From contig JAAOMT010000134.1 in NCBI GenBank assembly GCA_016748015.1, positions 1,729,057 to 1,793,056 on the forward strand: a stretch of 64,000 nt of DNA, in the 5' to 3' direction. The first letter of the stretch is position 1; each line of letters begins with the position of its first letter. A program made the position numbers and the translations under genes. The notes under the pieces are model-generated. The model did not search any database and was not told the DNA's origin. It saw nothing but the letters and a program-made list of their open reading frames with translations. Origin of the DNA: Geosiphon pyriformis uo1 (taxonomy: Eukaryota; Fungi; Glomeromycota). Of the stretch, positions 1 through 64,000 are shown in pieces.

Positions 1-1600
1 ATTTGTTTTTAAAAACTGGATTAATTAAATGAAAACTAAATTATCTTTATTTTTTCTGGTTTTTGGTACTGTTATTAATAGTGCTTAAAAAACTATTGTT
101 AGTTGTCAAAAATTTACTAAATAAATAATTTTTATTCTAGTGCTTAATGTTATTTTTAAGATCAAATTAGCTCATATTAAGACTGTTTTTTAGTCTGTAC
201 TTGGTTTTTTAAATGCAAAGTCAATTATAAAAAACAATGTAAAACTCTTTTATATAGAGTTTGCTTTTCAAGATTTTTTAGATGTTGTTTTTCTGATTAT
301 ATTTACAAGCTTTGTTTATTTAGTTACTTTTAAAATTGTCAAATCTTTGGTAATTTTTGAGTTTGGTTTTTTTTCTGTTGTTATACTATATAATATGTTT
401 TTAAATATATTTGTTATTAATATTAAGACAGCTTTTAATGTGTTTAATAAAGTTGTTTATATTATATTAAAGTTTGATAGTGTTTGATAATATATAGTTA
501 TTTATTTTAAGAAATTAGGTATTGTTGTATTTGTTCTTAATTACTGATTAGTTTTGGTAAACAAAAATAATATTCAAATTTGTTTTATAATAAGTTTAAA
601 ACCAAGTTGATTAATTTTTTTTTTGGCTGTATTGTTTTTAAAATTAATGAAATAATTTTCCAAGTTAGTAATCAGATTTGTTTTATTCTTTGTTTACATA
701 ATTTTGGTTATTATTTTTAATTTGTACTAATTATATTTAGCTTATAGATTAATTTAAATACTATTATTACTAAAACTGGTTCTTTAAAAAAGTGTTGCAT
801 TTAGTAGAAAACTTATAAAAATTGATATTGTTTTAGATATTAGGATTTAAATTATTTGACTATAAATTACAAAATGTTTTTATCTTCTTTATCTAAGTCT
901 TTTAGATATTTATGTTTTGTTTTATTAGTATTAGGTTTTATGCTAAAACTGTTGTGTTTATGCTTTTTTAGTTTTTATTTTTTTGATTGGTTTTATTTTT
1001 TTGTTGTAGTTATAGTTAGTTAATCTTCTTAAAAACTGATTTAATCAAACTTTTTACATTAATTAAGTCTATTATTAAGTTTGTCAATTCTATAGTTATT
1101 GTGTTTAAATAATTTGTTAATAATAATTTGGTTTCAAATAAAGCACTTGGTTTTAAGATCAATAAAATTTTGGTGTATATAGATGCTTTTAGTAAAGTTA
1201 TTGGTAAGCTAAAACATAAGATAGTTGCTTTAAAAACTAAATATAGCAATAAAAATATTGATATAGCTGGTTTTTAGATGAATTTGTTTATAATAGATAA
1301 TAATATATTTTCTAATTTAATGTTACTTTAAAAACATAAATCTGTTGCTATAAAAACTAATGTATTAAAAACAGTTAAATAGCTGGTTAAAATATTTAAT
1401 AATAATACTATATTGTTTAAAATTATTCAAAAAATGTTTTTTTTGATTAAGTTTTTTTTTAAATATCAATATAATATAGTCTAAATTGGCTTGAATAGCT
1501 GGTTACATGTAAAAAATATGTGAATTAAATTTAATATTGGAATACTTAGTTTGTTCTTAATTTTTAGATAGTAATTAAATTATATTTGTTAAAAAAAAAA
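1..1600 (+). mobile_element. Heavily eroded copy of an ORF1-only non-autonomous LINE-like element (5' part lies outside the window)
   Basis: Aligns along its length with the reverse complement of ~3400-1770 (window start ...aaaaactggattaattaaatgaaaactaaattatct vs ...aagaactgggctgatcagatagaaactgaattatct). Ends in the shared 3' tail (~1470-1590) and an A-run at 1591-1600. Confidence 0.85.
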
Positions 1601-1747
1601 TATATTTAACTTTTATTAATTATTATACAATTAAAATAATAAATTATTTTGAAATTTAATATAATATTTATTAAAAATTAAAATAATTTACATATATTTA
1701 AGTTAAATCAAATTTTTAAACTTATTTATTAATTATAAATACTTATT

Positions 1748-4029
1748 TTTTTTATTTTTTATTTTTTATTATGAATTTAACAAATATGACCCAACTACTA
1801 TCTAGAAATTAGGACCAAACTAAGTGATCCAAGGCTAAATATGGTTTACATACTTACTATATGTAACCAGTTACTTAAGCCAGTTCAGGTTATACTATGT
1901 TAATACATCAAAAAAAAACTTATTCAAAAAAGACATTCTTTAAACAATTTTAAATAAAGTAACACTATTATTAACCAAACCAATCAACCACTCAGCTGTT
2001 TTAAAGACATTAGTTTTTACAGCAGCAGATTCATGTTCCCAAAGAGACATCAAATTAGAAAACATATCATTATCAAAAAATAACAAACTCATATGAGAGC
2101 CAAACATATCAACGTTCTTAAAACCACACTTAATTTTTAAAGCAACCACTTTCTGCTCCAGCTTACTAACAGCTCTGCTAAAAATACTTATGTAAACCAA
2201 AACTTTGTTGACCCTGAGGCCAAAAGCAGAACTTGAAACCAAATTACTATTAACAAATTGTTCAAAAACTTTGACCATAGAGCCAACAGGCTTAACAATA
2301 GATTCAACCAAAACAGAAAGCTTGGTTAAATCAGATTCCAGAAACACCAAAGAATCTTCAACAGCCACAGAAGAAGCAGAAGCCACCAAAAAAAGAAATT
2401 CAAAAAGAACAGGAGAAACAGATGCCTTTACATAAGACAAAAAACCAATGAAATATGATTTAAACACCTTGGAAGCCTTAGAAAAGAGAGGTAGAGCAAT
2501 CTTGCAGTTTACAGCCAAATGGCCTATTTTTTGACACCAAAAACAATGCTGGCAACCAGAAGTTTTCTACCAGATATGGCATTTTCTCAGTATACTAGTT
2601 TTTAGTACTGCAGTATCCAAATCAATCTGAAAACCAAATGTAACCAAAACAAATCAAGAACAATAACCAGACTTAGGAGAACAGAGAATAAAACATGTTT
2701 AACCACCAACTTAAGAAATCATATCACTAATTTTAAAAGCTGTGCAGCCAAAAGGAAAATTAACCAACTTGGCCTTAAATCTATTACAAAACAGAATAGT
2801 TTTATTCTAATTCACCAAAGAGAGGATTCTAATACTATCCTTGTCCACCAAAATTGACCAATGATTTAAAGCAGACACAGCAGAGTCCAACTTTTTAAAA
2901 TGAACAACCACATACTGCCAAATGTCAGCAGACTTCAACACAACACGAGTGACACCACCAAACACACTGAAAGCTGTTTTAATGTTAGCAGCAAACACAC
3001 CTAAGAGCATATCACACAGCACAATAGCAGCAGAAGGGGAACCAGACTCAGAAACCACCAAAAATTTGGCAATTTTAAGGGTGGCCAAATGTATAGAGCT
3101 TGTAAGCTCAACCAAAAATGCAGCTTCTAACAATACTTAAGAAACAACTTCTATATAAAACAGTTTCACATTGTCTTTTGATACTGACTTTGCATTCAAG
3201 AAACCATGTATTGACTGAAAAACAGTCTTAAGATAAGCCAATTTAATCTTAAAAGTAGCACCAGGCACCAAAGTAAAGGCCACCTATTTAGTAAATTTTT
3301 GATGACTAGTAATGGTTTCTCAAACACCACTAAAAGTAGCACCAGAAACCAGATGAGGAGATAATTCAGTTTCTATCTGATCAGCCCAGTTCTTAAGAAC
3401 AGGTAACCCAACAGAAGATAGTTGTTTTGCTTCTAAAACTGGCAATAATCTGCTAGAAGACACCATATTTGACAACACAATCAATGGTTGATCTTGGCCC
3501 ATCTTGAATGATGTGCTGGATAATGCAACAGAGATCTTATTAGAGATTTTATTTGGAACTACAAAGAAGTTTGGTATAACAATAGCAAAGACAAACAACT
3601 GTTCCCATTTTTCTGAACTTTTGGTTTTTTTGATCATTTTTTTTGAAGAAGAGATGCTAGCAACACCAGATATTGAAGTTATAGATAAGAAAACTAACTT
3701 GTTAACTAGTCTATTATTAAACACTTTTGGGCTCTTAGTAAAAGTGGAAGCAACACTGAAACTGATTCAAGTGTGTCTTTTTGAGAGAACTTTGACTGGT
3801 AAAAAACCAGTCAAAGAAGAGGGAATTGCTTCAGTAGCTACCAAAAGCAGCTTTTCATAATTACTGGGTAAAAGAAAGGCTTCTAAAACATTCTGCCTAG
3901 TTGTTTTTACAACAGAGAGAGCTTTTCTGGTTGAAATTTTATTAAATATCTCAGAAAAGATATTAAGTGCAGCTTTTTTACTCTTTGCTTTAGTTGTGGT
4001 CATAAAATTAAGAAGATAAAGAGTTTTTT
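1748..4029 (-). mobile_element. Full-length ~2.3-kb ORF1-only (HAL1-like) non-autonomous retroelement
   Basis: 10-bp TSD AATACTTATT at 1738-1747 and 4030-4039. A-rich tail at the left end. 3' UTR homologous to the LINE 3' UTRs at ~11030-11160 and ~52790-52920. One broken ORF1-like frame; no RT or endonuclease. Confidence 0.88.
1940..4003 (-). pseudogene. Degenerate ORF1/gag-like protein with RRM-like region and CCHC zinc knuckle
   Basis: ORF pieces 3767-4003, 3320-3724, 2807-3133, 1940-2518. Knuckle CFWCQKIGHLAVNC at ~2545-2504. IWQYVVVHFKKLDSAVSALNHWSILVDKDSIRI resembles the LINE ORF1 segment GL*QKALVEFKSSEVASLIASKWSVFMKKDSVHV. Confidence 0.8.
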
Positions 4030-4409
4030 AATACTTATTATAAAATATATAATTAAATTAAATAAATAAATATATATATTTTATTATGTTTTATAAAAAT
4101 AATTGCTATATATTTGTACTTTTATAGTTTTAAAATTTATACTATATATAAATATTTAATTAAAATTATGTAATTAATTATAAAAAAAAGTAGCTTTTAT
4201 TTTTTTTTTGGTTTTTAATAGTAATATTATTTAAGAAGCCATTTTAACTATAAAAATAGCTAAACAATATTTTATTAAAGTGTAAAATCTTTTTCTTGTT
4301 GATCCTCCAGTTATAATGAGAGTGAGATATTGTCAAAAAAAAAGTTTCCCTTACTTCTTATTCCCTTTGTATTTTAATTATTTCTTTGGATGTATCTTTA
4401 TTTGTAAAC

Positions 4410-6368
4410 ATAGAACTGGCAAATCCTGTTGCTGGTGGCTCTAGATCTACTTCTGTTGGATTGGAGAACTGGCCTGATACGAGAAAAAAAAGGGTGAATA
4501 GTATATACTTATGCAGTACATCTTACAAGAAGCCGAGAAATCCTAAAGTTGGAGTTGATGTGATTGACTCATCTGCTGGACCTCTGAGTCTGGCCAATAT
4601 TGGTATCATTAACAATAAGTTTTCGAAATCTTGGGGCAGTGAAATAGAATGCAAAGTGAGTAACATGGGTGGTCTGTTGAACTTGAAGAACATGAAAAAT
4701 ATTGTCACTGAGGAAACTAATTACGCTAACTTAGACAATTCTGTGGTCAATGGCATGGAAGATGATATCACACCTAAGAAAATGCGCACTTGTATATATG
4801 TGTTAGGTCAACTTCTAAAGACTTTTTTATTTAACATTTTAAGTGGTGATAAGAATATGATGGCTTTTTTGTCTTCTAAGTTTAAGGGTTCCAATCAGCT
4901 GCTGAGTATCAAGTCATGTGTTTCGGAAAAAAAATGAAACTTTGAGCCAGTAAAATTTTTTGCACTAGATATTGAGCTTTTGGCTATTCCAGAAAAATCT
5001 GTTAGTGACAAATTAATCTCAATAAAAAAAATTTTTTATTGAATTGATGGTTTTGAGAAAGTATTGACTTTTTCAAAATTCTTAGAAATCATCAGAGCTT
5101 CATTTACTTCTGAGTTTAGTATGAATAAGGCAAAGAAATTTGCAATCTGCAAGAAAATTATTATTAATAATAATCTAAGAAAAGTAAATAGCTGTTCAGA
5201 TCAGGAGGTGATCATCAAGAAGATCCCAGTAAATCTTCTCAGATCAGCAGTGGAATCGGTTTTTTCCAAATTTGACAAGATTATTTCAATCAAGATACAG
5301 TTGATTGGACTTTGACAGAAGGCTCTGGTAGAGTTTAAGTCATCTGAGGTGGCCAGTCTGATTGCTTCTAAATGGTCAGTGTTCATGAAAAAAGATTCTG
5401 TACATGTGACTTTGGCAAATAAGGACAAACAAATGTGAATATTTAAAGATCAGCATCAAGTTTTGCTTTATACTCTCCCAATTGGCACCATGGCCCATAA
5501 TTTTTCTGTTTTGGTAAGAGCTTATAGTAGAAGAACCTGTTTTATTGGCCATAATCCTGCATCATACATATGAGATAGGTGCACTGTCATTTGTTTTGAG
5601 GATGAAGTATCCAAATTGGCTGCTATTGGTTCTGTTCCAGTTTTTAAGAGTGTGAGTTTGCACTGGACTAGTCTTTTATTGGCATGTTGTGCCAAATGTA
5701 AACAATTTGGTCATGTTTCTGATATGTGTTTAGTTAATAAGAATTTTGGGGTTCATGGAAAGCAGATAGTAACTGATTGGGATCAGGTTTGTTTGACTGG
5801 TATTTATAAAAAAAAGCAAGCTTCTATTGCATGTCCAGTCTCTTTTGGTGGAAAAACTTGGGCCCAGATTGCTGGCAGCTCCTCACTTCATGTGATTTCT
5901 TTAGCTGCTCCTGGTGTTGGTTTGGTTTCGGGTGCAAATTCCCCTCCTTTGGCTTTTATTTCTCTTATTGTCTCTGGTTTAAATAATCATTTGGCTTTTC
6001 TGGAATGCTCTTTGGAAATTTTGTCTAAACAGGTTTCTGGTATTCTAAAAAAGTTGAGTTTTGTTGAGTTGGTGCTCTTAGTGTCTTCTTTTTGTGCTTC
6101 ATCTCTGGCTGTTTTTGTGCTTGTGGCTTCTGTTTTGGATTCAAATATGGCTCTAGATGATATGTTGACATCATCTTTTTTTCCTTTTCTAGGTGTTGAT
6201 GAGTTGGTTAATGGTTTTAATTTGAGTAGTTCAAAGATTCTGACTTCCAAAGTGGGTGGTTTGGAATCTAAGATGTTGACTCTGGAAGTGTCAGTCAGTT
6301 TTGTTTTGGCTAAGTTGGATTTTTTGTGTTCTGGTTCAGGTTTGTCATTGCTTTCTTTCTTTCAATAA
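4410..6368 (+). pseudogene. LINE ORF1 with CCHC knuckle
   Basis: ORF pieces 4386-4937, 5064-5315 and 5616-6368 separated by stops/frameshifts. Knuckle CAKCKQFGHVSDMC. Start codon inferred to be eroded to ATA at 4410. Confidence 0.85.
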
Positions 6369-9300
6369 ATGGTCTAGTTTGAAAAATGGCTATTTGTAAC
6401 ATTAAGGGCATGACTAATTTGGAGAAACAAAAGGACATTGTTCATTGGCATCTAGAATCTGATAACATGGTTTCTTTTTTTACTGAGACTAAGTTAAGAG
6501 TAAGTGCTGGTCTTTGGATTAAGAACAGATTTGAGGGTGTCAGAATTTTTATGTCTGGTCTGGAAGAGAGGTTTCTTGGTGCAAGTATGGCTGTAGTTAT
6601 AAATAGTTCCTTGGCTTGGCATGTTTTGAAAGTTAAGAAGGTTCCTGATCAGGTCATTTTTGTTTGTTTGTTGTTTAAAAATAAGCTTTTGGTTATTTTT
6701 CTGAGTTTGTATGCTAGTGCTTCTGCCAAAACACATTTTGCTCAAGCTCTCAACATTAACTTATTCATCTCTAAGGTGGTTAATAATAGTTCTTTTGTGG
6801 TTGTTGGTGGAGATTTTAATAAAGACGGTGCTAGAAAATATGCTAGTTTTAGGAAGTATTCAGATTTGGAGTTGGTTAACTCGCTGAGTGGTTACTCTCT
6901 AAGTAAGTTGCCTACTTAGAGAAATTCTCAAGGAGTTGAAAAGACTATTGATTATGTTTTGTGAGTAAGATTCTTTCTTTAGCTGTTGCTGGCCATAATG
7001 TTGCCTCTGTGTTTGAACTTTTTGAAACCGATCATAATATGGTTGGAATCTTGGTTGGGTTGGAGGACTTCATTGATGCTTGTCTAAATAGTATTTGCAA
7101 GCAGACTAATAAAGACCACTGGAAGTATAGAATTAAAGATACAGATATTGTCAAATGAGGTTGTTTTAGGGATTGCTTTTTGGTCAGGTTGTCTTTGCTT
7201 TCGGATATCTTTTTGGTCTCAAAAGAAAAAAAAGATTTGGATGAGATGTGGGAGGTATTAAAAAGTGCTGTTTGTGATTTAGCTGATAAAAATTTCTTTA
7301 AGCATTGGTTTTGTGAATTCGATAGTCCTAAAAACAAACAATCTTCGAAGTTTTTTAAGCTGAAATCTTTGGTTGTCAGGATTACAAAAAGTTTGTGCTC
7401 AGGTAGATTGGTAGAAGTGGATTGTCTTGTTTGGGTTTGGTCGACTCTTGACATTGTCAAGGCCTTAGAGTTTGCTGTTTTGCTTGAAAATGGTTCAAAT
7501 TTACATGAGCTGTACAGTCTTTTGTCAAAAGTCAGGATATGTTATTGGAAATCCAAATACCACGAGGCTGAGTTGGCTAGATATAAACACATCAAAGATG
7601 TGATAGACAAATGTATAGAGAGTTTTAATTCTAATAAAGGTGGGATGATTAAAAGCATCTTAGAGCATCTTTTTCACAAAGTTGTATTGGATCATTTGGT
7701 AGTTAATGATGAGTTGATTTTGGATCCCATGGAGATTTGGTCTAAAGTAAATGAAATCATGGTGGACTGGACCCACAGACAGAGAATCTTTTCAGTCTTA
7801 TCTGATTTATGAGCTCATCAGTATGCCTCTTTAAATCATGTAGATGATGATGCCTTCTTAGGTGTGATGAGTGATATTAGCTTGAGTGAATTGTTTCTGG
7901 TTATCGGTGGGCTGCCCAATGACAAAGCTGCTGGTTTTTTTGATATAACTAATGAGTTGTGGAAGCACGGTAGTGCTGAAGTGTTGGCTTGTCTTCTTGA
8001 TTTGCTAAATTTTTGTTTGAAAGCTGGTGATATATCTGATTTGTGGAAGAGGGCTTGGGTTTCTATGATTCTCAAGCTCTATGAATGAGATAACATTCTG
8101 ACTAACACCAGGCCAATTGTCTTGATTGAGACAGCGAGAAAAATTTTATCCAAAATTTTGTCAGATCAGATTTCCTCGATCTGCAGTGAATTTGACATTC
8201 TTCATGGTAACAATTTCTCAGTTCTAAAAGGTACTTCAACTCAGTCTCCTGTGTTTGCTGTTGGCTCAATTGTGGAGAATGCTTTGGAAAAGGGCCAGAA
8301 AATTTGGCTGGTTCTACAAAATATATGTAAAGCTTATGATTTGGTTAGGTGGCATCATTTGAAGTCCAGTTTAAAGTGCATTAAGATGTGCAGCAGATTT
8401 ATTGAGTTTTTTGGGAATATCCATGAGAATAGAATTAATAGGATTATGACTGATTTTGGTTTGTCAAATAGTTACATTGTTCACAATGGTTTGGATCAGG
8501 GTAAAGTGTTTTTTCCGCTTCTCTGGAGGATTTTTTATGATCTTCTGTTGTGCGAGGTCAAGAGGCAGAAACATTTGTGTGGCTATAGAATTAATTCGAA
8601 TTTTGTGGCAAAGTCTGGCAAAGTTGAATCTAGTGGTGGCATGTCATTTTTTTTTGTTGCAGGTGCTTTTGTTGATGATACAATCTAAGTTGGTAATAGC
8701 CAGGCCTCAACACAGTATATTTTAGACATTTTAAGTAAATTTTTTGATGTAAATAATATTTCTATTAACAACAACAAAACTGTGGCAATTCTTATTAATC
8801 AAAAGGTGAAGGATGCCTTCTTGTACATCAGTGGTTAACCCATCTTCATTGCAAGAAAGAGTGAATTTTATAAGTATCTTGGTATTTTTTTGTCTACAGA
8901 GGGCCTTTCAAAGCCAAGTCTCATTAAAGCATATATGAATGTTAGGTTTTTTTCTAATTTGATTCTTAGAAAAACGGTGTCAGATAAGTAGTTCTCTTAC
9001 CTGGTTTCAGCAGTTCTTTAGTCTATTATATGTTATTGTACACAATTCAGTTTTGTTGTTAAAAGTGTGTGTCAAAAGTAGGGTATCATGATCAAAAAGA
9101 GACTTAGAGCTAAGGCATTTTTGCCAAAAGATTTTCCCATTGAGGCATTGTACTATTCATCTCTATATGGTTTGAAGCCTTTTAAGCAAGTGCAAGCTGA
9201 AGCCAAGATTGCTTCGGTAATTAGTTTCTCCAATGCACCAGGAATTCTTGGTCATCTGTTTGAGCACCATGCTTTAGACTTGAATTAGACTTCTTTGAAT

Positions 9301-11034
9301 TCCTTGTGCCATCCAATTAAGTTGAGAGTTTGTTCACTGAACAATTTTCTGGCTGGAATTGTAAAGATTTTCTTAGATATGGGTGTTTCTTTGGTTAACA
9401 AATTATCTAGTGCATTTTGTAAGTCTGGCTATTTTTCAATGTCTGAAATTCTGGATGTTTTATGCTATTTTGATGTGGTCCATTCATTGAAACATTTTGG
9501 TGTTGCTTTTGGTAACTGTCTGTTAACTAAGCAGGATCAAGTCATGAATTGAAAAACTTTTTATTGCTGGAAGAGGTTAAGCTCTAGGAGTTCAATGCCA
9601 GTTTGGTTTAGTAAAACTTTTGTGTACATGTGTGGTAGTCTAGTAGATTTAAACAATGGTAAAGTGTTGAATAGTTCTGGTCTTTTCTGTTCAAGTGATT
9701 TTTTGGTTGTTTACAAGCATCTACACAAGGTCTGAACAAAGGAGTTGAATATTTTCACTGATGGCTCATTGAGTGGCCTAAGCACATTAGGTATGGCTTG
9801 TGGAGCAGCTGCTTATTTTTCTGAGATTGATTTGGGTGTTGGTGTTAGGGTTCAGAGTCTGTTGTCTTCTATGCTGGCAGAATTATAAGTAATTGCAGTG
9901 GCTTTGGAGTGTGTTCTATTGTCCTGCTCTGTTGTTATTTATTTTGATAGTCAAGTGGCTTTGGATGCATACGTGTTTGAATGTGAGTTGGGTCAACCAG
10001 ACTTTTGCAACAGATGTTGAATGGAATGACATCATATTGCTAATTTGATTAAATTAAAAAATGTTACTGTGAGATAGGTTAAGGTAAAGGAACATTTTGG
10101 TGTGTTTGGTAATGATCAGACTAATACTATGGCCTGTGCTGCATTTCAATCTAGCTTGTTTCTTCCAGTTGAGATTCATGATAGGTTTTTTGTGGCAGAT
10201 AGTTTAGTGGTTTCTAGTAATGCTCAGCATTTTATCTATGATGTTTGCAGAATTATGTGTCATGTTTTATAAAAAGCTGGTCTTGGTGTGAGTGTCTTGA
10301 CCAGCTTATTGCTTCATTGCATTGATTGGAAGTGTACTGCTTCTGTTTGGCATCTGGATTTTCATATGTTGACAGGTTTTACTAGTAGGAGATTGGCTGC
10401 CCTGTGCACTTATTTGATAAAGACTGTTCATGATAAATTGTCAGTGGCTGTCCATAAGAGATTGTATGATATTGGTTACCCAAGTGTTTTATGTCTGATG
10501 TGTGATGACATCAAATTTTCTAATCATGCTTTTACTTGTTCTGTGAATTTACTTTTACATTTAGAGATTGTGGCCAATCACATTGGATTGTGGAAGTCTT
10601 TGGTGAGAGTTCACCTTTTTGCTTTGTCCTCAGTACTGAACACACTTGCGAATGCTTCAGATGTCTGTATTTATGCTGTTTTGTGCAAGGGTTTTGTTTT
10701 TCAAAATTGGATTGGTGAGACTATTTCCATTTTCAGAAACAGGAAAAAGGCCCAGTCAATTGTTGTTGAGTTTGTTTACCATCTTGCAGGTGACTGTTGT
10801 GATTATCTGTAGTTGTTGAGATCTAAGTTTAGAGTTGGTATGAAAAAAATTGGTCTGGTTTACAATGATGATAGAGTTTTTGCTCTGCCACGTGGTTTAT
10901 CCAGGTTGCTATCTGATGGTGTTGTTCACATGCTAGGTGTGGTGGAATCTTTTGCTGTTAGTTTTGGTTCATATAGGCATTGTTTGTTCTTTTCTGGTTT
11001 GGATAATAGTAATAGGATTCTGATAAGTGTGTAG
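6365..11034 (+). pseudogene. LINE ORF2: AP endonuclease, reverse transcriptase, RNase H, C-terminal Zn finger
   Basis: APE motifs CNIKG, TETKL, GGDFN, IDYV, TDH. RT motifs KAAG, RPIVLIETARKILSKIL, KAYD, QG, AFVDD. RNase H IFTDGSL at ~9751. CLMC...H...C at ~10490. Many stops fall at Trp/Gln/Arg codons. Confidence 0.93.
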
Positions 11035-12916
11035 TATTGCCTTGATGGGCCTGAGTGGTCAGTCATGTGTAGTAAGTACATAAGCCATGTTTAGTTTGGG
11101 ATATTTTGTTTTATCTCTGTATGCTAGATAATAGTTAGGCTGTACTTATTAATTAATTATAAAAAAAAAATTAAAGTGTTTTTCTTAAATAATAAAAAAA
11201 CAAAACAGAAATTTAAAATTTTAAAGGTTTAAATGTAAAAATAAACTTATTTAAGAAAGTTAATAATTTAAGTTATGTTTTTATTGGTTGTTGTAATATA
11301 AATAAAAATTTAGTAATATAACAAATTTTGCAAATAATAATATTAATACAAAAAAATATTTTAAATTAAATTACTTAAATTATAATTTATAAAAAATTGT
11401 AACTTTTATGCCAATTACAATTTTTATGTCAATTATTATAAATTATATATTAATAAAATTGTTAAAATTAAACAGTCAAGATTTTCTTTATAATTAAAAA
11501 TGATTAATTGATTACTAAAATTTTAAATAATTAAAAAAATTTATAAAATTGTAACTAATACAAAAGTTTTAAAAAATTATAATTATAATTTTTTCATTTT
11601 TAGTTGACACCATTAAAAATATGTTTAAAATAATTTAAAACAAAGCTTTCAAAAATCGTAAATTAATATTACAAAAGAATAAGATATATTTATATTAAAA
11701 TTTTATATTTAATAAAAAAAGAATTAAACAAACACTTTTTTTAATTTTGAAATAATAGCATCTCAAACCGTTGATGGATAAAAAAAGTATACAAGACCAT
11801 GAAACATAAAAATTTTGCAGCTCTTTCTCTTCAATCACCTCCACGTCTTGAGTCGACCTGGAACGGGATTGCCACGAGTGTGTTTAATTTAAGCATAAGT
11901 GAAACAATGAAATGTAACTTCTGATAGTCTGTCTTTTACTCTTGGAAATGCCCATTCGTATATTGTTAAAAAGGGGTTGCCCCTTCCCACTCCAGTGGAA
12001 TGTCGCCATATCTCTTGACGGCTTAGGTATTATGATTTTGATCTTTGCGCACAATCAAGTATGCAGAAGCATAGAAGAGGGTCTTCTTATTTACCGAGGA
12101 TTCACCCTCCCATAATAAGTGGCTATTGGGTTTTCCTTCTAAATTCAATAATCCTAATTTTAACGAAACGTTCGGTTTCAGAATTATAATGCACCATCGA
12201 TCTCAATGTCTTTTCTTTATTATGATCAAGATTATAGGTTTTATTATCTCCAAAGATCACACGGTGGGTATTAATATCTGTAATCAACTTGTACCGCCCA
12301 ACCATTCATTCCAGAATATGTATACATTTGGACAAAACTAGCCTCAAAACCTCCAAGTAAAAAATTTGAGCCCTTTATCAAAAAATCATTATATCGCGTT
12401 TTTTTGATATTAAATTAATATAAATCTAATGATAATTTTCCAAAACTTTTTTCTCTGAAAACCCCGTCGAGAAATAAAAAATTGTTCGCCATAACTCGAA
12501 TTCAGAGATTGTCATAAACTGCAAATTTCATATGGTGAAATATAAGGGTAATTTTTTTGACATGTAGCGATTTACAGCTTTTATATTTTGAAGCTGTGAT
12601 TAACGTGTTTCACAAAGTAAGATCTAACCTAAATATTAACATATAAAATTTATACAAATAATTACACAGTTAAGAAAAAATTCAATATATATTTTCCAGC
12701 GAATCGATAAAGTCAAGACTGCAAACTTTGTGTAGAAATATGAAAAGTATTTTTCTTTGAACTCGATAATTAGCTAGGCGCACCAACAATTGACAAATGT
12801 TGAGGGTAAATAAAAAATCTGTACAAGAAGGTAAGTGGAAAAAAGGGAAAACAAAGGTTGGTGTATTATTATTTTTTAAATTTTTAAATTTTAATTGTCC
12901 CTTAGTTCAACATGAC

Positions 12917-15797
12917 CTATGTTTCAATGTCAACATACATTTTTGCTGACTCCTCTAACTGACGTTTATTCGAGGACTTAACACCAGCATTAGCAGTATG
13001 ATCTATCGTCCCGTTCAATAATGCAACCGCCAAATCTGTTCGTCTTTGCTTGATGCGCATTTTTATTTGCTTGTCCTCAGCGTTAATTTTATTTAAAAGA
13101 GTCTTCTAAATATGCAAAAAATCAAGCGAGGAATTATTAAATGCGGGGATGTTTAAAGTTAATTGATGAATAAGTTAATAACGAGATATATGACTAAAGT
13201 TTGAGCCTAACCTTCAACGTCCGTTCCTGACTAACCTCCTCTCTTTTAATAGTTTGCCAATTTCGATGCTTATCACAAGCTCCCCTACGATCAGAACATA
13301 AATTTTCATCGTCCTCGGGAGATTCGCACATTCTACTAATATCATCTGGGATTATATCTCCCCAAACTATACGTCGATCAAAACCACAAGGTTGATATTT
13401 AGGTTCCCCATGAAGTCCTTCACAACTGGTCTTCCATCTCGCTATTACTTTTTCAAGTAAATCATATCGTCTATCATTGATTTGCAAAGCCTTCTTTATC
13501 TTTTCTCGCTCGGCTTGATTTCGTTTAAGGTGAGCCAGATCATCACGTTCAGCTGCTAGATTTCTTGTATACCGTTTAGATTCAGAACTTTTGTTGCTGC
13601 CACCGTTTTTGGATTTCTTGCCATTTTGTGCTCCATTATTACCCTCTAGGTAAAGCAATAGCTTAGCTCTTTTTTCTTCAGATTCACGTAATCTCCCTTT
13701 AGCCCATTCAAGACCACAATCGCTTGAACAGTATTTAGATTCTGGAGCACGGGCAGGTTTCTTACATGATGGATTCTTGCATCTAGGTATCCATGAAGAT
13801 TGAAATCCTTGAGCTGGAAAGTAATAATTTAAGAGTTTTTTATTTGTTATTATTCAATTTACACTTATATAACGGATTAAGTATATTAATCGGCAATATC
13901 AAGTTTTCTTACCTGTGCAATTACTGCAATAATATTTATCAATTAAGAGGGATTCTTCTTCAGAAATATTGACGCAATCACCGTGATACCACTCACCGCA
14001 ATTCTCACAGCCAATCATAAAACGGAGGCCATCGTATAAAGTTTGACAAATGCAATACAACTTGGTATCAGGTTCAGGTGGATCCTCTAAGTTGATTGAT
14101 TGGATTGGATGCAATTCAGCCTTGATGACAATTGGCGACAAATTTGGGGAACCTACTTTACTAGCATGAGCTGAAACTGTACTAGATCTGATCTTTTGAC
14201 GTTTCTGGGGTTTGGCACCGGGATGAATCGTATCAGATTTGCTATTCAGGTCATCTCTTGAGCCGGGTAACGAAGACGAAGATTGTCGTTTTAATGTTTT
14301 CTTGGGAGTTTGAAAAGTTCGAGCAGTGGGTTTTTTTACTGTTTTTCTCGATAGTACTATCAACTTTCTTGTCTTCGTATTTTTTGGCTTTAAAGGATTT
14401 GAATATCGAGGACGCGGTATTTTCTCTTCACCAGAGGAAATTTCCTGTTTTATTATCGCCTTCTTAATGCCTTTAATACGTAAGACTGGATTTCTTTCAG
14501 GAGTGGAAATTTTTGAATCTTGAACTATTTCTTGGTTTATCATAGTTGGATGATCCAATTCTATGTCAGACTCGCTTGTAACTTCATCTTTTAGAGGTTC
14601 TTCGTATTCATACAATCCATCTGCCGAAGTATTTGATTGTGCGGGTGAACTAGGGGCATCTAATTCGTATGAATGATGGGGAACTATAAGCGGTGAGCTT
14701 TTTGTGTCAACGAATGAATCGATACAATATTCATTTTCAGATTTGATCAAGGGGGTGCTGGACGGGAAATTGTTGTTTTGGATATCAACGATATCATCAG
14801 TCTGAAGTTTAAGCTCTGGATCCTTTCTCTCTATGACGTCGGCTGCTATACACAACATGCTTAGAGAACCAGCTTTTTCTATCTCAGGCTTATCTATGAG
14901 TTGCCGCAAATCTTGAGACACATATTCATTTTCTAATGAATCACTAATTAACTTTTTTTCAGAATTAATTGTTTTTTCTTCTTTACTTTTAGCGTTTTTA
15001 TTGATGCTATTGGGAACTGAATCCACAACATCAATATTGAAGTGATTATCCGGCAGTAATTGAGTAAACTTGGATAAAGTTGGACTTTGGTAATCTATTT
15101 GGGAAGGTGATGGTGAGTTCTCATTCAGTGGTATATGCTGTGAAGAAATATTTGAGTGAGGAAGAGTGGGAGAAGTGATAATTGGGGATATTCGAGAATT
15201 TGGAAAGTCTGTTGGCGTGCTATTAATAATTGAAGGGGTATTCTGAAAGGCCTTAGAGTGAAAGTACCGTTGTCGGTTATTATTTTGAATGTTAACTTTA
15301 TTATAAAGTGGAGCTGGTGAGATGGTGTTAGTAATGGTAAGTGAAGTTGTATAACTTTGAGGTTTTGTGCTAGTTTGAAAACCTGAATAAGCAGAAGAGT
15401 GAGAAGGGGTAAAATGTTGGGGTAAGAGATGAGTTTGGGGTAGGGTGATTCTCATTGGAGGATACTGAGCTTTTACCTCACCTGTAGCAGGCAAAATACA
15501 GTATTGTGGGCTAACAACGTTGTTCAAGTTATTGATCGGATTTGGTTGTAACAGTGTTGGAGAGTTGGGTATTTGTGAATGGCGATGCGGTGGTGACGGT
15601 GCCGGGTTTAACATTGAGGAAATGTTAAAAGGCTTTGGTTTTGGAGAGGGAGACGATTGTTGCATCATTTCTTCTTGTTGGTGTTGATGCTGTTGCCCTT
15701 TTAAAGCAGGTGAAACACTAGTAGAATATTGTACAGTGCCATAATTATGAGACATGGTCTGTTGAGGTGGAACAACATTAAAACTATAATGCGACAT
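12917..15797 (-). CDS. SPP1: COMPASS/Set1C PHD-finger subunit Spp1/CXXC1-like protein; exons 15797-13913, 13813-13212, 13105-12917
   Basis: PHD finger LYCICQ...FMIGCENCGEWYHGDCV...YYCSNC. After a GT-AG intron (13912-13814) the frame gives CKNPSCKKPARAPESKYCSSDCGL, then C..CDKHRNW and a coiled coil, as in Spp1/CFP1. The second GT-AG intron (13211-13106) keeps frame to TAG at 12919-12917. Confidence 0.85.
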
Positions 15798-16344
15798 ATT
15801 TCTTATTTTTTTTTTAATATAAAAAACCAGAATTCAAAAAAGCATTCGAAAAAAACAAGTTTAAAGAGATCGAGAAAGAGGGAAGACTACAAACGTTTTT
15901 TTTTTTATTACTAGTATTATTTGAAGAGTTTGGTGGCGGGTTGGGAACACCGCGATGACTACAAAAGACAAGTTTTTGGGGGAAGGGGGGGGTGCATCAC
16001 AGACTGCATTGTAGAATAACACACACACTGTACAAACAAAAATAGGGTTTCTGGGTAGCAATGTGACCACTGATTGACATTTGACAGGTTTGACTAATTT
16101 TCAATAAGATCATTGATTGATTGATTGACTGACTGACTGATTATTGTCCTTTGAAGAAACTGGTTTAACTATCTTTGTATTCTTCCATATTATTATAAAA
16201 AGACTTTGGGGGGGGGGGGAAAATTTAATTTCTTTATAACTTTAATCCGTTTTATATGATAATAATATTTATTTTAATATCTGACTATTACGGTTTTCAA
16301 TAGTTATTATTATTATTATTATTATTATTTTTTGCTTTAAAAAA
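15798..16344. promoter_or_regulatory. Probable bidirectional promoter between the SPP1-like and HNH genes
   Basis: 547 bp between head-to-head start codons. Contains G-tracts (~15978-15992, 16208-16219) and a (GATT)/(GACT) microsatellite at ~16112-16142. Inferred from gene geometry only. Confidence 0.5.
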
Positions 16345-17217
16345 ATGATTGCACATTTCAAAGTTAAACCATCAAAAAAATTTAAAAAATCGACGAATCA
16401 AAAACAAAACAGTTCAAAACGAAATCGTAAAGCAGTGAAACAACTTGCTCGTTTTCGAAATACATTTTATCAAGTATTATGTGAACATAATCCTGATTTA
16501 CTTGGAGAAGAGGCAGATTTTTTAGAGTATCTCGGAGAACAAGTTTGGGAAGAAAGTGCGTTACAAAGATTTTCAAAAATGACTAAATCGATTGAACTAT
16601 CAGTTAATGGTCAAACTTCTAGAGACCAAAAAGTTTTAGAGGTAGACACTGAGAATTTGGATATTATAACGGAGGTAGAAGTCACATCAAGTATTTTTGA
16701 AATTGTGAAAAATGAATTTCTCAATTTTGGGGTTTGCTATGATGAAAATCAATGCCTAGAAATTTGTCAAGGTATTGTTTCAAAATGGAAATCAGTAATA
16801 AATCCTATCTCAAATTCTATTCTGGATAAGGAATATGAGCTAGATAATGATGATGTTGAAGAAGATGAAAATGTTGAGGAAGAAGAGGAAGAAGAGCGCG
16901 AACCAGGAACTTGTGAACTTTGTCATCGACATATGAGTCTTGGTTTTCATCATTTAATTCCACGTTGGACTCATAAAAAAGTAGTGAAACGAAACCTTTT
17001 TACAAAGCAAGAAGTTCTAACGCGTGGAATTATGATTTGTGGAGCTTGTCATTCTGCTTGTCATAAAATGATTTCACATGACGATATGGCATACACTTAT
17101 AACACTTTAGAAAAGTTACGTGAGCATGAAGGTGTGAAAAAATTTGTCACTTGGGCTTCCAAACAAAAAGGTTATGACACGGGTTATGCTGCTAGACGGC
17201 TTAGATTTGAAGAGTAA
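16345..17217 (+). CDS. HNH-endonuclease-fold (YisB-like) protein, single exon, 290 aa
   Basis: Open 290-aa ORF with CpGs retained. C-terminal CELC...FHHLIP...H...ICGACHSACH is a Zn-binding HNH pattern, preceded by an acidic linker. Confidence 0.8.
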   Translation: MIAHFKVKPSKKFKKSTNQKQNSSKRNRKAVKQLARFRNTFYQVLCEHNPDLLGEEADFLEYLGEQVWEESALQRFSKMTKSIELSVNGQTSRDQKVLEVDTENLDIITEVEVTSSIFEIVKNEFLNFGVCYDENQCLEICQGIVSKWKSVINPISNSILDKEYELDNDDVEEDENVEEEEEEEREPGTCELCHRHMSLGFHHLIPRWTHKKVVKRNLFTKQEVLTRGIMICGACHSACHKMISHDDMAYTYNTLEKLREHEGVKKFVTWASKQKGYDTGYAARRLRFEE

Positions 17218-17792
17218 ACATTCTATTCCGAATCAGAATTCGTTTTTTGGATGTATTCTGGAAAGCTCAAATACATGAAATATTCATAATAGTTTTTTGA
17301 AATATTTCTTTGTAGATAGTCCGTCTATTGATCTTCAGATTTGCGAAGCAAAGAGTATCATGCAATCCGGGTAAATAACTAGGTTTTTTAAAATTTGAAT
17401 AGTTAAATCATGAAAGAATATATCTAAATTTACCTTAGTATAGTTAATTTTGGCGCCGAATTTCGAATTCGTTCTGCGTTGACAATGTTTATTGCATACA
17501 CGTTTCCTTTTGACACAATATTAATAACTTAATTTATATAAATACTTTCATTGTTCTAGTAAAAATATCATGACTGATCCTAATTGCCCCACAACTTTTA
17601 AAAGATAAGAAAGGGTGATTTCTATTCTGAGTTTAGCCTTTTTTAATCGAAGTATGCAGCCTTCTAATATGAATAATTTTTTTCATGTACATCACATTTA
17701 AAATTGAGCACAGACAAGGGCACAAAAAATGCTTGCATCGTGTCACACCTTGGCACAGCACAAACGATTTACCAAAAATTTGTTTTCATCAC

Positions 17793-17795
<3 letters not shown>

Positions 17796-17826
<31 letters not shown>

Positions 17827-18203
17827 TTTTGTTTATTTGTTTACTAATTAATTAAAAGAATTAATGTACAGAGTACTGACATCAGAATATAAAATTGGTA
17901 AAAGACCCAGAAATAAGAATAAATACTCAAAATTGAAGATAGCTTATCAGAAAATACTGGTCACTAAGCTGAAAAAAAAATTAACAGAATATATATTCTG
18001 GAAAGTAATGGATAACAAAACACACCAACTCAAAAATTGGGAAATAAATTAGAAATATTACAAAAGGATATCATTATTAAATCTCTGTCTATTATACAAA
18101 AGACTTAACCAAAACCTTCAAATATTAGCAATCATATTAGCAATTAAGCACCAAGTTATAAGTTTGTTATTTGTTTTGAAACCATAAATAATTATCTGTA
18201 ACA
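17796..18203 (+). repeat. Truncated 5' LTR of Gypsy A
   Basis: Matches ~26449-26883, ends TGTAACA, is followed by an eroded PBS, and begins at a pure T29 run. Confidence 0.88.
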
Positions 18204-21200
18204 TTTAATGCTTTTTGTAAAGTATAATCTAATAAAAAATTAGCATTAGCAACAACTATTAAGAAAAGTGGCAGACCAAGAAAGTATAGAAGAAAATCAT
18301 TTAGGATTTGCAAAATCCTTATTTTAGCAGTATTAAAGTTATTTTGGATTAACAGGTAACAATTGGCCAGCAGAATTAACTTTTAATTTCTACATAAACA
18401 AAAAAATTAAATCATATTTAGAAGTCCAAAAAGATCTAGAAACCATCTTTAACAACTTTAACAGTAAATTATTCTATAGCACAACACATCTATTAAATTA
18501 TCTGTTTGTACCAATAATTATGAAAATAAATAAAGCAATTGGGAATTACATTCAGCAGAAATTTTTTATTATATTTACAGACAAAAAAAAATTACAAACA
18601 CCAGCAGGAACACCAAAAAAAATATAATTATCTACATGAAAAAAACCAAAAATAGTTTTACCCATTTACTTATTATACTATCATATATTAAGGAGTATTA
18701 TCAACATAATATCAGTAGACATATCTACATTAATTGTAAAAATACCATCAACAAAAATAATATTTTAAAGTCAACAAGAAAAAGCCAATTTATTGAGAAT
18801 CTATAGCAATTTCTTTGAAAGATTTATATTATGATTACAAATACCATTAAGATTTTAATTACTACCATCTCAACCCAATTTTAAAGCTACTAGTTCTTAA
18901 AAACTAATTGATTTAGAAAAAAAGAAAATTAAATATCAGGAATTTAATTATCAAAACCTGATTTTAGAAAATCTGAAAATCTAAACTCTAATTATTTAGG
19001 CCCAGTAAAACCCAAATAATTCAAACCTAGTTTTCATTATTTCTTAAAACCTACTTTCAATAATTGTAATTGATTTATTACTAATCATATCTATTGTTGA
19101 ACAGCAATAACAGTCACAATTATAACCTTAACTACAATCACAACAACAACTGATCATAGTAGTAAAGACATATATACTGATTGCCAAATTAGAAAAATTT
19201 AGTAACAAAAAAAACAATGCCCAAGTGTAATTAAATAACATTGTTAAAGCTATTACTGCCAATAATTAAGACAATACCAGAGTTCTACAAACTATTCCAT
19301 ACTTTTTACAAGATACTGCTAATTTATGATATTAGATTTTGATTAATAAACCCATTATTTTTAATGTGTTTAAAACAGAATTTTTGAGATATTTTAATAA
19401 TAACAATAGTATTAATTGCTTAACAACAGTATTTACTAATATCAAACAAAGCAATACAAAAGCAGTCACTATTTACTTAGAATACTTTCATAGAAATCTG
19501 CACCAAATACAAGCAATTAATATGAATTACTTTACAGCACCACAGATTTTAAATCAATTTATCTGTAGACTATGTAATAGTATTCTTTAGCACATATATC
19601 TATTACATTTATAAATACTTTAAGATACAGTTATGTATACCAAAGATTTTGAATTGGCTAAATTAGAAACCAACCATGTCCAAGCCATTAATTTAATAAT
19701 ATATAAATTATCTGACTTAGACTTTAAGTTAAAACAATTTAGTGATACTATTAACCAAAGTTAGAAAGATACTTAGCTAACAGCTAAGCAATATATCAAC
19801 TTTTACAATATTGTGACAATTTAGGAACTTTCAATTAGTTTCAAAATCAATTACATTCCTTTTCATTATTAAATCATCAATTATAGCCACAAAAAATGCA
19901 TATTTGTCACAATTGTAATAAACAAAACCATTTACAGATTGATTGTCATGTCAAAATTAATAACCAATAATCAAAAAATTAATATTGAAATCCCTATTGC
20001 TAATTTCAGACTCAGAATTATCAACCAAATCAAAGATTATATTAACCTTATTATGTATTAATAATATAATAAGCAATATACTTACTGCCAATTTATTAGT
20101 CTCAAACACCAGTAATATATTAGCTACAGCTTCAGATTATTTATTAAACCCAACTATTTCAAACACTGTTACAAAATCCAGCTTAAATAACACTTAGAAA
20201 CCAAAGACCAAAAATTATTTATATCCAACAAAACTAAAAATTGGTAATAGTCATATACTAACTAATTTTTAGTTCCTTAAACCAACTATTAGGATTATAT
20301 CAATGAAGTTCAGACATTAAATACACCCAAAATCCGAATTCTCAGAATTATTTAAGTCTTCTGATTACTTTAGAAGATGCCCAATCTGACAAACAGAAAC
20401 CCAATCAAACTCAACTACTTACCAACAATATTCTACCAGCAATTATTATAAAAAATGAATTACTTACCACAATATTTTTTTTTGAGATAGAAATTCTATT
20501 AGAAACTTTATTATTCAGTAAAGTTGCTCTTAATACCAAACTAATTACTATTATATACACTAATACTAAAGTCAACAGCCATCCTATTAAGCTAATTCTT
20601 AATAGTGGTTCAACAGACAGTATTATTATATGACAACTTATGAACTAATTAGGTTGCTAAATTGATCTTACTGTTAATACCAAAATTATAATTACTGATG
20701 GAACAACAAAAATGCTCATTAGTAAAATTGACAACTTTTATTTAAAGCCAATGGTATTATTACACCAATTAAAGTTCTCATTATGGAAGCCATCCAGTAT
20801 TAAGCTTTTATTGGTAATAACTGACTGTCTAAAACTAATGTAGTGCTTGACTGGAACACTCAAAAATTACAACTAAGTCAAAATAGTCAAAATATTAAAG
20901 TACCAGCCACTTGTGGTCATTTTAAACCACTTATTACATGACTACAGCCATTAATCAAGTTCGAAAAAAAAGTAAACAAATCTATCTGAGAAGCCTACCA
21001 AGTTTTATGGGCCAAAAAAAACACAATAAGTTGTACTTACCTGAAAAAAAAAAAGAAAAGAAAAAAATAGAGAGGAAGAAATGTTTTAAGCAATCATCTC
21101 TACATCTATACTATACACTACTACCAATCAGAGACAATCAATTTATTGTCAATTCAAACTAATTTACATTAATTGTGACAAGAAATTATCAATAATAAGT

Positions 21201-22036
21201 ACATGTTATGACAATAATAAGAAATGGTCAATAGCAACCAAGTTTTACTGTTAACCATATATTTTAAAGTATTTTAAATGACCAAAAAGACAAAAAAAAT
21301 AGAACAACAAACCATGTCTTATTTATAGAAAAATCTTGTTAGACAAAAAAATATGGAATAACATTTCTGGTTAGAAAAAAACATATGATAAATTATATTA
21401 ATACATAATTCTCATAAATAATTAGATAAGAAAAAAAACACCAATAAATACTGTCTGAAAAAGAGCTGTAAAATATTTAAATGGCTGTTCATATAACAAT
21501 AATAAAATCTGGTAAGTGGCAATTGCCAAAATTGAAGATGTGTTTCCAGAAATAATAAAAACAATCAAAAACAACTCATTAGAATCTAAAAAGAGCATTA
21601 AATCTTAAATTCTAATATTATTTTCAACATTATAGATTTAAAACAATTCCATGAATACTACCAGAAATTAGCATTCACTAAAAAAAAACAAAGACAATAT
21701 TTAGAACAATTTAATATTCACTTATGTGACCACTATTTAAATTTGTTTGATTTTCAGTATTGTAATGATTGTAACATCTTTTACAATCTATTATCATGTA
21801 TAATATATTCAATCTCTAAAGAAAAAAAACTAATTGGCAGTTGCACATTGGAATTAGAATCAAAATTCAATTCCAATTTAGACTCCAATAATGATGACAA
21901 CAACAGTTCTAACTCCATTCATTATGGCAACAATAATAATTCAAACTCTGATTATAACTCTAAACAATATATTATGCTTCTAGATTTGTTAATGAAGCAA
22001 AAACTAAAATAGTTTAGTAATAATAAAAAAGGTCTT

Positions 22037-22430
22037 ATGCCAGAACACACACATAATACAAATACAAAGTTTGATCTTAGATATCCAGAAAACACTGCTA
22101 TCAAACTAGAATTACATTTATGTATTAGCATAGATCTGAAGATAACACTGGAAATTTTAACAAGAACAATGGTTTAATTAGCATTAAGATCTAATTTAGT
22201 GAAAAAAGAAGTCAACATCAGAAGAGAAATAATTAATGCAGAATATATAAGAAATATTATTACAATACTATAAAATGATTCAGAAAAAGAATATATTATT
22301 AAACCAAATAAAAAAATAGCATAAGCAATATTCTTACCTCTGGTTAAAATAATTCAATTAATATTAATGAGAACAAAAAAAGAATTAAAGATTACAGCCA
22401 AAAAGAAAAATAAATTCAGATTAACAAGTA
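22037..22430 (+). pseudogene. dUTPase domain inside Gypsy pol (second copy at ~59340-59735)
   Basis: Reads MPEHTHNTNTKFDLRYP...LALRSNLVKKEVNIRREIINAEYIRNI...KIA*AIF...TAKKKNKFRLTS. Reversing G>A/C>T restores AGFDL, RSS, GIIDAGYIG, IAQ and RGxxGFGST. Copy B keeps FGST literally at ~59720-59731. Confidence 0.88.
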
Positions 22431-25400
22431 AAATAAACATACTAGTTAATATTGCAGAAAAGAAATCAATTAATAAAAAAAAATTTATTTTTACTAGTTA
22501 ATCAATTTTCATTTTACCATATAACTAGTATATGTTAGTAATAGAAAGAAAAATAAGGGATCAGCCCCAAATTTTTGAAGCAGAACCAACTATTTGTGAA
22601 TTAAGAAAGATTAGAATTATCAATCTTTATATACTAGTTAAGAACTGTAAACACATCAAAATTTTTATTTACAATACAACTAAAAATACCATTAAAATAC
22701 CAAGTAGTATTATTATTAGATATTTAAACACCAAAGCTGAAGATCAACTACCAAACATTATTGCAGATTTTCTATAACTGTGTAAATATGTAAATATTAT
22801 ATTACAAGCAATATATAGATAAAAAGAATGTTATTTGTTCTAACCAGAAAAATTAGACCAAATGAACTTGAAAAATTTAGACTCATTTAACATATGCAAT
22901 TAAAAATATTACTCAACAATTTCACTAATATTTTTGCCAGTGAAAACAAATTTGGCCAAACTGATATTATTTAGCATTAGATCAAAACTAGAGATGCTAT
23001 ACCAATTAAACAACAAACATACAGAGTACTATCAGCAAGCCATAAGATCATCTGACAAGAAATTAACAGAATGTTGAATAATAAGTTAATTCAATTATCA
23101 ATAAGTCTATAGTTATTATCAATAGTACTAGTCTAGAAAAAAAATAGAAAAATCTGCTTTTGTGTGAATTACAGAAAGCTTAACAGTATTACTTATAAAG
23201 ACAGCTATTTAACTCCATAAATTCAAGAACTATTTGATGCTTTTGAAGAGAAAAAATAGTTTTCAACATTGGATCTAAACAGTAATTATTGACAAGTAAC
23301 TATAAATTCAGCCAACAAAAAAAAGACAACATTCACAACTAAAAAAAAGAACTTTAAATTTGATGTTATGTCTTTCAACTTAATAAATGCTCTAGCTATC
23401 TTTCAATGGCTTATAGAAATTGTCTATACTAATTTACTATGAAAATTAGTAGTAGTCTACTTGGATAACACCAATGTGTTCTTAAAAACATTTGATGATT
23501 ATTTTTACTATTTTCAGCAAGTATTTGAAAGACTAAAAAGAGCCAAATTAAAATTGAATACAACTAAATGTTTTTTTGAAAAAACGAGCTCAAGTTTTTG
23601 GAACATGTTATAAACAAAGATAGTATAAAGACAAATCCAAACAAAATTGAGATTGTTAAAAACTTTCTAGTACCAACAAATCTCACAAAATTAAGAGCAT
23701 TCTTGGAATTTGCTGAATATTATTGCTGCTTTATCCAAAATTTTTTCAAGCTGGCTCAACTACTTTACCAGTTCTAAGCAAAGAATGTGAAATATGAATG
23801 AACTGAATTCCAACAAGAAGCTTTTAACATTCTAAAAAGAAAGCTTATTTAAGCACCAGTACTAATCTATTTAGATTATAGCAAACTATTTATTATTATT
23901 ATCAATGTATTTGGTCAAGCCATAAAAGCAGTACTGTTACAAAAAAAACTAGATAGAAAAGAACACTCAGTAGCATACACCAGCCAAAATTTAAGCCCAG
24001 CTGAGAAAAACTATAGTACTCTAACATTAAAACATTTGGCTATTTATTGGGTTGTTATCAAATGAAAATAATATTTGAGTCAAAAGTTTTATGTATACAC
24101 TGATTACAAAAAATTAACATTAATTTAAAAGCAAAAATTTGAAAATAATCACCTTACAAGATAGAAAATAGAGCTATTATTATTTAATTATACTGTATAT
24201 TATAAAAAGAGAAAAAAAATAGAAATGCTAATAGTTTGTTATAAATAAAACAAATTTAAGAACATTTTAACCCAAAAATATTACAAAAAATAAACACACA
24301 AAAATATTAACAACTTTAATATTATATTAATACTCAACAGTTCAGGAAAAATTATCTCAAAAAAAACAAAACAATATAAAACAACAATCAAAATATTTTA
24401 TCACTTATCAAGATATTTTATACTGAAAAAACAAAAAATATTTAGATCAATCACTTAGAGTTATTACAAAACTAAAAAAAAAACAATATTAATTAACATG
24501 TATTCAGACCCAACAACAGAACATTTTCATAAAAAAGCAATCATAGAAAGAACCAAAAAAAGATATTATTGTCTATCTATATATTCAAATATTATTTAAT
24601 ATGTTCAAAATTGTGATGCTTGTTAAAAAAAGGAGGAACAAAACTCAGTAAACTGCTAAAACCAATTAAAATAAAACAACTATTTGATCAAATTAGAATT
24701 GACTTAGTTAGACTATTACTAATAATCAGCAGAGACAATCATTATATAGCAGTAGTCATAAACTATTTTACAAAATGGTCAGAAGCAAAAGCAATTCAAA
24801 AAGCAGATGCAAAATCTATAGCTGAATTTGTTTACCAAGATTTGATTTGTTGACATGGATGTTCAAAAAAATTATTATCAGATTAAAAAACTCATTTTGT
24901 GAACAGAACATTAGTAAAATTAAGTCAAAGATTTGGAATTAAAAGACTATTATTATTATTATATTATTTACAAACAAATGGCTTAGTTGAAAAATTCAAC
25001 AGAACAATATGTGAAGCAATAGCAAAAATCAGCCAAAAAAACCAAAACAAATGGAATTTATTTATATTATCAATACTATTTGCTTATCAAACAATAAAGC
25101 AAAATATCACACAAGCAACACTATTTGAACTTGTTTATAATAGAACAACAACATTACCAGTTAAGATAGATATCAACACATATCCAATAAAACCAATAAC
25201 AGAAACCAACTTCTAAAGAACATTGTTAAAAAGAACATACAAACTAATAGAAACATTGAAAAACAAAAGATGAAAAACAGCTAATAATATTTAAAAGGCA
25301 CAAAAAAAACAAAAAAAATGACATGATAACCAATTATTAGATAAACCAGTTGAATTCAAGATTAGAAACAAAGTATTTTTATATTGTACCAAAGTAAAAA

Positions 25401-25990
25401 AACAATAAAATAAAAAATTTGATTCCAAATAAAACAGATCATTTCACATTAAGGAAATTCTAGAAAATAAAACTTATAAACTAAGATAGAACAACAAAAT
25501 TTTAGCTAAAGCAGTACATAAAAATTGACTGAAATTATACTACAATATAATATCATTATCTACTAATAATATTATACAACTGAGAATACAAAAAATACTA
25601 ATCAAACTAAATAAAATTTATGAAATCTTAAACCAATCATCATTATTGAAGCAAACACATTGAATTAACTTACTAATAGAATATATAAAGAGTTAAAAAC
25701 ACATAACAAAAACAACAAAAAAAGATAGAAATCTTTAACAATATTGATTTACTGGCACAACAATTATTACAACTAATTCAATAATAATAATAAGAGCATT
25801 ATGTTTAAACATACACATAATACAGATGCAAAATTTGAACTTGGATATTTTGGACAGACCACTATAGTTAAAAACTTCAGTTATGTATAAAATTAGATTA
25901 AAAAATAGCAATAAAAATTACAGCAACTTATTAATACAAAAGAAAAATTTAGAAGATTTTACAGAAGCTCAATATTAAAGAAGAGAATAA

Positions 25991-26883
25991 TGTTATTTAT
26001 AGAAATTAGAAATATTATAGTTAGAAAAATAGCCAATCAGAAGTAGACATAGTAACAGAGAAATTCTAAGATTTCTTTAAAAAAATTGCAAGATTCCAAA
26101 ATTTTGAAATTCCAAGATTTCTTTAAAGAAATCACAGAATTCCAGAAATCTTATATATCATAAATTATATATATATAGCAATAGTATCAGAAGTTAGAAA
26201 ATTAGTTAATTAGACTTGCAGATTATAATTATTAAATATTCTTCCCTTTACAAATAGTTATTATTAACCAATGTAAATTCATTACAATATCAAATAAACA
26301 TTTATATTATTATCCAATTTATATTATTGTCACTTGATTAAAAAAATTGTCACCACTCATCTGTTATCAACACTCCATGTTAATAATATTCAATATTTAA
26401 CTACACTAGAACAATAGCTCTTGATTATGGCTATTAATGGGATACTAATTTTTTATTTTTTTTATTTTTTTTATTTTTTTTATTTTTTTTATTTTTGTTT
26501 GTTTGTTTACTAATTGATTAAAAAAATTAATGTGCAGAATACTAACATCAAGATATAGTACTGGTAAAAAACTTAGAAATAAGAGTAAACACTCAGAATT
26601 AAAAATAGCTTACTAGGAAATACTGGGTACCAAGCTAAAAAAAAATTGACAAAATACATATTCTGAAAGTGATGAACAACAAAACACACCAACTTAAGGA
26701 TTGGGAAATAAACTAGAAACATCACAAAAGAATATTACTATTGAATCTTTGTCTATTATACAAAGGACTCAACTAAAACTTTTAGATACCAAAACCTTTA
26801 GATATTACTAATTATATCAGCTATTGAACATCAAATTATGAGTTTGTTATTTGTTTCAAAACTTCAAATAATCATCTGTAACA
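25991..26883 (+). repeat. Complete 3' LTR of Gypsy A (893 bp)
   Basis: TGTTA...TAACA termini, preceded by a purine tract; homologous to 54667-55537 and to the reverse complement of 35343-36207. Confidence 0.92.
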
Positions 26884-28622
26884 ACAGCTTTACTCACTAT
26901 TATATTAGTCCTAATATTATTCAAAATACCTAAATAATTTTTAATCTTTATCTATTTAACAAAAAGATTTTTATTTTTAATCAAATTAGCAATATGTTTT
27001 CTTTTTATTTAACACTAATTATAGAAGTTTGGTACAGCAAACAAAATTTCAGAAACACATGTATCAATAACAGATTGGCTATTTAGATATAAAACTACAG
27101 TACAAAAAAACAAGATACATTCTAAAAATAATACAATAGTCTGTAATTTGGCTATTATAAAAGACAAAAGCCTATATATCTTAATATTAATATCCATATT
27201 TACACCCAGAAAATAAGTAGCTGTCTCACTAATAATTTTAACAGAATCAGCATATTTTAAAAAACTATCTATGTAAATTTTAATAGAACCAAACCAAACT
27301 TTAAGCAAGCCCTTTTGCATATTAGAAAACTCTTTAAATTTCAAAATATCTAATCCAAATAATTTACTAATATTTGCAAAATCAACCACCAAAAAATTTT
27401 TATTATTTAAAAATTCAGATGCTAATTTAAACTAATAAGATACAAAGTTTCTTAAAACTAATTTTTTTCATTAATAAAATGTTTTTCAGTTTATTATATT
27501 CTCTATTTTATTTGAAAGTCTGTTATCAAATACAATTTCAAACTATTTTAAAAAAAAAGCTATAATACAGAAATTTTTCCAAAATATTTAATATTAAGAA
27601 CTTATTAAGATCATAAAATACTCTGGGTAAATTTTTTACCAAAGATAAATTATTGTTCAAAAAAATTTTTACTACTTTAGCCAAAAAATTGTTTACTAAA
27701 CTAACATACAACTTTACAAGAAACTGGAAAGAATTTAAAAAAAACCATCTTAAAATCTGCAAATCTAAGAGTCTATATTTAAACAAATACTCAAAAATAT
27801 TTAATACATTAGAAAAAACAATCAATAAAACCATTTTTTTTGGATTGTATTTGCTTAAAAGACTTTAAACTATACAAAAATAAATAATATAAAGTCTTAT
27901 CAGAAAAGTTTTATGGCAAATCAGCCTTAGTTTTAAGACTTTTTCTGATTATTACATCTTACTTATAATATATACTTGATAAAATAAAACTAAACTGGAA
28001 CTAATAGTTAACTATAAACTGCAAAACAGCTAATACTAAATAAGAAAACTGTTTATCTGTAATTGTTTTTCTTAATACTACATTAGAAAAAACCTAATAT
28101 TTGTATAAGTTTGAGTTATATTAGACTTAAAAAAACTTTCAGTTGACAAAAAAATTCTCAAGTATTTGTGTAATTTACTTTTTTTAGCAATTAAAATTGG
28201 CAAATCACTAATTATTAATGAAACAATTTCAATATCTTAATTAATAAAAATACCCATTATCTTTTTATTATTAATTAAAATATTATTGACATTAAAAAAT
28301 TCACTAACAATATTCAAAATATATTGTGTAAAAGCTTGATTACTCTCTAAATTGTGTTATTAATAAAGATACTAATAGCAAAAAATAAAGTTTTTCCTCC
28401 AATAGTCTTAATTTTACCAGTTTTGGCCACAAATTTAGTATTAATTTGGTATTTACACAAGTGCTTATGTCTCTTAACTTCACACAAAAATAAATCATAA
28501 AAAATTCTCCAAAAAAAAGAAAATTTTACCCTAATTTAATTCATTATGTACTTTGTAATTATTTGAAAATTCAAAATCAGTTATTATTTTATTAATCTGA
28601 TTCTCATATATATTGCAAAAAA

Positions 28623-31600
28623 TAGAATTACAATTAAATTAAATCAAACCAAACTTTGGATGTTGTTTAAATTTGGTTCAAATTATGAACTGAACTTGAA
28701 CCAAATCAATTTTTCAAAGTAAGTTCAATTCAAGTTTAGCATTAAATTTTTTTAACAAGTTTGAGTTTAGTTTAAGTTTATGAACTTGTTCAAGTTCAAT
28801 AGAATTAAAAAAAAATATAACTTGTACTATTTGTTTATTAATCATTATTTTGTTTAATTACTATAATTAGTTAAAAAAGTATATAAAATTATACATATAT
28901 AACAATTTTACTCTCCAATTTATCAAAATAAATTCAATGTCAGTATTATTCAATGTTATCAAAGATTTAAAATTTGAAATAACAAAATTTGATAACTCAA
29001 ATAATTTAAATATTACTATATTTGATAAACATAGTTTTTAGAATAAAGTATAAAACTATTTTGATAAGTTTAAGTAAATAAAAAAAAACAAACAGCTAAA
29101 TATATGGTCTTAAAATATATACATAAACTATTTTTTTGTGAAACTATGAGTATTATTAAACTTTTATAATACTATTTAAAGACTTTTTACTAGACAGTAT
29201 ATATTACAATAAAAAAATATTATAAGAAAAAATAAAATGTCCAAAAAAATTACAAATCAATTGAAAAAATGTTTTAATGAGTGAAATTGCTATTTTTTTT
29301 ATAATTTTGGCTAATTTAATTAGAAAATTGCTTTAGTTTTTTATAATAACTGCTATTAACATTGATAATAAAAAACTTTGTAATATAATTATTATTTGGT
29401 TTATTAACTGCTAATGACTATTTTTTACAATAAAAAACTTTGAATTAATCAAAATATTTTAATATTTGAACCTTATTTTTTAATCTGTTTGTGTTAATAT
29501 AATTAAAAATAGAGTCATAAAACTCTATGTTTTAAATAAACAAGAATTAAAAGTAAATATCATCTTTATTATAAAATATTTTTTTTCTTTTACTTATATT
29601 TATAATATAATAAACATATTTAGATATTATTAAGTCCAAAATTTTCTTTACATCAGATCTTAAGACATTTCTTAATAATAAAACTTTTGTTTTTATTATT
29701 GTTTATTATATTAATAACAATTAAAATCTTTAATAAACAATAATTAATTTTGAATTAATAAATAGATAACATGATGTTATAAATATTGCAAATAAATTTT
29801 TTAAAGTATTAAAAAATTATAGAATTATATCAAAGATACTTAAGTATATTTTTACATGAATTTAAGTTAGTTAATGCCAATAATGAAATTGGTATATTAT
29901 ACAACATATTAATATTATCTAAAACTCAGAGTTATTACAGTGTTTATATTATCAAAAATCATATTTTCTTAATATTAGCTTAAATTGGTTTTCATTATTG
30001 CCCCAAAGCTAAATTTTCAGTATTAGCATCATCTAAAATTCAAAGTTATTATAGTGTTTATATTATTAAAAATTAAATTTTTTCAATGTTGACTTAAGTT
30101 GGTTTTTATTATTGTCTCAAAGCTGAATTTTTGGTATTAATATTATTTAAGATTTAAAGTTATCACAATGCTCATATTATTGAAAATTGCATTTTTTTAA
30201 TATTAGTTTAAATGGTTTTTATTATTGTCTTGAACCAAATTTTCAGCCAAAAAAGTTAAAAAAAAGTTAAAAAAAAGTTACACTTATCTTTTTTTTTTAT
30301 AAGTTTACTTTTAATTTTATTAGTTATAATCTAATTTTTTTTAACAGTTTTTTACTATTATCCTCAATAATACTGCAAATAATGGTATTTTGTAAGAAAA
30401 TTAATGAGAAAATTAGAAAAGAAAAACATTCTATAAAATTTAAAAAATCTTCAATTTCAATGTTTTGATCATATTTTGAACTTGACAATACAAGTAGTTC
30501 TAAATAAAATAAAAAATAATGTTTTTAAAGTATTTGTTAAAAACCCAAACTGAATATATTTATTTAAAATTTTTTTAATGTAAACTTTATATAAATTAAA
30601 GATTAGAAAACTTAATTCTGCAATCTGTATCTTGCTTTAATGTTTTAAACTTTTTGAAAATATTTGTAATATATGTTAAATTAAATACTGTAAACTCATT
30701 TTAAATTGTCCTATCTGGTAAGATTTTACTTATAACATGATTAAAAATAAGTTATCTCTTAAATTAGCAAGTTGTTTATTTTTGATTCTATATATTTTTA
30801 ATACAAAAATTCTAATTATAAATTTATAGACATTAAACATCCTTATTAGTACTCATATTAATCTTTATTAATATATCATTTTATATAATTAATGAGCTGT
30901 CTTTGATAAAATTGCTAAATTTCTTAAACTATTTAAAGATATTATAGTCAAAATATTAATTAATTCAAATAATACTGTCTCTTCAATTATTTTTTTCTTT
31001 AATATTATTTTTAATCATGTCAAAAACACAGTTGATAATAATGAATTTAGTTAAGTATTATAATCTCAATTGTATTTATTTTAGTTATTTTTAACACATT
31101 TAATATTAAATTTATTACTTGTTATAACAGTTAAGGCAGCAAAAAAAAAGTTACTTAAATATTACTCTAAAACAAATACAATTATAATACTTTGTACTAT
31201 ATTAATTTAAGAAAAAAATTTTATTATTTTACAAAAAAAAATTTTTTAAATGACAATTTTAATAAAATAAATAAATTGTAAGCTACTAATATATTCAAAC
31301 AGTTTTATTTTTCAACTTTTACACAATAAATAGATCTTTAAAATACATATTTTTTTTGAAATAAAATACATATTGGACATTATATCAACATTAAATGACA
31401 GTTTTTTGTTGAATGGCAATTTTAATAATACTATAGTATTAATTACACAATTTATATTAAAAGCAGACTTTAATAATAATAATAAAAAAACTTGACAAAA
31501 TTAATCATTATATTTTTAAAAAAGTAACCAATAAAAAAATAGATATAATAACATAATAGAAAGTATATTACAAAAGATATTTATCTAAATTAACATTTTA

Positions 31601-32054
31601 TTAATAATTTGATATTTAGACACATTAAACACAATTTTTTTATCTTGTATATATAGTTTGTAATTATTTGGCAATTCAAGAATAATTTGTTGTTTCTAAA
31701 TGTATTTTTTATGCAGATAAGAATATGATTACAGATAAAAGATCTTATTTAGTGCCTAAAACTATAAAAATAGTACAGTGTTTTTAATTATGAATACAGA
31801 AATGATTAAAAAGAAAATTAAATAATAATATAGTTTAATATAATGTTTTTAATAGTCAAACTTAAATATGTTCATGAATTTCAAACCAAATTTGAACCAG
31901 ACTTGTTATATGTGTTTGGATTTGGTTTAAGTTCAATAATTTAAGTTTGATTTAAGTTTAAGTTCGAAATTTTGTCAAATTTTCTATTTGAGTTTGGTTT
32001 GGTTTGGTAGTTCAATTGAATTTAAACCAAATCAGACCAAATATTAGAATCTTA
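28623..32054. mobile_element. hAT-superfamily DNA transposon relic (3.4 kb)
   Basis: 8-bp TSD GCAAAAAA at 28615-28622 and 32055-32062; removing the insert rejoins LINE RT sequence. Termini TAGAATT and (reverse complement) TAAGATT fit an eroded TAGGG-type TIR. Dense AACC/GGTT/GTTC subterminal repeats at ~28640-28800 and ~31860-32045. No transposase could be read. Confidence 0.8.
29908..30247. repeat. Three tandem 114-bp units inside the hAT relic
   Basis: Units start at 29908, 30022 and 30136 (ATTAATATTATCTAAAACTCAGAGTTATT / ATTAGCATCATCTAAAATTCAAAGTTATT / ATTAATATTATTTAAGATTTAAAGTTATC). Confidence 0.85.
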
Positions 32055-35000
32055 GCAAAAAACTCAATAAATTAATTACATATCTTAATACACTATAAGT
32101 TAGTACTTAGATAATATTATCTTATTAAATTATAAGTTTTGTGCATATTTTGCAAAACCAACCAAAGCTTTCTATTCTTCTCTAGTATATTTTCAATAAC
32201 CAATTTAATGACAAAAATAGAAGACTAAGTTAAAGTATTTTTCAATACTAAAAAGTTATTATCATAAAGAATATCAAATTTGCTATATATTAAGAATATT
32301 TAATTAGACAAAATTTTAGACAAAATTTTTTTAGCTGTTTTAATCAATATAATAAGCCAAGTATTTATTAAAATATTATTTCATTAATAAAGTTTAGAGA
32401 TCATTAAAACTCATGCTCTTTTCCAAAGAACTAAAATTACATTCAAAGTTAAACACAATTTCAACAATTTTAAAAAGCATTTTAACACCCTATTACCACA
32501 ATGTTTCCACAATTTATTTGAAATTCCTAATAACTCAGCAGTCTTGCTATCTAATAAACTATTAATTATTAAAGCTAACTTTTTTATATTAATTTTTTTT
32601 ATTACATTAAAAAAGATATTATTATTTACATAATTTAAAAACATATATTAACAAAACCAAAGTTCAGACATCCTTGAAAACACTGACTATTTTTTCATTT
32701 ATCTTTTTATAATTTTATTAATTCTAAGCTTTATTTTATTAGACTCTACTACTAATTTATCTCTAACTACTAAGTAATCTAAAACAACTTTGTAAAAAAG
32801 CTGTTTTAAAATATTTTTTATCATTTGTCTTTTGTTAAAGCAAAAAATTTTTATATGTTGTTTAATTATTTTCTTAATAACTGTATTTTCAGATGTTTTT
32901 GATTTATAATATTCAGATTTCTAATATTTTTTTCTAACTATTAACAAATGTTTAAAAATGTCTATTAATTTTATACTATTTTGAACTATATTGACAATTT
33001 TAGCTGCTTTAACTCCATCAACAGTTAGCAAAACTTTAATAAATGCTCAAATTTTAACAGATTTTCAGAATTTTATTTTTTTATAATCTTAGTAACAAAT
33101 AGCTTTAATTTGAAAAATTTTAATAATTGCTTATTTTTTAAGTAATTATACTTACTATATTAATGTTTAGAAAACACCATATTAGTAAATTGTATCATGA
33201 CTTTTTTTAACATCTCTTATATTATATTTTAATTATCACAATTTTTTGTTTTTTTAAACATACCTAATACTGTTAACAACTTAGTAAAAGAGCATTCTTT
33301 AAATTATATCTACTTAACTTTATTAGTATTTTTTATTTTGAACTTTTATTAATTTTTATTAGCTTGTTTATAAATACTATTAAGATAAATATCCAAAAGA
33401 CTATTTAAACCAACTAAAACTAAAACTGGCTTATAATTTATATTAAAAAATTCTGACACAATATTAATCTTATAATTTGTAATTACAAATACCAGATTTT
33501 TATTTGCAAATATAAAATCTAACACTTTTTTAACACTTTTAAAATTGCTTTAAGTAGAAGTTTTAATTAATAAATACTTATTAAATACATTAATTAAATT
33601 CTGATCTAAACAAAACTTAAAACTTATACTCTTTTTGGATTTATTCTTATTAAAATCTCTATCCAAGACTATAAAAGTGCTAAAATTGACTGTTTTAATA
33701 ATAATAAAATTGATTTTTAATGTCTATTTGAATCTAATTTTAGCAAAAACACCAATATACAACTCCAAAATTATTACTGAGAGTTTATTTTTAAATAAAA
33801 AATGAACTAAAATAATTCTGTCCAAAATTTCATTAATTTTTAAGATGTATTAAGCCAAAAAATTATTTATAATTATAATCATCCCAGTGTCAAAAAATTA
33901 TTTATCTAAATCAGATATAAAGATTTATACTTTTTTAAACTTATTCATGATTTAAAATCTAATATTAAATCTTAATTTAATTTTTGTAATAATAAAAATC
34001 ATATTATCTGAATTAACATACTAACAAACAACATTATTCTGTTTAATAAAAACATTAATATTTTTAATATTATATATAATAATTTTTCAGATTAGATTAG
34101 TTATTATTAAAAAAAAGTATTCAAAATCAAATTTTTATTATTTACCTTGGTCAATAGACTCATAATTATAATTGATAAATTGTTTATTTTATCTTTAAAC
34201 TTTTTAACAATTGATTAATCTAAAAATTCTATTCTGCTATAGTTTTATTACTAGTAATTACATCTAAATTCTTATTTATTATTATATCTATTTCTTAATT
34301 CTGTGATAAAAAAGTTTTTAATATCTAGAACTAAGCTAAAAAACTGTTAGTTCAAGTGTATTTAATCTTTTACTCAGCTTGTCAATTTGCTTTGCAAGAT
34401 TTGTAAAACTGTACTTAAGAGTAACAAATCTATTATTCACTTTCAAAAAAACCAGCAAGAAAGATTTAATATCTAAAGATAAATTAGTACCAAAATAAAC
34501 TAAAAACACTATATGAAAAGTAAAACTATTAGCAATTTAAGCTCAAGTTTTCTTACCAAATAAAACTAAACAAACAAATGACATTTGTTTTTTTTCTATA
34601 TATTTGCCAAATAAATCTGATCCTAAAAATTAACTATTTTTTTATTGTAACTACCCAGATTTTTACTTATTAAACACATACTAAAACCATGATCTAATTG
34701 TTTGTATTAAGTATAACAAGCCAAAAAAAAACCAGACCAATTTAAATTCACACTCTTGAAAACAAAAACAGAACTAATAATAGTTTTTTTTAATGTTTTA
34801 TTAGCAAAACAAACTATAATACATCTATTATAAACATAAAAATTTGAATTGCAGCCAATAGAACAAGTTTTTTTACTATATAATTTTAACAAATCAGAAA
34901 AATTATAAGTAATAGTACTAATTAATAAAGTATACAACAAAATCTGATAAAAATCTTTAAACATTTATGTTTGTTTATTATTTACTGTCTTAATTATATA

Positions 35001-35342
35001 AACAGAATTTTTTTCTATAAACACAGATTATTTAAAAATAACTAAATTAGCAATCTTAGATGATTTAAATTTTATTAAGATTTTTTGCCAAAGATTAATA
35101 AACTGTATTTTAATTAACATAATTTTACCAAACTTAGAAAAAACTAATTTTACAGCCAATTTGAAAAGATTAACTAGGATTTTTTTAATAATTATTTCTT
35201 AATCTGTATAACTATTTGGTTTTCTAACATTATTATTTACCAAGATTTTTTCACAAATTGTCATTTTTCTAGTCTTTTTTAAGCTTAATTCAAATATAAA
35301 GAATAATTTAATAATACTTGAAATTTTTGAAAAAGTAAATAT

Positions 35343-36207
35343 TATTACAAATAATTATTTAAAATGTTAAAGCAAATAACAAATCTGTAACTTGGTGCTT
35401 AATAACTAAGTATAATGATAATTTTTGAAGATTTTGAAGTCTAAAGGTTTTGGTTGAGTTTTTTATATAATAAACAGAAATTCAATTAATAATTTTCTTT
35501 AATTTCTGTCTTTAACATAATGACTAATTTATTTTAACAGTTATGCTTTTCTGGTAAACTATTTTTAAGTTTTTCTATTTTTGTTTTAAGAGTCTTTTAT
35601 CAGATTATCTTTGATTTCAATTATTTAGTGCTTAATTTTTTTAATAATTTAATAAATAACAAAGAAAACAAAATAAAAAAAAATAAAAAAAGAAATAAAA
35701 AATTAGTATTTTATTAATAACTATAATCAAAAATTATTAATTTAGTGTAATTAAGTATTGAATTTTATCAATATAGGTTGTTAATAATATAAAAGTGATT
35801 AATATTTTTTAATCAAGTAATAGCAATATAAATTAGGTAATAATAAATATTTTTATTGGTATAAATATGATTCTACTTCAAGTTATAGAAAACTATTTTT
35901 TGAAAAAAAAGTATTGAATAATTACTTATTTTTAACTCTTGTTCTTGTTACTGTTTTTTTAATACTTTTACTATATATACATAATTTGTATTATACAAAA
36001 TCTTACATATTTCTATTTTTTTTATACTATTTTTTAAAAATATACTTATTTTTGAAAATATGCTATAATTTTATAAAAATGTGTTCATTTTTTGAGAATA
36101 TGTATATTTCTAAAAATTGCTTATTTATTGAGTACTATTTTTCTATTGGTCAATTTTTATGATCTATTTTTTTTATTTTTTCTGGTACTTTTTTTTTATA
36201 AATAACA
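35343..36207 (-). mobile_element. Solo LTR of the same Gypsy family
   Basis: Reverse complement starts TGTTATTTATA and ends TGTAATA. Flanks ATAT (35339-35342) and ATGC (36208-36211) fit an eroded 4-bp TSD; removing it restores the LINE ORF1 frame (GAA AAG GCA TTT ACT). Confidence 0.85.
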
Positions 36208-36999
36208 ATGCCTTTTCAAAACTATTTATATGATAAAAAAATTTTTTTATTGTTATCAACTTATTTCCAGAAGTTTTTTCAAGTACAGCAAATAACTTAA
36301 TATTAAGTACAAAAAATTTTATTGAATTAAAATTCTATTCTCTAAAACATATGACTTAATAGTAGCAAACAATTAAATTCAAAGAACTTAAAAGTTAAAA
36401 GTGTCAAAATTTTGTTATCATTATTACTTAGATTATCAAAAAAAAATTTTTTGCTGGCTGTCCAAAACATAAGTTCTGATATATGTCTTTTTAAACATGG
36501 CATCATTGATTGTATTATTTATTTTTAAAGCATTTGAATTTATATAGCTGGTTTTTTCTGTGATTGTATTTTTTATGTTCTCCACATTCAAAATTTTATC
36601 AATACTACTTATTTTACTTACAATTTTACAACTTTAAAATTTAACAGATTTAATACTATTAATACCCAAATTAATAAAACTAAGAAAATTAGTAAACAAT
36701 TCAATTATATTAGTTTTAATGTCAAGCTTTTTCAGTTTTTTGTAAAAAGTGCTATAAAAATAAATACTTTCTACTTGCTTTTTTTTTGTGCTAAGGTGGA
36801 TCTTTAACTTAGCCAAACTAAAATCTAATCTATTAACAGAAGAACTTGCCAGTTCTATAGTTATAAACAAAAATATATTAAAAGAAATAACTGTAAAACT
36901 AAAAGAAAAAAAAAATAGAAAAATTATTTTTTTAATATATTTCAGCTCTCATTGTAATCAAAAAATTAACAAGAAAAAAATAAAAATTTATAAATATTA

Positions 37000-39050
37000 A
37001 AAAAAATAAGTAACAAAAACTTTTGATAACAATAAGTATTTATTAATTTACTTATTGTTTTAAATTTTTATGTATTTGTTTTTTAATAATTTTTGAAATA
37101 AAATTTATTACTTTAAATTGTTTTTACTTTTATTAAGTGTTTTTTAATATAAAAGTATTTATATATTTATATGTATTTATTGTTTAAGTTTTTGTTAAAT
37201 ATTTGTCTTTAAAAAAATGTTCATTAATATAAATATTGTATTTTTTTTAAAACTTTTTTTAATAATTATTATAAAAAAATTAAAAAAAAATTTTGACATT
37301 AATATTAATTTTTGGTCTATTTATTAAATATTTTAAAAAATAGTTAAAAAAAATATTATAAAAGTTTTTATGTGTTTTGTTTTAAAATAAGTTTTTTTAA
37401 ATTATAAAAATAATTTATTATTTTAATAAAAAGTAAATAAATAAATTAAATATAAATTAAATTTTTAATATTTAATAATAACTATTGGTTCTAAATTTTG
37501 TAAAATGTTTTAAAAAAATTGTATACCAATTTGAAAATTAAAGTTTAAAATTAGTTCTCAAATAATAGTGTTTAAGTTTGTTATAATATACTACAACTTT
37601 TTTTTAAAATCTTATTTTTAAGTTTTAATCTGTATAATTTATTGTTTAAAACTTTATATAATATAAAATAATTTATTTTATTTTGGATTAATGTTTTTTG
37701 TTTTAATTTTGTGTAAAAAAATTTATTTTCAAATTTAGATTTATTAATAATTAGTACAAGTTTTTTACTAAATTATTTGTATTTAATTTATTTTTATATA
37801 ATATAAATAATTTTAAAAATATTTAATAAAAACTTTTAATATTTAGAATTTTGATTTTTATTATTAATTACATAAAAATATGTTAAAGTAAAATATTTAT
37901 TATCATTTTAAGAATAATTTATTATTTATTAATATATATATTTATATTTTTTAATTATAATAATAACCAAAATCCAAAAAAATTTACACTAATATTTTAT
38001 TTGTTTAAATTTAATTTTTTAATATAAATAACAATTAAAAATTATGGTAATTGTTTAATAAAAAAAGTAAATTGTATCTTAAAAAAATCTAATAAGTTAT
38101 AAAAATTATATTTTAATTCAACTTTTTTTATTTTTTAATATTAAAATAAAAATTATAAATTTTTACAAATAAAACATTAATAAAAATTTTTTTTTAGAAA
38201 CTATTAAAAATATTTAAATAAAAGTTTTTATATTAATATACACAATTATTTAATATTAATTAATTTAAATAATAATATATAGAATATATTCTATTTTAGC
38301 AAATTTTTTTTTGTTTATAACATCTTGTCTTTTAAAAAAATTATTTTAAAATTAAAAATCTAAAAATTATCTTATTATATATAATTAATTTGTAAAATAA
38401 TTGCTTATATATATATATTTTTTTTCGAATAATAAATTAGAATCTAAATTTTTGTTTAAATTTAAGTTTGAATTAAAATATTATTCTAATGATAAAAACT
38501 AAGTCTATAGAAAAAAATCAAAAATTTTGTTTAATAATAATAATTTTATGCATATATATTTAATATTATTTTTGTTTTAAACTTGACACTAATATTTAAA
38601 TATAAATAATTTTTAAGTTTATAAAACATCTATAATATTAAATTTAATATACCAAATTTTATTTTAAAAATTAAGTCTTTATTTCAAATATGTAAATCCA
38701 ATTTACAATAAATTCCAAAAATTTACTTTAATTTAATAGAAATTTTTAAACGGTTTCAAAAACAGAAAATTTAGTTTTAACTATTAGCAATAAAATAAAT
38801 TGAAAAATTTTTAACCAAATTTTTTTATATTTAACCTGTTATTTCAACTTTTAACAATAATTTTTAAATTAAATAATATTTATGTTTTCATTTGAAATTA
38901 CATTTTTTTCAAAACATAGTTAATTATATTGAAAGATTTAAATTTTAATGATACATATTATATTAAATATTATTAAATGCAATTTTTATTTTTTGATTTA
39001 AATTAACAATAATTTTTATTTATAAATTAAGTTTTAAAGGTTTGAAAAGT
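37000..39050. other. Extremely AT-rich block, probably terminally eroded repeat DNA
   Basis: Almost only A/T, no ORFs, abrupt switch to CpG-containing DNA near 39060. Origin is inferred. Confidence 0.55.
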
Positions 39051-39169
39051 AAAATATTGATTTCGATTAACCTATTGGTTATTTGCTAAATCAATAAGTT
39101 TTTAATTTAATCACAATTTATTAATTAGCCTTATATTATCTCTTTCATATTTTCAATCGTCATCATTTT

Positions 39170-41128
39170 TATCTAATCAAGAATTTCTCTTAAGACCATC
39201 ATAATCCGCCTTATCTGGTAAATATTCTTCCATGCATCACCTTAAATATGCCGCTTCCAAAAACTCTGAAATTTTCTGGCATAAGCTGGATTCAAAACCT
39301 CATTTGGTAGCAGTTTGGAAAATAATTTAGTTGAAAATTCATGATATATATAGTACGAATTTTGCCATATAATAAAATGGTTGGGACCCATCCCCTGTGC
39401 ACAAATATTCAAGAACAGAATCTGCAGAACAAGCCACCCCCAGCAAATCCACACTTTTGGAATTGTAGATTACACACCCCAATCTGATATGATGATTTCA
39501 CCAGTTTCTTTCCAGAGGATATTTTCCTGTCTTAAATCTCTGTGCCTTATTCCCAGATTATGTACGTTCTGGATAGCTTCCAATATCTTTCTTTTCAAAA
39601 TCAATTATTGGCTAACATACGGGAGACATAATAAATCTATCATTATATAGAAGCAGGCGAGGAACATGGTCAATGTTGTTTTGGTTAAAGCTTTGGAGAA
39701 TTTCTGTTCCCACCGACAGATAATCTTGATATTTCTCTCTGTCTTTCAACAGTTTCACTGCAATACTTTGATCATCGTAGTTTCCTTCATACATGATAGA
39801 AGTTCTCCCGACTCGGATGCAGGTTATCAGAATGACTTTCTCATTATTATAGATCATTTCCAGGTCACGCCACCTAGTTCTTCGGGCGTTGCGGCGAGGA
39901 AGTCAACAAGCCAAATCCAGCCTACTGGAGGATCTTTTTTAAACGAGTAGCTAAGATGCTCTTGGGAAGAAAGTTGATGTTCGAATTTATTTGGTGTTTG
40001 GATACCCCTAGCAACTCTTAGCAACTTAATGTTATGACAATCAATGATAGTACCAATGACTTCGAGCCTTCGTGCAATGTGTCCAATATCCTCATTTGTA
40101 AACCTCTAAGAGGTTTAATTTCCACAACAGTTACCACATTTACAGCGTCCAATGCGCAATCCTCTCTTATCAAAACTACGTCTGATTTCCGATTGTACAA
40201 GATCGGAACACGACTGGTGTCACATAAATCAGACTTATTGCTGGTTAGTGGTGTGGCTTGTTCCATAAAATATTTTTGATGATCCTCTTCCTCATGAGAT
40301 GTTGGTGGATTGTTGACCTGCCAAGTTGGACCTTTTTTCCATGCTTCGTTTGCTTCAGCGGAAAATTAATACTCAGCTGACTAGCAACCTGTTGAATAAG
40401 ACAACCTTTTTCTCCCTCCGTATCTGTCCCTTCAGAAATATAATTGAATATAAAGAAAATAAAGGAAACAATTGATAAACATACCACAAAGAGTCAAGTG
40501 TAACTTAGGCCACATTCTTTTCTGACTGGTTTGCCATTCATCCTCTATTTGGCGTTTAAGGTCTTCAAAGCCTACATGAAGATACGTAAAAAGAATAGCA
40601 ACCAGCAGAAGTTAGTCAATGTCGCAAACACTATATACAAAAAATTCTCTCAAATATGGATATTTCTTCCATAAAACGCCTAATATTACAAGATGAACAA
40701 ATAGTAACATGGATAGAAAAGCAAATAACAAAGTTGTTAAGCTCTACTCTATGCCCCAAGTCATGAAATTGCCACCTTTATTGGTTATTTCTTGTAATTC
40801 TTCCACCCGGTGTACGTTTAAATCCTTTTGTGTTTCTGGTAGCCAAGTGACAAAAAACGAGAAACAGAAATGTTAGCTAAGATAATAATTTTCACACTCT
40901 ACTGTCCTTTAAAGAATCTTGTAGTTTTCGCACCTGCATCTTCCAATTGTTCTTGTCTACTTTTAAATCCTCTACCTCTTGTTTTATCCACTTCTTCATT
41001 TGCCTCATGTCCACATTTTCTTCTCCTATTCAACTCTTCTAATCTACCTCTTCCAGCTCCTCCACGTATCTGTCATGCTCGCTTTCAGCTTTCTTCAATA
41101 CTTGTTTAATACCTTCAACACTCGTCAT
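39170..41128 (-). pseudogene. Coiled-coil + PD-(D/E)XK-like nuclease + protein kinase pseudogene (FunK1/Crinkler-type REase-kinase)
   Basis: ATG at 41128 gives MTSVEGIKQVLKKAESEH...WKMQVRKLQDSL. RKSDVVLI...VVTVVEIK in 40018-40266. Kinase GRTSIMY, IAVKLL, VPRLL in 39612-39857 and VHNLGIRHRDLRQENIL...IISDWG at ~39570-39475. Broken by frameshifts and stops. Confidence 0.8.
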
Positions 41129-41257
41129 AGTATTTTACGTGTTTATTAGGTTTGGTCCGTTGAAGATATTTTATCTATCAGCAGTTTTTTAAACCAATAA
41201 ACTATCGTGAAATACTGCGGACGTACCGGAAATCATTAATCATTGGTAGTCGACAAC

Positions 41258-44023
41258 ATGATAAAGTTGCCAAAATTGGATCACCTTGACAACATGGAAA
41301 AAATCGATATTAAGTCGTCCAAGTATTTCCATAGTAACGAAGATTGGAGCTTGTTAGCTTACTTAAAGCATCGCCAGACTCAAGAAGACTTTCAGCTGAA
41401 TAAATCTGACGAACATTTCTATTATGTTAAGAATCTGATGTATATTGCTGAAAACTGTCATGAAGAAGATCGTAACAAAGCAAAAAAATACCTTGGCGAT
41501 TTTATGGTAAGAACACTTCATAAAGGCTAATTTGCTGATGCGAGTGGGTTTGAGTACTAGAACACTCGACCTGTGCAAACTCGATGTGTCGACAAATTCC
41601 AGAATACCAATAACTGCGGTGACTTGGGATTAGCTACGGCGTTTCTGGTAGTACTTAAACAGGGTGCGCCTATTGACATGGCGCGACAAACGATTGCGGT
41701 TGTTTGTCGTCAAGCTGCGGCAGACCATGTTCCGCTTGCACCAGGATGCCTTACGCAAAATAGGCGGACATTTGACACCTGTTTACTTGATTTAACGCAT
41801 ATTTGCTTGATTTAACGTATGTTTGCTTGATTTATATTAATGCTTCTGTGAGAATAAACCAAAGCCCGAACCAGTAAAGGCATTCTGGAGATCACTTTAT
41901 AGTGATAATCATAAAAATTTATTGGAACTTGAAAAGGTTAGTGATTTATTTTCCTCAATGCTAGTTGCCCAAAAAACTTCGTTTACACCGCATTATCCAT
42001 AGTTAAGATATGCAGAAAATGCATTACGCGCCACAAATAATGAAACCGAAGTGGTTCGCTCTATCTCGGCCGTTGAAACAGAGTTATTACTAAAACGAAA
42101 GAGTGATGATGATGGTAATAAAGCGGACAACAAAAGAAACAGTGTGAGTATACCAAAATTTGCATTATTATCAACAATAATCATAGAACGGTGTTTTGAC
42201 TATGCATCGGATCATTTGATTTTACTGCATCCTATCTTTTTATTTCTTATGCATTGTAATAATTAGCCTAAAATTCGGAATATAGCGCAAAGTGCCATAG
42301 TTACATCTGCAGAAAACTCTACTCCCAAATGGTCTCGGAGAGAAACATATGAAGATATTTATGATAATATGGGATCTGATGATGAATCAAATCTTGATAT
42401 CAGAAAGTATAATAGCAATGCAGAAATCGATGAATTTTTCTCTTCGGGCAGAAGTTGTGATATCAATGAAAAATCACTTAATGAGGAAATGGAAAGTGAG
42501 GTCAACATAAAGCCTTATATCAAAGAAGCTGTTGAATCATATTATGACGCAAAACGAAGAAATGCTTTTAATGAGTAAGTTTTACATACTGACTGATAAT
42601 AGAATATGCCACTTAGATAAACCTTTTCTTTACATAAAAAGGGCCATCTTTTGGAGAATTATCGATATTACCAGTGACACAAAATTAAAGATATCAAATA
42701 CATCAAGAGTCCAGTTGCAAACAGACTTGAATCATAATGTTCTTACTGTACTTTCACAATCAACAAAAGCATTATTAGACACTTTACATCAAGTAAGTTT
42801 TATTAATGATTGATATCATTTTTTTAATAAGTAAATTCATTTCTATCCATTTTGTAGCTTTCAAAAAAAGAACTTCAGAAAGTTGCACATGACTTCAAGG
42901 TTATAGGTTCTAAAGGTGTTCTTCAACAATTGGCAAGGGAAACACCTTCCCGGAAATTATCAGCAAAACAACGCTTAAAAGCAAAGCTTGAAGGTCAAAC
43001 TGTAGACTCGGAGACAATTATTAATGATGATGAACCACAATTAGCATCTGTTGATCCTACCAATTCAGAAATAATATGGATATTTGATGTATTGTATGAA
43101 GTTTGTACAAATATTGAACAAGGAATTCCAACACGAACAAACACAGAAAGAGATGTTGACATATTTTATAATAGAATTTTATTTCGGATTTTAACTGATG
43201 TTGTGGATCTTCATTTGTAAATATACTTATTACATATGCAAAATTAGAAAATATCAACACTTCACTAACTGTCAAAGATAATAAATTCGTAGTGGGGAGT
43301 TATGTAGCAGAGCATCACGACAACGAAGACAGAATGCATTAGATGGAACAAATAATGCTGAAGGTAGCCGACTTGACTGGCTTTTCTCGGCATGTGTTGC
43401 ATTTTTGTTTACATTGCTTATTTTTATTTATTGTTACAAACAGTTTTATGTATTAATAAATTTTATCACATTAGAAGCATAACTTGGGAAAAGATGCCTA
43501 TTGGGGCCGTGAATTTGGCTTAGCAGAGAACACGGGATCGAATGTTGGAAATAAATATATCAAATCGAAGAAAAACCTTCGTGATATGATGTGCTTGATT
43601 GATGGGACTCTTCCTTCCAGAGGACGTTCACCTATCATAGACAAGGCAAGATCGCGAATGATTTTACCAGCATTGATCTTCTTGCCATGGAGATTTCATG
43701 TGATTACACTATCAGCACTTAATCAAACCTGGTGTGGTGTTTCAGATTTAGGCTGTGTTGATATTCCAACAACTTTTGATGAGATTCATGAGGTGCTCAA
43801 GTGCTGTACCATCATGCTACATGTCCGCGCAAGTATAATTTTTATTAATGCTTGTTTATTTATCCACAAGATCGAAAATAACTTATTTCATCGTAAATAG
43901 AACATTCTTCAAGAAACTGTTGAAATCTATAAATGTTGCATTGACGTTGGTGAAGAAGATAATCTGCTTAATTCTCCTAAAACAGTATTGATAAGTGAAA
44001 AGAGAACACCCAATGGCAGATAG
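41258..44023 (+). CDS. ~621-aa protein with C-terminal PD-(D/E)XK REase-like domain; exons 41258-41506, 41853-41936, 42003-42143, 42267-42574, 42642-42792, 42858-43216, 43293-43389, 43475-43828, 43901-44023
   Basis: The hand-spliced model stays in frame for 622 codons. Motifs TERDVD, FGELCSRASRQRR, GSRLDWLF, EFGLAENTG and KKNLRDMM match the REase-like families expanded in Glomeromycotina/Mucoromycota. The model needs two GC donors and one GAG acceptor; alternative start at 41294. Confidence 0.75.
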
Positions 44024-44099
44024 TTTAAGTAATAGATTCAGCAATCAACATTAGCATGACAATATCAAATAAACGAGGGAATCAATGGACTTCAAATAA

Positions 44100-45083
44100 A
44101 ATAATAAAACGTACAATTTCGTGGATAAATTCAATGAGCCATCAACACTCTCGGCTGTTAAACTTAGCAAAGCTTCTAATTTAACTGCTGGAGCCAGTCA
44201 TCAGGCCTGCAAACAAGTCACTACTGATAAGTGTAACCATGTGAAACTACCTTGTCCACTGAATAATCCAGACAGGACTTTTTCGAAATGTAATGTTATC
44301 AAGCAACTTTCTCTGTGTAATAAAAAACCAGAAACTCCTGAATACTTTAAAGAGGTACTCAAAACTTTATTATGCAGGAACAAATCTTTGTACTGAGCAA
44401 TTCGCTATCACCAGTTTCAAGAAGGTTGCGACAGATTGTGCCAAGAAATCGAATGATCCGAAAACCAAATAGCCTTTCTAGCTCAAAATTTTTATCTTAC
44501 TTTCTATGATTCCAATACTAATTACAAAAGCTTGTGTTCCCAGAGTGGGAGCAATGGTAAGTTAATCAAAGGCATCACTATCTTTCATAATTTTAATAAT
44601 TTCATGCACTTGATGAAAGAGATTTTACTGATTTTCTTTTTACTTTATATAACACTACTGCCTTCGACAACTATCACAAGATGTATATTACTGGGCAAAA
44701 AACTCGACTCAACAACCTGATCCACCAGTTATCATTTCATTAAACCTGCAAATGTTAATTTACATCAACGACACCATCTTAGAATCCGCTCTTTTACCCA
44801 AAGCCATTAGCTTAAGCGATTGTTATGTCAAAGCTTCAAATCTTTACTTGGATTGGTTGTTTACATACCCATTGAATTTCGATTATGGTAAAAATTAGCT
44901 TTTTGAGAGAGTTTGGAAAGGGAGCTTTGCATAAAACTTTATTATTTCTGGCGATGGATGACCAAAAAACTTAAGAACCTCGCGATACCATCGACGATTT
45001 ATGAATAGGCATGAAAATAATGTGGGAACGTCAATCAATTTAAAAAATTTTGATGGAATATACTTGGAAGATTCGCCTTTCAT
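44100..45083 (-). pseudogene. F-box(-LRR?) gene relic
   Basis: PTLFSCLFINRRWYRE in 44895-45083 resembles the F-box signature LFSCLLVNRxWC. Downstream frames are fragmented, so the left boundary is uncertain. Confidence 0.5.
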
Positions 45084-46201
45084 TTTATCAGGTTGTCGCT
45101 CATCAATTATTGAGATTCCCTTATTTTCACAGTTGTTGGAAATGTACTGGCCATTAAATACTCAAATTATTACGCCATCTTTAGTTAGCTGAGCAACGGT
45201 TGCATCGATTTTTCCCAAAATGATGAATGATTGCCATTAAAGCGCATAAAGGGATTATTGGAATTCGTAAATACTATACTTTTGCTGACTACTTCCCCTT
45301 GGAAGGGACAATGATTTTCAATTAAGCTTTTTGGCCGCAACTAGACCCTTTTTTTCGAAGGATTGCATTATGGTGGCATCTCTTTTTATGGCATATAAAT
45401 TCATCAATTTGTTACATTGCAAAATCCGAAAGATATTATCACCCTTATATATATATTTATAATTCAGGAATGAATTCAAGGCAACTTAAAACAAAAGAGT
45501 TTCATTTTGAAGGTGCTAAATTCTTGACGTCTTATTAAGAAAGAAGGTAGCTATCTGTAAGTTCTAAGAAAAGCATTCAATATCGTCTTGGTAAGTGTAA
45601 TCTCCTTTATAAAAAATATTTCATGACATTGAACAGCAGAATGCTGATGGCTTTGTTTTATTGATCCAGCTGAAAGACATCTAGTTATTAAACAGAGTAT
45701 TTAGGAGTATCTTGGCATTACTTCTTTAGTTTACCAAAATTATATTCATAAAACAAGCTTTTCTTGGATATATTTTTGTCGATCGCCCAACAAATTATAC
45801 CAATTCTTGTTACATGGATTTTAAATATTTTTTCAAAAATATGCCAAGAAAATTTGGCAAGTTGTCTTATTTAATATTGGAATTATATTTGTAAAATATA
45901 GAAAATTATAACATATTAAAATTAAGAAAAAAATAATTGATTTTATATTTTGTAATAAGAATTTATTTTATTTAAATTAAAATATTGATTTTTTTAATAA
46001 ACATATAGAATTTTAGTAAAAACAGTATCAAAAAAAAGTAATAACCAAAGATAATTAAATAATAATAATATAATTAAAAAAACAATTAATTAAAAGATAA
46101 TAATAAAACTTTTTATATAAAACAAAATTTTTAAAAACTATTTCATGTTTTTATTAAGCAAAATCTGAATAATATTATTATAAAATATTATTAAAAATAT
46201 T

Positions 46202-49200
46202 AAAAAACTTCTTTCTCTCCTTTGTTTCTAATCTCGAAAAAGAGGTAAAAAGTTTTTTGAAAGAAGTTTTTTACCATTCAGTATAATAAATCAAAACCAT
46301 TTTTACTAAATTATAAGACTATTATTGATCCTAGTATTACTGTTATAAAGAAAGCTATTAAAAATTCTAGTTGGCTAATGATTTCAGATCTGTGCTGTCA
46401 AGGAAAAAAAGAAGAAATGATATTTTGAAAGATAATGTCAAGACTAAAAGAGTTTTTACTAAAGTGTTAAGTAATCATTTTTGGAGTTCAAAAGCTAATA
46501 ATATTATTGAATCTAATAGTGTTAACATAAAAGAGAAGTGTCTGATTGAGAAAACCAGTTTTAATTATGATAGTAAGACCACTATTAATGACAAAAATGC
46601 TGACCAAACTCCAAAAAACTTTCATATTAAAACCAAAAAAGCATTGGAAACATCACTAAGCAAAATAATTTTTTTAAGTAATAGTGATAATAATAATATT
46701 CTATTGGATTTTCTGCTTATCTTTCTTTTTCTCTTGAAGAATTTGGTTGAAATTCTCATTAGGAAGTCTTTTGCTTTAGATATTGAGTTGAATAGAATAT
46801 CTGAGAAGTCTTTTTAGAAGAAGCATACAGTAGTTAGGAAATTATTTTCAAAAGTCAATGGTTTTGGGAGGGCCTCTACTTTCTCAAAATTTGCTGAGAT
46901 CATTAAAGTAATGTTCACTTCCAATTCAAGCTTGGCTTAAGCTTTTGATATTGCAAAAATGGCAAAGATCTTAATAAATATTAATCTCAAAAAATCTGCT
47001 AAATATTTATATTAGTTATAAGAGAAATTCCAATTGAAATGTTAGTCGAAACTGTACATATTGTACTGTCTAAGTTTGGTCTAATTAAGTCGATCAAGAT
47101 ACAATTAGTAAGACTGTAGTAGAAAGCTGTAGTTGAATTTAATAAAGTAGATTATACTGATTTGGTTACAGCAAAATAGTCTATTTTAATTAAAAAAGAT
47201 ACAGTTCATGTAATTAAGGCTGACAAAGACAAGAAATTTTGGGATTTTAAAGATAATTATAAGGCACTATTTTACACATTGCCAATGAAAATTAATGCTC
47301 ATGACATCTGGAATTTTATTGAGTTTGTGAGTAAAAGAACATGTATTATTAATAAATATCTAGTTACATATGCTTGAATAAGATATACAATTATTTGTTT
47401 TGATTTAGCTAATTTTTTAGATGCTGTTATAAAGACTACACTAGTTTTGAGAAATTTTAATCTGTACTGGTCTTATCTAGATTTGGTAAAATGTGCTAAA
47501 TATAGAAAATTGGGTCATACTTTATTGAATTGCTCTGTGTGTAAGAAAATTCCTCCTGGTGGGTCATTTTGTAGAGTGTTGTTAAAGAAAAATAAAAACA
47601 GGCTGGCTTTTATCTATACTAAGCAATCAGCACTAATTACCCATCCTGTTTTTTTTGGTGGTACATTTTGGGCCAAGATTGTTAATAGGTCTTTTTTCTC
47701 TTTTATTTTTGCATAGAATGTTTTGACTGATTTTGGTTCTTTTTCAGAGATAAAACCTACTTTGCTGACATCTATAGAATTGAATAATAAGTTTGTTACT
47801 TTTGAGCATAGTCTTGCCAGCCTTGTAAAACATATTAATAAGTTGGCTAAGAGGTTGAACACACTTGGGCCAATGGTTTTTCAGTCTAGTTTTGGATATT
47901 AGCTATTGGTGACTCTTTTATTACAGAATTAAAGAGTAAATATAGTAATAAGTAAGAGTTCAAATGTGGCCACTAGTGGTGAGACTATTGTAGAAGTGAC
48001 AGTTTTTAATCTTTCTGTTATTTCAAAATTAAAAGACACATTGAACAATTTGTTAGTCATTATTATGGATTTGTTGGTCAAAATAAACAATACTGGTCTG
48101 GCTTTTTTTACTTGTTCTTCTCAATAATAAATTTGGTATGGAGATTTGCTAAATGCAATATTTGAGGTATCAATATCTCTGTAAAACAGAAAGACATTAT
48201 TTGTTGACACAAAAAATCTGGTAATTTGGTATCAATCATTATAAAGACAAAATTGAGATCTAACATTAAGCCATAGATCATAAATAAGTTTAATGGTGTT
48301 TAAATTTTCACATTTGGCTTGGATGTGAGTTTTCTTGGTGCTAAAATTGCCATAATTATGTACAATTTTTTGGCTTAACATGTTTCAAAGATGGATGAAA
48401 TTTCTGGTAGAATTATCTCAATCAGGCTTTTATTTAAAAAAAAGTTGTTAGTTATGGTTTTAGATTTATATGCTGTTGCTTTTGCTGAAGCAAAATTTAG
48501 TCAGGTGTTGGTTATTAATTTGTTTATTACTAAAACAGTCAATTCCAGCACTTTTGTGATATTAGATTGAGATTTCAATAAAAATAGTATAAAGAAGAGT
48601 ACAAATTTCAAGTTTTGTGTAGATTTGGGGTTGGTTAACTTATTTTATAGACATTTTTTGGTCAAGACTTTTACTTGGGACAATTTCAGAGGTGTTAAAA
48701 AAGTTATTAATTTTATTTTTGTGAACCAAAATCTGGCATTTGCTGTTGCTAGTCACAAAATTTATTCTGCATCTGAGTTTTTTGACACTAATTACAAAAT
48801 GGTTTCAATTGTGACTGGTCTGGATGGTCTTTTGAATGTTTATTTTTAATAGTGTACACAAATAGGTTAATAATAATAGGTGGAAATTCATAATTAAGAG
48901 TGCCAATATCAATAAATGGTTGTATTTTAAAGAGTGTTTTTTGGGATTATTCTTGGAAAAGAGAGTAAATTTTAATAGTGCCAAGAATAGTAGTAACTTG
49001 GATTTAATGTGAAAAATTCTTAGAGAAATGGTGATTGGTTTTGCTAATAAGGTGTTTTCTAGACTGTGGTTTTCTGAATTTAACAATTCAAGGAATATGC
49101 AATTTTCAAAGTTTTTTAAACTGGAATTGTTAATGGCCAAACTTGTAAGAAGCATTAATTTGAATTAAATTTTGGGAACTAGTTGCTTAATCAATGTTTG

Positions 49201-52200
49201 GGTTGTCATTAATAAGAAAGAAGCTGTTAAAGTTCATGTTATAATCAGTGCTGATGTTAGTTCTAAGAAGATCTTATGTAATTTGTCAAGTGTCAAGAAA
49301 AAATATTGCAAATTCAAGTATTATGAATTCAAGTCTGCCAGGAATAATTTTATTTGAAAATCTATAGAAAACACATAGAGAATTTTTGTTTTAATAAGAA
49401 AAAAATGATTAAAAGTGTCTTAGACTAGCCATTTCGAAAGATAGTTTTTGATTACTTAATGGTTAATAATAAGTTAATTCTGAAATCACAGATAGTCAAA
49501 TCCTTAATTAATACTATTATAGAAAAATAGACAAAGAAACATACAGTGCCAGATATTTTGTTTGATTATTGGCTTGATCAATATGCTCCTTTAAACTACA
49601 TTAATGTTAAGACTTTTTCAAATATTATATGTAAAATTAAGTTTGATAAGTTTTGGTAGGTTGTTAAAAACTTGTCTGATAAGAAAATTACTGGTCTGTC
49701 TAGTATTCTGAATAAGCTTTGGAAGAATAAAGATGAGCAGATTTTAGGTAGTTTGTTAGACATTCTAAATGGGTGTTTGTTGTTGAATGCTGTTCTTAAA
49801 CAATAGAAAAGAGTTTGAATTTCTATGATACTAAAGCTGTATAATTGAGAAAGGATTCTAATAAACACTAGATTAATAGCTCTAATTGAAATAATTCATA
49901 AGATTCTATCCAAAATTTTTTTAAACAGAATTTTCTTGGCTTGTAATAGGTTTGATGTTTTGTGTAATGATAACTTTTTAGTATTGAAAAGCACATTTAC
50001 TTAATTTTCTATTTTTGCTGTTGGCTCTGTTATTAAAAATGCATTGAAAAAAAGCTGTAAACTGTGGCTGGTTTTGCAAAATATGCACAAGACATATGAT
50101 TTTGTTGGTTGGCTTTATTTAAAAAACAGTCTGATTAAAATCAAAATGTGTTTCTGCTTTATTAAGTTTTTCAAGACTATATACAATAAACAATTCAATC
50201 ATGTAATAACAAATTTTGGGTTTACTGATAAATATATTATTCATAATAGTCTGAATCAGAATGAAGTTTTTTTATCTTTATTGTAGAAGATTTTTTATAA
50301 TTCACTGCTTTATAAAGTTAAAAGATATAAAAGTTTGTATGGATATAAATTAGATTCAAAGTTTTTTATACAAATTGGTAAACAAGATCAAAGAAGTGGT
50401 TTGACTTTTTTTCTTGCAACAAGGGCTTTCGTGAATGACACTATTTGGGTTGGAAATAGTATGTTTATTATTCAGTGTATTTTTGACTTAACTAGTGAGT
50501 TTTTTTATATTAATAATATTTCAATTAATATAGATAAGACAATAGCCATATCTATCAACCAAAAAATAAGAATTTCTTAGTTACTAATAAATAGGTTCCA
50601 CATTTTAATTGCCAAAAAGAGCAAATTTCACAAATACTTAGGCATTTTTTGTCTATTGATGGTTTTTTGAGGCCTAGTCTTGCTAAAGCTTAGTCTAATA
50701 TTAAGTTTTTTGTAAATTTGGTTTTAAAAAAAACAGTGTCTAACAAACAATTTTTGTATTTGATGTCTGCTGTTTTGCAGTTGATAATTAGTTACAGATT
50801 ACAATTTAGTCATGTCTTTATAAATATGTATAAAAAATGAGACAGATTGCTGAGAAAAGAGCTAAAGCTAAAAGCCAATTTGCCTAAAAATTTTCTCACT
50901 GAAGCCATCTTTCATCCTAAATTGTATGGTCTTAAAACTTTTAGACAAGTGCTGACTGAAAACTCTTTAGCAAATTTGGTGAATTTTGCCAATTCAAAAG
51001 GCATTCTTGGTAGATTGTTTGAACATAAAACCATAAATCTATAGGCTGCCAATTAGATACTCTGGCAATCTCTTAATTTTCTGACCATGTTATTAGTCAA
51101 TTTTGTAAACTGTTTTCTAACTGGTATAACCAACACTCTGATGTCATGTAAGTTTTCTTTGGGCATTAATTTGCCAAATGTTTTTTGAGTTGATAATAGC
51201 ATTGCTGTTGTTAAAATATTGGGCTTGAAGCATTATTTGGGCATTGTGGGTGTTTTGAGAAAGTTTGGTATTATCTTCATAAACCAGCTTCTGAATTATC
51301 AAAATGTGTGTTTTATGTAGAGTAATTTCTGCAAATAGAAAAAATTGGATCTTAGGGGACCAGTTTCCAATTAATTCAGTCTATTAGTCAAATTTATTAA
51401 GAATGATAGTTTGATTGACAACTATCTTATTGCTCTTAGTCTTACTTTTGGTTATTGTGTGAGCAATTTTGAATCTGTTAGTAACCATCTTTTGAAGTAT
51501 AATTTTAATAGTATGATTGCTTATACAGATGGTTTAATTAAGAGTTTGGGTATTATAGGTGCTTGTAATAACACTGCTACTTATTTTTCAGACATCAATA
51601 CTGGTGTTGGTATTAAAGTATGTGGTCTGCTTTTCTCAACTATAGTGCAAATACATGTCATTATTTTTGCATTAGAATGCATTCCAGCTTTTAGCTTTGT
51701 TGATTTGTTCACAGATAGTCAGACATCATTAAACATGTGCTCATTGTTCAAATATAAGGCAAATTTGGATTTTTGTGATAAATATTGAATAGAAAAAGAG
51801 TATATTTATAAAATTATTAAGTTTAAGAAATTGTTGGTCTATTAGAACAAGATAAAAGACCACTTTGAAATAGTGGACAATGAGCATGCTAATTCTTTGG
51901 CTAATGTCACCACAGATTCTAACTTCATATTGCTGATTGGTATGTCTTGCCACTTTTTTTCTGTTAAAAGCAGACCTGTATCTAAGAACATTTGTCATTT
52001 TACTAAGCATTTTTTTGATGCTATTAATTTTGTTAGTTGAGATTCCAAGTATGTATTTGGTGCTGTAAATAATACACTGTGTGACTTGTTTAATATAAGT
52101 AAAACATTTTGATAGTTAGATTTGTGCTGGTTTCACCAGTTTTGTTTTTACATTACTTTATTTTTACTTTATAAAAACTCACTATTATTGTTTGCCTATG

Positions 52201-52929
52201 GTCAAAAAGAAGCATCAGTATAATTCAAGTTATTTTAGTGTGTTGTGTATTTAATATAGACTGGTTGAGAACTTTGACCACATTCTCTTGTGCTTACAAT
52301 GTTGGCACTAGAAAAAATTTGATTTTGATAACTATTAAAACATAGATTGATTTGCTGGGTATTAAAACTACTGACAATATAGTAGTCTAATCTTTGCATA
52401 AGACTGGATCTTTAAATCAATTGTATATGACACTTGCCAAAAGCTTTGTAATAAAAATATAGATGACTAATATAATGCAATTTATGAGTGGTGGTTTTAA
52501 TGGCGCTGATTATATCATTAAACTAGTTCAGAGTTTCACTAAAAGTCACAAATCTGTTATATAGTTGTCAACTGTTAAGTTGAAATTACACTACAAGAAA
52601 CATGGTTTTTTGCTACATAATAGATCTGAAATACTGGCTGTATCTGGCTTGACTTTTGTCTGATCTCATGATGCAATTTTTGATTTTAACATTAAATTAG
52701 GTATTTATGTTTGTTTTAGTTTACATCTTTACTTATTTAGTATTAGATTTGGCTTTTTACATAATGTTTTTGTTATTAATAGTTTTAGTGCTTAATGTTG
52801 TCTTGATTAACCCAAGTGGCTGGTTATGTATAGAAAATACATAAGTCATACTTAATATAGAAGTTTTTCTGTTCCATAGTTTTAAGTAATAGTTGGGTTT
52901 CACTTATTAATTATTTAATAATAAAAAAA
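46202..52929 (+). mobile_element. Full-length eroded LINE (ORF1 to ~48128; ORF2 APE-RT-RNase H), subfamily with a different ORF1 N-terminus
   Basis: ORF1 pieces 46371-46817 and 47447-47716. RT pieces 50044-50580 (AFVNDTIW). RNase H AYTDGLI in 51411-51788. Shared 3' tail at 52790-52920 followed by an A-run. No clear TSD. Confidence 0.92.
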
Positions 52930-54660
52930 TTATAAAATAAAACAATAAATTATTTTAATACTTAAAAACTACCTAATTTATTAAAAATAAATAAATAAAA
53001 ATATTTAAGTTAATTATAATTTTTACAAAATAAGTTAAAAATTAGAAAAACATAGTATTTTTAATAAATTTGGTTAAAATAATATAAAATTTATATTAAT
53101 AATATTATAAATAAAAACTTAATATTATTTAATAAATAATATATTGTAATTTTAAAAAAATTAAATTTAAAACTTATATTTTTTATATAAATTTGTAATA
53201 ACTAAAAAAATCAACTAAATTTTAAATAAATTAAATATTAAAAAATAAAAATATATTTTCAATAAATAAATAAAAGTTAAATATTATTAAATAAGTTATA
53301 AATATATAAAAAATATATTATATATTTTAATTAATTAATTCTTTAAACAAAAAAAAATTTTATATTTTAAGTAGTATTTACATCATAATTCTAGTAAGTT
53401 TACATAAACAAACAAAAAATAAATAAAAAACTTCAAAAAATTTTCAATAAAAAATAAGTATTTATTAAACAAATAATATTAAATATTTATATATTTAGAC
53501 AGATTATAAATACTAACTTAGTTTAAATTATTTATTGTAAATTTTATATTATATTATATTTTTTTCTTAATTTCTGTAATATTTGTTTGATTAATTTTAG
53601 CAAATAAAATTAATATCTTGTATTATAAAACTTTTTAAGAAAAAAAATAATTATTTAAAATAATTTTATATTATTATGTTTAATCATATTTTTTTTTCTT
53701 TAAGTAATTTAAATTAAAAAGATATAATTTTTTTGTTTAACAATAAATTACATTTTTTTCATAATTTATAAACAAATTTTTTTTTAAAAATAAAAAAAAA
53801 GATTTAAAATAAATTATATAATTATAATAGGCTTTTAATTTTTTAAACTTTTATATTTAATAAAATATAATTTAAACTTAATAAATATTATTTTGTTTAA
53901 TTATGTTTATTTTTTGTGTAATTAAAAATTTTTAAAGCTTTTTTGTAAATAAAAACTGATTATTTAATATTTGTAAACTGTAAATAAAGATCAATTATTA
54001 AATATTAAATTTATATTTATAAATTAATAAACATTAGTAATTTATTATTAGTAATTTAGTGTTAAATAATTTAAAAATTATATAAAAAATAAAATTTTTC
54101 AAAAGACAAAAAATACTTTTTTATATATTAAATTGTAATTGTTTTTTAGCTAATTAATTTAGCAATAATATTATAATTTTTTAATATTTACTTATAAAAC
54201 TCTATAATAAATTAATAATAAAAATAGAATATTATGTCAATTTTTATTGTTTATTTTTTAACTTGTCATATTTTATAAATAATTAAAAATTTATATTGGT
54301 TTTATTATTATTATTATTATTTTGAGATTAAAAATCATATATTATTAAATATTATAAGATTAAAAAAGAGCTATAATTAATAAAATTTGGATTATATAAA
54401 AAATTACAATAACAAACAAATGTTTTATTAAATTTTTTTAATTTTTTAAAATATTTTACTTTTTATTAATAATAAATTTTCATCATAAATTATTTTTTAA
54501 TGCTAATAATTTAATATAAATAATAAATTTTTGATTTTTACAATAGTTGTATTTTTTTTTAGTATTTTAATATTATAATATTTATTTTTATTAATATTTA
54601 AAGTTACTTTTTAATTAAATAATAAATAAAAAACAAATATTTTATTATTATAAATAAATA
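52930..54660. other. Extremely AT-rich block
   Basis: Nearly pure A/T, no ORFs, lies between the LINE tail and the Gypsy B LTR. Confidence 0.55.
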
Positions 54661-54666
54661 TTTTGT

Positions 54667-57600
54667 TATTATTTATAGAAATTTAGGAATTTTTAATAAA
54701 GATATAAAGTAGTTAATTAAAAATAGGTGCAATAAAAAAAAATTTCAGAATTCTTAAGAAATCACAGGATTTCAGGAATTTTAGATTTTAAAAATTCCAA
54801 AATTCTTGGTTAAAAGAATTAAAAAAATCCAAGAAATCTCATATAATCTTAAATATATATATATAATAAAAGTATTAAAAACAGAAAAAGAGAGTTTAGA
54901 ATTAATATCAACAATTAATTAATTATCTAATATATTTTCTTTTAAAAAGTAGTTTTCTACAACTTAAAGTAAAATCAAATTACATATTAATAAAATATTA
55001 ATTATCTTCTGAATCTATGTTATTATCACTTAATTAAAAAATATTAATCATTTTTATTCTATCAACATAAAATATTAATAGAACTTAACATTTAACTATA
55101 CTAAACCAATAACTCTTGATTATGACTATTAATAGAATACTAATTTCTTATTTTTTTTCTTATTTTCTTTTATTTTCTTTATTTTTTTTGTTTTATTTTT
55201 TGTTATTTACTAATTGATTAAAAAAATTAAATGCTGACTATTTAATATCAAAAATAGCTTGATAAAAAACTTAGAAATAAGAGTAGAAATTTAAGAATAG
55301 CTTATTAGAAGAACATGACTGTTAGAATAAACCAGCTACTACACTAAAAAAAAATTCATAAAATAAGCTTCTGGAAGAGTATTGAAATAATCATTGAATC
55401 TTTGTTTATTATATAAAAGACTTAATCAAAACCTTCAAATTACAAAAACCTTCAGATTTACTAACATTACCAAGCTATTGAGCATTAAGTTATGAGTTTG
55501 TTATTTGTATTAATATTCCAAATAATCACTTGTAATATTTAGTACTCCCTATAAAGTATAATCTAACAAAAAACTAGCATCAATATTAATTATCTGGAAA
55601 AGTGACAAACCAAAAAATTATAAGAGAAAACCACTTAAAATTTACAAAATTCTTATTTTAATATTATCAAAGTTACTTGAAATTAACAAGTAACAATTGG
55701 TTAGCAAAATCAGTTTTCAATTATTATATTAACAAAAAAATTAAATTCTATTTGGAAGACCAAAGAAATTTAGAAACTGCTCTTAACAATTTCTACAGTA
55801 AATTATTTTAAAGCACTACATTTTTACTAAACCATTTATTTACACCAATAATCACAAAAATAAAAAGAAAAATTAGAAATTACATCTAAAAAAAATTTTC
55901 TATTATCTTTGCAAACAAAAAAAAATTACAAACACTAGCAAAAATTCTAAAAAAATACAACTGCTTAATTGAAAGAAACCAAAAGTTATTTTATCTATTC
56001 ACTTATTATACTATTATATACTAAGAAATATTATTCACATATTATTAAAATTTGCATTACTATTAACCACAAAAACACTATTATCCAGAATACCATTCTA
56101 AAATAATCAGAAGAAAGCCAAATTATTATGAACTTATAGTAAATACTATAAAGAATTTAGATCATGATCAACAATTTTATTAGAACTTTAATTACTACTA
56201 TCACAACCAAATTTCAGATCTATCAGTTATTGGAAAGTTACCAATTCAAAAGAAAAAATAAACAGTAATTAGTAAAACAATAATCAAAACCCAATCCCAA
56301 ATAATCCAAAAATACAAATTCCAATTGTTTCAACTCAGTAAAACTTGAACAATCCAAATTTTACTTCTATTATTTAGTAAGACTTACTTTTAGTTATCAT
56401 GATCAATTCACCAGTTGCATTAATTATATCATCACAACAATAGTCTCTACAACCACCATCACAATAATAACAATTAGCACCAATAACATATACATCTATT
56501 GACAAACTGAAAAAATTTACTAGTAAAGAAAACAATATCTAAACATGTTTAAACAATATCACTAAGGCAGTTACAACCAATAATTAAGACAATGTCAGAG
56601 CCTTTTAAGCCATTTTTTACTTTTTGTAAAATACTGTCAACTCATAATATTAGAATATTGTCAACAAACCACAAACCTTTGATGTATTTAAAACCACATT
56701 TCTATAATATTTTAGCAATTACAACAGCATTAATAGATTATTAACTAGTTTTACTATACTTAAACAAAATAAAATTAAAGCAGTTACTACTTATTTAGAA
56801 TACTTCTACAGAAATCTGTACCAAATACAGGCAATACAAGCTGATTACTTTATTAAGACACAAATCTTAAGCCAGTTTATTAGTAGACTATATAGTAGCT
56901 TGTTATAACAAGTATATCTAGTACATCCAAATATGTTCCAAAATACAGTCATATATGCAAAAGATTTTAAATCAGCCAAATTTAAAGCTAATCATACTTA
57001 AGCCATTAATCTAGTGATAAATAGATCATCTAAATTGGATATCAATTTGGCAAAGTTATTAATCAGAAAATTGAAAGATACTTAGCTAACAATCAGACAA
57101 TTTATTAATTTTCACAACACTGCAACAATACAAAAAACTTCAATTATTTTTAAAATTAATTGCATCTATTATTCTCATCAACCAACCAATCATAGCAGCA
57201 AGAAATGTGTATCTGTCATTATTGTGATAAACAAAAACACCTAAAATTGGACTACCATATAATATTAAATAACTAATAATTGTGAAATTAATATTAAAAC
57301 TTTAATTACCAGTTTTAAATTCCAAATTACATTCAAAATTAGAAACTATATCAATCTTATTACATCTTAATAATGCAACAACTAATATACTTACCTCCAG
57401 TATATCAAACTCCAGTACTAGTCATCTATTAATTACAGCCACAAATTATCTATTAACTTCAACTAATTTAAACACCACTTTAAAATCTAGTTCAAATATT
57501 ATCTGATAGCTAAAAACCAAAGATTATACACACATCACAGAATTGGAAATCAGTAATAGTAATACACCAACCAATTCTCAATTTACCAAATCAGCCATTA

Positions 57601-60600
57601 GAATTATGCCAGCAAAGTTTGGAAAATAGATAGACCCAAAACCTGAATTCCTAAAACTATTTAAGTTTTCTGGTTACTCCAGAAGACAATACATCCAACA
57701 ATTTGAAAACCAACCAATAAACACTTATCAACAACATTCCATCAACAACTATTACAGAAAACAAATTATTTGTAACCATATTTTTTTTCAAATTAAAAAC
57801 CCAATCAGAAACATTATTATTCAATAGAGCTGTTCTTAACACCAAACCAATTATTATCATATATACTGACACTAAAATTAATAGCCACTCTATCAAGCTA
57901 ATTCTTAATAATGATTTAATAAACAGCATTATCACATGACAATTCATAAACCAATTAGATTGCCAAGTTGATTGTACTGTTAATGCCAGAATAATTATAG
58001 TAATAGAATAACAAAAACTTCTATTGACAAAATTAACTTTTTATTTGAAGTTAATAGTATTATGACATTCATCAAGGTTTTTATGATAGAAGTTACACAG
58101 TACCAAGCACTAGTTGGTAATGACTGGCTATTTAAAACCAATATCATACTTAACTAGAACACCTAAAAGTTGCAGCTTAGTTAAAATGGTTTACAAACTT
58201 GAGTATTTGCTACTTGTGGCTATTTTAAACCAACTATTATGTATTTACTAATAGAATTTAAGAAAGAAAAAAAAACCTATCTGAAAAGCTTATCAAGTTT
58301 TATGGGCCAATAAAAATCACAATAAATTACCACTAATCTTAATCTGGAAAGAAAAGAGAAAAAAAAAGGAAAGAAAAAAAGAACAACTTCAAGTTACTAT
58401 CTTAATATATACTCTTTATAACACTACACAACTAAGACAACCAAATTATTGTCAACCCAAACTAATATGTGTTAATTATGATAAAAAATTGTTAACAATA
58501 GGTACATGTTGTGGTAACAATAAGGAATAACCAATAACAATCAAGTATTATTGCTGTTCATGCATCTTTAAATGCTTTAAACAATCCAAATAACAAGAAA
58601 AATAGGACAATGAGTCTTGTCTTACATGTAGAACAATTTTTCTTAACAAAAGAATATGAAACAACATTCCTGAACAAAAAAAAACTTGTGATAAATTGTG
58701 TTAATATACAATTCTAATCAATAATTAGATACAAAGAGAGATTTTGATTAATGAAACTTAAAAATAAGTGCTAAAATAATTGGAAGTTTATTTATATAAT
58801 AACAAAATCTGGAGAATAGTAAATACTAAAGCTAAAAGCACTTTATTCAATAAAATACTGGAAATTAAAAATAATTCACTAATGCTTCCTAAACCCAAAT
58901 TTGTTTTAACTTTCGACTTTATTAACAACATTATAGACAATACTAAACAATTTTATAAGCACTAACAAGACCTAATACCAACTTATAAAGAGCAAAAGTA
59001 AAGACTAGAACAATTAAACATAAGACTATACAAACATTGTCTAATTTTCAGTGACTTCAAATATTGTGATAATTGTGACTTTATTTACAATTTATTATTA
59101 TACATAATCTATTTAATCTTTAAAAAAAAAAAACCAATCAGCGAATGTGCATTAAAATTGAAATCAAAAATCAAGTACAATTCAGACTCCTACAATAATG
59201 GCAACAATAATTCTAACTCCATTCACTATGGCAATAATAATGATGATTTAAATTTTGACTACAATTTTGAACAATATATCACACTTTCAGATCTGTTAAT
59301 AGAGCAGAAACTAAAATAATTTAGTAATAATGATGAAAGTATTATGTTAGAATATATATATAATATTAATACAAAATTTAATTTTAAATATTCAAAAAAA
59401 CTGCTTTTAGATTAAAATCTTATTTATGCACTAGTATAAATCTGAAAATAATACTGAAAATTCTAGCAACAATAATAATCCAACTAGTTTTTAGATCTAG
59501 TTTAGTGAAAAAAAAGGATTAACATCAGAGAAAAATAATTAATACAGAATATATAGAAAATATTATTACAATGCTACAAAACAACTCAGAAAAGAGATAT
59601 ACTATAGAATTAAATAAAAAAATAGCACAGGCAATATTTCTGTTTTTGGTTAAAATAGTTTAGTTAGTTTTAGTGAGAACAAAAAAAAAATTAAGGATTA
59701 CAGCAAAAAAAATTAAGAAATTCGGATCAACAAATAGAATAAATATATCAGTTAATATGATAGAAAAAAAACAGTTTATAAAGAAAAAATTATCTCCATT
59801 CATTAATTAATTTCTATTTTATTATATGACCAGTATATAATAATTATAAAAAGAAAAAAAAGACCAATTCCAAATTTTTGAAGTAAAAACAAATATTTGT
59901 AAATCAGAAAAGATTGCCATTACCAATTTCTATATACCTGCTAAAAACAACAAACACATCAAGATTCTAATATACAATTTAATTAGAAACCTAATTAAAA
60001 TATTAAGTGAAATTATCATTGAATACTTAAGTACTGAAGTTGAGAATTAAGCACTTACTACTATTTCAAACTTTTTACAGCTTTGTAGATATGTAGACAT
60101 TACATTACAACAATTTATAAACAAGAAGACTGTTATTTGTTATAATCAGAACAGTTAAAGCAAATAAACTTGGAAAACTTAAACTCATATTAATATATGT
60201 AACTCAAAATGCTACTCAACAATTTTATTAACATCTTTGTGAATAAAAATAAATTTGGCAGAACTAATATTATTCAATATTAGATCAAAACTAAAAATGT
60301 TATGCCAATTAAACAACAAGTATACTGAGTACTATTAACTAGTTATAAAATTATCTGACAAAAAATTAACAGAATGTTAAACAATAAGTTAATTCAACTA
60401 TCAATAAGTTCATGGTTATTACCAGTAATATTAGTTCAGAAAAAAAATGCAAAAATCCACTTTTATATTGATTATAGAAAATTTAACAGTATTACTTGTG
60501 GAGATAGTTATTTAATTCCACAGATCCAAGAACTATTTAATGCTTTTGGAGAAAAGAAATGGTTTTTAATACTAGACTTAAATAGTAGTTACTAACAAGT

Positions 60601-63448
60601 AGTCATGAAATCAGCTAACAAAAAAAAGACTGCATTTATAACCAAAAAAAAAAACTTTGAATTTAATGTTATATTATTCAACTTAACCAATACTTCAGCC
60701 ATTTTTCAACAACTTATAGAAATTGTCTATACTAGATTACTATAAAAATCAATAGTAGTGTATTTAAATAACACTAATGTGTTTTTAAAAACATTTAACA
60801 ACCATTTTTACCATTTTTAACAAGTGTTTAAAAGACTAAAAAGAGCTAAATTAAAGTTGAATACAACTAAATGCTTTTTTGGAAAAACAAAACTCAAGTT
60901 TTTGGAACATATTGTAAGCAAAAACGGCATAAAAACAGATCCAAACAAGATTAAAATAGTCAAAAACTTTTTAGTACCAACAAATTTTACAAAATTAAGA
61001 GCATTCTTGGAATTTGCTAAATACTATTATCACTTTATTCAAAACTTCTCCAAACTAGCTCAACTACTCTACCAGTTCCAAGCAAAAAATGTCAAATATA
61101 AATAAATGGAAAACCAACAAAAAGCTTATTTAAGCACCAGTACTAATCTATCCAAATTACAGCAAGCCATTTATTATTATCATGAATATATCAAGTCAAG
61201 CATTAAAAGTTGTATTGTTTTAAAAAAGATTAAATTGTTGAGAATATCCAGTAGTATATGTCAACAAAAGTTTAAGTTTAGCTAAAAAGAACTATAGAAC
61301 TTCAGCATTAGAACATTTGGCTATTTATTAGACTGTTATTAAATAGAAAAAATATTTAAGTCAAAAGTTTGATGTATATACTAATCACAAAGAATTAATA
61401 TCAATCCAAAAGTAAAAATTTAGAAACAATTATTATGTAAGATGAAAAATAGATCTATTACTATTTAATTATACAGTACATTATAAAAAAATAAAACAAA
61501 ACAAAAATGCTAACAATTTGTCACAAATAAAACAAATCTAAAAAAACATTTCAATCCAAAAATATAACAAAAAATAAATCCACAAAAATATTAACAATTT
61601 CAATATTATATTAATATTCAACAGTTTGAAAAGAAATTATCTCAAAAAAAACAAAATAACATAAAACAACAAGCAAAATATTTTATCACTTACCAAAATA
61701 GATTATATCAGAAAACAGAAAATACTCAGATTAGCTATTTAGAGTAATTACAGAACCAGAAAAAGAAACAATATTATTCAATATATATTTAAATCTAATA
61801 ACAAGACACTTTTATAAAAAAGCAATCATATATAGAACCAGAAAAAAATATTATTGGCCATCTATATATTCAGATATTATTTAATATGTTTAAAATTGCA
61901 ATGTTTATCAGAAAAGAGGAAGAATAAAACTCAATAAACTGTTAAAATCAATTAAAATAGAACAATTATTTGATTAAATTGGAATTGACTTGATTAGATC
62001 ATTAATAATAATTAACAAAGATAATAAATATATAGTAATAGTCATAGACTATCTCACAAAATAGCCAGAAGCAAAAACAATTCAAAGAGCAGATGCAAAT
62101 TAGTAGCTGAATTTGTTTATTAAAATTTGATATGTCAAAATGGATATCTAAAAAAATTATTATCAGATTAAAGAATTCACTTTGTGAACAGAATATTAAC
62201 AGAACTAAGTCAAAAATTTAGAATTAAGAAACTATTATTATTATCATATTATTTACAAATAAATGACTTAGTTAAAAGATTCAACAGAATATTGTATAAA
62301 ACAATAGCCAAGATCAGCCAAAAAAACCAGGACAAATAAAATTTGTTTATATTATTAGTATTATTTGCTTATCAAACAATAAAGTAAGATACCATATAAG
62401 CAACACTATTTGAACTTGTTTATAGTAAAATCACAATATTACTAATTAAGATAAATATTAATATATATCTAATAAAACTAATAATAGAAGTCAATTTACA
62501 AAAAAAATTGCTAAGAAAAACATATAACTTAATAAAAACATTAGAAAACAAAAAAATAACACAATAACTGATTACTAAATAAACCAGTTAAATTCAAGAT
62601 TGAAAACAAAGTACTTTTATATTATACTAAAGCAGAAAAACAATAAAATAGAAAATTTAACTTCAAATAAAATAAACTATTTTACATTGAAGAAATTCTA
62701 GGAAATAGAGCTTATAAATTAAGATAAAACAACAAAATTTTAATTAAAACAACACATAAAAATTGACTAAAATCATATTATAATATAATATTATCATTTA
62801 TCAGTAATATTCTACTATTGAGAATACAACAAATACTAATTCAACCAGATAAGATTCTATAAGATTTAAAATCAATTATAATTATTAACATAAACACATC
62901 AAATTGAGATAACAGAAAAATATATAAAAAACCAACACATATAACAAAAGCAAACAGAAAAATATATAAAAAACTAACACATATAACAAAAACAAACAGA
63001 AAAATAAAAATTATTGACAACATTTACTTACTTACACAACAACTGTTTCAACTAATTCAATATTAACAACTAAACATAGAAATTACAATCAATCAACAAA
63101 CTATTCAGTACAAAAACAGAAAAAAAAAGCCAAAACACCAATATAAAAGACCCAAAAAATTGAAAAACATAATAGATAATATATTAGCAAAAGTAAGATT
63201 ATTAGTAGAAACACCAAAGATATTAACACCATATAAAGAATTAATAAAAAAAAACTGAAAATGATAAACACAACAATTTTCAAGAAACTTTTACTATTAC
63301 CACTTAGGACAAAATCTCAATATTCAGAACTTGTATATTAACAACACAAAATAATTATTTGATATAACAATATTGTATTAATTCAAATAATTTGTAGAAA
63401 AAAACAACTTATTTACACAGATACAAACTATATACTAGTTATAAACAG
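54667..63448 (+). mobile_element. Ty3/Gypsy copy B with dUTPase; 5' LTR 54667-55537, no 3' LTR
   Basis: Colinear with copy A through gag, PR (~57890), the Cys-rich region, dUTPase, RT (60374-61105), RNase H and integrase. LTR termini eroded to TATTA...TAATA. Runs directly into the terminal array. Confidence 0.92.
62911..63005 (+). repeat. 42-bp tandem duplication in the post-integrase region of Gypsy B
   Basis: AACAGAAAAATATATAAAAAAC(C/T)AACACATATAACAAAA(G/A)CA twice plus a partial third unit. Confidence 0.8.
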
Positions 63449-64000
63449 TTAGAGATATTTATAGGGATATTTATAGGGATAAGGATATTTATAGGGATAT
63501 TTATAGGGATAGGGATATTTATAGGGATATTTATAGGGATATTTATAGGGATATTTATAGGGATAGGGATATTTATAGGGATATTTATAGGGATATTTAT
63601 AGGGATATTTATAGGGATATTTATAGGGATATTTATAGGGATAGGGATAGGGATAGGGATATTTATAGGGATAGGGATAGGGATAGGGTTAGGGATAGGG
63701 ATAGGGATAGGGATAGGGATAGGGATAGGGTTAGGGATAGGGATAGGGATAGGGTTAGGGATAGGGTTAGGGTTAGGGTTAGGGATAGGGATAGGGATAG
63801 GGATAGGGATAGGGATAGGGATAGGGATAGGGATAGGGATAGGGATATTTATAGGGTTAGGGATAGGGATAGGGATATTTATAGGGATATTTATAGGGAT
63901 AGGGATAGGGATAGGGATAGGGATAGGGATAGGGATAGGGATAGGGATAGGGATAGGGATAGGGATAGGGATAGGGATAGGGATAGGGATAGGGATAGGG
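63449..64000 (+). repeat. Telomeric array of non-canonical hexamers (ATAGGG dominant, ATATTT and TTAGGG variants)
   Basis: 552 nt = 92 hexamers in unbroken phase. The G-rich strand runs 5'->3' towards the window end, as expected at a right chromosome end. Confidence 0.85.

What the first reader, a model, noticed from the sequence alone, without database searches (positions are those of the whole stretch)
63449..64000. Non-canonical three-word telomere in perfect hexamer phase
Seen: 92 hexamers, by my count about 65 ATAGGG, 18 ATATTT, 7 TTAGGG, one TTAGAG and one ATAAGG. ATATTT is always followed by ATAGGG (12-mer ATATTTATAGGG), dominates proximally (63455-63670) and recurs at 63845-63892. TTAGGG is confined to 63689-63862. 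Known: TTAGGG is the ancestral fungal repeat, and variant repeats come from template changes or multiple telomerase RNAs. Inference: the telomerase template has shifted to ATAGGG, perhaps a 12-nt template with internal ATA realignment, alongside a residual TTAGGG template or paralogue. The layered order may record successive template use. A G-free hexamer inside a telomere is unusual.
Basis: partly seen in the sequence, partly recalled or inferred. Interest (0 to 1): 0.85.

Follow-up and report, generated by a model that had tools for sequence, protein, structure and literature searches.

The report
Three-word telomere of Geosiphon fungus
The window ends in a real chromosome-end telomere of the fungus Geosiphon pyriformis, built from three repeat words (TTAGGG, ATAGGG and the 12-base unit ATATTTATAGGG) that obey the same strict grammar at about 40 chromosome ends; this points to an unusual, not yet identified telomerase template rather than a sequencing error.

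Summary
Positions 63449-64000 hold 92 in-phase hexamers: 65 ATAGGG, 18 ATATTT, 7 TTAGGG, 1 TTAGAG and 1 ATAAGG. Every ATATTT is followed by ATAGGG.

- **It is a telomere.** The array ends exactly at the end of a 1.79 Mb contig of Geosiphon pyriformis, with the G strand running outward. At least 39 other contig ends carry the same three words. An intact-looking TERT gene exists.
- **It is not a basecalling artefact.** Deep, accurate short-read contigs of the same sample hold the 12-mer words.
Genome-wide, TTAGGG is not residual. It forms the outer runs at 20 of 33 ends, with ATATTT innermost and ATAGGG in between.
- **New here.** (1) At 14 of 21 junctions with unique DNA, this window included, the first unit is TTA-type and ATAGGG or ATATTTATAGGG follow (P about 2e-9). 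(2) ATATTT is never followed by ATATTT or TTAGGG (0 of 320). (3) ATAGGG and 12-mer blocks also lie outside long TTAGGG runs.
- **Reading.** These points favour templated writing of all three words. No telomerase RNA was found.

The scan had noted this telomere type before on other ends of this genome (s1-505754, s1-495486). It is a new variant of a known kind.

The parts
63449..64000 (+). Terminal telomere array: 92 hexamers in one phase, G-rich strand running to the contig end
63449..63454 (+). First unit, TTAGAG: a TTA-type start word (TTAGGG with one G>A) directly after unique DNA
   Evidence: The first unit is TTA-type at 14 of 21 unique-flank junctions, against 10.8% among units 2-15.
63455..63670 (+). 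Proximal zone rich in the 12-mer ATATTTATAGGG: 15 of the 18 ATATTT, mixed with single ATAGGG and one ATAAGG
   Evidence: Short-read contigs of run X1 cover 63457-63624.
63671..63844 (+). Middle zone of ATAGGG with 6 of the 7 interspersed TTAGGG, including TTAGGG x3 at 63767-63784
63845..63892 (+). Second, distal cluster of 12-mers (ATATTT at 63845, 63875, 63887) around the last TTAGGG at 63857
63893..64000 (+). Terminal run of 18 ATAGGG at the contig tip. The assembled tip is probably not the natural end.
   Evidence: Junk tails at other contig tips.
60012..62970 (.). Subtelomeric copy of a dispersed repeat. It also occurs at 22709-25731 of the window (78.5% over 3 kb) and beside other ends. 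A-rich and G-poor on the + strand, with no Pfam domain.
   Evidence: Very high summed short-read depth at 62491-62742.
62911..63006 (+). 42-bp tandem repeat, 2.3 copies, in the subtelomere

Best explanation
Shown:
- This is the right-hand telomere of a 1.79 Mb Geosiphon pyriformis contig.
- The species' telomeres are composite. They consist of in-phase hexamer words TTAGGG (T), ATAGGG (a) and ATATTT (t).
- t exists only as the first half of the 12-mer ATATTTATAGGG.
- The usual order from inside to outside is: G>A-decayed a-type units, a 12-mer-rich zone, a runs, then T runs.

Inferred:
- All three words are written by telomerase, not produced by decay of a TTAGGG tract.
- The enzyme pairs chromosome ends with a canonical (CCCUAA-like) alignment part of its RNA. 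A start on non-telomeric DNA therefore gives one T.
- It then copies a variant part that gives ATA followed either by GGG (a) or by TTTATAGGG (t then a, a 12-nt path taken at most once per cycle).
- Long T runs need either a second, canonical template (a second telomerase RNA gene or allele, plausible in a multinucleate fungus) or a second register of one longer template.
- T runs act as the usual outer cap.
- Slippage and exchange between ends then reshuffle blocks.
- This window's end is one instance: start word TTAGAG, a 12-mer zone, an a zone sprinkled with T, a second 12-mer burst, and an a run at a probably truncated tip.
For: **Identity**
- An ORF of the window is 100% identical to G. 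pyriformis G9A89_018743 on a contig of the same length.

**Telomere**
- The array is terminal and points outward.
- The same words sit at contig ends, always pointing outward.
- A TERT gene with RBD, TERT_C and RT motifs A and C lies at C572.

**Real sequence**
- Run X1 (same sample; short contigs at depth of about 100) matches the junction and holds the 12-mer array words at very high summed depth.

**Grammar**
- t is followed by a or a G>A-decayed a in 317 of 320 cases; the other 3 run into a phase break. It is never followed by t or T (P about 3e-54).

**Start word**
- The first unit is TTA-type at 14 of 21 unique-flank junctions, against 10.8% for units 2-15 (binomial P 1.7e-9).

**The a and t-a words are not only fossils**
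- Pure a runs start on non-telomeric DNA. Examples are the C44 tip on a truncated retroelement and C336, C530 and C578 after a single T.
- a blocks of 3-23 units and t-a blocks lie outside T runs of 12-40 units (C581, C530, C635, C778, C731:46619-47116, C646).
- ATATTT has no trail of point-mutation intermediates, whereas G>A variants abound.

**Precedents**
- Human telomerase itself makes position-1 variants, including ATAGGG (PMC3919612).
- One Paramecium telomerase RNA gives two repeats (PMC13085455).
- Two telomerase RNA paralogues are reported in Zostera.
Against: - No telomerase RNA was found. Rfam Telomerase-vert gave no match in the genome.
- Exact 15-18 nt templates for the 12-mer occur outside arrays only in one dispersed repeat family.
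- CCCTATCCCTAA occurs outside arrays only in a coding exon and on a GC-rich, probably foreign contig.
- Templates of 8-11 nt cannot be searched with the tools at hand.
- The inside-to-outside order (t before a at 29 of 30 ends, a before T at 29 of 32) and the G>A decay gradient also fit old, static inner layers.
- Tandem block duplications (C732, about 290 bp) and stacked arrays (C646) show that recombination shapes these tracts.
- Ends were found with patterns that contain a or t, and long TTAGGG tracts are partly withheld as N. Pure-TTAGGG ends would therefore have been missed.
- Contig tips are probably truncated.
- The read evidence is contigs from the same sample, not raw reads.
Confidence: 0.5

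Rival explanations
1. Telomerase makes only TTAGGG. ATAGGG and the 12-mer are proximal telomere variant repeats, or a telomere-derived subtelomeric satellite. They arose once, spread to all ends, and are reshuffled by slippage, unequal exchange and break-induced copying between ends. This would resemble human proximal variant repeats or ALT-type telomeres.
For: - T runs are outermost at 20 of 33 ends, and t and decayed units are innermost.
- The G>A decay gradient suggests old inner layers.
- Block duplications and stacked arrays exist.
- The relative Rhizophagus has plain TTAGGG (PMC10234402).
- No variant template was found.
Against: - It does not explain why a single TTA-type unit is followed at once by a or t-a at 14 of 21 unique junctions.
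- It does not explain pure a runs seeded on non-telomeric DNA.
- It does not explain short a blocks inside distal T runs.
- It does not explain the absolute ban on t-t and t-T.
- ATATTT differs from ATAGGG at three bases, with no intermediates.
Confidence: 0.25
2. The telomerase template changed over time, and each layer records the template then in use, with a residual TTAGGG template or paralogue beside a now dominant ATAGGG template.
For: - Consistent layering across ends.
- Arrays that start with T-t-a and arrays that start with T-a-a could date from different 'eras'.
- a outnumbers T in assembled arrays, 1366 to 926.
Against: - The outermost, least decayed layer is TTAGGG, so the latest template would be the ancestral one.
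- This window and several other ends have t-a and a blocks outside T runs.
- Telomere turnover should erase historical layers in the distal part.
Confidence: 0.15
3. A sequencing or assembly artefact: miscalled TTAGGG repeats in long reads.
For: Contig tips carry short non-telomeric tails (TTAGA, AGATG, AGGAGA, ATATGTAT) that look like read-end or adapter remains. The library types are not on record.
Against: - Short, deep (about 100x) contigs of run X1 match the junction and hold the 12-mer words.
- The phase is perfect, the grammar is strict and the layering is non-random at about 40 ends in both contig orientations.
- The known nanopore telomere miscalls are other words (from memory: TTAAAA, CTTCTT, CCCTGG).
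Confidence: 0.03

Closest known systems
Human telomere variant repeats: proximal TVR zone plus telomerase-made position-1 variants (PMC3919612)
   Same: A variant-rich inner zone and a canonical TTAGGG outer zone, with end-specific interspersion maps. ATAGGG is a position-1 variant, a class that human telomerase is reported to generate. GTAGGG and CTAGGG also occur here in distal T runs.
   Different: Here the variant is the majority word. It forms pure runs of up to 33 units, seeds on unique DNA and recurs outside T runs. A 12-nt unit with a G-free half has no human counterpart.
Paramecium TTGGGG/TTTGGG telomeres from one telomerase RNA (McCormick-Graham and Romero, cited in PMC13085455)
   Same: Two hexamers that differ at one position coexist in one tract, and one enzyme can write both.
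   Different: In Paramecium the mixing is by misincorporation, and I recall no long runs. Here there are long homogeneous blocks, strict alternation in places (T-a-T-a at C9, C93, C399) and a start-word rule.
Aspergillus oryzae dodecanucleotide telomere (Kusumoto 2003, listed in PMC9498494; the sequence TTAGGGTCAACA is from memory)
   Same: A 12-nt telomeric unit made of a TAGGG-type half and a G-free half.
   Different: From memory, the A. oryzae 12-mer is its regular telomeric unit. Here it is optional, mostly proximal, and mixed with two hexamers.
Plants with mixed or switched repeats: Genlisea intermingled TTCAGG/TTTCAGG; Zostera with two telomerase RNA paralogues (bioRxiv 10.1101/2020.03.11.987156)
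   Same: More than one repeat within a species. Template-border changes or RNA paralogues are the proposed cause.
   Different: Different words. No layered order or grammar is mentioned in the passages I read. For Geosiphon the RNA is unknown.
Rhizophagus irregularis (Glomeromycotina) telomeres, TTAGGGn (PMC10234402)
   Same: Same subphylum, and TTAGGG is present at ends.
   Different: Rhizophagus is reported as plain TTAGGG. Its telomeric reads were extracted with a (TTAGGG)8 filter, so variants could have been missed there.
Recombination-maintained telomeres (human ALT, PMC3518223; Kluyveromyces lactis 'roll and spread', from memory)
   Same: Variant repeats throughout the tract, repeated block patterns and stacked arrays.
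   Different: An intact TERT gene is present. The start-word rule and the t-a grammar are not expected from recombination alone.

Membership tests
Telomerase-maintained eukaryotic telomere | Terminal position with the G-rich strand running 5'->3' to the end | tested here: met
   The window end is the contig end, and the G strand is on +. The physical chromosome end itself cannot be tested.
Telomerase-maintained eukaryotic telomere | The same short repeats at many chromosome ends, always pointing outward | tested here: met
   At least 39 further contig-end arrays. Internal arrays lie next to scaffold gaps or withheld elements and still point to the near end.
Telomerase-maintained eukaryotic telomere | A telomerase reverse transcriptase gene is present | tested here: met
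   C572: Telomerase_RBD and TERT_C hits, with RT motifs A and C readable. A second copy at C608 is a pseudogene.
Telomerase-maintained eukaryotic telomere | A telomerase RNA whose template is complementary to the repeats | tested here: inconclusive
   No Rfam Telomerase-vert match. No exact 15-18 nt template outside arrays. Leads near TSR2 and MPK1 are coding exons or 7-8-mers at chance level.
Telomerase-maintained eukaryotic telomere | Bal31 sensitivity, a 3' overhang and telomerase activity | not testable with these tools
   Needs bench work.
Proximal telomere variant repeat zone (human type) | Variants confined to the inner part, with a pure canonical outer part | tested here: not met
   It holds only as a tendency: t before a at 29 of 30 ends, a before T at 29 of 32. 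The tip is a-type at 13 of 33 ends, this window included, and a and t-a blocks lie outside long T runs. Tip truncation weakens this test.
Proximal telomere variant repeat zone (human type) | Variants are point-mutation derivatives of the canonical unit | tested here: inconclusive
   ATAGGG differs from TTAGGG by one base. ATATTT differs from ATAGGG by three, with no intermediates.
Uniform long-unit fungal telomere (A. oryzae type) | One long unit repeated uniformly to the tip at all ends | tested here: not met
   12-mers are interspersed with hexamers, mostly proximal, and never form the whole tract.
Nanopore telomere basecalling artefact | Variant words absent from accurate reads of the same DNA | tested here: not met
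   Deep short-read contigs of run X1 hold the junction and the 12-mer array. Pure ATAGGG runs at 63625-63688 were skipped by the tool as repeats.
Recombination-only (ALT-like) telomere maintenance | Loss of telomerase | tested here: not met
   The TERT gene looks intact. Its expression was not tested.

The most novel reading that the evidence does not exclude
One telomerase ribonucleoprotein writes a small 'language'. It has a canonical alignment segment, which gives a TTAGGG start word on any new end, and a variant copy segment with a 6-nt path and a 12-nt path. Alternatively, nuclei of this coenocytic fungus carry different telomerase RNA alleles that share one cytoplasm. Either way, natural telomere sequence would record template and register choice event by event. 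Geosiphon would then be a living intermediate in telomere-repeat evolution, with ancestral and derived repeats coexisting and capping shared between them.
Probability: 0.3. Interest if true: 0.8.

Novelty: new variant of a known kind. Interest (0 to 1): 0.6.

Why it matters
How telomere repeats can change without uncapping chromosomes is an open question. It is discussed for yeasts as 'runaway' co-evolution of repeats and binding proteins (PMC12449055).

Geosiphon offers a natural case where the ancestral TTAGGG, a one-base variant and a 12-nt unit coexist in phase at every examined end. The rules are simple and can be tested: a start word, a forbidden-successor rule and a preferred order. Finding its telomerase RNA(s) would show whether one template with two registers or several RNAs write the words. 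Its Myb-type telomere binders could be tested on the three words.

It also matters practically. Telomere finders that look only for TTAGGG will under-call chromosome ends in this lineage.

Tried and rejected
1. **Composite 18-nt template (T-t-a).** The exact string occurs 18 times, always inside terminal arrays.
2. **15-mer GGGATATTTATAGGG with non-array flanks.** It gives only array variants and a dispersed repeat family (C64, C572:1093516, C783; 75-86% alike over more than 1.8 kb). I take these as chance carriers, not RNA genes.
3. **12-mer TTAGGGATAGGG with a non-G base before it.** Outside arrays it occurs only in a coding exon (C656) and on contig C73. C73 has 41-58% GC, unlike this genome, and no Rfam hit.
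4. **AACCCTATCC, 1 kb from TSR2 in both copies of a duplicated segment.** It looked like a neat hybrid template, but it lies in the last coding exon of a CCA-adding-enzyme-like gene on the other strand. Four such 9-mers in 37 kb is what chance gives. Rejected.
The only 8-mer there (CTAACCCT) is in an MPK1 coding exon, and the intergenic part holds only 7-mers. The other earlier candidate (s1-495479) could not be located.
6. **Rfam Telomerase-vert over the genome.** Nothing.
7. **JGI metagenome contigs with the 12-mer dimer.** Two unrelated bacterial-looking contigs with just two copies, and no array.
8. **Longest shared strings between ends, as a test for recent copying.** Uninformative, because long pure runs dominate.
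9. **Pfam on ORFs of the last 25 kb of the window.** Nothing.

The Geosiphon genome paper is not held, so the sequencing platform remains unknown to me.

Full report
**Observation.**
The sequence at 63449-64000 is exactly as described. It holds 92 hexamers in one unbroken phase: 65 ATAGGG (a), 18 ATATTT (t), 7 TTAGGG (T), one TTAGAG (first unit) and one ATAAGG. In unit order it reads: ? t a t a ? t a t a a t a t a t a t a a t a t a t a t a t a t a a a a t a a a a T a a a a a a T a a a T a T T T a x10 t a T a a t a t a x18.

- Every t is followed by a.
- Fifteen of the 18 t lie in the first 37 units (P 4.5e-5).
- T is confined to 63689-63862.
- TRF finds the array.
- There is no other copy of these words in the window.

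**What it is.**
The window is G000:C710:1729057-1793056, and the contig is 1793056 bases long. The array is therefore terminal, with its G strand running outward. An ORF of the window is 100% identical to Geosiphon pyriformis G9A89_018743, on a contig of that same length. The assembly size fits the published one: 128 Mb in 792 contigs here, against 129 Mb and 795 scaffolds (PMC9453076).

The same words occur at many contig ends. They are on the minus strand at contig starts and on the plus strand at contig ends. I fetched and tokenised 33 ends and six more.

A TERT gene with Telomerase_RBD and TERT_C domains and readable RT motifs lies on C572. A second copy on C608 is a pseudogene. It has many in-frame stops, and its motif A region is deleted.

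**Is it an artefact?**
Its Logan contigs are short, with per-contig depth of about 80-150, which indicates deep accurate short reads. Laid on 62449-63688:

- X1 matches the unique subtelomere without differences.
- It covers the junction bin 63415-63456.
- It holds the 12-mer zone 63457-63624 at very high summed depth.

The tool skipped the pure ATAGGG stretch after 63624 as a repeat. I chose the laid stretch to stop before the first TTAGGG. Some stretches of the genome next to TTAGGG runs read N (withheld), and I left them alone.

A second run from another organism or sample (X2, 2025) has 39-49 nt contigs of the pure 12-mer. This is a lead only. A scan of JGI metagenome contigs found no 12-mer array.

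**Genome-wide anatomy.**
In 33 ends there are 1366 a, 926 T, 320 t and 208 other units. The other units are mostly G>A variants of a (ATAGAG 53, ATAGGA 49, ATAAGG 32).

- t is followed by a (276), by a decayed a (41) or by a phase break (3). It is never followed by t or T (P about 3e-54).
- t lies inside a at 29 of 30 ends, and a lies inside T at 29 of 32.
- The last eight units are mostly T at 20 ends and mostly a at 13.

The earlier scan note that 'all 41 ends' have inner ATAGGG and outer TTAGGG (s1-495486) therefore describes a strong tendency, not a rule. Blocks of a lie outside long T runs (C581, C530, C372, C681, C635, C778). Blocks of t-a do the same (C731:46619-47116, C646, C778, and this window at 63845-63892). 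Strict T-a alternation occurs at C9, C93 and C399.

Contig tips often carry a few non-telomeric letters (TTAGA, AGATG, AGGAGA, and ATATGTAT at two tips). The assembled tips are therefore probably read ends, and the arrays are lower bounds.

**A new regularity.**
At 21 junctions where the array abuts non-repetitive DNA, the first unit is TTA-type (TTAGGG, TTAGAG or TTAGGA) in 14. Among units 2-15 the TTA-type share is 10.8% (29 of 268; binomial P 1.7e-9). After that single T come a runs (C336, C530, C578, C514) or t-a (C28, C42, C499, C775 and this window). Three of the exceptions have TTTGGG- or GTGGG-like flank ends. One tip array (C44) is 24 a units added directly onto a truncated retroelement that encodes a dUTPase-like frame.

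**Mechanism.**
In telomerase, the 3' part of the template only aligns the DNA end and the 5' part is copied each cycle. This is established knowledge, from memory. The aligning part is itself copied only when a primer pairs at its far 3' edge, as in new telomere formation.

A template with a canonical aligning part and a variant copied part therefore predicts what is seen: one T, then a, a, a. The ban on t-t and t-T fits a fixed 12-nt path (ATA-TTTATA-GGG) that can be bypassed through the repeated ATA. It does not fit free stuttering, which would sometimes repeat. Long T runs then need a second canonical template or a second register.

I could not find the RNA.

- Rfam Telomerase-vert gave nothing.
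- Exact long templates exist only inside arrays, or by chance in a repeat family, a coding exon and a GC-rich contig.
- Two attractive motifs turned out to be coding exons.
- Templates of 8-11 nt cannot be searched here, because arrays and chance hits swamp them and all 12 own-genome searches are used.

**Rivals.**
1. A T-only telomerase with inner variant repeats spread by recombination fits several things. These are the layering, the G>A decay gradient, the roughly 290-bp block duplications in C732 and the stacked arrays in C646. It does not explain the start-word rule, a runs seeded on unique DNA, or short a blocks within distal T runs.
2. A historical succession of templates fits the layers. 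But it puts the ancestral word last and is contradicted by the interleaving.
3. An artefact is unlikely.

My odds are:

| Reading | Odds |
|---|---|
| Real telomere | about 0.95 |
| Telomerase writes a as well as T | about 0.65 |
| Telomerase writes the 12-mer | about 0.45 |
| The combined model as stated | 0.5 |

**Limits.**
- Ends were found with patterns that contain a or t, so pure-T ends would be missed.
- Tips are truncated.
- The read evidence is contigs of the same sample.
- The genome paper is not held.

**Comparison with known systems.**
- The relative Rhizophagus is reported as TTAGGGn (PMC10234402).
- No paper in the library links ATAGGG to a fungal telomere.
- ATAGGG is known as a position-1 variant that rises with human telomerase activity (PMC3919612).
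- Paramecium writes two hexamers from one RNA.
- Genlisea mixes two variants, and Zostera has two RNA paralogues.
- A. oryzae has a 12-mer telomere (reference in PMC9498494).
- Yarrowia Tay1 recognises TT-AGGG as its core (PMC12449055). This makes the T to A change at position 1 relevant for capping.

**Verdict.**
This is a new variant of a known kind, with interest 0.6. The scan had already noted this telomere type on other ends of this genome.

Noticed in passing
G000:C608:~677700-680900 (L068), minus strand: A second TERT copy that is a pseudogene. It is 60-85% identical to the C572 gene exon by exon, has many in-frame stops, and lacks the motif A aspartate region.
   Followed up: partly
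G000:C44:1-5500 (L040); C646:1-1700 (L061); C629:163850-166500 (L084): 'Stacked' ends: a full array (decayed units, t-a zone, a run, start of a T run), then a withheld stretch of 0.3-4 kb and/or unique DNA, then a second array further out. At C44 the outer (ATAGGG)24 sits directly on a truncated retroelement with a dUTPase-like frame. This looks like elements inserted into telomeres and then re-capped.
   Followed up: partly
G000:C732:71-1372 (L090), minus strand: A block of about 290 bp of mixed t, a and variant units (with ATAGTG and AAAGGG markers) is repeated in tandem about three times inside the proximal zone. This is evidence for unequal exchange or slippage of large blocks.
   Followed up: no
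all tokenised ends; window 55000-63448: Strong G>A bias on the G strand in inner telomere units (ATAGAG, ATAGGA, ATAAGG, on to ATAGAA and ATAAAA in the flanks). The subtelomere + strand is A-rich and G-poor (A 0.52, G 0.07 at 63000-63448). Many 'unique' flanks of other ends are decayed hexamer arrays.
   Followed up: partly
G000:C64:4284, C572:1093516, C783:485143 and 494960 (L074-L076): A dispersed repeat family (75-86% alike over more than 1.8 kb, no long ORF in the part read) that carries the exact 15-mer GGGATATTTATAGGG about 310 bp from one edge of the shared part. Probably chance.
   Followed up: partly
G000:C651:964929-975720 versus C489:48911-58931 (L080-L083): A duplicated segment or alternative haplotype of at least 11 kb at 93-96% identity, holding MPK1, TSR2 and a CCA-adding-enzyme-like gene. 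The C489 TSR2 copy has an in-frame TGA.
   Followed up: partly
G000:C651:968799-968880 (L080:6800-6881), minus strand: HDV-like ribozyme match just under the Rfam threshold (RF02682, 41.4 bits against 44, E 1.8e-5). It lies at the edge of a GC-rich intergenic stretch (up to about 50% GC) between MPK1 and TSR2.
   Followed up: no
G000:C73:1-7889 (L094): A 7.9 kb contig with 41-58% GC throughout, unlike this genome (about 29%). No Rfam hit. Possibly foreign DNA in the assembly.
   Followed up: partly
contig tips: C468, C581 (ATATGTAT); C42, C334, C778 (AGA); C578 (AGATG); C565, C391 (AGGAGA): Short non-telomeric tails at many contig tips, some resembling the start of a transposase mosaic-end adapter (from memory). 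They suggest the assembled tips are library read ends, not natural ends.
   Followed up: partly
window 60012-62970 and 22709-25731: The subtelomere is a copy of a dispersed element that is also present further inside the window (78.5% over 3 kb) and near ends C530, C514, C775, C336 and C499. At C530, the one end where I compared orientation, it faces the other way relative to the telomere.
   Followed up: partly
run X2: A 2025 run labelled as another organism holds short contigs of the pure ATATTTATAGGG array but not the unique flank. Either another sample containing a Geosiphon relative, or an unrelated satellite.
   Followed up: no
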